Positions 1 to 64,000 of a DNA stretch of 64,000 bases are shown one piece after another. The notes under the pieces were generated by a model. That model did no database searches. It saw only the letters and a list, made by a program, of their open reading frames with translations, and was not told where the DNA came from. The stretch lies in contig NW_026250416.1 in NCBI RefSeq assembly GCF_024521635.1, positions 558,001 to 622,000 on the forward strand, written 5' to 3'. The stretch's first letter is position 1, and every line of letters starts with the position of its first letter. The stretch comes from Tricharina praecox (Eukaryota). A program made the position numbers and the translations under genes.

Positions 1-1361
1 GGAGGCCTGTTGTGTTGTTGTGGTTGTTGTTTATTACCTAGGTGTGTTTTCAGCGAGAAGTCTGTGTTTTAGTTCGTGTTGTGTGTGTGTTGTGTGTGTG
101 TTGTGTGTGTTGTGTGTGTCCCTTCCGTTTCCGTTTCCGTTTTATATACGACGTCCGCCTTCACTTCACTTCATTTACCGTGATCTTTTTCTTCTTCTTT
201 TCTTCTTCTTTTCTATTCTTCTTGTCTTTACTCCTTCTTTTCTCCTTCTTTTCTACTTCTTTTTGGTGCGCTTTGCATGGTGGATTGGAGTCCGAAAGAT
301 GGATGTTTTTCTTGTTTCTTGCTTCTTGCTTCTTGCTTCTTGTTTCGTGTTTTGGAAAGTTTTATATTGCCTTCTTTCTTCTTTTCTTCTTCTTTTTTCG
401 CACTTGGGAGATGGAGATGGGTATGGAAAGGGGTGGTGGAAAGGGGAAGAGGGACAGAAGAGGAGGAGGAGGAGGGGGGGGAAGGGGATGGGGAATGGGA
501 GGGAGGACATGTTCATATTGAGATTTTTTGGTGGTTGGTTGGTTGGTGGTTTGGTAAATGCAAGAGAGGGGGTTGGAGCGATCCAGACGTTGTGCTGTGC
601 GAGAGTTCGTTGTGCGAGAGTTGGTGATGAGTACGAGAGTTGCGAGAGTTGGCGATGAGTTGGCGATGAGTGCGAGTGAGGTTCCGTGCACATGTGTCCC
701 GTCAATGAGCAGCGGTGGACTGAATAGGGGCCTGAAGGGGCCTCGGGGAGTAGGGGGAGTGGGGGGAGACGGCGGCTATTGCGCGTACTCTACAGAGGGG
801 AGGATGGGGCATCATGGCGCGTGGTGGCGGTCGGGCGGGCGGTGGCGGGTGGCGGGTGGGTGGTGGCGAGTGGTGGATGGCAGATTGCAGGTTGTAGATT
901 ACATAGCTCATGGATTTAAGTGGGGCGGGATGTGGAGTATCTCATCTGCTCGAGATGCTATGGCGGTTTGCAGCGAGCACGAGGCTTGCAGGAGCGATGC
1001 CTAGAGTCTTGAGGTCTGGCTGTTGTGCGCACTGCGTTCGCCGTGGGGCGTGGGGCGCTTGGTCACAGGCTCTCACTCGATAAGCTTGGAAAGTAGGCTG
1101 GCTTGGACGGATGGCTTGGACGGTTGTGTTCTTTTCTTGGTGCGCATCAACACAGGACGGGCTGGGCGGACAGCATAGGGCCTGGGGAAGCCACATTGAG
1201 GTTGCAACCAACGGTTGAAGACAGTGGGAACTCGGGAGCAATAGGATATGTAACTGCCATGATCCTATAAAGTCGAATGCAAACACGCTCAAACCAAAAA
1301 CCAAAACCAAGCTGTTCAACAGTGCTATGGACAGAACATGACCCCACACAACTCTCAAGAC

Positions 1362-1680
1362 TCAAGCCTTATAATGCTGAAACTCCTCCCCCTCCTCCTC
1401 AAAATCTAGTTCCGGCGCCTCCTCATACATGACATCGGTCCTCAGGGTATATTTCACGCCCCTCTCCATCTCCTCGCCCGAGTGGATCAACCACTGATGC
1501 TGAAAGACCAGGACTCTTCCCTGCACCGGCTCCACGTCCGCCACAGTCTTGTCGTAGTCGCCAAAGAACCGCGTAGAGCCGCCCACGTTCTCCGCATCGT
1601 TCTCGCCAAGGTACGAGTGGAACGTGAGGAGCGAGCGCTCCCGCCCGTCGGGCGTGATGTAGGAGCCGTCGCAGTGCGCT

Positions 1681-1718
<38 letters not shown>

Positions 1719-2286
1719 GCTGAGCCAAGGGAGGGGGCGGGGGTGAAGGGAGGGGGGGGAGCTTACGTTTAAAGTACTGACCCGGCCCATACTTCAAGAA
1801 CCTGAGCCTCTCATTAAGTCTGGTCAACCTCCACGGCCTAGGACCAAGCCAATGACTCCTCATGCCATCCCAGACCCTTTTCCCGGGCTTCGAGGTTCCC
1901 ACCGTCCTTACCACCGCGACCCCGGCCTCCTCCGCCTCCAAAAACGGCCTCACCCGCGCCAGCAGCATACCCGCTACCTCGGGCGAGTCCAGGATCAGCC
2001 GCGAGCTGTTGCGTACGTCGGTTGCCAGGGCCTGCGTGCCAAGGCCGGTGTTGATTAGGGCTGCTTCCCACGGGCTCCGAGAGGTCGCGTAGGTGAGCAA
2101 TGAGCGGCATTCGGAGGGCGTAAGCGCGTTCTCGATCAGCAGTGCGAAACAGGCGGGGGCCCGGAGCGAGCGGTGGACGGTTTGGGTCAAAGGGATCAGG
2201 CGCGCTGTGCAGTTCGCGGGGGGCGTGGGGGGGAGGAGGGGGAGTGAGGCGGCGGCGGAGGCGGAGGCGGCGGCGGGGGTGGTCAT
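1362..2286 (-). CDS. 2OG-Fe(II) dioxygenase, prolyl-4-hydroxylase-like; 2 exons, intron 1679-1766
   Basis: Splicing GTAAGC...GCTAAC-polyC-CAG joins RLNERLRFLKYGPGQYFK to PHCDGSY (HxD). Downstream are GGSTRF, GRVLVFQH, the distal His in LIHSGEE and KYTLRTDVMY, all typical of the family. Confidence 0.9.
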
Positions 2287-2913
2287 GCTGTGGTGCTGCT
2301 GCTGGTGGTGGGGCCCCTAATCTGAATGTGAATGGGAACCTGAACGTGAACATAAATGTGAACGAGCTGTGCGGATACTTATACTTATACCTCCTTATAC
2401 CCAGCTTTCCACACTCTATAAACCCCCCTCCCCGCACTCCGCATCGCGCTTGCACCCCTACAGCCTGTGACGTGTGAGACACCGAGCCTCAATCGCGGTT
2501 TCTCGTGCTTCGTGACGAGCGTGTGGAGCATGCATATGGATGCCTAATTCATGCGGAGCACCGGAGATCACCGGGGTGCGCTTGGGGTGCGCTGTCTGCC
2601 TCGATGAGTCACTGCATTGCATTGTGGATTGATGTGATGGTAGTGCAGTCTTACTCAGTCGCACAAACTTGGGATTGAGTTCGAGCTGGAGCTGGACCTG
2701 GAGCTGGACGATGCTCACGCAGAATGGAGCTTGGTGTATGGCAAGGTCTATTCACACTCAGATAGAGTAGACAAAATTACGAATCACATCCCAGACCAAG
2801 CCGTGCCAACAGAAGGATCCATATCTATGCTATATACAGTCCACATCTAACATCTAACATCCCAAACCCAAACGAAAGGTATCATTCAAGCACATGCGGC
2901 CTCCCACTCTACA

Positions 2914-5053
2914 CTACAACTTCGCCCTACCACCCGCCAACAACCCCGCCTCCACTGCCCTCCTCAGCACGACCTGCCAGACCTCCCTCTCGACGCCTTC
3001 GGGCACATCCGTAACGCCCTCCAGAACACCTCTAAAGAACCTCCTCTGGGTCTTCCCGGACCTGGTCCTGGGCACAGACGCAGCGGGAATAGAGACGATC
3101 TCCTTGACGGCGGCGATGGGGCCGACTTCATTCCTGACGGCCTCTCTAATCCTCGCTTTGACCTCCGCCTCGTCGGCATCCTTGACGCACTGCTTCAGCA
3201 CCACGAACGCGACCGGCATCTGACCCTTGAGCTCGTCCTTGATGGGCACAACGAACGCCTCGGCGACGCCGTCGACAGCGGAGACGACACCCTCGATGAC
3301 CGCGGTGCCGAGGCGGTGCGCGGCAACATTGATGACGTCGTCGCCGCGGGCGACGATGGTGAGGTACCCCTCCTCGTCGACGAGGCCGACATCGCCCGTG
3401 TCCATCCACTTGCCGTTGAAGCGGCGGTAATACGACGTCCACAGACGCTCCGGCTCATCCCAGAGGCCGCTGAGGGCGGTGGGGGAGAGCGGGAGGCCGA
3501 GGACCACGTTGCCTTGCGTATTCGGCGGGAGCACCTCCCCAGTCTCGGAGACCACCTGGATGTTCCAGCCCGGAAGCGGTTTTCCCGCGGAGCCCGGCTT
3601 GGAGTGTTGGCCCTGAAGCAGGCCGGTCATGGGCGAGCCGGACTCGGTAGACCACCAGTTGTCGACGACGCGGGCGCCGGGGGCACAGTGCTTCGTCAGG
3701 AGCGCCTCGAAGCGGGAGACGAGTGCGGGCTCGCTGCGTTCGCCGGCAAGGAACAGTGCCCGTAGAGATGTTATGTTCCTTTTCTGCATCCCGTCCAGAT
3801 TCGGATCGTCGCGGCTGATGGCGCGGAGAGCGGACGGCGCGCAGAAGAGGACATTGACTTTGTGTTCCTCCACGAGACGCCAGAATGCGCCGGCATCGGG
3901 AGTGCCGATGGGCTTTCCCTCGTACATGACTGTTGCTGCACCGGCGAGGAGCGGTGCGTAGACTATGTAGGCGTGGCCAACGACCCAGCCGATGTCGCTG
4001 AGGCAACACATGACGTCTCCTCTTCCGACCGCCATGAGCTCGCGCATTGTGAAGGACAATCCGACGAGATGGGAGAGCGGCCGCACCACACCCTTTGGCG
4101 TTCCAGTTGTACCCGATGTATGAAGGATGTAGTGCGGTGCTGTGGCCGGTAGGGACTGGCCTATCTCGACCTCTTTGTCGGTGCCTGGGATTTTCTGCAC
4201 AGTAACAAACGGAGGACGAACACCGGGACCATTACGGAGCCGTGCCGACCGAATGAGAGATCCCCAATTGAGCTCGTGGCTAGCCTGCTTCGTGACAGCG
4301 TGTAGCTGCGGCCGTTGGTGGAGGAGGGTGTAGCGGGGCTTGAACTTTGATTTATTGATAGCCTCTCGGACCTACCCTCACATCAAACATCAGCTACAGA
4401 CCGGGACGGGAGGGGAGGACAAACAGAGCCGGTCTTACAAATGGCAGGTACGGGATAACCCGCTTACCCTCGATTCCGCAGCTGGCGGTCATGACGACGA
4501 GCGGCCGCGCACTCTCAATCCGTTTCGCACACTCCGCCGGCGCAAACCCTCCGAACACGACGACGTGGACAGCGCCGATGTGCGTACAGGCGAGCATTGC
4601 GATCAACGCCTCAGGAATCATAGGCACTGCGTCACGCATCACCGGTCAGCCATCCCGTCGCGTCAATTCCTACGCCAGATGCAGCATATATAACCACTCA
4701 CTATAGATCAACACGCGCTCCCCCTTCTTAACGCCGAGATTCCTGAGGACCTCCGCGGCGAGCTCCATCTCCGTCTGTAGCTGGGCATAGGAGATCCTCC
4801 TGCTCTCGCCCGCAACGGGCGAATCCCACATCACGGCGAGGTCGTTGCCGCGTCCGTCCAGTACGTGCCGCGTAACTAGGTTGTAGCTCGCCGATAAGCT
4901 CCCGTTTGGGAACCAGCTCCATTTCGGGGGCTGGTCGGCGGGTGAGACGTGCGGTTGCAGCACGGTCAGGGGCGGTGCTGTCCATGTGAGCTGGCTGGCT
5001 TCGCGCGCCCAGAACGTGGTCGGTGAGGAGAGGGACTCGGCGTGGGCGTCCAT
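2914..5053 (-). CDS. Acetyl/propionyl-CoA synthetase (AMP-binding, ACSS3/PrpE-like); introns 4627-4701 and 4372-4438
   Basis: AMP-binding motif YILHTSGTTGTPKG, SDIGWVVGH, DNWWSTESG, TGD, and PRTRSGK at the C-terminus. Splicing gives YMPMIPEA and VVFGGFA. The start at MDAHAESL is the first in-frame ATG I could find. Confidence 0.92.
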
Positions 5054-6674
5054 GTTTACTTTACGTTGTGGATGAGGTGGAGGAGGGGAGGGAGAGGGAG
5101 GACGGGGGAGAGGAGAGGAATGTGGCTGGCTGGCTGGCTGGCTGGCGACCTGTTGAGATAAAGATGGCGGGCGGCAGCGCAGCTTTATCCCCCCAGCTTC
5201 CAACTTCCAAGTGCTCACTCACTCACATGCGCGGTGCATACATCCATACCCCATAGATAGCTGTCTCGGCTGGTGGTGCATCGGACAAGTGGAATGAACA
5301 AGCAGTGTGGAGTGTGGGGTAGGCGAGAGTGTCCGTCTGGGGGAAGAGCTGGCCCACGAACCAACGACGGGACAGGGATGGTGGATCGCCCAGCGTCACC
5401 CACCACTCACCCCTCTTCGTGCATACTCTACATAGACTCGGTGACTCGGTAACTCGGCCATGCTGGAACAGACTCTACTCTAGTAACTAAACCCCAATCA
5501 TGGTGAACTCAACAGCCGAGCACCACCGTCCTCCTGCTGCTGGGAGTTCGATTTGAACCTCTTCTGAATACTTTATTGTATTGAACAGCAGAGTACCTAA
5601 TCTACACACGCAGCTCTAGCTATCGTCAAATTCGTAGACCCAAGGAGCCGAATCCCCACGTTCCCGTAGGCCGTAAGCTGCAAGCTGCAGCAAGCGACCG
5701 TGATTGATTATCAATGCGTCCCCCCGTCCCCGACTCCCGAGAGGATACTCTACATACATACATTGACGGAAGCCGAGCAAAAATCACGGCTATCGACTCG
5801 GACAGCCGGAACGACGTCAGCCATGCAGAGGGTAGGGTATGCAGAGGGTATGTATACAGAGGGTGTGGAACGAGGAAGCATGGGCTATCACTCCCGTGGC
5901 AGGTTCCGTGGGATGCAGGCCGCGCACCACTGTGTGGAGTACTCTACAAGGTGCATAGGGGAAAATTGAGTAGGACTCGAGTGAGTGAGACGGGAACAGG
6001 TGGAAATGGGAAATGGGAAATGGGAAATGGCTTGTTGTGCTTGGAAATGGTCGAAGATGGAACTAACCTCCCCGTCATTGAGTTGATGTGCCGATAACTC
6101 GTCGAGTGTTGACTTCTCTGAATTGAGAATGATCCCCCAAGCTAGCACTCCGTGAAGTCAAAGACAATCGCGCCTCGGAGTTTAGTTAATTGGTAGATAA
6201 AGTAAATTGGTTTCTGTTGGGGGATCAGTGGAACATCCCAAGTCCCGTGGAGCCTGCTGTGCCCATTCAACCACGCCTGCTCTGGACAGACAGACGAACA
6301 TGACTTCCCCACATAACTAGTTTCCACTCTAGTTATGCCAACCCGATTCGCGTGTATATAGGGTCAACGTTCTGATCTAGTCAGGTACTTAGGTTGTTTT
6401 CAGGAGCAACTAGTAGGCCAGTTAGCGCACACATCGTGATCATGAGACAAGACAACATTCATCGCCACCGGAGGATCCGATTGAGCATTGGAACGGCCTC
6501 AATTCAATTTATTCTTCGGGGCCCATTCGCAGATATCGACATCCTTCCTCCAACCAGTAGAACAAATAGAAACAAATTCAACATCGAAACCCCAAACTAC
6601 AAACCGCTGGCAAAGCAAATATCCCACAAAACCCAGGAAACCCCAACCCATGTAACCACCAGCAACCATTCCGC

Positions 6675-9212
6675 TCATTCGAACCTAGCCGTGACCACGC
6701 CGCAGACGGTATTATCGAGCACCAGCTCGAAATGCATCACCTCGTCGACGAGCGAAAGCCTTAGTTCGTACTCGACACGGTAGTACCGCTCGCCCATGCT
6801 ATTCGTCCGCACCGGGAACTTTTCGGTCGGGATACTTGACAGATCCGAGCGCAGCGAGACGAGTCTTCGGATGGCTGTGCGTGCACTGTGTCAGCGACTT
6901 CATCCCCCGGGATATATACGATGCGTGCGAAAGTAATCCTATGTAGCATACCTTCCACGTTCTTCCACTGGTAGTCCGGCGCGTTGTCGAGGTCGCAAAG
7001 CACCAGCTCGTCGTGGAACGTCATGTACGGCGCCATTCCCCGGATTGCGGGAACGGGAACGGTGCGGTAGAATGGCAGCGACACGAACACTGTGTTTCCG
7101 AGAACCATATTCTGGACGGCGCTATCAGCACAATTGAAAGAGCCTGTTGAAAATCTTAAGTTGCTACACACCTTCTCAATGTACCAGTTGAGATGTCCAT
7201 CTACCATGTACATCTCATCCGAGCTGTCCCAGTACTTGTGGTCCTCCAGACCGTTGCCGGCGTAGTAAGGGCTGCAGGACACACATCCATAATACCGTCG
7301 TGCTCGCCGTTCCTTGACGATTGAGCCGTCGAGACCTCGCAGAAGTGCACCGCGAGCCTGTGAAACTTGTCAAACAGATGCCATATATATGGGGGAGATA
7401 CTCGGTTCTTACGATGGCACTCCGTCTGAATAGTCGGCACGTTAGTTTCAGGACCAGGTGCGACGAGAGAATCTAGACTTACGCGTTCATTGGCTGGAGG
7501 ACCTGAAGGATCTTATCTCCCTGTCCATACCGCGCGCCTTGAAGTCGCTTTAGGAGGTATTCCGAGGACCCGAATCCACCGACGAGAAGAATTGCCTGCG
7601 AATGTGAGTGCTTGTACGCGGTGTTCTGAACGGTATCCGCACCTTGACGGCCTCCCCCTTCCTCTCTACATCCCTGACCTGGTCCTTCACCAGCGTAACG
7701 ATGCGGTCGACAACCGGATCGAAGATTGTCCTCACATCTTCTCTATCGATATTTGACCGACGTTAGGCGACTTCTCCAAGGAAGGGAACGAAATTGGGTG
7801 TTTACTAACTCTTCCATAGTGTGGAAACTCTCTTCGATTCTCTTCGCCCTGTTGTCCGGAACACCTGGAAGATTGACCTCCAGTTCTGTCGAACTGTTTC
7901 CGAATCTGAACTTGACCTTTCAAGGAATCAGCACGCCGTAAAAGCCGCCCATGCTGTCTGTTTTGTCTCACCCTCTCCTCCCATGTTCGCATCATCGCGC
8001 TTTTCGATCGCGGCTTCATCGCATCGATAACTCTGTTACCGACAACACCTCTAATGTACCGTTCGAACCCTTCATCCAAGAAGACGGAGCTGTTGAGTGG
8101 ACATCAGGATTGTATTGACGCGGAGGGGAGGCATCAGGGATCACTCACCCGCACATACCACCCGTGCCGCTCACGCACTCGTCCAGTCGTAATGGGTTCA
8201 GATCTTTGATTCGGTAAGATATCAAGTCTCTGACATGACACAAACAGGTCAGCTCAGGTCCTAGGTAGCACTCGAGTCGTACACTAGGACTCACACTGTT
8301 CCACCACCAGCATCACAGATAATGAAGACATCTCCACGCTAGCAGGAGTCAGCTAATCTACAGACCGGAGGAGAGGGGGTGACATCGGACATACATTGAG
8401 GTTATTTGGCTGGATAGCCTTGAGGGTATAAGACGCCGCGCTCTCCGGCTCAGATACCAGATGGAAATCGACGCGATGCGCCCCAAAGCCCGCATCCTCC
8501 GCCGCCTTTATCATATGGCTCTTTGCCGTATCTGTCCAGATTGCCGGCACCGTCAAGATATACTCGACCTTCGACCTGCGCACCCACTGCACCTCGTACG
8601 TGCGCTCCATGCTGGCTATTGTAATTTCGCGGACGGATCTCAAGAAGTCTGCGACCACCGTGACCGGCTGCATGTGAAGATCCTCGAGCTGCAACGCCGT
8701 CTTCCTCTCGGGCGTCTCCATGGGCGCCGTCGCATCGGCTACCACAGCCATCAACGAGAGCCCACCGACCAAGGCCTCCAGTCCCGCATTGCGATACGAG
8801 GAGCGCGGCTGAATCGCAGGCGGCCGCTCATTACGCACCGACCTCGACGCCCCACTCTGGTTCTGCAGCAGGAGCTTGAACCATTTGAGGGGCTCGCCGC
8901 CCCGGCGGCTGTTGGCAACCTCGTAGCCCCAGCGCATCGCGCGTGTGGTGGGATCGTACGCCACTTCGGACGGCACTTGGTCCGCCGAGGAGTGCCCCGG
9001 ACTGCCGTTCGGCCATGTCTGCACCAGCTTCACCTCCTCCGGACTCGCGGAATGGGCGAACGCTACCGACGTAAAGGTCGTGCCGAAGTCGAGGCCTGGA
9101 AGGAAAAGTCAGTAACGTGTTTCGATTTCCCCGCTTCGGCTGCATGAGGAGGGAGGGAAGAGGGGTGCTTGCCTACGACGAAGCGACTCTGCGTATCCCC
9201 GGATGCCACCAT
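6675..9212 (-). CDS. Atypical Hsp70-family / actin-like ATPase (HSPA12-like fungal clade); multi-exon, first intron GC-AG at 9096-9172
   Basis: Spliced product contains VVGLDFGTT, LTVPAIW, SEPESAA, ICDAGGGTVDLISY, CGSVFLD and LVGGFGSSEYL (Hsp70 nucleotide-binding motifs). The C-terminus is not a canonical DnaK substrate-binding domain and has no EEVD. Confidence 0.88.
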
Positions 9213-9457
9213 TGTCTCGCTGTCACCAACTGTCGATAGTCTTGTCTTTGTGAGCTTGTCGCGGCGCGCAGTAATGGATATCGTAGCGGAATATGGCAAT
9301 ATGGTAAGAAATGGGGAGCAAACAAGCTTCGTAGGTAGATGGGGGATGATAAGTGGGGGAGTTTAAGGGTATCTGCTAACGAAGCAAGCAAGGGAATGGC
9401 TGTGCAACGGGAGCTGTTAGCCCTGCAACCAGGCCGGGTTTCGAGGACAGCCAACAC

Positions 9458-9458
<1 letters not shown>

Positions 9459-9515
<57 letters not shown>
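9459..9515. repeat. (CAA)n microsatellite, about 19 units
   Basis: Perfect CAA run in the intergenic region between the divergent Hsp70-like and coiled-coil genes. Confidence 0.95.
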
Positions 9516-10328
9516 GAACAACAGGCAGCAGGAATGTGACAGGACGAAGTAGCTGCAGGAAGAGCGACAAGTAGCTATTGGCAGGCAGGCGGTCCACCAA
9601 GGCTATGGCGAAAAGCGGGGAGGGGAACGTTACTCAAGGGCGAGAGTATAGTAGTGATATGTACCTATCTGATATTATCCGTTGTGTGCGTGGCGGGAGC
9701 GAGTGGAGGCGCAGGATGCGCACTCGCTACCTGCAGCCAGCCAATGGTTGCGATGGACATCCCTCACAACTGCGGGGATGGGAATCCGCACACCACCCGA
9801 GACGACTCCATGGACTGACTGCCTGGCTCCACCAGAAGGCTGTCGATTTCTATGTAGCTGCAGAGCTTTGTCGTATTCGCCTTGTCGCTCAGTCCCCATT
9901 CGATCTCCCCCGATGGCACGCAGGAGAAACCCTCTTTCCTCCAACCAAATAGCACTGCATATATACTCATCGAACAAGTGGGTGGGTGGCCGGGTGCGAG
10001 GGTGTAGAGTAAGTTCAGACCCCGCATCCTACAGCATTCCTTATGTACTCTACATGCATCTCGATCGCTTCCCCTCATAGTACCTTCGCCTTCCCTCTTC
10101 GCCCAACCCTCCCTCCTGTCCCCCATCGAGGTCGAGGTCAGAACCACCAACATCAACACCTTACTCCCCGTGCCGGCTCTCGTTCATAAAGGCCCCCCCG
10201 CATAGCTCCTTAATCCTCGCACATACCCACTTCTCCTGAAACAACAGTGTAACGACAGCGGAAACGGAGACGGAGACGCTCAAATCCACCAACTATACAA
10301 TCTCGCAATCCACAGATAATCGTTGAGG

Positions 10329-12438
10329 ATGGGGACGAGCGATCGGCCACTTCCTGGCGTTTGGGGTGCGCCAGATTATGTGAGTAGATACATGTCTTGC
10401 GGCTAGGGACGGAGGAGGAGGAGGCAGCGGCGGCGGAGGTGCTAAGCGGATCGCAGAACAGCCGAAGTAGTACCTACCGTGGCCCCAGTGCTGCAAAGGA
10501 AGTACTACGGAGTCGTATGGAACGCCAACAACAGATTCAAAATTCTCGACATGATGAACGCCTACTTGAGGAACGCCTACTTGAGGAACGCCAGGCTCGT
10601 CTTGATCAACGAGCACGTGCAGAGGCAGCACGTGTAGAGGCAGCACGTGTAGAAACAGAACAGATAGAGGCAGCATTTGCAGAATCTGCACGTGAACAGC
10701 GGGAGCTAGAAGAGCGGGAGCGGGCCCTTCAGAGATCGAGCATCATATCGCACAACGAACCACCTCCAGACCTCGTGCAATTATCGTCCGACGCCATTAA
10801 GATGGACACTACGCCAGACCCCGGTTTTGGGGCCATCGGTATGCATCCAGTCGACAAGAAATTCGACGAGACGCGGTCCGATAAGCTGCAGCCAGAGGAT
10901 GGCATCCGAAGTCAGTCCGTTCACGACAAGAGAGCCGAGGGTGTGCCGGTCCACAACGAGTTCCACGACCCTGGCGAGTACGCCCCGCGGCAAGATAGGG
11001 ACGATGACAGAGAGTGGCAAGTTGCAAAGGGTTATAGGGATAGGAAGAGAACGTCACAATCGAAATCCAGGGAGAAGTCCGGAGGGGGGGCGCATCCGGG
11101 CAAATCGCTCGAGAGGCCTATTGAAAGACCATCCGGGGGAATCATAAATACTGCACTTGCCAAAATACATAGAATGACTATGAGCCCCGAGCAAGAGCGC
11201 GACGATTGGAGGAGGAAATATGAGGAACTGGACCGAAATTACGGCCAGATGGAAGATTATTACAACCAACAGAAGGATAAAGCCGACGACCTTAAAGCGA
11301 AACTCAGGTCAGAGAAAGATCATTCGCACCTGTTGCGGGAAGAGTGCGATGTCATCAGCGGTGTTAGAGACGAGTTCAAAAACAGGTGTCACCATAACCA
11401 GCGAGCCTACGAAGACGCAGAAAGACGCGCACACAATCTCCAGAAAGATCTTTTCACGAAGACTGATGAATTCCTCAAAGAAAGGGATCACTTGAAGACC
11501 CAGATCGACGAGTTGTACACATCTCACATCAGATCAGTAAACACCGTTGGCACGGGCCTGGATCCCATCTCGGATGATGCAATTGGCAAGAGGTTCACAG
11601 ATCTGTCCGACGAGGTGGGCGTCTGCTCCCTTATGAATAACAAACTTCACCGACTAATCCAATGTAGATCTATTTATGGTGTCGACAAACTTTCAGGGGA
11701 AAGCCAGATATTATGAAACTGGCTGAACTCGATCCTTTCGTGCGTGAAAAGATGTATAGACTACTAGGATCCAGGCTCCTCGACACAGACACAATAAGCT
11801 ACTCCCGCCTTATTGAGACGATTACTTGGGGATATATCGAATCGGCGATTTTCTCCGTATGGTTTCCTAGGATGGTTCCTGATTATCTCGAGACTATAGG
11901 CACCCTTCAGGAGTGGATTACAGCCGGTGGTACGTAAAGTTGTTAAGTTCCTATATTACCCCCCTTATTAACGAGATTCCCAACAGACAAATCGCTCCAC
12001 AAAGAGCGAAAGGAATTTTGGCGGGCCTACACATGTTCATTGCTCTTCCAAAACAACACCGTTGCGGCGAGTCTCCAAGATGTCGATCACTTCATGGAAG
12101 CTTTGTCGAGTCTCTACGGATCCGTCCAGCGGGACAAGATAGGCCTGTCCGAATCAAAGGCCGGCGCGCTCCAGCAGCGTCTGCGGAAGGCAATGGTGTT
12201 GGCCGCAGAGCTGAAGTGCCAGCGCGGTGCCTACGAGCTCGACGACAACATCATGATTGGCGATCCGTACGACGAGACTCGTATGGACGATGTCGGATTC
12301 ACCGAGGACACGTGTGAGACTCCCGTCGTCTCCTGTATCTTGTCGAAGGGCTGGGTGCGCAGGCCGTTCGCTGGGGCGGAGAGAGTCGACTCGCGGGTTT
12401 ACAAGGCGAGGGTTTTGGTCGAGGAGGCAAGGAAGTGA
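10329..12438 (+). CDS. Hypothetical coiled-coil protein with a GrpE-head-like C-terminal motif; introns 10380-10456, 11615-11667, 11930-11986
   Basis: All three GT-AG introns keep the frame from MGTSDRPLPG through E/R/K-rich helical segments, FWRAYT and AMVLAAELKCQR to IGDPYDETRMDDV...VVSCILSKGW...RVYKARVLV. Confidence 0.8.
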
Positions 12439-12843
12439 TGTGTGTGTGTGCGAGTGTGCAGTGGGAAGAGTGCTGGATGATGGTGGTTTTTTTTCTTCAT
12501 GATTTGTTGGTTCTTGATCACGCTGGAGGGTCTTTTGGTCTGCGGTATCTATAGTGGATACATGGTACTTAGTTGTCGGTGAGATCAAGTCCTGTTGCAA
12601 CTTACAACCTGTGTGCGTTCACTCCAGTACATTAGGTACCTACATTTGAGGCAGAGTATAATTGCAACCAGTCACACAAATCAGACCAACCCCACCCTAC
12701 CTGCTTCCATACCTACCCCACACTTGGATCATTCGGCATAGCCCACTCGCCAGCCTCGGCATTTAGTGCATGCATTCAACGAAAGTGATGGTACCTACAG
12801 AGCTGAGTTCGGCCGGGATCCTGCAGGCGTGTGAGCACTGAGG

Positions 12844-13232
12844 CAGTGTTCTCCGTCGCCCGGTCCGGACGGCCAAAACGCCGGACGGTCCGAGCCTAGG
12901 ACGGATGGGTCGGTCCCGTCCAAGTCACGTGAATATGATTCTGCTGATTGATGATTTCCTAGCACCGATATCTATCCCACTCACCACCGCGTCAGTTCAT
13001 CCCTCACCGTTCCACAAACCTTTGAACAGTAGTAGTATGTATGCTGACTCGGACGCCCAAAGTGCAGCGCCCGGTCCCAATCACAGCCGACAGGCATCAT
13101 ATCTCACTTGACCACCCAAGGTCCACGCCCGAATTCAGGTTTTTACCGTCCTCCGTCCGCTGGAAAAACCTTGGCCGTCACAGGCTAGGCTGGGACGGAC
13201 GGAACGGACGGATCGGACGATGGAGAATACTG
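12844..13232. mobile_element. Putative non-autonomous TIR element (MITE, hAT-like CAGTGTT terminus), 389 bp
   Basis: Left end CAGTGTTCTCCGTCGCCCGGTCCG against reverse-complemented right end CAGTATTCTCCATCGTCCGATCCG (20/24 match). Many subterminal GGACGG/CCGTCC motifs, no coding capacity, no clear TSD. Confidence 0.65.
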
Positions 13233-13864
13233 GGTGTCGCACGCTACGCTTGTCGGTAATACCATGTACTCTATATCACCAAATGGGAACCATCATTATG
13301 CATTGGCTCGCGTCGAGAGTGTTTGTAGCTTCTGTACGGTCTAGGCACTTACCTATAGCTTTTCAGAACACGTGCACCCAGGTACGGGACAGTATTCTTG
13401 ATTTCACAAACCTAGGTACATTCAGCCATGTTCGGCCATGGCAGTCTTGAAAAAAAAGTACATACTCCATTTCCTCAGTCTTTCTCGACCCCACCGCCAC
13501 CGGCCCGACGGGATTCCGCGCACAGAGTAATAACCCCACCCACCCACCCACCCTGCAAAAGGCGTGATATATTATGAGCGGCTTTAAGAAATATAGTACG
13601 GTAGCCGCTGGCCGCCGGGATATATGTACCTGTTCGATTCTTCGCCATGGTGGCCATAGAAACAAATTACAAGGGCGTCCGAATTTATTCCCGTTATGTA
13701 CCATCAGTCAGGCTGCCGATATCAATCCCGCGCTCGATGCGGAAAACTTCCGTTAAAATTCTTTAAGCACAGTTTGGACATTTGTATTGATCACGTATGA
13801 TAGGAAATCGACGAGGCGAGTCTCGCTCCCGACTATGGATCCAGCCAACTTATAAGCATACAAT

Positions 13865-14090
13865 CGCTCCGCGAGCGGTAGGGCTGTCGGCTGCCAGCTT
13901 GGCCCATCCGTCGGCCGTTTCTTTTCAGGAGATGCCTTTGTGCGCCGGGCACCATCTGATCTCCATGGTGATCTCGGGTTCCCTCCAGTGGAGGGGCGCC
14001 CATGTGCTTCCGTGCTTGGGTGGCGTACTAATATTCTGGCCTGGGCAACTCGTGTCGTTGGTCATCCTCCTGATGGAGACCTGTATGGAC
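13865..14090 (-). pseudogene. Degenerate RNase H fragment of a non-LTR (LINE/Tad1-like) retrotransposon
   Basis: Reads IQVSIRRMTNDTSCPGQ...EITMEIRWCPAHKGIS*KETADGWAKLAA, matching the RNase H W(V/C)PaHxGixGNExAD motif with a stop at the GNE position. Confidence 0.75.
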
Positions 14091-14586
14091 CCTATGACCT
14101 TTCCGAGACGAAATGGAGCTAGGAGAATTGGATGAAGAACTTGCTCCACGAGTGATGAGATATGATTGTGGGGGGAGAGCGGAGGGGTGGATGGTTTCTG
14201 GAGCCTCTTGATGGAACTGAAGAGTTACGATAAATCACATGATTCCAAATTGAAGCGTTTTCTCAGCGTTGCAATTCCCATTCACTCTCAGCTGAGCATG
14301 CGGCTCATTCCGCCAGCTGGTTTTCCGTCAGCTGATTTTCCTCCAGCTTCACCACCCCAACTTCCTTCCGTCATCTCTCCCACTCAACAAATATTCTCTT
14401 CCCCTTCGCTCCTATACATCTCCTCAAAAATTTCCTCTGTCCCTACTCCGTCGTCCTACTTTCCTTCAATATTCTTTCTAGTTGCAGACTTTGCAATAGG
14501 TTAGTTATCTCTCCACACACATGGTTTCCCTCTGGATACGATGTAATAACTCCCGACAGCTTCTTCCTGCATCAACCAAGCCAGCG

Positions 14587-15123
14587 ATGGAAGCTACCTC
14601 ACCCCGCAGCCGAGAACCTAACGATTCCCCTCCAGGCTCTCTCCCGGGTTCACGTCAAGGCCCGACCCCGGATCTGCCTCAAAGCCATCCCCCGGATTTG
14701 CCTCAAGGCCCGACCCCGGATCTGCCTCAAGGCCTCGCTGCACTGGACACGAGCACCAGCAACCCCATCGTCCTCAACGACGATGAGAGGGAGGCGGAAG
14801 AGGAGACCAATCCTCCTCACACGCCTACAGATCTTCTTCATCGCCGCACAAGCGGCCGGCCATCTTCGCCGCTCGAGCTCCCATCCTCGCCGTCGCCGTT
14901 GCGCGACCCCCTGCTCTGCTCGGGATCCTCCGAGCCCGATGCAGCCGATTTCCGCCGGGTTCGGCAAAGAGCCGCCGAAGAGCTTCTCCAAGTTGGCAGC
15001 GGGCGAGGGGGTGTACGCCGGCCGATACACCAGGAGCTCGGAGGAGACGCAGCGGGTACCGATGGTCGCGCAGCCCCTGTCCCTACCTTGGATCCCACGA
15101 CCGCCGTGGTGGCGTGGGACTAG
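14587..15123 (+). CDS. Hypothetical Pro/Ser-rich ORF, possibly degenerate; contains a 24-bp tandem repeat
   Basis: Open frame preceded by a plausible 5'-UTR intron (GTTAGT at 14500 to CAG at 14559) and followed by a T-rich 3' region. No recognisable domain. Acidic coding-like text continues in other frames after the stop. Confidence 0.3.
   Translation: MEATSPRSREPNDSPPGSLPGSRQGPTPDLPQSHPPDLPQGPTPDLPQGLAALDTSTSNPIVLNDDEREAEEETNPPHTPTDLLHRRTSGRPSSPLELPSSPSPLRDPLLCSGSSEPDAADFRRVRQRAAEELLQVGSGRGGVRRPIHQELGGDAAGTDGRAAPVPTLDPTTAVVAWD
14656..14735. repeat. About 3 copies of a 24-bp tandem repeat (encodes QGPTPDLP)
   Basis: caaggcccgaccccggatctgcct / caaagccatcccccggatttgcct / caaggcccgaccccggatctgcct. 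Confidence 0.9.
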
Positions 15124-18100
15124 ACGAGATCCAGGACGAGAAAAATGACGAGAACTAGACCGAGAACAATGACTGGGTGGGGAGGACGATGAGAGTGACG
15201 ACAGCGACCGGTCGTGGGGTCGGTTGGGGTCAGTTGAGGTTGGTTGGACTACGGTCCCTTTTCCCTTTTTTCCCTTCGTTTTTCTTTTTATTTTTCTTTT
15301 CTGTACTTGTATGCAACGCCTACTTCTTGTTCGACGATTGCGTTGTTACTCAGCAAGCTGTGTAAGCGGTTTCATCTCGTTTGGATGGAGTTTTGTTCCA
15401 TGTTGAACTTGTGGGGTTTGCTATGCGATTCGCTCATAGTGGGTCACGTCGGTTGTTTGGGTACGCGGTTGGGGATGGTTTCTTTTGGGGGCGTTTGGTA
15501 AAAGCCATGGCTATACATACTACTAGTAGTAGTAGGTAGTAGTAGTAGTGCCGCCGTGTTTACAGTAGCACCAACCATCTCGGAGACCACGCCGACGGCC
15601 GTCCAAGAAGGCAGAGCCGTCTCGAGGAGGAGGAGGAATCTTCATAACTCAGAAGGGGCCGAACAACAGCCTTCGTGATTCAGGAGGACGACCTACCCGT
15701 CCCCAAGCGTCCCCTGGCATTTGTCGATCGACCCAAATGGTAAAGCCCCACGGCGATCAAAAAAAGGAGACTCGGGTCACGGGATACGAGGTCGGTATGT
15801 ATCTATTTTGCGGCTAGGAGTTAGATACCACATCACTTTTTGGCGGAACACAGAATGGGGAATAGTTAGTGGCTTGATGCTTGGGGCTGTTGGCGACATA
15901 TGTAGGCAAGTAGAGTATGTAGGATATAACCGCGAAACCTGACTACGATGGTTCACAGAGCTCTCCCTTTGTCTAGTGAACACACACAACTATAGGCTAT
16001 GCATATTGCACTCTGCGCGGCGAGAAAGCGAGAAAGCGAGGGGCGGGACTGGTCGCGGACAAGTTCTTGGGGGGATCATGGTCGCCCAGATGGTAATGTT
16101 TCTGGATGCCAAGATGGCAATGTTTCTGGACGCGACTCGGCAATAGGTGTGCGGTTGATTGGCTGGTGCCGAGTTACGGCGGACGATTGGACAGTTGTCG
16201 GTGGAACGGCACAAGAGCTTGGGCCTTGTGGGTGCTTGCGGTCGAGTGCACCACCACCACTGCGGACAAATGTTTTACCGAAAAGAGAACACACTGGCCG
16301 CCCGCCACTGACGGAGTTTGCCTTTGCTGGTGGTGGCAATTCTCAGTAGATATCTATGGTAAATCCACATCGATCCCGAAGATGATGGCCAGATTCTTTT
16401 TAAGACTGCAAAGCCGATGAAGACCGTTCGAACTGTGAGACCTTGCGAGCGAACATGATCGAAACCGATAGCTAGCGGTGTCTCTGTTGCAATCTTGACT
16501 CACTATCCTGGAGCATGGCAACTTCCGTGCATCAAATACTTCGGTGGCTGCATAAAGGGCGAGTACATATATTGTGCTGAGACACAAGTACCTAAAGCTA
16601 CGTATCGATGGAGTATCGCCAACTCCTCTGCTCCAAAATCATGAACTGAACCTTTCCTCTCGCTTGGAAACAAAGGCCGCCAGTCGTCACGGACGGCCGT
16701 ACCGCCGATGAGCCCTGTGTTCTCGGAACGTTCTGCGATCTGTCCAGCGTGAAGTTCTTCCGCTTGTTTTGTCTCCGTCGGGCCATGGGATATATGGGTA
16801 TTCTAACTTCACTACTAACCATATAGATACGCTTGCGGGTACCTAACTAACTATGTCCTTGGCGGGGCTCGTCCAGACTCCAAAGTGACCACTCCGCGGT
16901 GGGGCTTTAGAGTTAAGGCTATCCTAGCCTTAAGCCAAGACCTGCTATGGTCATTGGTAGTGGTAGAGTGGTGTCTCTAGCGGCAAAATCCCGCAGCTCC
17001 TGATGGGAATCCAGAGGCGTTCTTCGTGTCGGCTGAACATCAGCCCCCTGACAAGTGTTGCAACCGAAGAGGCCATTGCAATTGGCCATGCGTTGGTTAC
17101 CGACCAGTACAGACGGCTTCACGATCGAGCCCGAGATTCTTCTTCGCGAGGACGTCACCTGCGGAGGTTCCCAACATTTAGTTACCCCTGAGGTGCGACA
17201 CCACCGGTTGCTGCATAAACCGAGAGACAACACCCGTCGTGTTGTGCATATCTCTTCATGCTGAAGCGGGAGTGAAGCGGCGAATGGCGGACAGCTAACC
17301 GATGAAACGAAGGGGTGTCAGTTATATTATCTCGACCTAAGGGCGATGTCAAGTAGGGATTATGGCCTTCCGTATCATACTAGTTAGCGGAGTGCTCTCT
17401 CTCCCTCTTTCTCTCTCGAACGAGAGCACAGGACTCGCGTCCTCAACCATCTCCATGGACTCAGCCAGCTGGCGCGATCGCCGAACTCTTCACGCTTCAA
17501 GCTTCGTGCAAGCAGCCCCAGGGTTAGAGAGTCGAGACCGCATCTTGTTGCTTGAACGAAAGGGAATGTCCGCCAGCGCGCCCATTTTGCGGGGTATGTA
17601 GAGTCCCGTAGGATGGTGAGGCGTGCGGAACCCCGCAGACCCAGGTAGCCACCGCGGACCGCGCCAGATAGGCACAGGGATGCGGGTGCGGTGTGAGGGG
17701 AGGACTCTGGAGCAACTGACTAGTGCAGGCCGGCCAGGCACAATCCGCAATTCTATCTAACCGCTGGGCAGAGAAACGTGAGGCTGATTCGCCGTATGGG
17801 CTCTCAACAAACGTGCCCGTCCCACGAACACATCCCCCTCGATGAACGCAATGCCCGCGTCTCTCTGGGTTCATAATGCCCAAGCGCAGAGTCCAGCAGG
17901 TATAACGAGCCGTGGCTGGAGTACAGTACACATCTCCCCAAGCGAAATGATATCGAGTAATCGCCAGCGATATCGAGCCGATGCCGTCGCGGTATCCAGG
18001 TTCGTTTCGAACTGGTGTGGCCCCACCATTACGACATTCATCGGAGGCGAGTTCACCTACTGGGCGACGGGCTTAGATTGTTTTCCGGGGCGGGGGGGTT

Positions 18101-18751
18101 CCTGACGACTTTCATGGTGAGGGGCTGACGGGGTGATAGTTGAATCCCAGAAGAGCGGTTCTTGCCAGCCAGTGGTAGCGGAGAGGCCGGGTTCATCGCC
18201 AGTTGAGCGACTCTCCTGACCCCACGTCTTGACGATTCCATTCTTGGCTCTAGGGGGTCTCCGCAGCATGATTGGTTTGACGGGCTCACTGCCTCATGCT
18301 GGAGGCCGACGAACCAGTGGTGCCCAACCCAACGCCTACTGCTCGACCGGCATTCGTCGACGTTAGTTGCACCACGTCGCCAATAACCGGGAACGCCAGT
18401 CCAACGCCAACCAACGGCTGTGGCCGCTTACCATCCCTCCATGATCCATCAGATGAGCGGCCAGTTTCATTTATTAAAGAAGATGCTTTCGCCCGTCCTT
18501 GTGCGAGGCTTTCGCCTCCACTCCCAGCTGGTAGTGCTTGGGCCCAGAACTCCGATTGAACCCCTTAGACGCACAATAAGTCCTGTGTACAAATACAACC
18601 CGCTGTGTTCCTCCAGCCCGCCCGCCCCACCGTGCACGACACATCCACCGGTCCGAAGCGAATCTGCAGAAGAACAAAACTTGTCCCGGCCCTTCTCCCC
18701 CACGACATCACCGGAGAGCGGTAGCTAGATGCGAGTGCGACCGACGCAGTC

Positions 18752-20225
18752 ATGCTAGATTACGAGGATCGGATAATTTTCGACTTGGTGGTGTTTGTTC
18801 CCGGCTTCCTCCTGATAGCCTTGCGACTCTGGGTGCGGAATCGAAATCGACTGCCGAATCCTGAGTTGACGTGGCTGCTGAGCGATGTGTTTGTTTCTTT
18901 AGCACTGGTGATCGGCGCTTCGGTCATCTCTCTCGATATATGGTACATGCGGAGGAGGATACGGCTGAGGAACTTCCCGCAAGCGGAGGATCCTGCCGGT
19001 TTTCTGATGGAGTCCATAACGATTACGGTGGAGTTTCTTAAAGTGTACGTCGCCACCTACTTGCCCGGCTTTACTTTTGATCGTCGTGCTGACGCTGGAT
19101 GCCTGCAGGTCTCTTTTCAACCAATATGCCTACATCACAGCCTTGTGTAAGTTGAGGCCATCGTCGTGAAGTTGATCCGAAACCTCGCGCGCACGCGCTA
19201 ACGGTTCTCAAGGGGCGGTCAAGGCATCATTCCTTTGCAGCTATTACACCATGTCTCAGCATCTCTCCTTACGGCTGAGGAGGGCCCTGAATCTGACGTG
19301 GGTGGCACTGCTCTTGACATGGCTGGGTCTTCTCTTTGGCTTCACCTTCTGGTGTCGACCCATTCAGCGCAACTGGTAAGTGCAGTGCTCTCCGGACTGG
19401 AGTACGACGTGTTGACTGACGTCCGACAGGAGTATGAACGATAGCTTCTTCTGTTCGCCGCAAGCAAAGCCTGAGCAGGCCATCTTGGTCTACAGCCTCC
19501 ACATTGGAACCGATATTCCAGGCATGTACATGGCCAAAACTCGCTCACCGCGCTCTTCGACTCCGATGCTAACCATCACATCACAGTCATGGCGATCCCC
19601 TTCTTCATAATCCACACGCTCAAGCTCGGCCGCGGCGAGAAGTATGCGGTGGCATTCATGTTCCTCCTTGGGTTCATGACCGCCGTCTCCTCCACGTTCT
19701 CCTTCGTCCTGCACATGCAGTTCATCCAGCTGGACCACAATCCGAACTCGCCGCGCGCCGCGCTCGAAGAGAAGCTCGAGGGGATCTACCTCAGCGCGGT
19801 GGCCGAAGTGTGGGGCGCCGTGTTCGTCGTCTGCCTGCCCAGCACACGCATCGCCATCCGCTGGCTGTGCCAATCCAAGAGCGACAAGAACCTGCCGCGC
19901 GACGACGGCACGATCGAGCTGGGCGGGAGTATACACCACCACGGGTTCGTTGCACACCCCCCTCCTGCTAGTGCACGACTGACGGGGAGACAGTGATTTC
20001 TACACCTCCAAAGAACCCGTCGGCGAGCTCCCACCATACGTCAACCGCAAACTCGACTTTGGCCGTAGCCGCAGCCGCAGTAGGAGCCCGAACGGTTATG
20101 GACACCCCGACGAGGGAAGCGATAGAAGCCTAAGACCCGCATACGTCGCCGTGCCGTTTACGCCCACGGTCTATGATGGCAGCTTCGACTTTGACGATGC
20201 GAAGGGACCGCCGCATGCTATGTGA
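18752..20225 (+). CDS. PTH11-like / fungal rhodopsin-domain integral membrane protein (no CFEM); multi-exon
   Basis: Hydrophobic helices with LIALRLWVR..SDVF, KASFLCSYY, LFWCRPIQRNW and IPFFIIHTLKLGRGEKYAVAFMFLLG, plus EVWGAVFVVCLPS. Separated by short GT-AG introns; the last exon ends GPPHAM*. Confidence 0.82.
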
Positions 20226-22927
20226 CCGACGTGATTGTGAAGAGGGGTTTCGTTTCATTTCGTTTCTTGTATTTCGTGTTTTGTTTTGTCTTTTTCGGCG
20301 TATGAGGGGGGTTACGGGTTACGGGGGTTACGGGGGGTTACCGGTTTGGGGGCTTGGGGGTTTCATCTATTGGGGAATTTTTTGGGGGTTTTTATTTTTG
20401 TTCTGGGACACCTATGGGATTCTGGTGGAGATTTTTTCCCGGCAGTCTTTTCAATTCGAGTTTGCAATGTACATACAAAGTAACCTGCCTAGGCTAACGA
20501 AGGCGCAGGCCAGGAACACTATTTAATCAATGAATGAATATACATATAAATGATACCTCCTTCAGGCTTCATACCACTTCCAAATGCCGATTACCATACC
20601 CAAGTACATACATGGCCTTCCGTTCTCCTGCATGGCGGCCGTGCATTACCTACCCGCAGGTGGTCCTTCACCTATAGTAGTAGACATTACAAGTAACAAG
20701 GACGAAAACTCTACCTGCCTGGAAACCCCGAATCCAATCTGTCACAATTTCACAAAGGCAGCAGAAAAATCAACACCCCAGGACCCGGGACCGGGATCAG
20801 TTCGCACGTGAATCGGTGTTGTGCGCGGGGTGGAGTGGACACGACTCTGGCGACTCACGCGAGACGGGGGTTGGTGGGGGTTGGTGGGAGCCGGTTTGCG
20901 GATGGTAGGTATGTGTGGGTACGGTATATGTAAGAGGTAGGCATGTATATGTACGGCATATGTAGGCGTATATAGGTGGGTAGGGCGCCCGGGTTGATGG
21001 CCACAGTGACGGCCACAGTGATGGCCACGGTGGAGGTGACGGTGAAGGTGACGGCCGAGGATCCTGGTGAATCCTGGAGGTTTGACGTGCATATGCCGCC
21101 GCCGCCCCCCCTCGCTTTTCGCCTATATTAGGTCAATGCTTGCCGAGGGAGAAGATATATTCCGATATCGAGCTAAGCGCTCGCAGAGTCGGGAGATGAA
21201 AGCATTTACACATTCCTTATTCTCTGTGATATTTGATGAGGACTCAGGATGGTGGGCGAGACGAAGATTATGATCACGTGGTAAATTCGCAGTTCGAACT
21301 TCGGTGTGGGTTGAGTGGACGAGTGAGTGATCTCATGTGCAGGACTCTACATAGAACAGGTAAGGTGGAAATGCAACCCGACAAAACCAGAACCCTCCAC
21401 TAACCTCCGCGGGTTGTTGAAACTTGAAACTTGGAGTGCCCGGGAATTGAATGGCGCGGGAGCAATCAACTCCCCTGACCGGATGCATGACCTTGATTAA
21501 GCAGGAGGTATGTGCCAGGTCGCAAGGGAGTTTTTCCGTGCTGGAGCGTGGAAGTGTGCTGAGTAGAGGGTACTTAGTTGTAACGCTCTGCGTTACCAAG
21601 CAGCAGCAGCTGCAGTAAAGGAAATAGTGCTCTCGCCGAACGGCTCTCTTAAGAGTGGAGCAGACATGCACCGGATGACGTGATGAACGTGAAACCCTCT
21701 CTTGCTCTCTCTCTCTCTAAACACTGGTGATTGAGGTAAACGCAAAGACTAGAATTAACGACACCTAGAAAAGAACAACGAGAACTGACTTAAAAGAGAA
21801 TCCTGCGATGCCGGAGCAACAGGACGGTTGGCTGTACCGTATGTCCTTCCGTTCAGTAGCCGCCCCACTCCTCACAGAGTCACAGCCCCGACATTGCCGA
21901 GAGCCGCCCTAGTACCCGTCTTCCCACTGAGCTGGATGTTTGCTTTGCTTTTTGTTTTTGTTTAATCATCAATCGCATAGGTACGACTTATCGAGAGTCA
22001 AAATCTAAGATCGTGGAAATACACACACACTCCCCTCCTCCGGCCGTCCCGTCTTCGGCCCGGACCTACCCCTGATCCTTTGTCGTACCAAAGAAACAGA
22101 AATCACAGACCATATACTGCCGCCCTCTCGCCTTCCCACTAGAGCACGTATACGGTACATACTGAGTTTTATACTCAGATACATCTGTCCTGCTCACATC
22201 CAAGATTGGCGCGAGTCGCGACCTCGTGGCATCGTTGCTCCCTTGGGCCTTGCTAGTGAATAGCCACAGAGAGAGAGGGGAGGATCGAGGGGGAGAGAAT
22301 AGCACTTCATTGTCTCATAAAACCTTACTATACTATATCCAATCGACCACAGCGACCCGCCTTCTGAATGGCCAGCAAAAGCGCTGGCGGAAACACGCTA
22401 ACTATTCGTTTCAAGCGAGTGATATACTATGAACGGCTGCAAGCTACCGGCCCCCACCGAAAAAGAACAGCGATCTCAGTTAGGTCAGGTGACTTGGTGT
22501 GAATCGTGATTGCAGGGTGTGCTTGAGGGCTGGGGAGGGGCATTGAGGGAATCCGTTAACCGTTAAACGGGACCGCTGTGGTTCTTCAGACTTCACGTCT
22601 GCGATCATGTAGTTATGCGGATCGGTTCATAGGCCTCGACGGGGTGTCACATTCCACGATCACGATCACGTTTGACTCTTGAGCCGTAACGAAAGATGCT
22701 GCATCAATTCCACTACTATGGCTACTAGTACCATGGCCACTGCTGCCGAGTGTACATGCCACTTCCACAAAATAAAATCCACACGGCTGATCGTAAACAA
22801 AGCATTAAGTAACAATCGTCATCATTATCCTCCACCTCCCTAGGTCCGTCTCCACCTTCATCTCCACCTCCCCAGACCCAATGTCTCACCGCCGTCCGAC
22901 CCCCCGAATCCCGTACACCACCGAGAT

Positions 22928-23631
22928 TTACGCACAGCACTTATAATCTACCCCACCCCGTCAGCCGTCAGCACGTCTCTCACTGTCTCCCACATCCCTC
23001 ACATGCGGAGAAGGCGAAAACTTACGATTCGGCCCCGGGCACTTCCCGGTCTTCCACTTGCGGCCGCCTCCACAGGTGTACTTATTGCTGTTCCAGCAGT
23101 AGTCATTGTTATACTACCGGTATCCCCGTGTCAGCTGCCGTGCAAACGTGAAAGCTATGCGTTTGAGGGGGACGTACAGGCGAAGCGCACTCGCTATAAA
23201 CGCAGCAGACATTATTGGTGCCGCCGCTGCAGTGGCCGGTTTTCTACGTACCAGTTTTCGTTAGCAACTTAGCATCACAGCGCGGGGCACCACGGCGGGG
23301 GAAGCGGGAAGGAGAAGGGGAAAAGGGAAGGGAAGGGCGAAGGGCAACGCACGACGAATCCGCCGCTCCCGCAGGCACTCGGCGTTCCGCACACCGCGTA
23401 GTAGTCCCAGTCGTTCGAGGAGTAGGGGTAGCAGCGTTGGCCGGGGCCCGGGAGGGCGCGCGCGGCGAGCTCGCTGTCGAACTCGGCGGCGGGCTCGGCG
23501 ATGGCCTCCGGCTCGGCGAGGGGGTTGGCGACGGCCTCAGCGGCAGGATCGGCGGCCGGGTTGGCCATGATCGGGTTGAGGAGGGTGAAGAGGAGGAGGA
23601 GCGGGGCGAGGAGGGGGATGAGGAGGAGCAT
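22928..23631 (-). CDS. Small secreted prepropeptide with two tandem 6-Cys defensin-like modules; 4 exons
   Basis: Introns 23244-23352, about 23116-23177 and about 22948-23025 give: signal MLLLIPLLAPLLLLFTLLNPIMA, an acidic propeptide ending LAAR, then ALPGPGQRCYPYSSNDWDYYAVCGTPSACGSGGFVKTGHCSGGTNNVCCVYSECASPYNNDYCWNSNKYTCGGGRKWKTGKCPGPNHYKCCA*. Confidence 0.85.
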
Positions 23632-26598
23632 TGTTGCTGTGGTGGTACTAAGTGGTGGGAGTAGTGTTAGTGGGAGTAGTGGTAGGTGTTGTTTGGCTGT
23701 GTCGTGATAGGTATTAGAGTAGGATCGATGGTCGATGGGGAGTGAAGGCAGACTAGGAGGGAGATGGAAGGGGGTTTTATACTGCAGTGGCCATGGGCTG
23801 GCCATGGACTGACCACGAGGAGGAGGGGCAGGAGGAAGTGGCCCTTCCCGCTCGCCAAACAATTCGTACCCAAAGCGAGGAACTGCATAGAGCTGGCCAC
23901 GTCCCACCGTCCCCCTCGACAACTCCACGATCGTGGCACCCATGGGCCATCACCTTCGCTGGCGGAGATATACATAGCATTCCTGGCTCAGTGCTCAATC
24001 TGCAATTCATCGTGACCTGTTACGGCCAGCGATTGGCCCCCTCCACCCATCCCCTCTCGATTCCCGTTTGCCGTTCTCGTATAGCTGTATAGCTCGCTAC
24101 TCAGACGAGTGAGAAACCAGGCCGGGCAGGTCCTCTCGAGTCTCGAGCGTGCACGAGCTGAAGGTTAAATTTAAGTTCTGCCCTAAACGAATGGACCTGG
24201 AGTGCTGGACTATTTGCAGCCCAAAGAGCGGGGTACGGTGGGTCGGTGACGGCCTACGGGTCGTGCCGTGCATAGAGATGTGCTGAATACGAGGTCGCAC
24301 AAGTGTGGCGGTTTTGCGGAGGTCTGTTTGGTTGATAGGGATGTGGTTGTGGTTGTGGTTGTGCGGCGCTCCCAGAGTCTCAGTCAGCTGTGGCGCGAAC
24401 GAAGCTGGAGAGTGATGACCGCGTTGGCTGCGTGGAGTGGAGAGTAGTTAGATCTCGTATAAGTCGCAGCTGGATCCCGATGAACATCCCTTCGATTGCC
24501 ACCAGCCATTCCGCGAAAGTAGGTTTCGACATCGTGTCCTCGTTGTTCGTTGTGATGACTTCCATTGTTCCAGGCTACCGTATGCATGGCAGAAGCAACG
24601 TCCCTGAGGGAGTGAGCGAGCGAAATGTCTTGATGTAGGTACTGGCCGGAGTGAATTCTTATATCGGTAGGTACGACGGAGGAATGGCGGGCTTCCTTTC
24701 GCTATGGGCAGAGGCTAGAAAAACTCTGCTACGTCTGTCTATACCTGTCGATCTCATTGCGGAGAGATTTCCTAGTCGCTCCGATACAGTAGCATTGCGG
24801 AGGGTCTCTGTACGGTACTGCGAGAACAACTTTCTACGGGGAGCCAAAGCCCTAAATCCCCATATCCACCGCTGGAGCCGTGGTCTTGTTCGACTCTAGC
24901 GAATGCTCATTACCCATTACGGTACCCATCTGCCGTGCAGCAGCATCCCCCATCGCACCAAACAGTGAACACCCACCGACCGCCGACCGGGCCACCGGGC
25001 CAACCAGACGAGGCCCGCAGAAGCCCGCTCGCAGCTGTCCATGCGCATCATACCCCATACCCATATCCCACTTGCCGGAATTCTCCCGAGCCCCGAGCCC
25101 AGACCCCCAGATTGCCCATCCCATCCATCCATCCCCCCATCCAGCCAGCCAGCCACTCCCGTCGCAGAATCGCAGCATGCACAATGCCCCCCCCCCCCCC
25201 CCCCCCCCCTCCCCCCCTCCCATCCATACATATGACGTCAGATCAGATCCCCGGTCAGCAAATCTCAAGTTTCAAGATTAAAGATTAAAGATTAAAGATC
25301 GAGAATCGGATTCGGATGTCTATTCCGGATTGAGACAGGAAGGCTGCCCCTACCGCGTAAGGCTGCAGCGGCCTTGGTCAGCCTCGGCCGAGATCTGGGC
25401 CTTGGTCATAGGCTTGGGCTTGGAAGTTGGTCGTGGAGGTTGGTCTTGGAAGTTGGTCTTGGAAGTTGATTTTTGGAAGTTGATTTTTGGAAGTTGGTTT
25501 TGGTAGCTGGTCGATGGTTTAGCCTTGGTGTTAGTCGGTGGATCAGCCTTGGTCAGTGGCCCAGCCTTGATCGGTAGATCAGCCTTACATAGATTAGGTC
25601 GTAGGTACCGGCTCAGACATCCGTTCAGCGTTTCAGATTTCCGGGCCGTCACTGGTGATCGCGACTCACGGGACAGCTGCGCTACGAATCTACAGTAGCT
25701 ATCTTGCGGCGAGCAGGCGATGGATCCACATTCACCGGTACATAGCGTAAATAGGTAACAGAAGAATTTCAAATGCAATTCAGTAGTCGAGCTGCATAGG
25801 TACATTGTAACTTCATCTTCAGCCTCATCTTCAATCGATTTCCCCGATCCCGTCCAGGCCGTCCCCAAACACCGCCCAACCACCGGTACCATCCTCATGC
25901 ACCATCGCCAGATACAATCAAAAGATTCAAAACACACCCTGTATTAATAGGAACTACTACTGCCCGTGCCCATTCAAGTAACCCAACCAACCCGCTCCCA
26001 AGCAGAAAAAGAAGCCGAAAAAGAAAAAAAAGAAGAAACAACAGACACACTCATCCGCGAGTCAAAGTCCGAGTTCCAACGAAGCGCGCAACGCGAATCT
26101 GCGGTGTCAATACAAAGTAATAGTCGTACACCGCCGGTAACCAGAATAACAACCAGAGTAACAACCAGAAGAAGAACAACCAGAATACTGACAACCAGAA
26201 TAACAACCAGAATAATAAGTAGAGTACATACTTTCCCACGCATGAAGAAGAACCCGAGCCGGCGAGCGTTGCATAAAAAGCCAAGAGTAGTAGGTACAAA
26301 TTAACGGGGAAAAAAGAGAAGTCGAAAGAAGAAGAAAAAAAAGGAAGCACCCGGGGATATAAAAATACTGTACTGTACACTCACTCATATAAGCCGACTT
26401 TGCACCGAAAGTGAGAAAGAAGGAAGAGCCGAAGAAAGAAAGAAAGCAAGAAAGACGAACCCGCAGGGTGCGCACGCAACCCAAGCAAAAAAGACAAGCC
26501 AAAACAAGAACAACAAGAACAAGCCAGACACCAATTTTGATAAGAAAGATAAGCCCATCGCACATGTTCGCCCCTTAGTTCAGTCCAGTTGTTGTCCG

Positions 26599-27067
26599 CT
26601 AGTTCCTTAGTTCCTGGTGGTGGTGGTGGTGGAGGTGGAGCCTGGGCGCGCCACCAGCAGCAACGAACACATCACCGAGCGCGCCCCTCTGGCGGCGGCC
26701 AGGGGCAACCTTCATCTCCCAGATGACGCCAATGCCCTTCTCGAAGCCGTCGCCGCCGAAGGCCGCCAGGAAGTCCGCCGTGTACATGCTCATCTTCAGC
26801 GTGGGCGGGAGCTGCTCGCGCGGCGTGAGCGTCGTGCTCCTGCTGTGGTGGCGTGTGGGAGACGTCGAGGTCGGCGAGGCCGTCGTGTGCGTTTCGTGCG
26901 ATAGCTGCTTCGTCATTACGTTAGCTCTACTGTTCTTACTTCAAGCTGCAATTTAACGAAAGGGGGGGGGGACGTACGCTTCGTGATGATTCGGAGGTGC
27001 TGGCACACGTGTTGATCTGGAGGCCCTCGCGGGGAGAGCGCTCGTAGCTGGCGGTAGAGGTGTTCAT
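26599..27067 (-). CDS. Hypothetical protein, about 131 aa, Ser/Thr-rich; intron 26905-26977
   Basis: GTACGT...GCTAAC...CAG intron joins MNTSTASYERSP...SSRS in frame to LSHETHTT...MYTADFLAAFGGDGFEKGIGVIWEMKV. GC-rich codons. Confidence 0.6.
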
Positions 27068-28723
27068 TCTTCCTCTTCTTCTTTCTTTCTTTCTTGAACG
27101 TTTTTTTTCTTTTCGTTGTTGTGTGATGATGCGCCGGACGGAAAAAAGTAACACCGACAAAGTATGAAATCTCGAAACCTCGCGCACGGTCTCCTCTGTC
27201 ACGACAACGACGACGACGACGACGGAATTCGAAGGGAAGGAAAAGTCGTGGAACACGCAAGAATGAAGAGAGAAGGGAGAAGAAGAGAGAAGACAGAAAA
27301 GAAAAGGAAGAAGAAGAGAAAGGCAGATCCGTCGCTCTTTAAACGGTCCTGATCCCAAGGTAAGGGTACGGTAGGTCGGTAGAGTACTTGGTAGGTAGTC
27401 GCAATCTCGTCTCGATAGGGTCCGCGCGAAGGAAATACAATCTTATGGTTATTTATTTGTTTCAGCTGTGCTGTGCTGTGCGTTGTGCGTGGCCGCAGCA
27501 GGCAGACGGACGGGCCGTAGTGTGCACGGACGGAGAGACACGGTTCGGATCCGGAGTTCTGGATGGGGAATAGCGAGACCGGGCTTGGAGGCTACGACAA
27601 CGAACCACGACGACGACACGGTGCGGCGCGGGTATATTTGTGCTGCTGTGCAGAGCCCCGCGCGGATAGTGCGTCGGCAGAGTGGGGTGTAGGTGAGACA
27701 AAGAATCGAGGCAGATGCCGGTATGTAGTGATTATGGAGGAGGAGATGTGTGATCGATGCGACGGATGGGATGGGATGGAATGGGATTTGGTTTATAGGA
27801 TTGATTGATGGCTGATGGTGAGAAGCGGAGTGAAGTCAAGTTGGATAAGTAAGGAGGGAAGAAGAGAAGAGAAGAAGAAGAAGAAGAAGGAGGAGGAGGA
27901 GCAAGTGTAGTAATAGCAATTGGAAGCAGCAGCAGCAGCAGCAGCAGCTCTAACTGACGGCGTGTGCAACGACGCAGCAGAGAAAAGAGTCCAGGGGTCG
28001 GCTGACATTCCGCTCAGCTATGACGTTTTGCACTCATTGCGTGTTTTCTCGCATCTCATAGGCGGAAACACCAGCAACATCGAAAGCGAAGGGGGGGAAA
28101 CGGCCGCATCACGCATATTCCCGAGAGCGTGGATCGAATCTTCACGAAGGAAAAGGAATTCTGGACCTTCTGTCGGCCTGTCTCGCGATCGATTGAAAGC
28201 GAACGAGCCAATTGAACCACATGCGAGCCACACAAAAGTCCGCAGTGAACATAATATCGCCCATTTATTCATTTACTATTACCAATAAAAACAAAAATCC
28301 ATCCCTACTCTCCCCGCATTGCGGTGCTGAAAGTCCCTGTTAAATGCACACGACTGGAAAAAAAAAGCAAACCACATTCCCCCAAATCACCCCACATCAC
28401 CCATATAGTCAGTCAATGCAATTGTCCAGTCCACCCGGTTTCTCGTGGTTGTCTTCGTCATCATCAGTCCCCCAAGCCATACCCAGCCATAGTTACCCCA
28501 GTCATAATTGCCCTAGCCATACCCCAGCCATACACACACAGACAGCCCGCCAGATGCACCACCAAACCCGCCAGACATGTAAATAAATCAAAAAAACTCC
28601 GTACAATGCAAACACACAAATGCAACCTCCCCTACACCTCCTCCTCCTCCTCTTCGCCAAAAATTTAGTCACTCACGCTCGCCACCGCTGCGATGTAGTG
28701 CTATTCCAATTCCCAATGCACTC

Positions 28724-29373
28724 CTAAGCGGGAATCGTGTAGAGCACCTCCAGCGAGAAGCTCTCAGTGCACTCCGCCTTGCGATCCCCGGTGGCCTGGC
28801 CGAAGTAGAGTTTCCAGCCGTCGTCGTTCGGGCACGCGGTCCAGGCAGCAGCGGAGTCGTGCAGGTATCCGAACCAGTAGCGGGGCTCGCCAGGGTTGAT
28901 CATCGTCGCGTCGATGGTGAAGTTGGTTTCGCGCATTGCTGAGGGGTTCCCTTCGAGCTGAAGAGGCGGGATTAGCAATCGGCGTCACACAGAAGAGCGA
29001 ATGCACGGGGTATTGGAGGGGGAAAACTCACTCTTGGCGCTCCGAGCACTACTTCGCTCAGACCATCGGTGCCCTCAGGCTTCAAATAGATGGTCCTAGA
29101 GGTCTTTGTGGAATCGAACGCAATGCCCTCCGCGGCGTTGTATTGGATGAACGCCTTGAAATCGGTGTGCGTGCTCGTCCACCACCCGAGTGGCCCGCCA
29201 ATCGCTTGGTTGCCTTGTCCGAGCCACGAGACGCTTCCGAGCGCCGGCTTGGAAGGTGGTGCGCCGAGGCTGAATGTTGCGAGGCCATTGCCGTCTTGGG
29301 CCTGTCGTGGGATGACGGCGCAGGTGGCGGTGGCCACGAGAGGGGCCAGAGTTGCGAGGATGGAAAACTTCAT
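28724..29373 (-). CDS. Small secreted protein (signal peptide, 2-Cys C-terminal WTACP...C motif, PhiA/cell-wall-protein-like); intron 28958-29031
   Basis: Signal MKFSILATLAPLVATATC and IPRQ processing-like site. The GTGAGT...GCTAAT...CAG intron is in frame. C-terminus reads WTACPNDDGWKLYF...EC. Confidence 0.8.
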
Positions 29374-32300
29374 GGTCGGGTTTGTCGTATGGTAGATGTT
29401 TGTGTAGATGGTGTTATGGCAGAGATCGATGATATCGAAGGATGAGGAGGAGAAGGCGAGGAGGTAGATATAAGAGTAGAAGATGTTGTTGCTGCTGGAT
29501 GAGGAGGTGTTGGTTGTGAAGAAGCAAAAGCAAGCAGGCGGGGAGCAGCTGATTATAACCAGTCAGCGTGGGGCGGGACTTGTCACATCACATTCCACCT
29601 TTGACCACTGCGGCCGCCTTCTTGATCGAGTTACACCAGACCAGATGTAGGCACTCTCCGCATCCGCAAGCGAGCCGAGCAGGGGGGGCTTTCGAGGAGA
29701 CTAGACTGCAATTCTTGTAGGTGCGTCATCCATCGTCGAATGGCTCCGGACGGGACCGTCGCGCAAAGGCGCGGGATTCTCAGACACCTCGCCCCACGAA
29801 GCGCGATAACTGTGTCTGTATCCGTCGTGCATGTCGACGCTGTGCGGATGGCCCGGTCGGCGGTCGCGTCACACGGGCAACGCGAGATCTTCCGAGTTCC
29901 GTTGAGTAAACAAACCGCCATCTGCCATCCACTCCCCACTGCCCGGAGCGGCGCACAGCATCTTCGATCGAGCCCCCCAGCCGTGCATGAACTCCTCCCA
30001 CAAACAGCTGCAAAACGGTTAGCGCGAGGACTTGGACGAGAAAGAGACTGTGGATGCGTGCATGATGCAGCCAATGCACAGCTGCAGGGCACAGGCGACT
30101 GGATCAATGTGGGGAACGGGCCCAGGATCTTCCCTCCCTCCCTCCCTCCCTCCCTCCCTCCCTCTCAGCTTCCTCTTGGCCGCCGCTGTTGCCGCACCGT
30201 CCGCTTATGAGAGCGACAGAGCGAGCAAGAAGTCGGAAGAAGGTTTTTCCCTGCGCTGCTTCCAAAATAGATCGACTGCAACGGAGTGCAGTCTTGAAAG
30301 AACATTCCAAAGTCGTCGCGTCGCTGTAGTTGTCCGTCGTTGCGGTTGTTCGCTGGTCGATCCCGTGGCGATGAACTTTGAAGGTTGTCTGTCGCTAACT
30401 CGCTGCTTGCTTGCTTGTGCTACCAATAATAGAAGCTCAGTAAACAGCACTCGGATATCGGGGTGAGAAAAAATGCAGACAGGAAACGGACCACCACCCT
30501 GGGCTTCCGTTCCGCCAACATTCTCATCCTTCCCATCCTGCACGTTCAGTTGGATACGTCAATGGAAACTTTCTGCCCTACGGAAGTCCCGGATCGAATT
30601 GAATCATCCGGCCATTCCATCCCATACCTTCCATCCCATCCGTACCATCCCATCATTCCGCGCTGGCAGAGGCTGATTAGTAGACTGATTGATATTATCA
30701 TCATCGTCATCGCCAACATCCAATCCCTCCCTCTCTCCCGCAGTTCCCGGCCGTTTCTCTCTGGCTTTCTCTTTGAGCGATTTGCTTGCTTGCTCGCTTG
30801 CCGTGTGTTACTATGAATAACCACCACCACGGTATGTAGTAGGTCACCACCCGTTGGGCCGCCGCAGGCTGCATCTGATTGTGATTATCCCGTCTCTCCG
30901 ACGGATGCCGACGGGATACCTGCATCACTCAAATCAATCAATCGGTCGCCGCCCGGACTCCCCGCCCCGCCCCGCCCGTCCAACTAGACGCCTCCGCCTG
31001 CTTCCGGACTGTGAGCACTGAGAATTCCAGTAAACTGCGATTTGAAATCGCACCCGCCCGCCTGAAAATCCAACGCAACGGGTTTCCGTCTGTCACCACT
31101 TTGTGCAACAGTGAGCAGTGAGCACTGAGAGAGGAATACCGCCGCTACCACCACCGCATATTACTGTAGCTGGGGCAGGATGCAACCGGCAGCGATGGCT
31201 ACGGTAGAGTATCGTGAATAATTTTTACATAACATCGGGAGCCTGCCCCTCCCCGTGGAGAACGCACGGTACCTTTCTACTCCACTCTACCCCCCTCCCC
31301 TCCCCTCTTCTCTACTCCAAGTCGCGCCGACCTTCCAGCCCCCTCTCTCCGGCCTCACTGCTAGTTAATAGCGAAACGGCGCGCCTTCCCTTCCCGGTTC
31401 GAAACATAGAGTACATGCCGCGATCGGCGCCACACGTGCGCGATCAGCACACGGACTCAATCCCGGACTCCCTCCTGGACTCCCTCCCGGAGAATGGTGA
31501 GGGGCTCCAGCCACCGGTCCTCCGAGGCTCGACCAACTGGTCTAGGTATGTAAGTGCCGGCGGCCGCTCGCAGCCGTGAGCGGGAAAGGGTGGTTTCAAC
31601 GCGTAAGAACGGGAAGGGAACGGGCGGAAAGAGAAAAAAAAGGGAAGGAATTCGGAGGTCTGAGAATTCGGGAGTGCTTGGGCGGGAACTTGCGAACTTG
31701 CGACATGAGAAGCTGGTCGCTCGAACCGGAGACTGGAGACTGGAGTTGGAGTTGGGATTTGAGGTGGTGACTCGCGGAGTTCATAGCGGATCGTCAGATG
31801 GATCGTCGGACGGAACGGGGGAAGGGAAGGGATGGGATGGGATGGGAAGGTGGCCTCAGGTAATGACATGTGATTGATGATCTACGATGATCTAATCTAA
31901 TCACATCGATCTAGGTATCCGACCGCTATTATGTCCTGGTACTGGTGCGCCCTGGGCTCCAGTGTTCCACGGCCGGCTATGTACAATACATACCACTCGA
32001 CATATATACGGCATTCCAGAGGATTGAGAGCTGCCATTATCTGCTGTACCGTGTAACGCTGGAAGTGATTCCTACATACATAGGTTTAAGCAGTAAATCC
32101 CACAACGTTCTAAGCGCAGGATCAGTCCTGGAACGCTGCAGTGTAGACATACAGGTTCACAGGTAACTACAAGATCTGGGTTGACGTAAATTCTTCGTTT
32201 AGCTTGGGCTTCGAACGAACGACCGTCTGTCACTATATAGTATGTGGTAGGTAGTACATGGAAAGTACCAGCCAATGAACTCGCGATGCTAGGAAGCTTC

Positions 32301-33738
32301 AGCTTTTACGAAGCCTGGTCAATGGTCATGCAATAGCGAGAAGAACAAACGAGCGCGAGTGTACTACATACCATCTAGGTGTCATAGTATTACCGCAGAA
32401 CACCTTTGGGAAATTCGGATATCCACGTCATGGCTTTCCGCGCCCGTGAGAATATATACCCAGCTGAAGCATAAAAGTGGATGAGCACTGGGCGAGCAAT
32501 ATATCAGCCTTCAGGATGGAGACCCTGGAGAGGTGTACTAACTGCTATATACCCAGGGAGGAGAGGATCAGAGGTCACTGTCAGTGGAGCTCTTCCGATC
32601 GTGTACCAGAGTACTCCATAGAAAACCACAGATCATCATACGTATTGTGACTGGCCGTGAGCGATTGCTCAACTAATCCGCGTACTACTAGTGGTACATA
32701 GAGCCGGCGGTTATGTATCACTTCCAAAAGCTTGATTGCTTGAGGGATCGTGTATATATGAGCTAACAGGATACACACAGGCGTACATACATAAAGTTCA
32801 CACATAAGAGTGTCGCAGACTCGCAGCCCAGACTCCATGCATGGGTGATCAGCCGAGATGTGAGCCGAGATGTGAGCCGATGCCAGAGTCAGCGTGCGGG
32901 ACTCAGGAGAAGCGAGGATGCTCTGCCTACATAGACTCTAGTGTACTACATATAGATAGAGTAGAGTACCTAGGTGGGAAGCCTTTAACCCTGAGCCCTG
33001 TAAACTCCCTGATCGCTGGGCTCGCCTTATACACCATGTAGTCACATTGTCGCAGCGGGCTGCGGGCTGCGGGCAGCAACAGCATCACCATGTACCGGTA
33101 CCATCTGACCATCAAAGGTTTTATCGAGCACGAGCACGAGTACGAGGAATACGGTACGGCAAGAGCACACCTTACTTACGTCACCTAACATACGTACTCA
33201 GGGACTATCCCCGCCCCGCTTCACGAATAGAGTAGTTACAGTCAACTACAAACCAACTAACATTCATGCTTAAATACACTGTGATACACATGATATACCC
33301 CACACACGCACACACGCACACACGCACACACGCACGTACGTAAACCCTATATATAAACTTCCCAGCTTCCCAACTTCCCAACTTCCCGAGAACTGCAGCC
33401 CGCCTTGCATCCATCCGGTCGTCACGATCCACCACCTACTCGTCTCGACAATGTGAAATTCGTACTGAGGACCGAGGCTGAGGCCGAAACAGAGACGGCC
33501 GATGAGAAGACATGGGCGTGAGTGTATTGATGCTGGTACTGGTACTGGTATATGTGCGGGTGGGTGTGCGGGTTTGCGTGTGATGCTCGTGCATGCGGTG
33601 ATTTACGATACGAGAGTGATGAGATGTTCGGTGAGATATTCGGTATATATTGTCGGCAAAGTTGGTTGCTTGGTTGCTTCGTTACCCGGTTGCTTCGGAC
33701 GGACGGTCCAGCAGCTCGAGCTCGATATCGAGATCTCA

Positions 33739-33936
33739 TTACAACTGCCTCTTCTTCTTCCCACCGCCATCCATCTGTCGCTCCACCAGTGACTTTCCAT
33801 ACTCCAGTTTCCCCTGCTGGACCTTGTCCTTCCCGCTGGCCATCGACTCGGTGTATGTACGGCGGCCGCCGTAGTTGCACTCTTTGTCGGCAAGGTGCTG
33901 GAGGTACCATTGGTTCGTTGTTTGGTAGCTCGACAT
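33739..33936 (-). CDS. Possible small hypothetical protein (65 aa)
   Basis: ATG follows a C-rich leader (cccacagaATG). Natural-looking peptide MSSYQTTNQWYLQHLADKECNYGGRRTYTES..., flanked by UTR-like simple repeats. No homology check possible here. Confidence 0.4.
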   Translation of the reverse strand: MSSYQTTNQWYLQHLADKECNYGGRRTYTESMASGKDKVQQGKLEYGKSLVERQMDGGGKKKRQL

Positions 33937-35937
33937 TCTGTGGGAAGTGAGGTATAAGATGGTGGGTGGGTGTAGGGTAGGATGGTGGGATGAGTGCGGT
34001 GAGTGCGGTGAGTGAGATGAGTGGGATGAGGATGAAGGGAGGAGAAGGCGGTATTTATCGATGTTAAAGCTGTGGGGAGAGGTAATATAGTCGGGGCAGA
34101 GATAGGTAGGCCAGGCAATATCTCGGCGGATGTGGAATATTACAAACCATACCTAGGAGGAGAAGCCATCCAAGTGATTCGGCATTCGGAAATCTCAAGT
34201 GCCCGGATCCCGCCGACGAGCGAAGTTCTATGCTACGACGCAACAATAAGGGCGGGTGGAGGGTGCATCCGCCCGTATCTGCAGAGCACCAGGAGTATTG
34301 TGAGCTCAGGGATACCCAGGCCAGTCGTAAATCATATCAAATGTCTGATATGTCATAGCCAAAAGGAAGAGGGCAGCTGAAGTGCTATGATACTCTACAT
34401 CGTCAGCATGATGGCGCGGCAGAATAATTATCCAACTTGATCCTACATACCGTCCTACGAGCCAAGGGATATCAGCGCAACCCAGATTTTTCCAGAGCGT
34501 GGGAAGAAGAATCACATGTGGTGCACCGAGTATTACCCAGAAGCATCAACAGCCCCCAAAGCATACCTACATACATGATGAACTCGCGAAGTCCGAACGC
34601 TCGCAGGCCCCTGCATCGCCCCCACAGTCGGCTGGCGATGGCGAGGAACGTTCATTGGATCGGATAGGATCATGTATATCCACAACTCTAAATGGATATG
34701 CCAGTGCAGGGGGAGAGTTCGTTGTACATATGCGGCACGAGACCTCAAGCAGTTACGATATGTACTCGGGGCAGGCATTCGGTATTCGGATCTGCAGATC
34801 CGGAATCTCCAGCTCAAGCAGATGATCGCATTCCCAGGACTGAATTTCTTCTCAAGCCGACCTCCAACACCGTTCGCATATGGACGTGAATCACCGAAAG
34901 CTGGACATCGGGGAGATTCCTGAGATCCCCGGCTGGATGAAAATGTGGACCAAGCCAGCCGATGGATTATCATGTAGATACTCTAAAGAGCATCCCCGTG
35001 CAGACGTGGATATCGAAGCGATTGTCATGCTGCCGGCAGAATTGTCCGAGCAGATCGAATGCAAACATAACCTAGGATTTATGCTCCGGCAGCGCATTAG
35101 AACGGACAGTGGGGGTATTATCAGCCCATCCACTGGTATCCTACTAGTAGGGGCCGTTGATTCACCCAGATTAGTGAGTCTCATAGATCCAAAAAAACCT
35201 CCAGGGGACGGCGGCCAGCCCTGCAGTTGGCCAACCGTTCTAGAGCAGCCCAATATACGCTTGGGGTCCATCGATCGGAGGATGTCTTACAGGGGGTGCT
35301 TGATCGGCAGCTATTGAACCAGGTTGTGGGGCTCTCGCGAACGCGCGGCGGTGGGCGAGTGGCATGCGGACAGTGGGCTTGAAACTTGGAAGGGCATCCT
35401 GCGATCCCGGGCCTCAGACTTCTTCGGCGTGGGATCGGCTGCCCATTCGAGCCGGCTTTAGTTGTCCTTAGAGTGCAGTCGGTGCTCTGCCCCCACCGGT
35501 CATCGGACTTTCTCGATGATGAACGGACTGGCGAGAACAAGATGAAGGTGGACTTGAACGTACGAGCAAAGTACTGGCGCTTCAGCTGGGGGCAGAGCAT
35601 CCACTCAACTATGAGACAACAGTAACCCAAGTAGGACCGTCCTCATTATAGGAACTCCTGGCCATACCTAGGAAGTACCATATATTATACAAAAGACAAT
35701 AAATTCGGACTCAGGCAGCACTCGCCTAGCAAGCTCTCGTATGCATGCCGATAAACTCTAGACAATGCTCTTTGCCGAGCAGCACTCCCTGTACACTCAT
35801 ATCCCCGTATCTAGCGGGGCAGAGTCCACATCGTATAATTTCGTACAGCTTCCTCGGCCAAACTCAGTTGTTCTCATCCATGGTCTCTACATCCTCTTCG
35901 ATGTCTGTTGGTTCCTCCGCCACCTCCCCGTCCTCTA

Positions 35938-36882
35938 TCAATCCAACTCCTCCTGTTCGAGGTCTTTTGTTAGCTCCTCCACTGCCTTCCTGCGCCTTAT
36001 AAAATCCTCATCCACCTCCTTGTCCTCTATAAAATCCTCCTCCACAAAATCCTCCTCCGCTTTCATTTCATTTAGGTTAACTATAGGTGAGAACCACTCT
36101 ACGAATTTTGACGGCATCTGCCTCATTTTAACGCCTCTTACAGTTGACCCCAGCCTATCAAGTACCCGCTTCTCCTCCTCTTCCCTTTTTGTTGTCGGTT
36201 TCTCCTCTACCTTCTTGTCTCTTTCTTCTCGCTCGATCTCGAGCCCTGACATGCCTTCCTCAAGTCCTCCATCTTTCTCTTCGCACGCCTTGCCAGCGTA
36301 TGCCTTTTCCAGTATTTTTGTCATAAACTCTGCCATATGTGTTCCTCCTGTCTTCAACTCCTCTTTGAGCATCATCCCCAGCAAGGCCGCCGTCTCCTTG
36401 TCCCACTTCTCTTCATACACTTCCTGAACCATTTGCTGCCCAATATGCGCCAGCTCCTTCGCCGCCTTCCTCGTCGCCATGACATGATGGACATAATAGA
36501 CCAGCGCCATCTCCGTCAAATGCTGTCTGCACTCCGGTGTCTTCCTCAGCTTCTGCGCCAACGTGAACGCCGCACTAACCGCGATGGCCATTCTGCCCGG
36601 CAGCTGTCCAAACGTGACATGTAGCACCTCCATGAACTTTGCGCCCAGCTCGCCCCCGACGTTTTCCATCTGCACCACGAGGATCGCAGGAGACCGCTCC
36701 GAGGACTCGCTGAGGAGACAGATGTCGTCCGTGTTGCTACGCAGCTCGGTGAGCGATCCGGATACGGCGGAGTGAGGTCCCACGGCATCTTCGAGCGCTT
36801 GTAGTCCCTCGAGCATCTGCGCGTTGTAGGCGTCTAGCTCGACGTATTTGGCGAGGTAGGCGCGTCGCATTTCGGTGGACAT
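35938..36882 (-). CDS. Hypothetical helical protein with Glu/Lys-rich C-terminus (314 aa, intronless)
   Basis: Long ORF with a good ATG context (catcATG). No recognisable motif. Confidence 0.6.
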   Translation of the reverse strand: MSTEMRRAYLAKYVELDAYNAQMLEGLQALEDAVGPHSAVSGSLTELRSNTDDICLLSESSERSPAILVVQMENVGGELGAKFMEVLHVTFGQLPGRMAIAVSAAFTLAQKLRKTPECRQHLTEMALVYYVHHVMATRKAAKELAHIGQQMVQEVYEEKWDKETAALLGMMLKEELKTGGTHMAEFMTKILEKAYAGKACEEKDGGLEEGMSGLEIEREERDKKVEEKPTTKREEEEKRVLDRLGSTVRGVKMRQMPSKFVEWFSPIVNLNEMKAEEDFVEEDFIEDKEVDEDFIRRRKAVEELTKDLEQEELD

Positions 36883-37495
36883 GATGGCTGGTGGAAGGTT
36901 GCTGGAGGTGAGGAAACTGGTGAAAGGGCTCGGTCGTGGACTCGTGTACGTACGCTGACGGGGGTTTCGTGTCGAAGACTCGCTCCTCGGACGCTATACG
37001 GAGGGACAAATGATATTCTGATAATGATAACGAAGCAAGGATGAATATGATGAATCTGCGTCAATGAACAAGAAAAAAAATACAACGGAAGTAGGGAAAG
37101 AGAGAGTCGGTGGTGATGCAGTTGCTAGGCCGCTGTGGTCTGTGAGCATGGCGGGAGACATTAGGCTTAGAGCGAAGCGGCATGCCAAATACAGGTTAAG
37201 ATCTGTGAAACGTACAAAAGGTGCGCACATCTCCACTCGCAAGCTCGCTGTATTCACAGCAATACTGGAGTGTCCATTGACCGCCGCACTGGGGGAAATC
37301 GAGCAAAACATAACCAAATCTCAAATCGACCTGGATGATACTGTATGATACTGGATATCGGTCACAGCTCGCTGTACACTCCTACTAGATTAATGACTAA
37401 TTTCATTTCCTATCCATTATTATATCATACAATGATTCCTGATAACATAGCCCGACTTCCTTGCCGAAACTTCTCACTTCTCCGGAACCATCCTA

Positions 37496-37940
37496 CTACT
37501 TTGTCCCTTTCGCTGGCTGGCTAGGCCCATCAACCGCCTTCTCGACGGTGCCGGCAATACCTCCCTTGGCGGCATTAAACTGCGATCCGATGATGCCGTC
37601 CTTGTCCAAGGGGCCGCCCATAGCCTGGGGGATGGACCCGAGAGTTCCATCGGCTGTACACACCAGTCAGCAGCCATCATCTCCAGAATGGGCAGAAAGA
37701 GGAGGTAGGTAGGGAAGACAAACGGTTGAACTGCCGGCCAATGGCTCCTCCGGACGACAAGATCGAGGGGTTCTTCGGATTGGTGTCCTTCTTCTCGCCG
37801 ATATTTTCGGCGGCACGGTGGATAGGGTTATCGCTGCCGGCGAGCTTGCGGGAAGTCATCGTGAATGTGCGGATTTGTGATGTTGTGAGTGGTACGGTGA
37901 TAGTAGTAGGTTTGCTGAGGATGTTTCGGAGTGCGAGCAT
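37496..37940 (-). CDS. Small Gly-rich hydrophilic fungal protein with repeated G(A/I)IGxQF motif; intron 37654-37723
   Basis: Spliced product ...SSGGAIGRQFNPDGTLGSIPQAMGGPLDKDGIIGSQFNAAKGGIAGTVEKAVDG... The Arg/Ser/Thr-rich, acid-free N-terminus resembles a mitochondrial presequence. Confidence 0.8.
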
Positions 37941-38014
37941 TGAATGGATTGTGAGGTTTGAGCACTCGGAAGGAGCTGTTTCTTATACGTTGGAGGGAGG
38001 CCATGTCAAGATGG

Positions 38015-38140
38015 TGACGTGATGGCGTGACGTCATGAAGACGCGGGACATCGGGCACGGCTATGGCTATGGCAGAGTGTGGGACGCTCCCAGTGGTGTC
38101 GGCTCGGAACTATGGTGGACTATTGACATCGACGTGACGT
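38015..38140. promoter_or_regulatory. Cluster of CRE/ATF-like sites (TGACGT 38015, TGACGTCA 38028-38035, TGACGT 38135) upstream of the small minus-strand gene
   Basis: A perfect palindromic CRE about 90 bp upstream of the ATG plus two TGACGT part-sites. Confidence 0.4.
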
Positions 38141-38411
38141 CCAGAGTCAATGATGCGCATACTCATCACCGCGAGTGACGGACCATGCAAGAATCCGGAC
38201 CTCAAGAACCCTAATCCACCTTCGTCTTCGCGGCTGAATCCTCACGGGATAATTGCTCACCCGCATAATACCACCACTATACATCAACCGTTGGCCCCCG
38301 TTTAATCCTATCCTGCTCCGGGGTACTTCGCGGGGTAGCTCTTCCGTTATACCGGGAGTCCTAGTCAACGACGTGGCATAGTGAAACAGTAGGACATGTA
38401 CGAGGAATTTC

Positions 38412-38459
38412 GTGCTGACCGCTGTAGCTCGAGCTGTGCTGACCGCCGTAGCTCGAGCT
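38412..38459. repeat. Two copies of a 24-bp direct repeat
   Basis: gtgctgaccgctgtagctcgagct / gtgctgaccgccgtagctcgagct. Confidence 0.9.
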
Positions 38460-39053
38460 CGCGCAAGCTAGATGTATATCGCCACGATATTTGTTAAGTC
38501 TGTCCAAACCACGCCTCTCGTGGCTCACCGCATGGCTAGGCCGCTCTATCGCAATAATGGCGGGGCGAAGTCCGATATCCGATGCGGAAACGCAGCCACG
38601 CATGCTGCAAGGGGAGCTGCTGCATGGCAGAACATCGCGACATCGCTAGATGACGGCTCGCTTCGCTGCAAAAATCATAGGTGGAATAAATGGAGCAGGT
38701 ACTCGAGACCCCACTATCATCACGGCGGGGTTCTCGCTTGGTCTTCCGGGAGTTTATTGAGGTAGTTTTCCGGTGAGCGGGGGACGTCTCCACAAATCTG
38801 AAAAATGGGGCATTGATGCCCTAAAATACTTTATTCTGAGACATCTTCGGGCTGGGGTTCCGACGGGGATGCGGCGCGGGAAAAAACGTGTTGAACCCCC
38901 GAGCTGTGCGGCCATTGGGGGGTGACTACCGTATGCATACCTGCCACCTGGTCTGGACCTTGTTGCCCCTGTCCCTTTGTTGCCTATAAGATAACTCACC
39001 TCAAGGAACCTCTGCAAACCATCACAAACTATCTCCTCACTCACTCATTCACG

Positions 39054-40291
39054 ATGCGGTTTTCCCTCCTTACTACACTGGCCCTCGCCGCCTCCGCCAA
39101 TGCGGCCATTATCTTTGTCGGCTCGTACGGTGGCCAGATCCACAGCGTCAACCTCAATGACTCCACGGGAGCGTTGACTCTGCTCTCGTCGACTTCGGCG
39201 TCAGCCCCAGATCCCTCGTGGCAGGAAACTTCGCCCGTGGCTAAAGACATCCTGTACACCGTTGAGGAGCGGGCCTCAGGCAACTACTCGTTGGGAGCTG
39301 TCACGTCCTACCGTATCGGTTCAAATGGAGCCCTTACGAAGCTGTTCTCCACCACCCAGATGGGCGGCCCCGTGAGCATGACCGTCTCGCCGAACGGAAA
39401 GATGATCGTCACAGCTAGCTAGTATGTTCAACTTCCATTCCCTAACTTCTCCCTGCCATCGAGATGCTAACGGAATGTAGCGTTGGAGGCGGTGTCACGG
39501 CATTCACGGCCAACCCATCAACCGGCAGCATCACCTTCCTGAAGGACTTCACCTATACTCTCTCCGCGCCCGGTGCCGTCCCAGAGCGTCAGGAAGCCCC
39601 CCACCCCCACCAAGCTCTCTTCGATGCCACGGGCAAATACGTGCTCGTGCCCGACCTCGGCGCGGATCTCATCCGCATCTACGGCGTGAGCGGTGCCCAG
39701 CTCACCGAGCTCCAACCTGTCGCTGTGACACCTGGTACCGGCCCACGCCACGGCATGTTCTGGCCCAAGACCGGGACCCCCAAGTACTACTACCTCGTCG
39801 GCGAGATAGTGAACTCCGTCTTGGTATATGAGGTCAGCTACAGCTCTGCGGGCATCGCGCTGAAGCTCGTCCAAACCATCTCGACGCTCCCCACACCCAC
39901 CAGTGGCACTCCCCCGTCGACCACCAGCGCCGCGCCATGGACCACGCCCTCCGCCGGCGAAATCGCCATCTCTCCGGACGGTGAAACCATCTACGTCTCC
40001 AACCGCAACGACAAGGTCTTCATCGCCACCACGGGAACCGACTCTGTCGCTACCTACTCGACTACGGACGAGGGTCTGTTGGAGTTGCTCGAGATCATTG
40101 ACGCAAAGGTCTCGACCCCCAGGCATATCGCCGTCGACCCGAAGGGGAAGTGGTTCATTACCGAGGGTCAGTCGAGCGCGGATATGTTTGTTTTCAAGAG
40201 GGATGCCGATGGAACGGTCGTTGATGCGCCTGTGGCTTCGTTGGCGGTGGCCGGTGGGCCCGTGTGTGTCACTTGGTCTAGGAAGACGTAG
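39054..40291 (+). CDS. Secreted lactonase-family 7-bladed beta-propeller (6-phosphogluconolactonase / carboxymuconate cyclase-like); intron 39422-39480
   Basis: Signal peptide MRFSLLTTLALAASANA, then ASYVGG, RQEAPHPHQ, VPDLGADLIR, GTGPRH, YVSNR and TPRH motifs. Confidence 0.9.
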
Positions 40292-40935
40292 CGGTTGAGT
40301 CGTTGCAGATAAGTTATAGGTCCAGGGGACCATGTACGGTAGTTTGTGTTTGAGGAAGGGAGGCATGGGGGAGTTGCTTGACTGCAATACGTTCATGTCT
40401 AGAGTATCTAGTAGCAGTGATAAAGTTATGTATAGGTATCCTGACTTTCGTCTGGGCTTAGCTACAGCGTTATGGATTGAGTCAATTGAATTAGGACTGT
40501 TCTCAAGAGAGCAGTATATGCGGCTAGTCGGCTGGCTATCCGAACCGTGATATTTTGTGACGATTCAATCTCGTGCCTTATTCTGGTGCCTGGAAGAATG
40601 CCTCGTGCCATGTCGCGAAAACCGGGTTAACCACAACTAGTAGTTATGCAGCCCCCACCATAGTAACCGATTGGGCTGGCGCCGGGGGATCGGGAGAGGT
40701 AGCGAACCCCAGTGACATACCCCACGGACCGAGTTCATTTTACCCCGCTCCTCTCCTTCACCTGGTCGGTGTTCGCGTCGCGCCGTCTGTTACATGGGGA
40801 GATCCCAGTCAATCGAGTAACCAAATAGGTGCTGCAGGCAGTTCATACATATTAACGAACGATGGACCTCCCTACGACTCCCCCGCAACCACCTCCAACG
40901 CGTCGACTCCATCCATCTCCATCCATCCCTCAACC

Positions 40936-43712
40936 ATGCCACCGAAACGCCGCCAGGTCAGCTTCGCCGTGTCGCCGACGCCTCCCCCGCGCTCGCGAAT
41001 CTCGGCAAAACAGCGCATCGAGATCAAAAGCGGCAGCTGGACCGATGTGCCGCTCGCCGCGGACTCTACAGACACTACGAAGCTCTCCCCCGTGCCAATA
41101 CCAACAAACATCCACCTCGACCTGCAGCGTGCGGGAATAATCCCAGATCCCCACTCCGGCACCAACGAGAGAGATGTGCAATGGGTCCATGACTGCACCT
41201 GGGAGTTCGAGACGGAGTTCTTCCTCACCCTGCCGTCGCTCGCGGGAAGGAAGGCGGAACTGGTGTTTGAAGGCCTGGATACCTTCGCTACCGTGTCTCT
41301 CAACGGAAAGGTCATCCTCGAGAGCGAGAATATGTTCCTTGAGCACCGGGTGGATATTACCGACGCGGTGCTGTTGATGGGGAAGCAGAATGTCCTCACC
41401 ATCGTGTTCCATTCGGCGATGAAGCGCGGGGACGCGCTGATGGAGGAGCACGGGAAACGCGTGTGCTGGAACGGACACTACAATCGACCCTTTGTACGGA
41501 AGGCACAGTATCATTACGGGTGGGATTGGGGGCCGTCGTTGGTTACCTGTGGCCCGTGGAAACCAATCTATATCGATATTTACTCGGCGCAGCTTTCGGA
41601 GGTCAGTGTGACCCCAACGCTCACGGCGGATCTGAAACAGGCGACGATAGGGCTGCGAACGAAGACGGATAGTGCCACCAGCCACGACGATCTCGAGATC
41701 ACCGCTACGATCACCTCGCCGAACGGAACGCAACGGACGGTCAGCCTGACCTCCTACAGCCGGAACGTCTATATGTCCACCATCACCCTCGACGAGCCGG
41801 AGCTCTGGTACCCCCGCACACATGGCGCCCAGAATCTATACGAGATTGAGTTCAAACTCTGTTCCGGCAACACGCACCTCCACACGGTTACCAAGAAGTT
41901 TGGACTGCGACGGGTGGAACTGGTTCAAGACGCCCTCCCCCAGGTGGATGGGGATAACCTCTCCGGTGGGACGACCTTTTACTTTCGCATCAATAACATC
42001 CCTGTGTTTTGTGGCGGCAGCAATTGGATCCCGGCCGATTCTTTCCAGCCGAGAATTACGCGCGAGAGGTTACAGGCTCTCCTTGACTTGATGGTGCGGG
42101 GAAACCAGAGCATGGTGCGGGTCTGGGGAGGAGGGATTTATGAGAGCGATGAGTTCTACGAGATCTGTGATACGGCTGGAATACTAGTGTGGCAGGATAT
42201 CCTCATGGCATGTGCAGACTACCCGGCACATCTCAAATACTTCGCCGATTCAATCCTAAAGGAAGTGGATCAGAATTTGAAGAGGCTACGATGGCATCCT
42301 AGCTTGGTGATTGTGGCGGGAAGCAATGAGGATTACCAGGTGGCGGATGAAGAGGTGGGGTATGACAAGGACGCGCCGGAGGACAAGTGGAGGGAGGAAC
42401 CGTTTCCCAGCAGATGGCTGTATGAGAAGAAGTTCGCCGAGATTGTCAAGCGGGTATGCAACGGCGACGAGGGCGAGCTGATAGGTGATGCTGGCGAGGG
42501 TGGAAGCGGTGTGGTCTACTGGCCAGGATCGCCCTTTGGCGGCGAGGACAGCACAGACCGAACGGTGGGCGATGTCCACCAGTGGAATGGTAGGATCTCC
42601 TCATCTGATCTCCCTTTCTTTGTCGCTGACTCTACTTAGTATGGGGTGGAATCCAGGCACCGTACCAGCGTTACCCCGACCTTGGCGGCCGCTTCGTCAG
42701 CGAATTCGGCATGCCGTCGTTTCCATCACTCCCTGGCATCCCATACCTTCTCGGCTCGTCATCCGATAACCACCCTCAATCGGAGGCAATCTCACACCAC
42801 ACCAAAGCACACTCGTTCGAAAAACGCCTCTACCCCTACATCCTGGAGAACTACCGCATCACCAACAGCTCAATTGCAGAAATCGTCTATCTCTCGCAGC
42901 TCGTGCAATCCGACGCTCTGTCTTGTGCCTTCCGCGGTTGGCGTCATCGCTGGGGAACCAGGGAATGTGGCGGCGCTCTCGTCTGGCAGCTAAACGACGT
43001 CTGGCCCGCAATATCTTGGTCGATAACCTCGTTTCCAGATATACCCAAGCCCGCGTTCTACGCAATATCGCGCGCGATGCGGCCGATCACACTCATCTCT
43101 CGCCGGCACACAAACGATCCAAAGCCGAACTCGAAGGTCGAGGCCCTGTGCGCTAATAAAACCGCCAAGGCGGGGAAGGCGGCCATGCATTCCACTCCTC
43201 ATATCTACCCGCCGAAGCAGAGCACTATCGACATCTCCCTCTCGAGCATTAGCCATGTACCCACCGAAGGGCTCCGCGTAGAGGTTCGGTACATCACCAT
43301 AAGTGACTCCGCCACCACCGCCGTCCTCTCCCGTGACTCCGTCACCGTCCCCGGCAACAACGAGGTTTCACTCCTCGCGTCCACCGTCGTGCCCGAAGAC
43401 AAGCCGACAGTCGTGTTCGCCGTCTGCTACGACGCTAAGGGCCAGGTGGTCGCCCGAGACGTGGACTGGCCACAGCCAATGAAGTTTGTGGATTCGCCTG
43501 CTACGCTGGGGCCAGAGCTGCAGTGGTGGGAGGGAGGAGTGGTAATCAGTGTTGCGAGGTGCATCAAGGGACTGGTGTTTGAGGAGTTTGCAGGAGAGAT
43601 CTGGGACGATAATGGTGTCGATGTGGTGCCCGGTGAGGTGCTGGCTATCAAAGTTGCTAACCTCAAGAAAGGGCCGAGGAAGATGTGGTGGTATGGGTGC
43701 GGTAAGTGGTAA
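40936..43712 (+). CDS. Beta-mannosidase, glycoside hydrolase family 2 (no signal peptide); intron 42590-42639
   Basis: FEGLDTFA, RKAQYHYGWDWGP, GSNWIPADSF, RVWGGGIYE, GSNED (acid/base), GDVHQW, RFVSEFGM (nucleophile) and WQLNDVWP. Confidence 0.93.
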
Positions 43713-44533
43713 CTAGCCGCTACATATTACAACTAGATGAGGAGGAAGGGATGTGTGAGGACACTGATGCTACATATCAACGATGCGGACCTTCGTGCCT
43801 AGTAACTGAGATTAGTGACGTACCATGATTCTTCAGAAACCAAATGTGGCCTAGTTAGTGACTTTGCCGTGATATCAGCTCCGTGCTCCACACCGCTCCA
43901 CACCGATGGCCGAAACGATCTCCCGCATGCTATGCATATCATCAATCTACCACGTGGTGCGCCAGTGTCCCACGATGGAGCCCCGCAACTGGCTATGCTT
44001 ATGCCAAAGGTCTCACACAGTGGGGGGGCCCCCGACTCGTAGAGTCCAGGCCCACCACCTGGAAAAAATCACCGAAAGCTCCTTCCTAGAGATTATCATA
44101 GTGATCTATCTACTATACTTATTCGCCTCTCTCATATACATACAAGTGCACCTTGATATGTGCCAGTCCCCAGTCCCCGTGTCGTGTGTCTCCGTGCACA
44201 GTGGGCCTAACTCAGAGATTCGAAATTTCGAATTCCGGGGAGGGACAATTTATGCATGCAGGCCGCTTCGAACTCGGCTAAGTACTGGTGTGGGCCATCC
44301 CGAGGGCTGGAGCCTGAGGGGATCGCTGGCTTCCCGGTATCCGTTTGTGTGGGTGGGTGGGTGAGTGGTTCCTGGGCGCATTGCGTGGAAACGCACCTGC
44401 CGCTCCTTCGGGAGTGTACCATGTGGCAGGAAGAGAGGAGAAAGAGGAGTATAGTATATATGCCCCCGCATTATACGGTAGTAATCAGCGAACTCCGACT
44501 CCCCCCGTCATCGTCATCTTCGCCATCCTCGCC

Positions 44534-45773
44534 ATGGCCTCATCTCCCGCCCCCGCCCCCGCCTGCAACCTCCCAGCCGCCAACATCGCCGTCGACGCCT
44601 CGCTCGAGGTAGACTCGCAAGCCGGCGACTCAGGGTACGAAGACCACGCGAGCAGCAGCGACTTCGGTTCCGAAGCCACATCCATCAGCTCATCGATCCT
44701 CAACTACGAGTACGAGAACGGACGGCGGTACCACGCGTTCCGCGCGGGACAGTATGCGATCCCCAACGACGAGGCCGAGCAGGACCGCCTCGACATGATG
44801 CATCACATCTACTCGCTGCTTCTGGCCGGGAACCTCCATCTCGCCCCGCTGAAGGAGCCAAAGAGGATCCTCGATATTGGCACCGGCACCGGGATTTGGG
44901 CTATTGATATGGCTGAGTGAGTTCGATTAGAGTACGTGTGGATGGGGGAGGGGCTCGGGCTGATGCAGTGGAATCTCTAGCGCGTACCGAGGCGCAAAAG
45001 TATTCGGGACCGATCTCTCCCCCATCCAGCCGGGGTGGGTCCCTCCCAACGTCGAGTTCTTCGTCGACGACGCGGAGTCGGACTGGACGTTCGAGTCGAA
45101 GTTCGACTACATCCACGTGCGGGGGATGGCAGGGTCGATCCAGGACTGGCCGCGGCTCATCAACCAAGCGTACCAAGCGCTGCGGCCCGGCGGGTACTTC
45201 GAGATCCTCGAGGGCCCCCGCTTCGATCTCACTAGCGACGATGGCACGTATAATAAGGACACGGCGCTGTGGAGGTTCTATGAGCTCGCCAATAAGGCGT
45301 CCAAGACCGTGGAGAGGAGCTTTAGCCTCGATTGCGACTTTGCGAAGGAGTTTAAGGACGCTGGGTTCGATGATTTTAATGTCACCATCAAGAACTTGCC
45401 CCTGGGCACGTGGCCGGCGGATAAGAAGATGAAGGAGCTGGGGCAGTGGATGACGGTGATGTATGTGCCCCTCCGTCCCTCCCTCCCCCCATTCCGTGTG
45501 CCGCGTTTATTGATGTGTGATCAGGGTTAACACCGGTTTTGAAGCATACGGCCTCGGCCTCCTCACCCGGGTTTTGGGCATGGACGTTGATGAGGCGAAG
45601 CAGCTATTTGTCGACTGTGCGCAGGAGGTGCGAGATCGGTCCGTACATGGGTACTTCCATATGTGAGTTCTCCCCCTACAGGCTACATGAAACTTTCAAG
45701 CTTTGTGATGCTGATAGTAGCGTGCAGGCACATAATGATCGGAAGGAAGGCACCGGAGGAGGAGGACTGCTGA
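44534..45773 (+). CDS. SAM-dependent methyltransferase, LaeA-like/TAM family; introns 44917-44980, 45461-45524, 45663-45727
   Basis: YEYENGRRYH, PNDEAEQDRLD, ILDIGTGTGIWAID, GTDLSPIQP, FFVDDAE, LRPGGY and PLGTWP. Confidence 0.92.
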
Positions 45774-47082
45774 GGGAAGTGAGCTTGCAGGCGGGGATTA
45801 TGGCTCGTGGTGGTGACCAAGGCATTGCGTGTCGAACGTTCAGAGTGAAATATGTTCTTGTATATATGATCCTGAGGCCCTTCGTGGCTGTCCATAACGA
45901 ACACTTTTCAATCTTCATGTCGGAGCTAAACAGTTATCGGTTGAGTGATAATTGTGAATTGGGATATAAACACGTGGCGCAAATACCGGTATTCCCGCTG
46001 GTAAAGAAGTGTCTGGTACTCAACGGCACATAGACAGAATGGAACTACCGGTACCGAGCTGCTAGACACCGGGGCCGTTTTCTTGTGCGATGTGAGGTCC
46101 CTAACACCACAAACACTGAGGAACAGAGCCCCAAACCCGGAAAGCAGGTACAATGCGAGTCTGACAGACGAAAGCTGAGGGGGAAAAAAATCAACAGGAG
46201 GGGAAAAAACTACGGTGCCAGGGATTCCCGCATGGTCACCCACTGCAGTACTAACCTGGCGATACCATGCTTAACTAGGGCTGAGCGGACGGGCTGAGCG
46301 GACGGGAAGCCGTGTATTCATGGTTCTATGACCGTAGCTGAACAATGACCTGTGTAAAGCTTTATAAGCTACGTGAAGAAGGTGTCGGATTTTGGATGCC
46401 CTGAGATGTTGGCACGAATAAGGTTCCGCGGCGGGCGATCTCGCGCTTCAGCCTTCAGGTAGGCGAGCAAGGTATGTATGGGCGTCGCGGGGTTGGCCGC
46501 GCTAACCAATCCTCCGCTAATACCAACATCATGCACACCGAGCCCAGCTGAAAGATGTGACGTACATGGGGAAGCTCGGCCAGGCCCCACCAGAAGCAAT
46601 AGAGGGCCTGAGGAAAAAGCAGCTGTTGTCGTATTTTATGATCAATACCATTCGCCATTGCTTTCTGGGACACACAGCATAATTACCGGTAGTATAGTAA
46701 TAGAGGGCCAGAATTTCCTATGAATGTAGCAGATAGAATACATAGCGAACCCATTGGCCGTCTGGTTTTTATGCTTTCCTAGACATGCAAGATGAATGAT
46801 CGGTTGATAACAAGCCGGAGCGGGGTGGATAATTCTAGTTCGTTGCCGTGGCACATACGGGCATCGCGATAAGGTGTGCTTTTAGGTGGCCCCGTCTGAT
46901 TGGACTCCATGCAGGCCATTTGGGAATACCATCTGACGAAAGCTTCATATCCAACGACACAACCGGCACAGTGCCACCCACACGGAGAATCGCTCTTCCA
47001 TGTTAGTTTATGTTCCCCCAGCCAGCGTGCCAGCACTGCAACGCGCAGTTGGAATCTACGTTCACACCTACCCACTCCTGCC

Positions 47083-50000
47083 ATGGGTGACGATAGTACT
47101 TTCCGTGAACGGGTTTTCAACCGCTTGAAACCTCGCGCAAACAGTTTCGACCTCAGTTCTGAAGGTAAAACGACTTCAAACCCTCGAGCTTCCATCAAGC
47201 AGCCTCCATACCAGGACATGAACCATCTGCCCGCGGGGCGTAGTGGACCAATGGGCAACGTCATGTCAATGCGAACGTAAAGATACTTCCCTTTTCTCGT
47301 TAGGGACAAAACTAAATGCTATGCCCCATTCAGTATATTGTCAAGTAGCCATCAGAATACGAGGAAATCATTGACAGATGAAATTTTCGAGGACTTTCGC
47401 GAGATATGGGTCAAGAGAAGGGGGGATGAGATGACACCGGAGGATCGTACCGTGCTGCTGGAGCGACTCACCGCACTCGTTGGGACTCGGATATGGGCGA
47501 AAAGTGCACCAAGCCGGCAATCCGAAGACAAAACTCGAGCACATACGCCTACTGCCCTGAAGCGAACAGCCACAGCCACAGCCGCAGACATGGAGCAAGC
47601 AGATTCATGTGCCGGGGGAGGCGCCACTGACGACCCGGGGCCGCTCGCACTCCGCGGTCAGACGGGAGGTGTCTCTATTGCTGGGGGAGTTGGTGAGGAG
47701 GACGGAATGCAGCTGGCAGGGAACCCCAATACTGGCGGAGAGCGGTCGGACGATCTTCAGGCCGACGAAGAAGGCAATGGAATCGTCGCCAAGAGGCAAA
47801 GCACGGCACAGACGAAGAACGGACTTTCTGTCTACGGACAAGATCAATCGCAGCACGAAGCTACGGGGGGCGAGAATTATGGGAATCTGAGGAAATTGAC
47901 GGGTTCTTCGGAAGTAGGCTTGACAGAGAATATTGCGCCCTTGCTCGAAAAAACACCCATTGTTGTTCACCAGGCTCCGCAGAGCATCTCCAAACTCTTG
48001 GCCGACAATTCCGAGTACGTTCCGCCCGGGATCGTGTTGGGGGCTTCCAAAAGCCATGTTGGGGATACGTCAGAAGTCAAACAACTCAACCACATACCAG
48101 GCGCCCATCGAACAAAACGAGAATTGGAGTTTAGTATTCCACCACCATCTGGGCTGGGGACTCTCATGTTCCCGATGAACCAGACCGGAGATATTTTCGA
48201 GCACTCTGCGCCGGATGCAAGTCGGAACCCAGAAGAAACCCGGCATGTCGTCCATGGTGCGGTCACCCCGGTCTCCGGATTCGTATCCTCGAAGGATGCT
48301 TCTAGGGGCAGAGAAATAGCCGCTACATCCAGTGCCTCCCAGACCATCAAAGACCGTCTACCTGAAATTACCGAAACCGCAGATACCCAGCAGGCCGCTT
48401 CTTCTACGCAGTGTGTAGTATGCGATACTACTAATGAGGTCTCCTGGTGCAGCATTTGCGATACAACTTTGTGCGGAAATTGTTGGTCCCGTCAGGTGGC
48501 TCATCAGAACAAAAGAGGATCCCGGGAGCACCCTAGGATGAAATTGTGGTTTCAAACGATATTGCCATCCCTTTTCTCTTCTGAAGAACCTTCGAATATT
48601 GACCAAACCAAGTTCAAATGGTATGAAGTGGACGCAAAGGGAAATATCTCTCTCGAGCACCGGTATGGAGAACTGTCTATGGAAGCGGGTATCGATCACC
48701 CGAGGTATCCTACCCTGCTCAGTTTTATTGGAGACCCTGGTGCAGGAAAAAACACATTGATCAGGGCTTTGATGAAGGTATACATGCTCCTTCTGCCACT
48801 CGTTCCATGCTTATTGTGCCATAGTGTAAGGGAGCACAACCAGGTGTTCAAACTCCGGTGGTTCAAACCATAGGGTTTGGAAACCTTGCCAAAGAAGTTC
48901 ACTTGTACGCCGACTCTTTCAAGGACGAATCGGACACTCCCTGGCTTTACGCACATACCGATGATAGTGGCGTGACGGAGATGAGCCCGGCAGGTGCAGC
49001 CGAGGAGTCTTTGTCGTCCAACCAAGATTGTGGAAGCAGCACAACTTCGCTACGTTCGGGCGAGCTCGGTGGCAGATTTACTTGCACAAATATACTTCTC
49101 ACACTTTCGGATGTGACGGTATATGTTACGAGGAATCCCCGGTGAGGCCGCTGGAACCATTACCCCTAGACTATATTCTGTGCTGACATCATGAAGGGTT
49201 ATCGAAGAGACCTTCGTCAAATTGATATTACTGGCTAAGATGTCCGCGGGACGACAGATACTGCCATACTTATTTGTGGTAGTTAACGCGGTAGAGAATG
49301 TGAGTAATCACTGTCATTCGGATAGAGGATATGCTAATAACCAGTCCAGTCGGAGTCCATCAGTGGAGTTTCTCCTCTATACCATACCGAATTTACGGAA
49401 CATACCTTGAACACCCATGCTGAATGTATCCAGAAAGAGCCGCTTAAGTCATTGGTGGACGATTGGACGGACAGGGGGAAGAGTATCAAGAACCTTCACG
49501 ACTTGATCTTGCGATACTACACTGGCATCAAGATTATTTGCATTCCACACTCAAGCTCGGACCCTTCACTAGTCTTGTCTCAATATCGGGCACTAGTGAC
49601 GGAAGTGCACAAGGCAGTGGAGCAGATCGTTCAGGAGAAGAAAGAGGCTGAAATTCTGCTCAATAGCGAGGACCTGGATGTCTACTTTGAGCATGCATTT
49701 TATTACTTCTCTCAGAATCCTTCCAGGCCGTTCAAATTCAACTTCCTCGAGACAGTATTTCGACGAAATCCCGTACAGGCGGCTTTTACAGACCAAGTCA
49801 ACCTAACGGCGAAGAATCTCACATTCAGGGGGGGGCATGATGACGGAGAAAAAAATCTAGAAACTCTGGTTGCGTCGAGCATCTTACTGGATGTCCGCCA
49901 CAAAGAATATCCACAGACATGTCAGTTCCTCCATATTTCTCCCCAGTGTTCATCGAGCTGACTTCAGAGTAGTGACCGCTGCCCCGTTCGTGTTTCAGAA

Positions 50001-51982
50001 ATATAAAAAAGTATGCCAGGAAGCAACGACAGTCGGCAGACCGTCCCCGAGCGGGTCAACACCCCCGGAAACCCCAAGCATTGGCCTCGGCCAATCTCAG
50101 ATCCCTCTCAGTTTGCCTATTGCTACAGGTGAATCCGACTCTGATCGTTTTCTTCAAGAGTACATGCGGCAGTTGCAGGAGCTTCAGGGGGTTGCTAGGG
50201 AGACGGGAGCTGTCCAATATGGAGTCAGGCGGCCAAGCATGATCAACATGGAGAATGGTGCGTCTGACACTGCTGGGGTTGCCGCTTCCACCGGAGCAGC
50301 ACACCAGTCTACGGTCGGTACCGATGTCACCAACGGTTTATTAGGACCAGACGTTGCCGACACGAAAAGCGATGCTACCGAATCCCACCACAGTAATCCC
50401 GGGAGTGTGCTTTTCAATAACCGTCGGCGGATCCTCAAGCTTTTGTCACAGTTACGTATCAATATCGATAAAGTGCCATCCTTTTGCCAATGCGAATGTT
50501 GCAAAGGACTTCCAATTACTCAGCTACTACAGGGTGAACAAGAAATTTTCCGCCTTTGTCAACAAGACTTTTCCGACTCTGACGCGCAGTTCGGAGACCG
50601 GAGCACGTCTGGACCGGGATGGGAATCGCGGGAAACGTTTCCCCGAGTCCTTGTGCTCACTGGGTGAGTAGCCGAATAGCATCTCAATCTTACTTCGAAG
50701 CAGTTTTGATTGGTTCTTAGGAATGTTGATCAAACTAAGGATCTTCTGGAACACATCAAGACATCGATTAGAGGAATACCTCTATATGCAATTGTCGACG
50801 TGATAATCTGGTAAGTACGAGAAGACGCCATGCTGTATCCAATCACTGATACGGTGTACTTTTAGTTCCGAAGGTTTCCGGGAGACTCTCCGCGAAATCA
50901 CTCAGGCCGAAAAGAGACATCCATGCATGTTTGTCTTTCCTGATTACAAGGCGCCGGACGAAGGTAGGAAATCACTCCTGCGTCTGGATTGTCATTAGAC
51001 TGATTGAATGTGCTAGAAAAACGGTCCCTTGTTGAGGGGAATTATCGAGACTTGAGTGTATGGGCGGGGTAAACACTCTCTCTTCCTTTCCCTCGAAGTC
51101 GCATCAAACTTATCTAGTTATGTGTCAGTTACTGCAAGCCAAGGCACAGGTCTAGTGGTTCTTCAGGATCACCATCAATGGCAGTGAACAAGGCGGGCGA
51201 TAGGACTGGAGAGTCTATCCCAACGAAATCTGGCCGCCACGGCAGGTGGACGACGAAAGCCGTCGGAGTCGTCTCGAAGGCCGTCGGAGCGGGCACGAAA
51301 GCCATCGTAGCAGGCAGGAAGGCCGCTCGGAAGGAGTTCAACTCCTCGCGACCGTCCAGCTCAATGATTATGGAACACAGAACAGCAGTGGCCAAAATAC
51401 CGACTCCGGATCTGGAGACCATTTTCATATACGAAATTGAATACCTTCGCTGCCATGTAAAGGCTACTGCTGACATACCTTACGCCGCGCTGGGATCCAT
51501 ACATTCCGATGAAAGCTTAGCTGAGAGGCTTGTCGCCACCCTGCTTGCGAATGTTTTCTACTTCAAGCCCGTCAAGATCCAAAACATTAGCACCTCCAGA
51601 GGCACCCGTTTCCGTTGTACAGGTCCGTTCATAAACCACTCCCCACCTCTGGGTAACGCTGATAGCAAAAGGTGAAATCCTCTGCCGTTTTGGTAGCGAC
51701 CCGAAACTTCTCGCACAACTGAGAGAGGTCGTGGAAGACAGCGGACCACTGTTCTCTATTGAGTGCAATGGGAAAACCATCTTGAGATCATTCGGAGAGA
51801 GGCTCGATGAAGAGAAATTCCAGCTTTCAGTAGAGTTCATCGTCGACTCTATCGACGCTGCGATAAGTATCCGCCTCATGCGAGGTCAGCATACGCCCTC
51901 CGTGGGCGGGTTTCCTGCCACTCTCTACGACTTGAAGAGGTTGCGCCGAAGAACACCAGGTATGTGGGATCTTCCGGAGTAG
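47083..51982 (+). CDS. Degenerate paralogue of the neighbouring gene: B-box-like Zn finger + pseudo-GTPase + patatin remnant; 11 exons
   Basis: Introns starting at 47277, 48778, 49142, 49300, 49921, 50664, 50810, 50963, 51069 and 51623 keep one open frame. Motifs: CVVC..WCSICDTTLCGNCWSRQVAH..H; SFIGDPGAGKNT; VHLYAD; RVLVLTG; LLANVFYF..CTGEILCR. Confidence 0.75.
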
Positions 51983-53518
51983 ATCTCTTGCTATTGTTGC
52001 TCATATCGGCGCGTTGCGACAGGTCTTTGGTAACTAGGGTTTCAATAATTATGGCATATGTAGTGGGGTTACTGTAGCTTGCAATTCAACATCGGCAATT
52101 TTCATTGGCTGGTGTGACCTTTGTGGAATTACCATAATGGATCCGACGGAGATCCTTCTCATCCAATACACTCCTTCGTAGTGTGAATCCTCCTACAATC
52201 CAATTGGCAGCTTTGACGAAAATCATGCGAAGTCTCTATTTTAAGTAATTCCCTGCCGGATCACCTCATAGTACATACGAGTACGCTCGAGGTATATCTA
52301 TGGTGGGGTATATCGACTCCATCCCACACAGTACCAGCCCCAAACAAACCGAACAGGAGCCCTTTTACACCAAAATACGGTATGTACTCATTCAACCACA
52401 GATACAGTGACCCACATGCATTAAGTTGTCTGTCACCACCATGAGAGGAGCGATATGGAGGATAGAGAGAGGATCAGATAAGATAGGAGGAGGGGCTAAC
52501 TACCTAGTCGGATCGGTGGACCCGAATGGTGGTCACAATAGCCGAACTAGCCGGATCTGGTGGCACCGAACGTTGTAGGCAGCGGAGGAGAGCTATGAGA
52601 TAGCTCTTCGAAGTTGAATAAAACCTCAACTTCTCCATCATCCTTCATTTCCGCTGTTCCCTTTTGTCGGGCTACGTCACCTATAAGTACAGTCTACACC
52701 GGATTAAACCAAAGAATACGGTAAACGGTCTTCAAACCCGCTATCTACCCCACAACACAGAGTGGCACACCTCAGCTCAAGCACTTTTGAGTTGGAGTCC
52801 CGACTCGCAGGTGATCGCGAATCAGGGTTCTATCATGGTGACTCTCTAGAAGCACATTGAAGAGTCTTGTTAGACGCTCTACTCAGGTCGATGCCCGCGA
52901 CGCCGCTAGCAAGGTGTCGCCATCCGATAGGCCCAACTTTTCGTGCCTCACGGGGTAGTTAACGGCTTCAGGGAGAGTGCGGCTCAAATCGTACCCCGCA
53001 ACCCACACGCAAAAACCATCAGGGTGAGCGGGGTGGGGCACGAAACTCTACACGCGGTTCCGAATTGGCAGACGAGCATGAAAGTATCGGCCTCGATCGG
53101 TTGATCCGAGTAACTCTCGAGCGGGGCGCATTGAGTGAGGTGAATCCGCGAAGTGTGTCTGCACTCGATTGGTTTCCTTCAGGTGTTTGCATAGTGGTCT
53201 AGCTGCATCCTCCGAGATGGAACTGACCGACCCGCAGCTGCAATATGAGTGCCACTGAAGAAAGCGGTCCTCTTGGGGCTTTCGTTGTTTTTACTTCGGG
53301 GCATTCTAGGCATCCTCCAATCCTGATCTTATCCAACATAGTACAGGACATCTGCGCCGTTCCCGAGCCTGCGTTGGAGCTTCTCACGCTCATTTATCTG
53401 GGAAGCTTCCTTGTGGACGGATACACCTACAATAAGAGGCTTTCTACCCAACATCTTAGAGATCTCGAACGCGCAATTACCACCAAGTCACCCCAGTGGT
53501 TAACTAGCCATAACACCA

Positions 53519-56500
53519 ATGTCACCCCCTACCGTTCCAGAGCTTTTCCGCGCGGTGTTCAAGAAGGTGGTTAAGGCAACAGGTGCAGCCTCGAAAGAAC
53601 GAAAAGGGCTGTCCTCAGGTAGCACTTCAAGCCTTGCATCGGTAAGTACCATTCGTTTAGATCTGGCTGGGGAGGAGGAAGTTTCCTAGCCGAGCTAATT
53701 ACACGCGCGCTGCAGACACTCGTTGCGTCCTTCGATGACGAATATGCCTACGATTCGGGCTCCGAGGACGAAGACAGCAGTCAGCCAGATGATCCGACCG
53801 CCGCCGCAAACAGCTCCCCAGAGGAGTGTGAGAATACCGAATGTTATGGAACTACCGGGCTTTCATGGTGCCATATTTGCGGGATCGTCGTATGTGAGGG
53901 ATGCTGGGATAAACAAGCAGCGCACCGTAAAAATAAGCACCCGAAAACCGAACTCAAGCTCAGAGATATGGTTAAACTTCTGCAATCTGTGAGCCCACCA
54001 CAGGATGAGGATGAACGGAAGCAACTTCACAAAAAGAATCACAATACGAAGTGGTTTGGAGTCACAACCGAGAACGAGGTCTTACTCAACACTACCGCCC
54101 GATTTTCGGAGATCTACATTTCCAATGGCATCCAGAAGGATCAGTATCCCGCCTTAGTCAGCTTCGTGGGGGAAACCGGAGCCGGGAAAAGCTCGTTGAT
54201 AACCTCCCTTCTGAAGGTTGTTTTTGTTACCTCTCCATGTATACTCCAAGGTAGCTAACCTCAATTACCTATTCCAGCTCACGAATCACCATCAAAGTCG
54301 AGCGTACGATTTACCCATAGCTGGAAGCACCGCCGATTCCACAAAACCAACAAGCAGTGACGTTCACCTATATGCGGACCCCTCAACCTGTCATCCTGCT
54401 TCCAAGCGCCCAGTCCTATACGCTGATTGTGAGGGTTTCGGTGGAGGCAACAACCCTCCAATAGCTGCAGATAAGGATGTGAGGAAGACTGATTCCGGCT
54501 CGAGGTCCAAAGCCCGTTGTATGTCGTGGGCAAGATCTGGGGACCACTCACGCTCCTGGATGGTTGAGCATTTTTATCCGATGATTCTTTACACCTTCAG
54601 TGATGTCATATGTTATGTTACCAGGAATATTCGGTAGGTTTCCCTAAGGAAAAAAGGAATGTTTTCGCTACACCCAAGCTGATACAACCCCAGGAAACAC
54701 GAGGAGGTGCTCAACAGCTTGGTGCAGTGGGCGAGCAAGGTTTTTGAGGCTTCGACCAACCAGCCACTACTACCATACGCCATAATTATCGTCAACGTTT
54801 ACACTGAGCAGGTACTGTGCTTTTCCCATAAGGTGCTGGAGCAGCACTGACGTGCAGTTTTCTAGGCCGACGAGAGCAAATTGATGGAATTACTTCATCT
54901 AGAGATCCCCGAGATTACCGAGCTCAAGTCACAGCAGAATTTCTGGCGCGAGAAAGGGAAACGCGTGGAAACTTTCCTTGATCTCGTTTTATGCTACTAT
55001 TGCGCAATAGATATTGTCTGCATCCCTCCGGTGGCTGGGGTCGACGGAGTCCCCACCCGTATCAAAACGCAATTTGAGAAGCTCCGGGAAACCATATCGA
55101 GAGCGACAGAAAAAACGTCCCAGCTGCGCCGTGATAAGGGTGCCCTCATAGGGGGGGAGCATTTGGATTTCCACTTCAGACGGGCATTTACGCACTTTTC
55201 GGAGAACCATTACAAGGAGGCTTTCAACTTTTTGGATACGGAAAATCAGTTCGAGGGGGGCTTCGGAACCAGCGATTCGCATATCGTCAAAGCAGCTACA
55301 CGGCTTATGAGCAACAATAAATATTCGGACTATAACCTGTTATTCGCCGGGCTAGAGCCCTTCCTAGCATCCTCGATTCTATTAGATGCCAGACGCAAAA
55401 ACTTTCCTTTGGATCTAGGTATGCTGACAATCTCTTCTACCCAGTCAACCTTACTGACTGTTTTGGGTGACGGCAGGCGTCCTACTCCTGCAATACCAAC
55501 AGCCATGCGAGGCTGCGAAGACCACTTTCTTCAAAAACCACTGCCCGTGTAGCTACCGGGACGCAAAAGGCAACCGATGCGTGAACATGATCATAGGACA
55601 CGACAAAGGCCACCAATTGTCCAACGGAACCGTGGTCAAAGCTGGTAAGCACGAGTCGGGTGGTATGGATTACGGCGTCATGGACATGTTCTCGGAACTC
55701 CTCAACAACATTTCCAGGGGGATTTACTGTACTCGAACCGCAGTCGTCCAACGACATCGAGAAATACTTGCTAGAGCGGACTATGCACACATGTGGTCTC
55801 CATGCAACACCACTTGTCTGGCTTGCCTATTTTCGGTTCCGGTGCATGTTCTGCCCTGTGGACACATCCTCTGCGACGCCTGTATCGATGATTTTTCCGA
55901 CCTTTCGCACGATGCCTGCACTCGCACTATACGGCATTGTCCTCTATGTCCTGCTGGTAGACAGAGAGTACCATGGACTCTCAAGAGAGGCCCGCGCCAG
56001 GCTGCTCCCCGGATTCTCACTCTAGATGGGTAAGTGATTCTTGTTCTTGGTCCCATTGGTTCAACAACTCACCTAGAATATACGCTCAGCGGAGGCATTC
56101 GGGCAATCATGCAACTCAAGATACTGTCCGCAATGGAGAAAGCTATAGAAGAGCTCATCGGGGTGCATATGCCGGTTCAAGGGTTCTTCGACCTCGTCTT
56201 AGGCACTAGGTACGCTCCTCTCATCTAACTAGGCTGCAACGGACCCGTCTGATGTATAATTGATAGTGCCGGCGGTATCGTGGCTCTGGGTCTTACGGTC
56301 GGCGGAATGACTGTGGAGAAATGCACCGAGATGTTCATCAAATTCGCAATCGAGGCATTCAAGAAACGCTCTTTAATGAACATGCCTGGCCTCAGGCTTC
56401 TGGTAGAAGCATCTCACCACGGCCAATACAAATCCACGGGATTGAATGCGTCGTTACTGGAGGCGTTTGGGAAGAAGCCAATGTTTGGAGAGTGCAATGG

Positions 56501-57979
56501 AACCGGGGGAAAGTCAACCAAGGTGGCGGTCACGATGGTATCGTCCGCACTGGATCCTTTGATCATTGCAAATTACAATCGTAACCCCGGAACAGGCGTC
56601 GCTGGTAGAAACTCCACGGAGCCGCCCTCTTGAAAAGAAATACCATACTAACCGCGGGTAGGCGACAAGCAAAAGTACGAATTCCTGCGAGCGGAAAAGA
56701 AGGACGAGGAAATGGCAGTTTGGGAAGCGTACGCCGCTCAAAATTGCTGTGCTGATGGTCATTGTTACCTTCGCTAATCTCTTCGTCGTGTAGAGCACGG
56801 GCGACTTCAGCAGCACCTCGTTATTTCAAGCCATTCCACCACAAATCCTCCGGTCGAATCTTCATAGACGGTGCCCTGCTGCACAATAATCCAGTATGGG
56901 TAGCGACAGCCGAGAGCACGCTGCTCTGGCCGGAACATCCTCATCCGGACCTCGTTTTCTCCATCGGCACGGGGTGTCAATCGCTACGCGGACGAAACAG
57001 TGGCGTCGAGCTGGACGAACTCGTGATGAATCGCGGCTTCACTGCATATATCAAACGGTTGAAAGCGATCATCGCTCATCAGACAGAAATGAACATGAAC
57101 CCCCAAGAAGCCTGGGACCAATACATGAAGCAACCTTCGATCGATTCCAAACTGCTGGACAAGAGGTTTGCTCGGCTGAACGTCGAGGTCGTGCAGGAAC
57201 TTCCCAAACTCGATCAAGTTGAGAAGATGGAGGATCTGGTGGAGCAGGCGGTGAACTTTTGCGTCAAGTACTCCGAGAAAATTAAATCCCTTTCCGCAAG
57301 ACTCATTGCTTCGCTATTCTACTTGCAGCTGGACACGATGGAACCTGTGGAGGGTGATAAACTCCACTGCAAGGGTTTGCCGGTCTCCTTCACCAGCTGC
57401 ATCTCGGAACTCATTACTAACAATCACATGGCAGGAACTATTCGATGCCGGCTCGCGCCCAATTCTCCGCCACTCGCGAAGCTCCGTCAGCGATTCGGCA
57501 ATCTTGGCACAATCTTCTGGATCGAGACGGGCCCGGAGAATCTCAAACCGCTATCTCGCCCCAGCGACACCGGGCTCGTGGATGACAAAGGCGCGTTTGC
57601 GTTCCCCACGCAATTCACTGTGCCGAGCGCAGTGGACCAGTCCGTACGTGTCTACATGTCGACCTGGAACAGCTGTCGCCCCGCCATCGCCTTGATCAGC
57701 GGATTTCCGTATACCATCGCGGAGATGAGGACTGTGCTGCTTTCTACCGCCGAAGAGATGGCAGTGCCTGGGGCGGCAGAGTTCCCATCCGAGGCTTGGA
57801 ATACTACTCCCGACATGGCAAAATGTGCGGTATTCCCCCGTTCCCATGCTCTCTCCGTTCCGTCGACCGCCCCATCATTACCGGCATTACCGGATGCTAT
57901 GTACGTGGAATTTGCTCAGAACTTTTTCCGAAATTTTCCGAAAGAGGCCGGCGGCGGAGAAAAAGAGACAAGTAGTTAA
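53519..57979 (+). CDS. B-box-like Zn finger + P-loop GTPase (GBP/atlastin-like motifs) + RING-like Cys cluster + patatin-like phospholipase; 11 exons
   Basis: Introns starting at 53642, 54217, 54634, 54812, 55419, 56030, 56210, 56605, 56729 and 57375. Motifs: WCHICGIVVCEGCW..H..H; SFVGETGAGKS; LYADCEG; CLAC..PCGHILCDAC..CPLC; LDGGGIRA; GTSAG; ARATSAAP; DGALLHNNP. Confidence 0.88.
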
Positions 57980-58201
57980 ATATGGCTGCTGATTGGGGGA
58001 AGAAGCGAGAGTCAAGACGATCAATTCGTTAAATTTGGATGCTGACGGTGACAGCGCCAATAATTGCGAGGAGGAGAACCACTCGCCGAGCCGCTTGGCT
58101 GTCGTGACAAGAGGCCCGCCACGCATCTTCCGACTCCAAAGGCGAACGATCTCCAGCGGCCTTTCGGGGCGCAAACGGTTCTTGTGAGAGAATACATAAG
58201 G

Positions 58202-58340
58202 GGATGACGAGAGAGAGAAGGGCCGGCAGGGAGGAGGATGGGTAGCTTTGGAGTTCGAAATAGACGTCTTACGGATGACGAGAGAGAAGGATCGGCAGGG
58301 AGAAGGGTGGGGTTACTTTGGAGTTTAAAATAGGCGTTTC
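58202..58340. repeat. Imperfect direct repeat, two copies of about 70 bp
   Basis: ggatgacgagagagagaagggccggcaggg...ctttggagttcgaaatagacgt repeated as ggatgacgagagagaaggatcggcaggg...ctttggagtttaaaataggcgt. Confidence 0.8.
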
Positions 58341-58682
58341 TCAGGGTTCTCGTTTCTTTTGCTTTAGGAATATAATCAAGATGTATGACGACCTGTTACG
58401 ATAATACAAGCCTTTCGATTACAGCAGAGTCCGCTTATGCACGCGCAGCGAAGGGAGCTGCTGCTACTCTACGTACTGCACAGTAGGGACGAGCACGTAA
58501 GCCACGCCGTGTATCATGGCAAAGATGACTGACTGTTTCCTGGAAGAAAAGTAGCTAGACTGTCACGGGTTTCCTCCCGTCCACTATCTATCTGCATAAC
58601 CCTCACACTTCATCCTGCAGAATATACCATTACCGATGTTTTAAGTAGTACTCATAAGACTAAGCAGATTAAATGCTCATAT

Positions 58683-58755
58683 GCCTCGCTAGCTCAATGG
58701 CTAGAGCGTCAGACTTTTAATCTGAATGTTGCGGGTTCGAGTCCCGCGTGAGGCT
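58683..58755 (+). tRNA. tRNA-Lys (anticodon TTT), intronless
   Basis: Acceptor stem GCCTCGC/GTGAGGC, D-arm TAGCTCAATGGCTAGAGC, anticodon arm TCAGA-CTTTTAA-TCTGA, T-arm GCGGG-TTCGAGT-CCCGC. Confidence 0.95.
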
Positions 58756-58761
58756 CTGTGA

Positions 58762-58768
58762 TTTTTTT
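58762..58768 (+). terminator. Pol III terminator (T7) of the tRNA gene
   Basis: Run of seven T directly downstream of the tRNA. Confidence 0.75.
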
Positions 58769-59151
58769 GCTTCGGCGAAATCTCATTTTTTTCACTTCCA
58801 CGTCAAGCTTTGGGACACGTGTGTATGGTGTAAAGTGTAAATAAGGCTTGTTTGAGAAATCAATCCATCCCTGCGATATCGTGTAAATAATCGGTGAGAT
58901 GAATTGACCTCATCGCATGGGTGCGAGCGCGGGATCACAATTCCCGTCGCCAAAGTTTACAAAGAAGGCATGATGAAGAATTATGAGGCAACGAGCATAC
59001 GTGAAGAATCGAATGTTGCATGCCTTCGTCACGATGTACATGGTAGAAGCTGAAGAACAGCAGGATATAGTATAGTATCGCAGTAAAAGACCGCCCAAGA
59101 ACGCCCGCAATCGTGCCCCCTCTCTCCGCTCTTCCCCTATTATGCACCACA

Positions 59152-59922
59152 CTACTTCCTCTCCCTACCCAGCACCGTCTCCGCATCCGTATCCGCGCCG
59201 TCGTCCTTGCCCCAGCACTTGAGCTTCGACCTGACCTCGCGAAACACGTCGCCCCATCCGCCGCGCCTTCTTCGTCCAACGACCTCGCCGCCGACTTTGA
59301 CAGCGAGCCGCTCCTCGCCCCACCACTTCAGCGCCTCCTTCGTTCCCGCGCCCTGCGTGCGCTTAAACAATCGCTCTACACCGCGCTTCGTCTCGGCGCT
59401 GCAGCCCAGGGACTGATCCATTCCCTGGACCGCGGTGGCGACGAGGCCAATGGTGGGCGTGCAGCTATCCCATATCTCCAGAAATAGCTTCTGTGCGGTC
59501 GCGGGCGGCAGGGAGAGCTCGCGCCCCAAAAGCCACGCATAAGTCGTGATGAACTGCGGCGCTGGCGTCTGCAGCGGATCCCAGCCGAGCGTCAAAAGGA
59601 ACGTGAAGAAGTACGATTGCAGCGCGAAGGCGGTCGCCGCTGTGGACAGCACGGTCGGCTGCGCTTCCGCGTTTGGGTGCACGGGTAGTGGGGTTGCGGG
59701 CGGCAGGGGGAGCGTGGCGGTGCGCAGTGCGTGGCTGCTCGGGATCAGTGGCGCGGAGGAACGTGGTGTGGAGTGGTAGGTGCGTGGTGAGGCCGCGGAG
59801 GACGGGAGGGAATGGGTTGTGGCGGCCGGCGAGTATGGCGTAGGCGCGGCGGAGGGCTCGCGGTACCGGTAGGTTGTTGGAGGTGGTGGCATCGCACCCG
59901 CTTTGCTGGTCGGACGACTCAT
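59152..59922 (-). CDS. Hypothetical protein (about 256 aa; Pro/Ser-rich N-terminus, helical C-terminal region)
   Basis: GC-rich ORF starting MSRPTSKAGAM after a C-rich leader. No recognisable motif. Confidence 0.65.
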   Translation of the reverse strand: MSRPTSKAGAMPPPPTTYRYREPSAAPTPYSPAATTHSLPSSAASPRTYHSTPRSSAPLIPSSHALRTATLPLPPATPLPVHPNAEAQPTVLSTAATAFALQSYFFTFLLTLGWDPLQTPAPQFITTYAWLLGRELSLPPATAQKLFLEIWDSCTPTIGLVATAVQGMDQSLGCSAETKRGVERLFKRTQGAGTKEALKWWGEERLAVKVGGEVVGRRRRGGWGDVFREVRSKLKCWGKDDGADTDAETVLGRERK

Positions 59923-61599
59923 TGAGGAGGGGGTTGATGCGTGGTGTGTGGTTGCAGCGGAGGTTGTTGTCTGTGTGAGAGGAGGGGGGTGTTTGTGTTT
60001 GTGTGTTTGTGTGGCTCTGTGTGGTGGGCCGTGACCACGACACGGACTGAGTGGTTGGCTGGGGGCCGGATGGAAGACGGAGTGATGGGTAGGAGAGGAT
60101 GGGGGGAAGGAAAGAAAAGAAATGGTGAGGGGAGAGTTGGGAAGTTGGGAGAAAAGCGCCCCGAGCGCAGCCAGCGGTTTTGTGCTTGTATGGAACCTAC
60201 AAAAGGCAAAGACGAGGGCATACATAGAAACGACTATCCGCCTGCGCAGGCACACCACACCCATTCACCCTCCTTCCTCTTCATCCACATCTTCCGTCCT
60301 CTGCTCGCTGTCCGATTATTCCTTCGCTGTCGCAGCCCGCGGACAGCGAGCCAACCAGCACTCAGCCAGCACCACCACCAATCAACCAACCAACCAACGC
60401 GTTATCTATCTCTGCCACTAGTAAGATTCTACAGCCAGCAGCGAGTCGTGACGTCTCTTCCCGCAATCCGCGTCTTTGATTTGGCATGCATATGTAGGCA
60501 TGCATAGGGCGCCCCCCGGGCCCGCCTAAACTCTTCGGGCACGGCGCTCCTGCAAGGGCCTGCCGTGATTGAGCAATGCGTTGTTTGGTGTTTATTTTGG
60601 AGGCTGGGCGCTGGGCAAGCGGGTAAAGAAGCAATATGGGGAGGCGAGCGAGGCTCGGCGCGAGCCGTGGGTTGCTCGGACGTTTACCGGTGGCGGGGAA
60701 ACCAACCACCTCTGGGAAAGAGTCCGGACGGCAAACAAGTTTGGTATGTACTTGAGTACATGCTTCACCCGAAACCAGAATTGTAAATCAGAAGCGTGCT
60801 CGACGTGCTGATTCCATCTCAACTAGTGCAAAATCGTGATTCGCTTCTACGCGACGCGACGTCAAAGTTAACAGTCAGCTCTGCGGGGATGGATGGCCGT
60901 GACCATTCCTTCTGACAACACGTCGCTCCGGGCCAAGCGGTGGCTTCGGACACTAGATATTCTACGCTAGAGTCTAGATTTCTCCTAAGCAGGCCCCGCT
61001 TTCGCCTCGGTGATGGACAACCGCGCTCGCTCGAGTGACGAGAGTTCTTATGTTGTCTCTATCGCGTTGAATAGTTTAATTGGCGACTTGACGCCTCGGC
61101 GGTAAGAGAGATAGAGCGAGAGAGAGTGGCTGCCGCGATTCTCCCCTTGGCTGTCGCGATTCTCTCCATGGATGGCTGCCTGGCGCTGATGTGGCTAGTA
61201 TGTGGCCATGCTCTCATGTCCAGGGTGACCAGCGAGCCTTGGCACACGTTCAGACTGGGCACACGGTTTAGGTATCCCGCCACGGTACCTCACTCGTGCA
61301 GTTTATAGGCACCGTTATGACTTGTCCACAAGGTACTTACACTGCGATGAGCTCGCTGCGGTCAGGGTTCGGTGCCTGTGAAATGCTTAGCTGTCATCTT
61401 GATTCCAGAGATATTTTTAATATATTCGAGGTACTGCGGGCTCCAGGCTGAGCAAGGCGTTTGATGATCATCGAGCGATCATCAGTCGGAGCATCTGCAT
61501 CTGTGATGTTATATGCAGTCGTGAGTCTTCGCACCTCCGCGCTGCAAGTTCCCATCACAGTCCGAATATCCTCAGGAACGACGTTGACGGTTCCACCGC

Positions 61600-62600
61600 A
61601 TGGAGTCAACGAGCATCATCGGGTTGACGCGCATATCAATCGCTCCCAAAGCTCACGAACCCATTCCGGATACATAATCACCGTCCTACTCGAACTCGAA
61701 CTCGTTCGAGTATCTCCCTCCAGCACCTCCTCCTGCGTCGCCGCCGCCACGAGAAAGTAGAAACAAGATCGGCTGGCGACCCGCAACGCTGAAACTACCA
61801 TCACTTGTCGCCTTTGCGGTGTTGATACTGGTGCTGATAGGCGTGACTACGTACTTGCTGTACCTATCAGATGGAGATGGTGCCGTAGTCTTTACCTCTT
61901 CATCGACAACTTGGGTTGCCTTCTGCTGCGACTATGGACCCACGCTGGTCGCCGTGCTCTACGGCCTCATCTGGGCGACCATCGATCATGACGTCAAGCG
62001 CCTCGAACCGTACTTTCAGCTGTCGAAGCCGGCGGGCGCCACCGCCGAGAACTCGCTGCTGCTGTTTTATCCGTACATGCTGCACGTGTGGGTGCCGTAC
62101 GTGGCTATACGCAAGAAGTATGTTGTTCAAAGCCACATCTCGGGCAACTACTAACCCTCATTTCCAGGCACTGGACAGTAACAATTTCCGCCAGCACCTT
62201 CCTGACGATCGTCTTCGGCGGGACCCCCCTCATGAGCGCCGTTCTCTCGCACGAGAGCCGTATCCACCAGACCAGCACATTCGACCTCGTCCGCGGCACG
62301 TTTCTGGCCGCAGACGCGCAGCCCACAAACCTCACCACCATGTTTTCGTACGTGGCGTACAGCCCACAAACCTCACCACCATGTTTACGTACGTGGCGTA
62401 CAGCCACCAGTACCTCTCCGGGAAGTTGCCGGAGTTTACGACGCCGGAACACGCGGTGCTGCCGTTCGCGCCGGAGGCGAAGGCCGACATGCCCGGCACT
62501 AACTGGGCCGCCAATATTGTACCACCCGCTACGAGGCATATCTCGACTGTGAGCCCGCGGGCTTCGACGAACCGGGGAGGGGTTGGACGAGAAACATGAC
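61600..62600 (+). pseudogene. DUF3433-family membrane protein pseudogene or fragment
   Basis: GWRPATL...YGPTLVAVLYGLIWATIDHDVKRLEPYFQLSKPAGATAENSLLL is typical of DUF3433. Lesions: in-frame TAA at 61675, a 41-bp frameshifting duplication at 62320-62401, and loss of the frame afterwards. Intron 62118-62167. Confidence 0.75.
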
Positions 62601-63426
62601 CGGGCGGAATTGGGTGGCGCAGTCGGGCGACTGTTCGGTTGACAACTCGCAGGTGTGGCGGGAGTCCGCCAAGTATTCGCCGTGGTACTCATCGCTGCTC
62701 AATGCTACTTGAGTGTGTGTCTTGAGATTTTTGGCGCATAGCATAGCGGTGCATAACTGATCCAGAAACATAGCCTTCGGGAGTACATACCTGGTACTTA
62801 TACTGATAGCCATCTCACTGTTCATGAAGCACACCTCCGGTAAAACGTAATCCCAAGGATATGCCCAAGGACTGCATGCTCGAGGGTGACGGCTCAAACT
62901 GAGAGTATGCCGTTGTCGTTGCCGGTTGGTGATATGTTTGGTCAACCATGACCACTCGATGATGTTGGGGAAACATGTGGGTAAGTGGAAAGTGGGGGTG
63001 GTGCTACACACTACTATATACCTGGTTAGTACCGTCGGCTATCTGGAGTGGTACAGCCCTTTAGTTCGACTATTTGCTGGCACCAGACTGAAGGAAACCG
63101 GACATGTGCGTGATGCTCCTCTTGAACTTCAAGCCGGAGCGGCGGGTACTACAATACCATGCGTCGTTCCACTGATTTCTAAAAGAAACGACCGAGCTGC
63201 GTATTCGACATGCTCTTTGGACGGGCCTTGTGCCACGAGATCTTTAATCGCTATCGTCGTTAAGTATTGGCCGGGAGATCACACACAGACATGCAGTGTA
63301 GGTATGTAGCACAAGAAAAGCAAGGATAATTCTCAGCCCGCATGATCCCGCCAGCGAGCAATCAGTTCAACATACAATTCCATCGTGAGCTCTCCATCCT
63401 TCCTGCCAGCACTCCCCATCATCACG

Positions 63427-64000
63427 ATGCACTTCCATCTCCCCCTCCTCCTCTGCGCCCTCCTTTCTATCCCCCTCTGCGAGGCCGCAACACCGGAGCA
63501 ATGGCGCACCCGCTCCATCTACCAAGTACTAACCGACCGCTTCGCCGTAGCCAACGGCTCTTCCACGCGGCCGTGCGATACGGGGGCGCGCCAGTACTGC
63601 GGCGGGAGCTATCGCGGCATCGTCGAGCAGCTCGATTACATCCAGGGGATGGGGTTCACCGCTGTCGGTAACCCGTGTTGCTGTTGCTGTTGGAGACTTG
63701 GAGTGAGTGCTAGCTAACACTAACTATGCACGGCAAAGATCTGGATCTCCCCCGTGGTCAAGAACATCGACGGCCGCACTGGCTGGGGCGAGGCGTTCCA
63801 TGGCTACTGGGCCCAGGACATCGCGCAGCTCAATCCGCATTTCGGAACCGCCGCGGAGCTGGCAGAGTTGAGTGATGCGTTGCATGCACGTGGGATGGTG
63901 GGTGCTGTGCTGTGCTGTGATATTACTCTAGTTATGTTCTGCATGCAGTGGTGCAGGCGGACGCTGATGTTTGTGTTGTGTGTGTCGCCGTAGTATCTGA
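63427..64000 (+). CDS. amyA: Secreted alpha-amylase, GH13 fungal Taka-type; 5' part only, runs off the window; introns 63664-63738 and 63898-63993
   Basis: Signal peptide, then [50 protein letters not shown] and LHARGM|YL. Confidence 0.93.

What the first reader, a model, noticed from the sequence alone, without database searches (positions are those of the whole stretch)
6675..12438. Head-to-head atypical Hsp70 and coiled-coil protein with a GrpE-like head: possible dedicated Hsp70/co-factor pair
Seen: an HSPA12-like Hsp70 (intact ATPase motifs, non-canonical C-terminus) is divergently transcribed about 1.1 kb from a gene with long coiled coils. That gene ends IGDPYDETRMDDV-x-VVSCILSKGW-x-RVYKARVLV. 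Established: the GrpE beta-head consensus is roughly G..FDP..HEA....V..V...GY....R..RPA.V.V after a long helix, and GrpE is the nucleotide-exchange factor of DnaK. Inference: this is a co-regulated two-gene module in which a divergent GrpE-like protein partners a non-canonical Hsp70. The resemblance was judged by eye only.
Basis: partly seen in the sequence, partly recalled or inferred. Interest (0 to 1): 0.75.

Follow-up and report, generated by a model that had tools for sequence, protein, structure and literature searches.

The report
Fungal Hsp70-like gene with GrpE-like neighbour
Two back-to-back fungal genes, an unusual Hsp70-type ATPase and a coiled-coil protein whose tail is predicted to fold like the Hsp70 helper GrpE, stay together in many related fungi, hinting at a dedicated helper for an Hsp70 branch whose job is unknown.

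Summary
On the minus strand lies a 12-exon gene (9212..6675) for a 620-aa Hsp70-superfamily ATPase without a canonical substrate-binding domain. It faces a 4-exon gene on the plus strand (10329..12438, 640 aa) for a charged, helical protein with a conserved C-terminal domain of about 270 aa. Contigs from two sequencing runs join exon to exon across all 14 predicted introns.

The pairing is strongly supported. All 10 distinct metagenome loci that encode a relative of the tail carry the Hsp70-like gene head-to-head upstream. In the 8 distant loci nothing else is shared with the window. Locus tags are adjacent in Rhizina and Orbilia.

I found no publication describing this pair. Verdict: a new variant of the Hsp70/GrpE theme; the fold and linkage are supported, the function is inferred.

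The parts
6675..9212 (-). Hsp70-like (HSPA12-type) ATPase gene, 620 aa. The 12 exons are 9212-9173, 9095-8395, 8338-8295, 8229-8149, 8089-7972, 7916-7810, 7742-7643, 7595-7483, 7425-7413, 7357-7172, 7111-6952 and 6874-6675.
   Evidence: Model built. All introns are skipped by contigs of two runs. Full-length homologues pass Pfam HSP70 over profile positions 107-351 only. The family profile hits the DnaK nucleotide-binding domain 1dkg_D at 7e-15, profile positions 13-410.
9096..9172 (-). First intron of the Hsp70-like gene, 77 nt, with GC-AG ends.
   Evidence: It keeps the frame ...FVV|GLDFGTT. A 77-nt skip appears in contigs of both runs, with its position free by 4 nt.
7413..7425 (-). 13-nt micro-exon of the Hsp70-like gene.
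   Evidence: Predicted. Contigs of both runs carry 13 letters between 7357 and 7483 (table 5c).
9213..10328 (.). Shared 5' region between the two start codons (1116 bp), holding a (CAA)n array at 9452-9523.
   Evidence: Contigs reach 9449 from the Hsp70-like side. From the other side they reach 9532 (run X1) or 10109 (run X2). No three-unit heat-shock element with up to 1 mismatch lies here.
10329..12438 (+). Coiled-coil / GrpE-like-tail gene, 640 aa. The 4 exons are 10329-10379, 10457-11614, 11668-11929 and 11987-12438.
   Evidence: The exons tile the homologues from end to end. The three introns are skipped in contigs of both runs.
10517..11167 (+). Poorly conserved, charged N-terminal region with 15-nt tandem repeats (10552-10694) that encode ER/A-rich repeats.
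   Evidence: It does not align among the homologues.
11168..11524 (+). Charged helical (coiled-coil-like) stretch just before the conserved domain.
   Evidence: Sub-threshold matches to coiled-coil-type families at exon-product residues 218-336. The equivalent stretch of the homologue P0007 is a 32-residue helix that aligns to the long helix of GrpE.
11525..12435 (+). Conserved C-terminal domain (about 270 aa, interrupted by two introns): a helical bundle followed by a six-stranded beta head.
   Evidence: Alignment A2. 194 relatives at E<=1e-3 among 1.84 billion representatives. Models with pLDDT 94.8 and 93.1.
12079..12423 (+). Stretch that aligns to GrpE (E. coli residues 87-193) in the profile-profile comparison.
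   Evidence: hhalign: P 4.2e-4, 105 columns. 0 of 200 shuffles reach the score.
12217..12435 (+).
   Evidence: Strands at 81-85, 99-101, 112-119, 121-125, 135-138 and 140-146. The head alone against GrpE gives P 0.003, 49 columns, matching E. coli 144-193. 1dkg_B residues 116-195 align to model residues 53-147.

Best explanation
This is a conserved, co-inherited two-gene unit of filamentous ascomycetes.

Gene A encodes an HSPA12-type member of the Hsp70 superfamily. It has a complete nucleotide-binding domain with the ATPase motifs, followed by a C-terminal part of about 200 aa that is not the usual substrate-binding domain.

Gene B is transcribed the other way from a shared 1.1-kb 5' region. 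It encodes a protein with a variable charged N-terminus, a helical coiled-coil-like stalk and a conserved C-terminal domain. That domain repeats the GrpE plan: long helix, helical bundle, small six-stranded beta head. It is probably a very distant GrpE relative.

The proposed mechanism is inferred, not shown. B would dimerise through its stalk and dock its bundle and head on the nucleotide-binding domain of A, as GrpE does on DnaK. That would open the domain and speed ADP release, or otherwise set the ATPase cycle. The variable N-terminus would give location or client choice.

Shown here: the gene models, the splicing, the Hsp70-type nucleotide-binding domain, the family, the GrpE-like predicted fold at moderate strength, and the conserved linkage. 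Inferred: binding, dimerisation and exchange activity.
For: Gene models and expression. Contigs of two runs join across all 14 introns.

Gene A.
- Homologues pass Pfam HSP70 (38.7-45.7 bits against a cut-off of 20.6) over profile positions 107-351 of 599 only.
- The family profile matches DnaK and Hsc70 nucleotide-binding domains at 7e-15 to 5e-11, profile positions 13-410 of 579.
- K96, E243, D270, GGGT 272-275 and GG 418-419 are invariant or nearly so in 48 sequences.
- The nearest Atlas clusters are ascomycete 'Hsp70-like protein' (0.98) and chordate HSPA12A.1 (0.97, rank 21).

Gene B fold.
- Foldseek: 9 of the top 10 rows are GrpE chains, though E is only 0.056-0.46.

Gene B profile.
- hhalign of 88 family members against 31 GrpEs (29-62% identity to E. 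coli): P 4.2e-4, score 28.9, 105 collinear columns.
- Controls: reversed GrpE scores 18.0; 100 column shuffles reach at most 17.8; 100 block shuffles reach at most 21.2.
- A second alignment gives P 0.0046 and the head alone P 0.003. Unrelated controls give P 0.16 and 0.27.

Linkage.
- 15 of 16 metagenome loci have the Hsp70-like gene on the opposite strand upstream. These are all 10 distinct loci; the 16th has no upstream DNA.
- In the 8 distant distinct loci only the two genes are shared with the first 24 kb of the window.
- The divergence matrices of the two proteins correlate: Mantel r 0.75, with 0 of 5000 permutations reaching it.
- Consecutive locus tags occur in Rhizina undulata (RUND412_001156/001157) and in three Orbilia oligospora strains. 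The two genes lie on contigs of identical length (taken as the same contig) in Wilcoxina, Trichophaea, Sphaerosporella, Ascodesmis and Pyronema.
Against: No sequence method places B in GrpE.
- Pfam finds no match for the window's pieces at E<=1.
- Only 2 of 88 members touch PF01025, best E 0.013.
- The PDB sequence search with the family profile gives no GrpE at E<=10.
- HMM-to-sequence scores are all weak.

The domain carries an extra helical half of about 120 aa that GrpE lacks.

Nothing here shows contact between A and B. The complex job was not folded.

The shared 5' region has no heat-shock element.

In 401 Pseudomonadota genomes no close relative of gene A was found at E<=1e-25. The bacterial operon mentioned in earlier scan notes was therefore not reproduced.

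Linked genes diverge in parallel whether or not their products touch.
Confidence: 0.4

Rival explanations
1. B is a scaffold or adaptor of the Mieap / GIL1-IRKI-COST1 (DUF641) kind, not an exchange factor. Its coiled coil and C-terminal domain would organise or recruit the neighbouring ATPase, or be remodelled by it as a client. Any likeness to GrpE would be an old shared fold with a different use.
For: The nearest named Atlas clusters to the homologue P0007 are MIEAP (0.81) and GIL1_IRKI_C/DUF641 (0.80). Plant DUF641 models align at TM 0.56-0.57 over 208-220 residues. 2 of 88 members touch DUF641 weakly, E 0.39. The plant DUF641 protein COST1 acts on a GTPase (RHD3), not on an Hsp70 (PMC13189119; abstract and passages seen). 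A basidiomycete cluster with the same fold carries a G domain. The extra helical half and the invariant CQR motif have no counterpart in GrpE.
Against: Atlas scores under 0.9 are leads only. No Pfam model of these families is matched. The conserved neighbour is an Hsp70-type ATPase, which is the one class of enzyme GrpE-type folds are known to act on. This rival and the best explanation overlap, because COST1 also regulates an NTPase cycle.
Confidence: 0.28
2. The pair is a fast-duplicating stress or conflict (non-self, defence-like) cassette. The ATPase would be the effector or sensor and B its variable specificity or regulatory subunit. The chaperone-cycle analogy would be incidental.
For: There are many paralogues. 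9 Wilcoxina mikolae and 6 Trichophaea hybrida Hsp70-like proteins appear among the 43 hits. Ten distinct pair loci were found in one set of metagenomes, with unrelated flanks. Some loci hold extra copies of either gene. The N-terminus of B is not conserved. HSPA12 genes are massively expanded in bivalves and their function is unknown (PMC13580251, one passage seen).
Against: No domain typical of fungal NLR or het systems was seen in either protein. The window holds a single copy of each gene. Expansion does not exclude a cofactor relation.
Confidence: 0.17
3. The two genes only share a bidirectional promoter, and their products do not interact. The GrpE likeness is a chance arrangement of a helical hairpin plus a small beta sheet.
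Against: The pair is the only thing conserved between the window and 8 distant loci, and it persists into Orbiliomycetes. GrpE is rank 1 of 48,161 chains for two different models. 0 of 200 shuffles reach the hhalign score.
Confidence: 0.12

Closest known systems
GrpE / Mge1 / GRPEL1 with DnaK or mitochondrial Hsp70 (Pfam PF01025; PDB 1DKG, 3A6M, 4ANI, 8GB3, 9BLS)
   Same: The order of elements matches: long helix, helical bundle, C-terminal six-stranded beta head. The alignment to E. coli GrpE 87-193 is collinear, with matching core positions. GrpE is the best structural match. B is genetically coupled to an Hsp70-type ATPase.
   Different: B does not reach the Pfam threshold. B is 640 aa against about 200 for GrpE. 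It has a long variable N-terminus and an extra helical half-domain of about 120 aa. The partner is an HSPA12-type protein without a canonical substrate-binding domain, not a DnaK-type Hsp70. By recalled knowledge, GrpE-type factors in eukaryotes are confined to mitochondria and plastids, whereas B shows no obvious presequence; targeting was not tested. Activity is unknown.
Mieap/SPATA18 (PF16026) and plant GIL1 / IRKI / COST1 (PF24994 GIL1_IRKI_C, PF04859 DUF641)
   Same: These are also coiled-coil proteins with a conserved C-terminal alpha+beta domain. They are the nearest named clusters by language-model features (0.80-0.81) and by predicted structure (TM 0.56-0.57).
   Different: No Pfam match at threshold. 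The known partners differ: cardiolipin condensates for Mieap (PMC10845071, listing and abstract start only) and the RHD3 GTPase for COST1 (PMC13189119). No paper seen links these families to GrpE or to Hsp70.
HSPA12A/B, the atypical Hsp70 branch of animals
   Same: Gene A has an Hsp70 nucleotide-binding domain with intact motifs and a non-canonical C-terminus. The Atlas places a chordate HSPA12A.1 cluster at 0.97. Both branches tend to expand into many paralogues.
   Different: Subfamily membership was not tested by a tree or a dedicated model. The fungal proteins carry PF27033 (DUF8340) according to precomputed labels, and my Pfam copy lacks that model. No cofactor is known for HSPA12 (PMC13580251, one passage).
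Cytosolic eukaryotic Hsp70 exchange factors (Hsp110/Sse1, BAG domain, HspBP1/Fes1); recalled, not tested here
   Same: The proposed role is the same: release of ADP from an Hsp70-type nucleotide-binding domain.
   Different: The folds are different. None of them appeared among the listed structural matches.

Membership tests
GrpE (Pfam PF01025) | Match to the family model at its curated threshold | tested here: not met
   The window's three exon products give no GrpE row at E<=1. 18 homologues give none at E<=0.1. 2 of 88 members match at best E 0.013.
GrpE (Pfam PF01025) | Fold: long helix, helical bundle, C-terminal beta-sheet domain | tested here: inconclusive
GrpE (Pfam PF01025) | Profile-profile similarity to diverse GrpE sequences | tested here: inconclusive
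   hhalign gives P 4.2e-4, probability 34%, 105 columns. 0 of 200 shuffles reach the score, and unrelated controls give P 0.16-0.27.
GrpE (Pfam PF01025) | Homodimer that binds an Hsp70 nucleotide-binding domain and speeds ADP release | not testable with these tools
   The complex job was not folded. Biochemistry is needed.
Hsp70 superfamily (Pfam PF00012), gene A | Nucleotide-binding domain matched above threshold, with phosphate-1, phosphate-2 and adenosine motifs | tested here: met
   Homologues, including P0293 (83% identical over exon 2), score 38.7-45.7 bits against a cut-off of 20.6. DnaK nucleotide-binding domain at 7e-15. The motifs are visible. The window's own exon 2 alone reaches only E 0.088. 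The spliced protein could not be handed to the Pfam tool.
Canonical Hsp70 (DnaK/Hsc70 type), gene A | Substrate-binding beta sandwich and helical lid after the nucleotide-binding domain | tested here: not met
   Pfam matches stop at profile position 351 of 599. PDB matches stop at family-profile position about 410 of 579.
HSPA12 subfamily, gene A | Groups with animal HSPA12A/B rather than with other Hsp70 branches | tested here: inconclusive
   Only the Atlas feature search bears on this: a chordate HSPA12A.1 cluster at 0.97, rank 21. No tree was built.
Mieap (PF16026) / GIL1_IRKI_C (PF24994) / DUF641 (PF04859), gene B | Match to a family model at threshold | tested here: not met
   No such rows. 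DUF641 is touched by 2 of 88 members at E 0.39. The Atlas likeness of 0.80-0.81 and TM 0.56-0.57 is a lead only.

The most novel reading that the evidence does not exclude
Gene B founds an unrecognised, GrpE-derived family of exchange factors or regulators dedicated to HSPA12-type Hsp70s. That would be the first cofactor for this orphan Hsp70 branch. Its relatives Mieap (animals) and GIL1/IRKI/COST1 (plants) would then share a GrpE-like head that regulates NTPases in general: an Hsp70-like ATPase in ascomycetes, a fused G domain in basidiomycetes, and the RHD3 GTPase in plants.
Probability: 0.3. Interest if true: 0.85.

Novelty: new variant of a known kind. Interest (0 to 1): 0.7.

Why it matters
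HSPA12-type Hsp70s occur from fungi to humans and expand to tens of copies in some lineages. A 2026 review still calls their function unknown and their mechanism untested (PMC13580251, one passage).

A conserved, physically linked partner with a GrpE-like domain gives a concrete hypothesis that can be tested cheaply. Does B bind the nucleotide-binding domain of A and change its nucleotide cycle?

It would also be a GrpE-type factor paired with a non-DnaK-type Hsp70. Its cellular location was not tested here; by recalled knowledge, eukaryotic GrpE-type factors are confined to mitochondria and plastids. It might also explain the C-terminal domains of Mieap and the plant DUF641 proteins.

My searches listed no paper that makes these links. 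I saw listings, plus passages of two papers only.

Tried and rejected
- **Complex prediction.** Pyronema Hsp70-like P0297 with the tail domain P0007, both given as alignments. The answer was 'NOT FOLDED' and the job was counted.
- **RNA runs.** No RNA holder is listed. The two holders are of unrecorded type, so only what their contigs bridge is used.
- **Heat-shock element.** GAANNTTCNNGAA with up to 1 mismatch gives 14 matches in the window against 13.4 expected. None lies between 9213 and 10328.
- **hhalign against a single E. coli GrpE.** Only a 25-column coiled-coil match, P 0.11.
- **Building a diverse GrpE set.** The word-based search and the genome scan returned only enterobacterial GrpEs (86-100% identical). 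The diverse set came from the genome search instead.
- **HMM-to-sequence tests, both ways.** Best E values are 0.0096 and 0.0013 against tiny sets. This is not significant.
- **PDB sequence search with the small family profile.** Only aspartokinase at E 0.35.
- **Bacterial relatives of gene A.** 0 of 401 Pseudomonadota genomes at E<=1e-25. This covers one phylum at a strict threshold and had no positive control.
- **Own genome.** None is held, so the genome's canonical Mge1 and its paralogue count could not be checked.
- **Crude heptad script.** No windows passed. The thresholds were arbitrary, so the result is uninformative.
- **NCBIfam.** Nothing for the tail protein. Only far-below-threshold HscA/DnaK rows for gene A.
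- **First version of gene B's start (ATG 10517).** Rejected after the spliced contigs showed an upstream exon.

Full report
**What is in the window**

The region is eukaryotic, with short introns. On the minus strand I built a 12-exon gene from 9212 to 6675 that encodes 620 aa. It begins MVASGDTQSRFVVGLDFGTT and carries the three Hsp70/actin-fold ATPase motifs.

I first took ATG 10517 as its start. Contigs of two sequencing runs then showed a further 77-nt GT..AG intron (10380-10456). The gene therefore starts at ATG 10329 and has four exons encoding 640 aa. That places the two start codons 1116 bp apart.

The same contigs come from two studies. Their run type is not on record and is guessed to be RNA. 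They join exon to exon across every intron I had predicted:
- 11 introns in the Hsp70-like gene, including a GC-AG first intron and a 13-nt micro-exon;
- 3 introns in its neighbour.

This is what assembled mRNA looks like. It supports the gene models and suggests that both genes are transcribed. It says nothing about expression levels.

**Gene A, the Hsp70-like protein**

The window's largest exon alone barely touches Pfam HSP70 (E 0.088). Full-length homologues score 38.7-45.7 bits against a cut-off of 20.6, over profile positions 107-351 of 599 only. One of them, P0293, is 83% identical to the window over that exon.

A profile of 48 family members matches DnaK and Hsc70 nucleotide-binding domains in the PDB at 7e-15 to 5e-11. 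The matches cover profile positions 13-410 of 579, and nothing matches the last 170 positions or so. The catalytic lysine and glutamate, the DxGGGT motif and the GG motif are invariant or nearly so.

The ESM Atlas places it with ascomycete 'Hsp70-like protein' clusters (0.98). A chordate HSPA12A.1 cluster appears at 0.97. So 'atypical Hsp70 with intact ATPase motifs and a non-canonical C-terminus' is correct. The 'HSPA12-like' label is reasonable but was not tested with a tree.

**Gene B, the family**

The exon products tile three pezizomycete proteins from end to end. The conserved part is the last 270 residues or so.

An exhaustive profile search of 1.84 billion representatives found 194 relatives at E<=1e-3, 93 at E<=1e-10 and 30 at E<=1e-30. 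Many are exon-sized fragments. Named members come from Pezizomycetes (Wilcoxina, Trichophaea, Sphaerosporella, Ascodesmis, Rhizina, Pyronema), Orbiliomycetes (Orbilia, Arthrobotrys) and, more distantly, Leotiomycetes.

No Pfam family covers the domain in the window's pieces or in 18 homologues.

**Is the tail GrpE-like?**

Sequence-to-model methods give no significant match:
- no PF01025 row for the window;
- 2 of 88 members touch PF01025, best E 0.013;
- no GrpE in a PDB sequence search at E<=10.

Structure and profile-profile methods support GrpE, at modest scores. AlphaFold2 with family alignments gave confident models of the window's last exon (149 aa, pLDDT 94.8) and of a 294-aa Pyronema homologue (pLDDT 93.1). 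Each shows a helical bundle followed by a six-stranded beta head.

| Search | Result |
|---|---|
| Foldseek against the PDB, window model | Nothing at E<=1e-3, but 9 of the top 10 rows are GrpE chains (E 0.056-0.46) |

In the window-model search, only the three GrpE rows of the 50 listed extend past model residue 132. All other rows match helices only.

To test the sequence signal I assembled 31 GrpEs. These were E. coli GrpE plus 30 from a spread of Pseudomonadota genomes, 29-62% identical to E. coli. I then ran hhalign against the 88-member family alignment:
- Main test: local P 4.2e-4, score 28.9, 105 collinear columns, family 31-145 on GrpE 87-193.
- Null controls: reversed GrpE scores 18.0; 100 column shuffles give mean 11.3, maximum 17.8; 100 eight-column block shuffles give mean 13.5, maximum 21.2. 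None of the 200 reaches 28.9.
- Further tests: a second family alignment gives P 0.0046, the head alone P 0.003, and the helices alone P 0.041.
- Unrelated controls give P 0.16 and 0.27.

**Other relatives**

The nearest named Atlas clusters to the Pyronema homologue are MIEAP (0.81) and GIL1_IRKI_C/DUF641 (0.80). By predicted structure, plant DUF641 proteins align at TM 0.56-0.57, and a basidiomycete cluster that also carries a G domain aligns at TM 0.66. These scores are leads only.

The plant DUF641 protein COST1 has been reported to stimulate the GTPase RHD3. Its C-terminal domain is modelled next to the GTPase domain (PMC13189119; abstract and passages seen, and the text does not contain 'GrpE').

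**Is the pairing real?**

Yes. A scan of metagenome contigs for relatives of the tail returned 16 loci, which are 10 distinct loci at 95% nucleotide identity.
- 15 of the 16 loci have an Hsp70-like gene on the opposite strand just upstream. These cover all 10 distinct loci, one of them only through a cut piece. The sixteenth has just 276 bases upstream and cannot be judged.
- In the 8 distant distinct loci, only the two genes are shared with the first 24 kb of the window by tblastx.
- Pairwise divergence of the two proteins across 9 loci plus the window correlates: Mantel r 0.75, with 0 of 5000 permutations reaching it. I left L115 out because it holds only a 229-residue piece of gene A.
- In named genomes the two genes have consecutive locus tags in Rhizina undulata and in three Orbilia oligospora strains.

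Linked genes diverge together in any case. This shows long co-inheritance, not contact.

Some loci carry extra copies of either gene, and Wilcoxina alone contributes 9 of the 43 Hsp70-like hits. The unit therefore duplicates.

**What is not shown**

- No interaction test was possible, because the single complex job was not folded by the tool.
- The shared 5' region has no canonical heat-shock element.
- Earlier notes of this scan report the same kind of pair in other fungal genomes and speak of a related bacterial operon. I reproduced the fungal recurrence independently. I found no close relative of gene A in 401 Pseudomonadota genomes at E<=1e-25, which is a narrow test.

**Literature**

| Search terms | Papers found | What I saw |
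|---|---|---|
| GrpE + Mieap | 1, unrelated by title | Listing |
| GrpE-like + coiled-coil + fungi | 3, none on this | Listing |
| HSPA12 + GrpE | 31, of which 12 listed | Listing |
| Mieap + SPATA18 + AlphaFold + C-terminal domain | 5 | Listing |

None of these listings names such a pair. A 2026 review states that the function of HspA12 is unknown (PMC13580251, one passage). I read no supplements.

**Verdict**

This is a real, expressed and conserved two-gene unit: an orphan Hsp70-type ATPase and a coiled-coil protein with a probable GrpE-like domain. The cofactor reading is the most economical one but rests on analogy.

Noticed in passing
window 9452-9523: A (CAA)n microsatellite of about 24 units lies in the middle of the shared 5' region. 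Contigs from both genes' sides stop at it (9449 and 9532), so the untranscribed gap may be very short in run X1. In run X2 the gene-B contig starts only at 10109.
   Followed up: partly
window 10552-10694: Two 15-nt tandem arrays inside the coding region of gene B encode repeated ERLLE and AARVE units in the non-conserved N-terminus.
   Followed up: no
window 7413-7425 and 9096-9172: The Hsp70-like gene has a 13-nt micro-exon and a GC-AG first intron. Both are borne out by spliced contigs, and both are easy for gene callers to miss.
   Followed up: yes
L114 2501-4970, L115 4755-6715, L116 9130-11090; L120 2-2196; L121 up to 15541: Several related metagenome loci carry a second, more distant Hsp70-like gene (35-42% identity) beside the pair. 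The window has only one copy.
   Followed up: partly
L119 636-1601 and L123 549-1583: A second tail-family gene lies beyond the Hsp70-like gene in these loci, so one ATPase gene is flanked by two partner-type genes there.
   Followed up: no
proteins P0131, P0275-P0288 (Orbilia, Arthrobotrys): The cluster look-up lists proteins of about 1780 aa with the tail domain and Hsp70-like proteins of about 600 aa as members of one 90% cluster. Yet blastp finds no similarity between P0131 and P0275. This is unexplained. It may be an artefact of clustering, or a bridging gene model may exist.
   Followed up: partly
ESM Atlas row 4: A basidiomycete cluster of 631-aa 'G domain-containing' proteins (PF01926 in 73% of members) aligns to the tail domain at TM 0.66. 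This may be a natural fusion of the domain to a GTPase.
   Followed up: no
window 28136-28148: The only exact three-unit heat-shock-element match in the window lies here, far from the pair.
   Followed up: no
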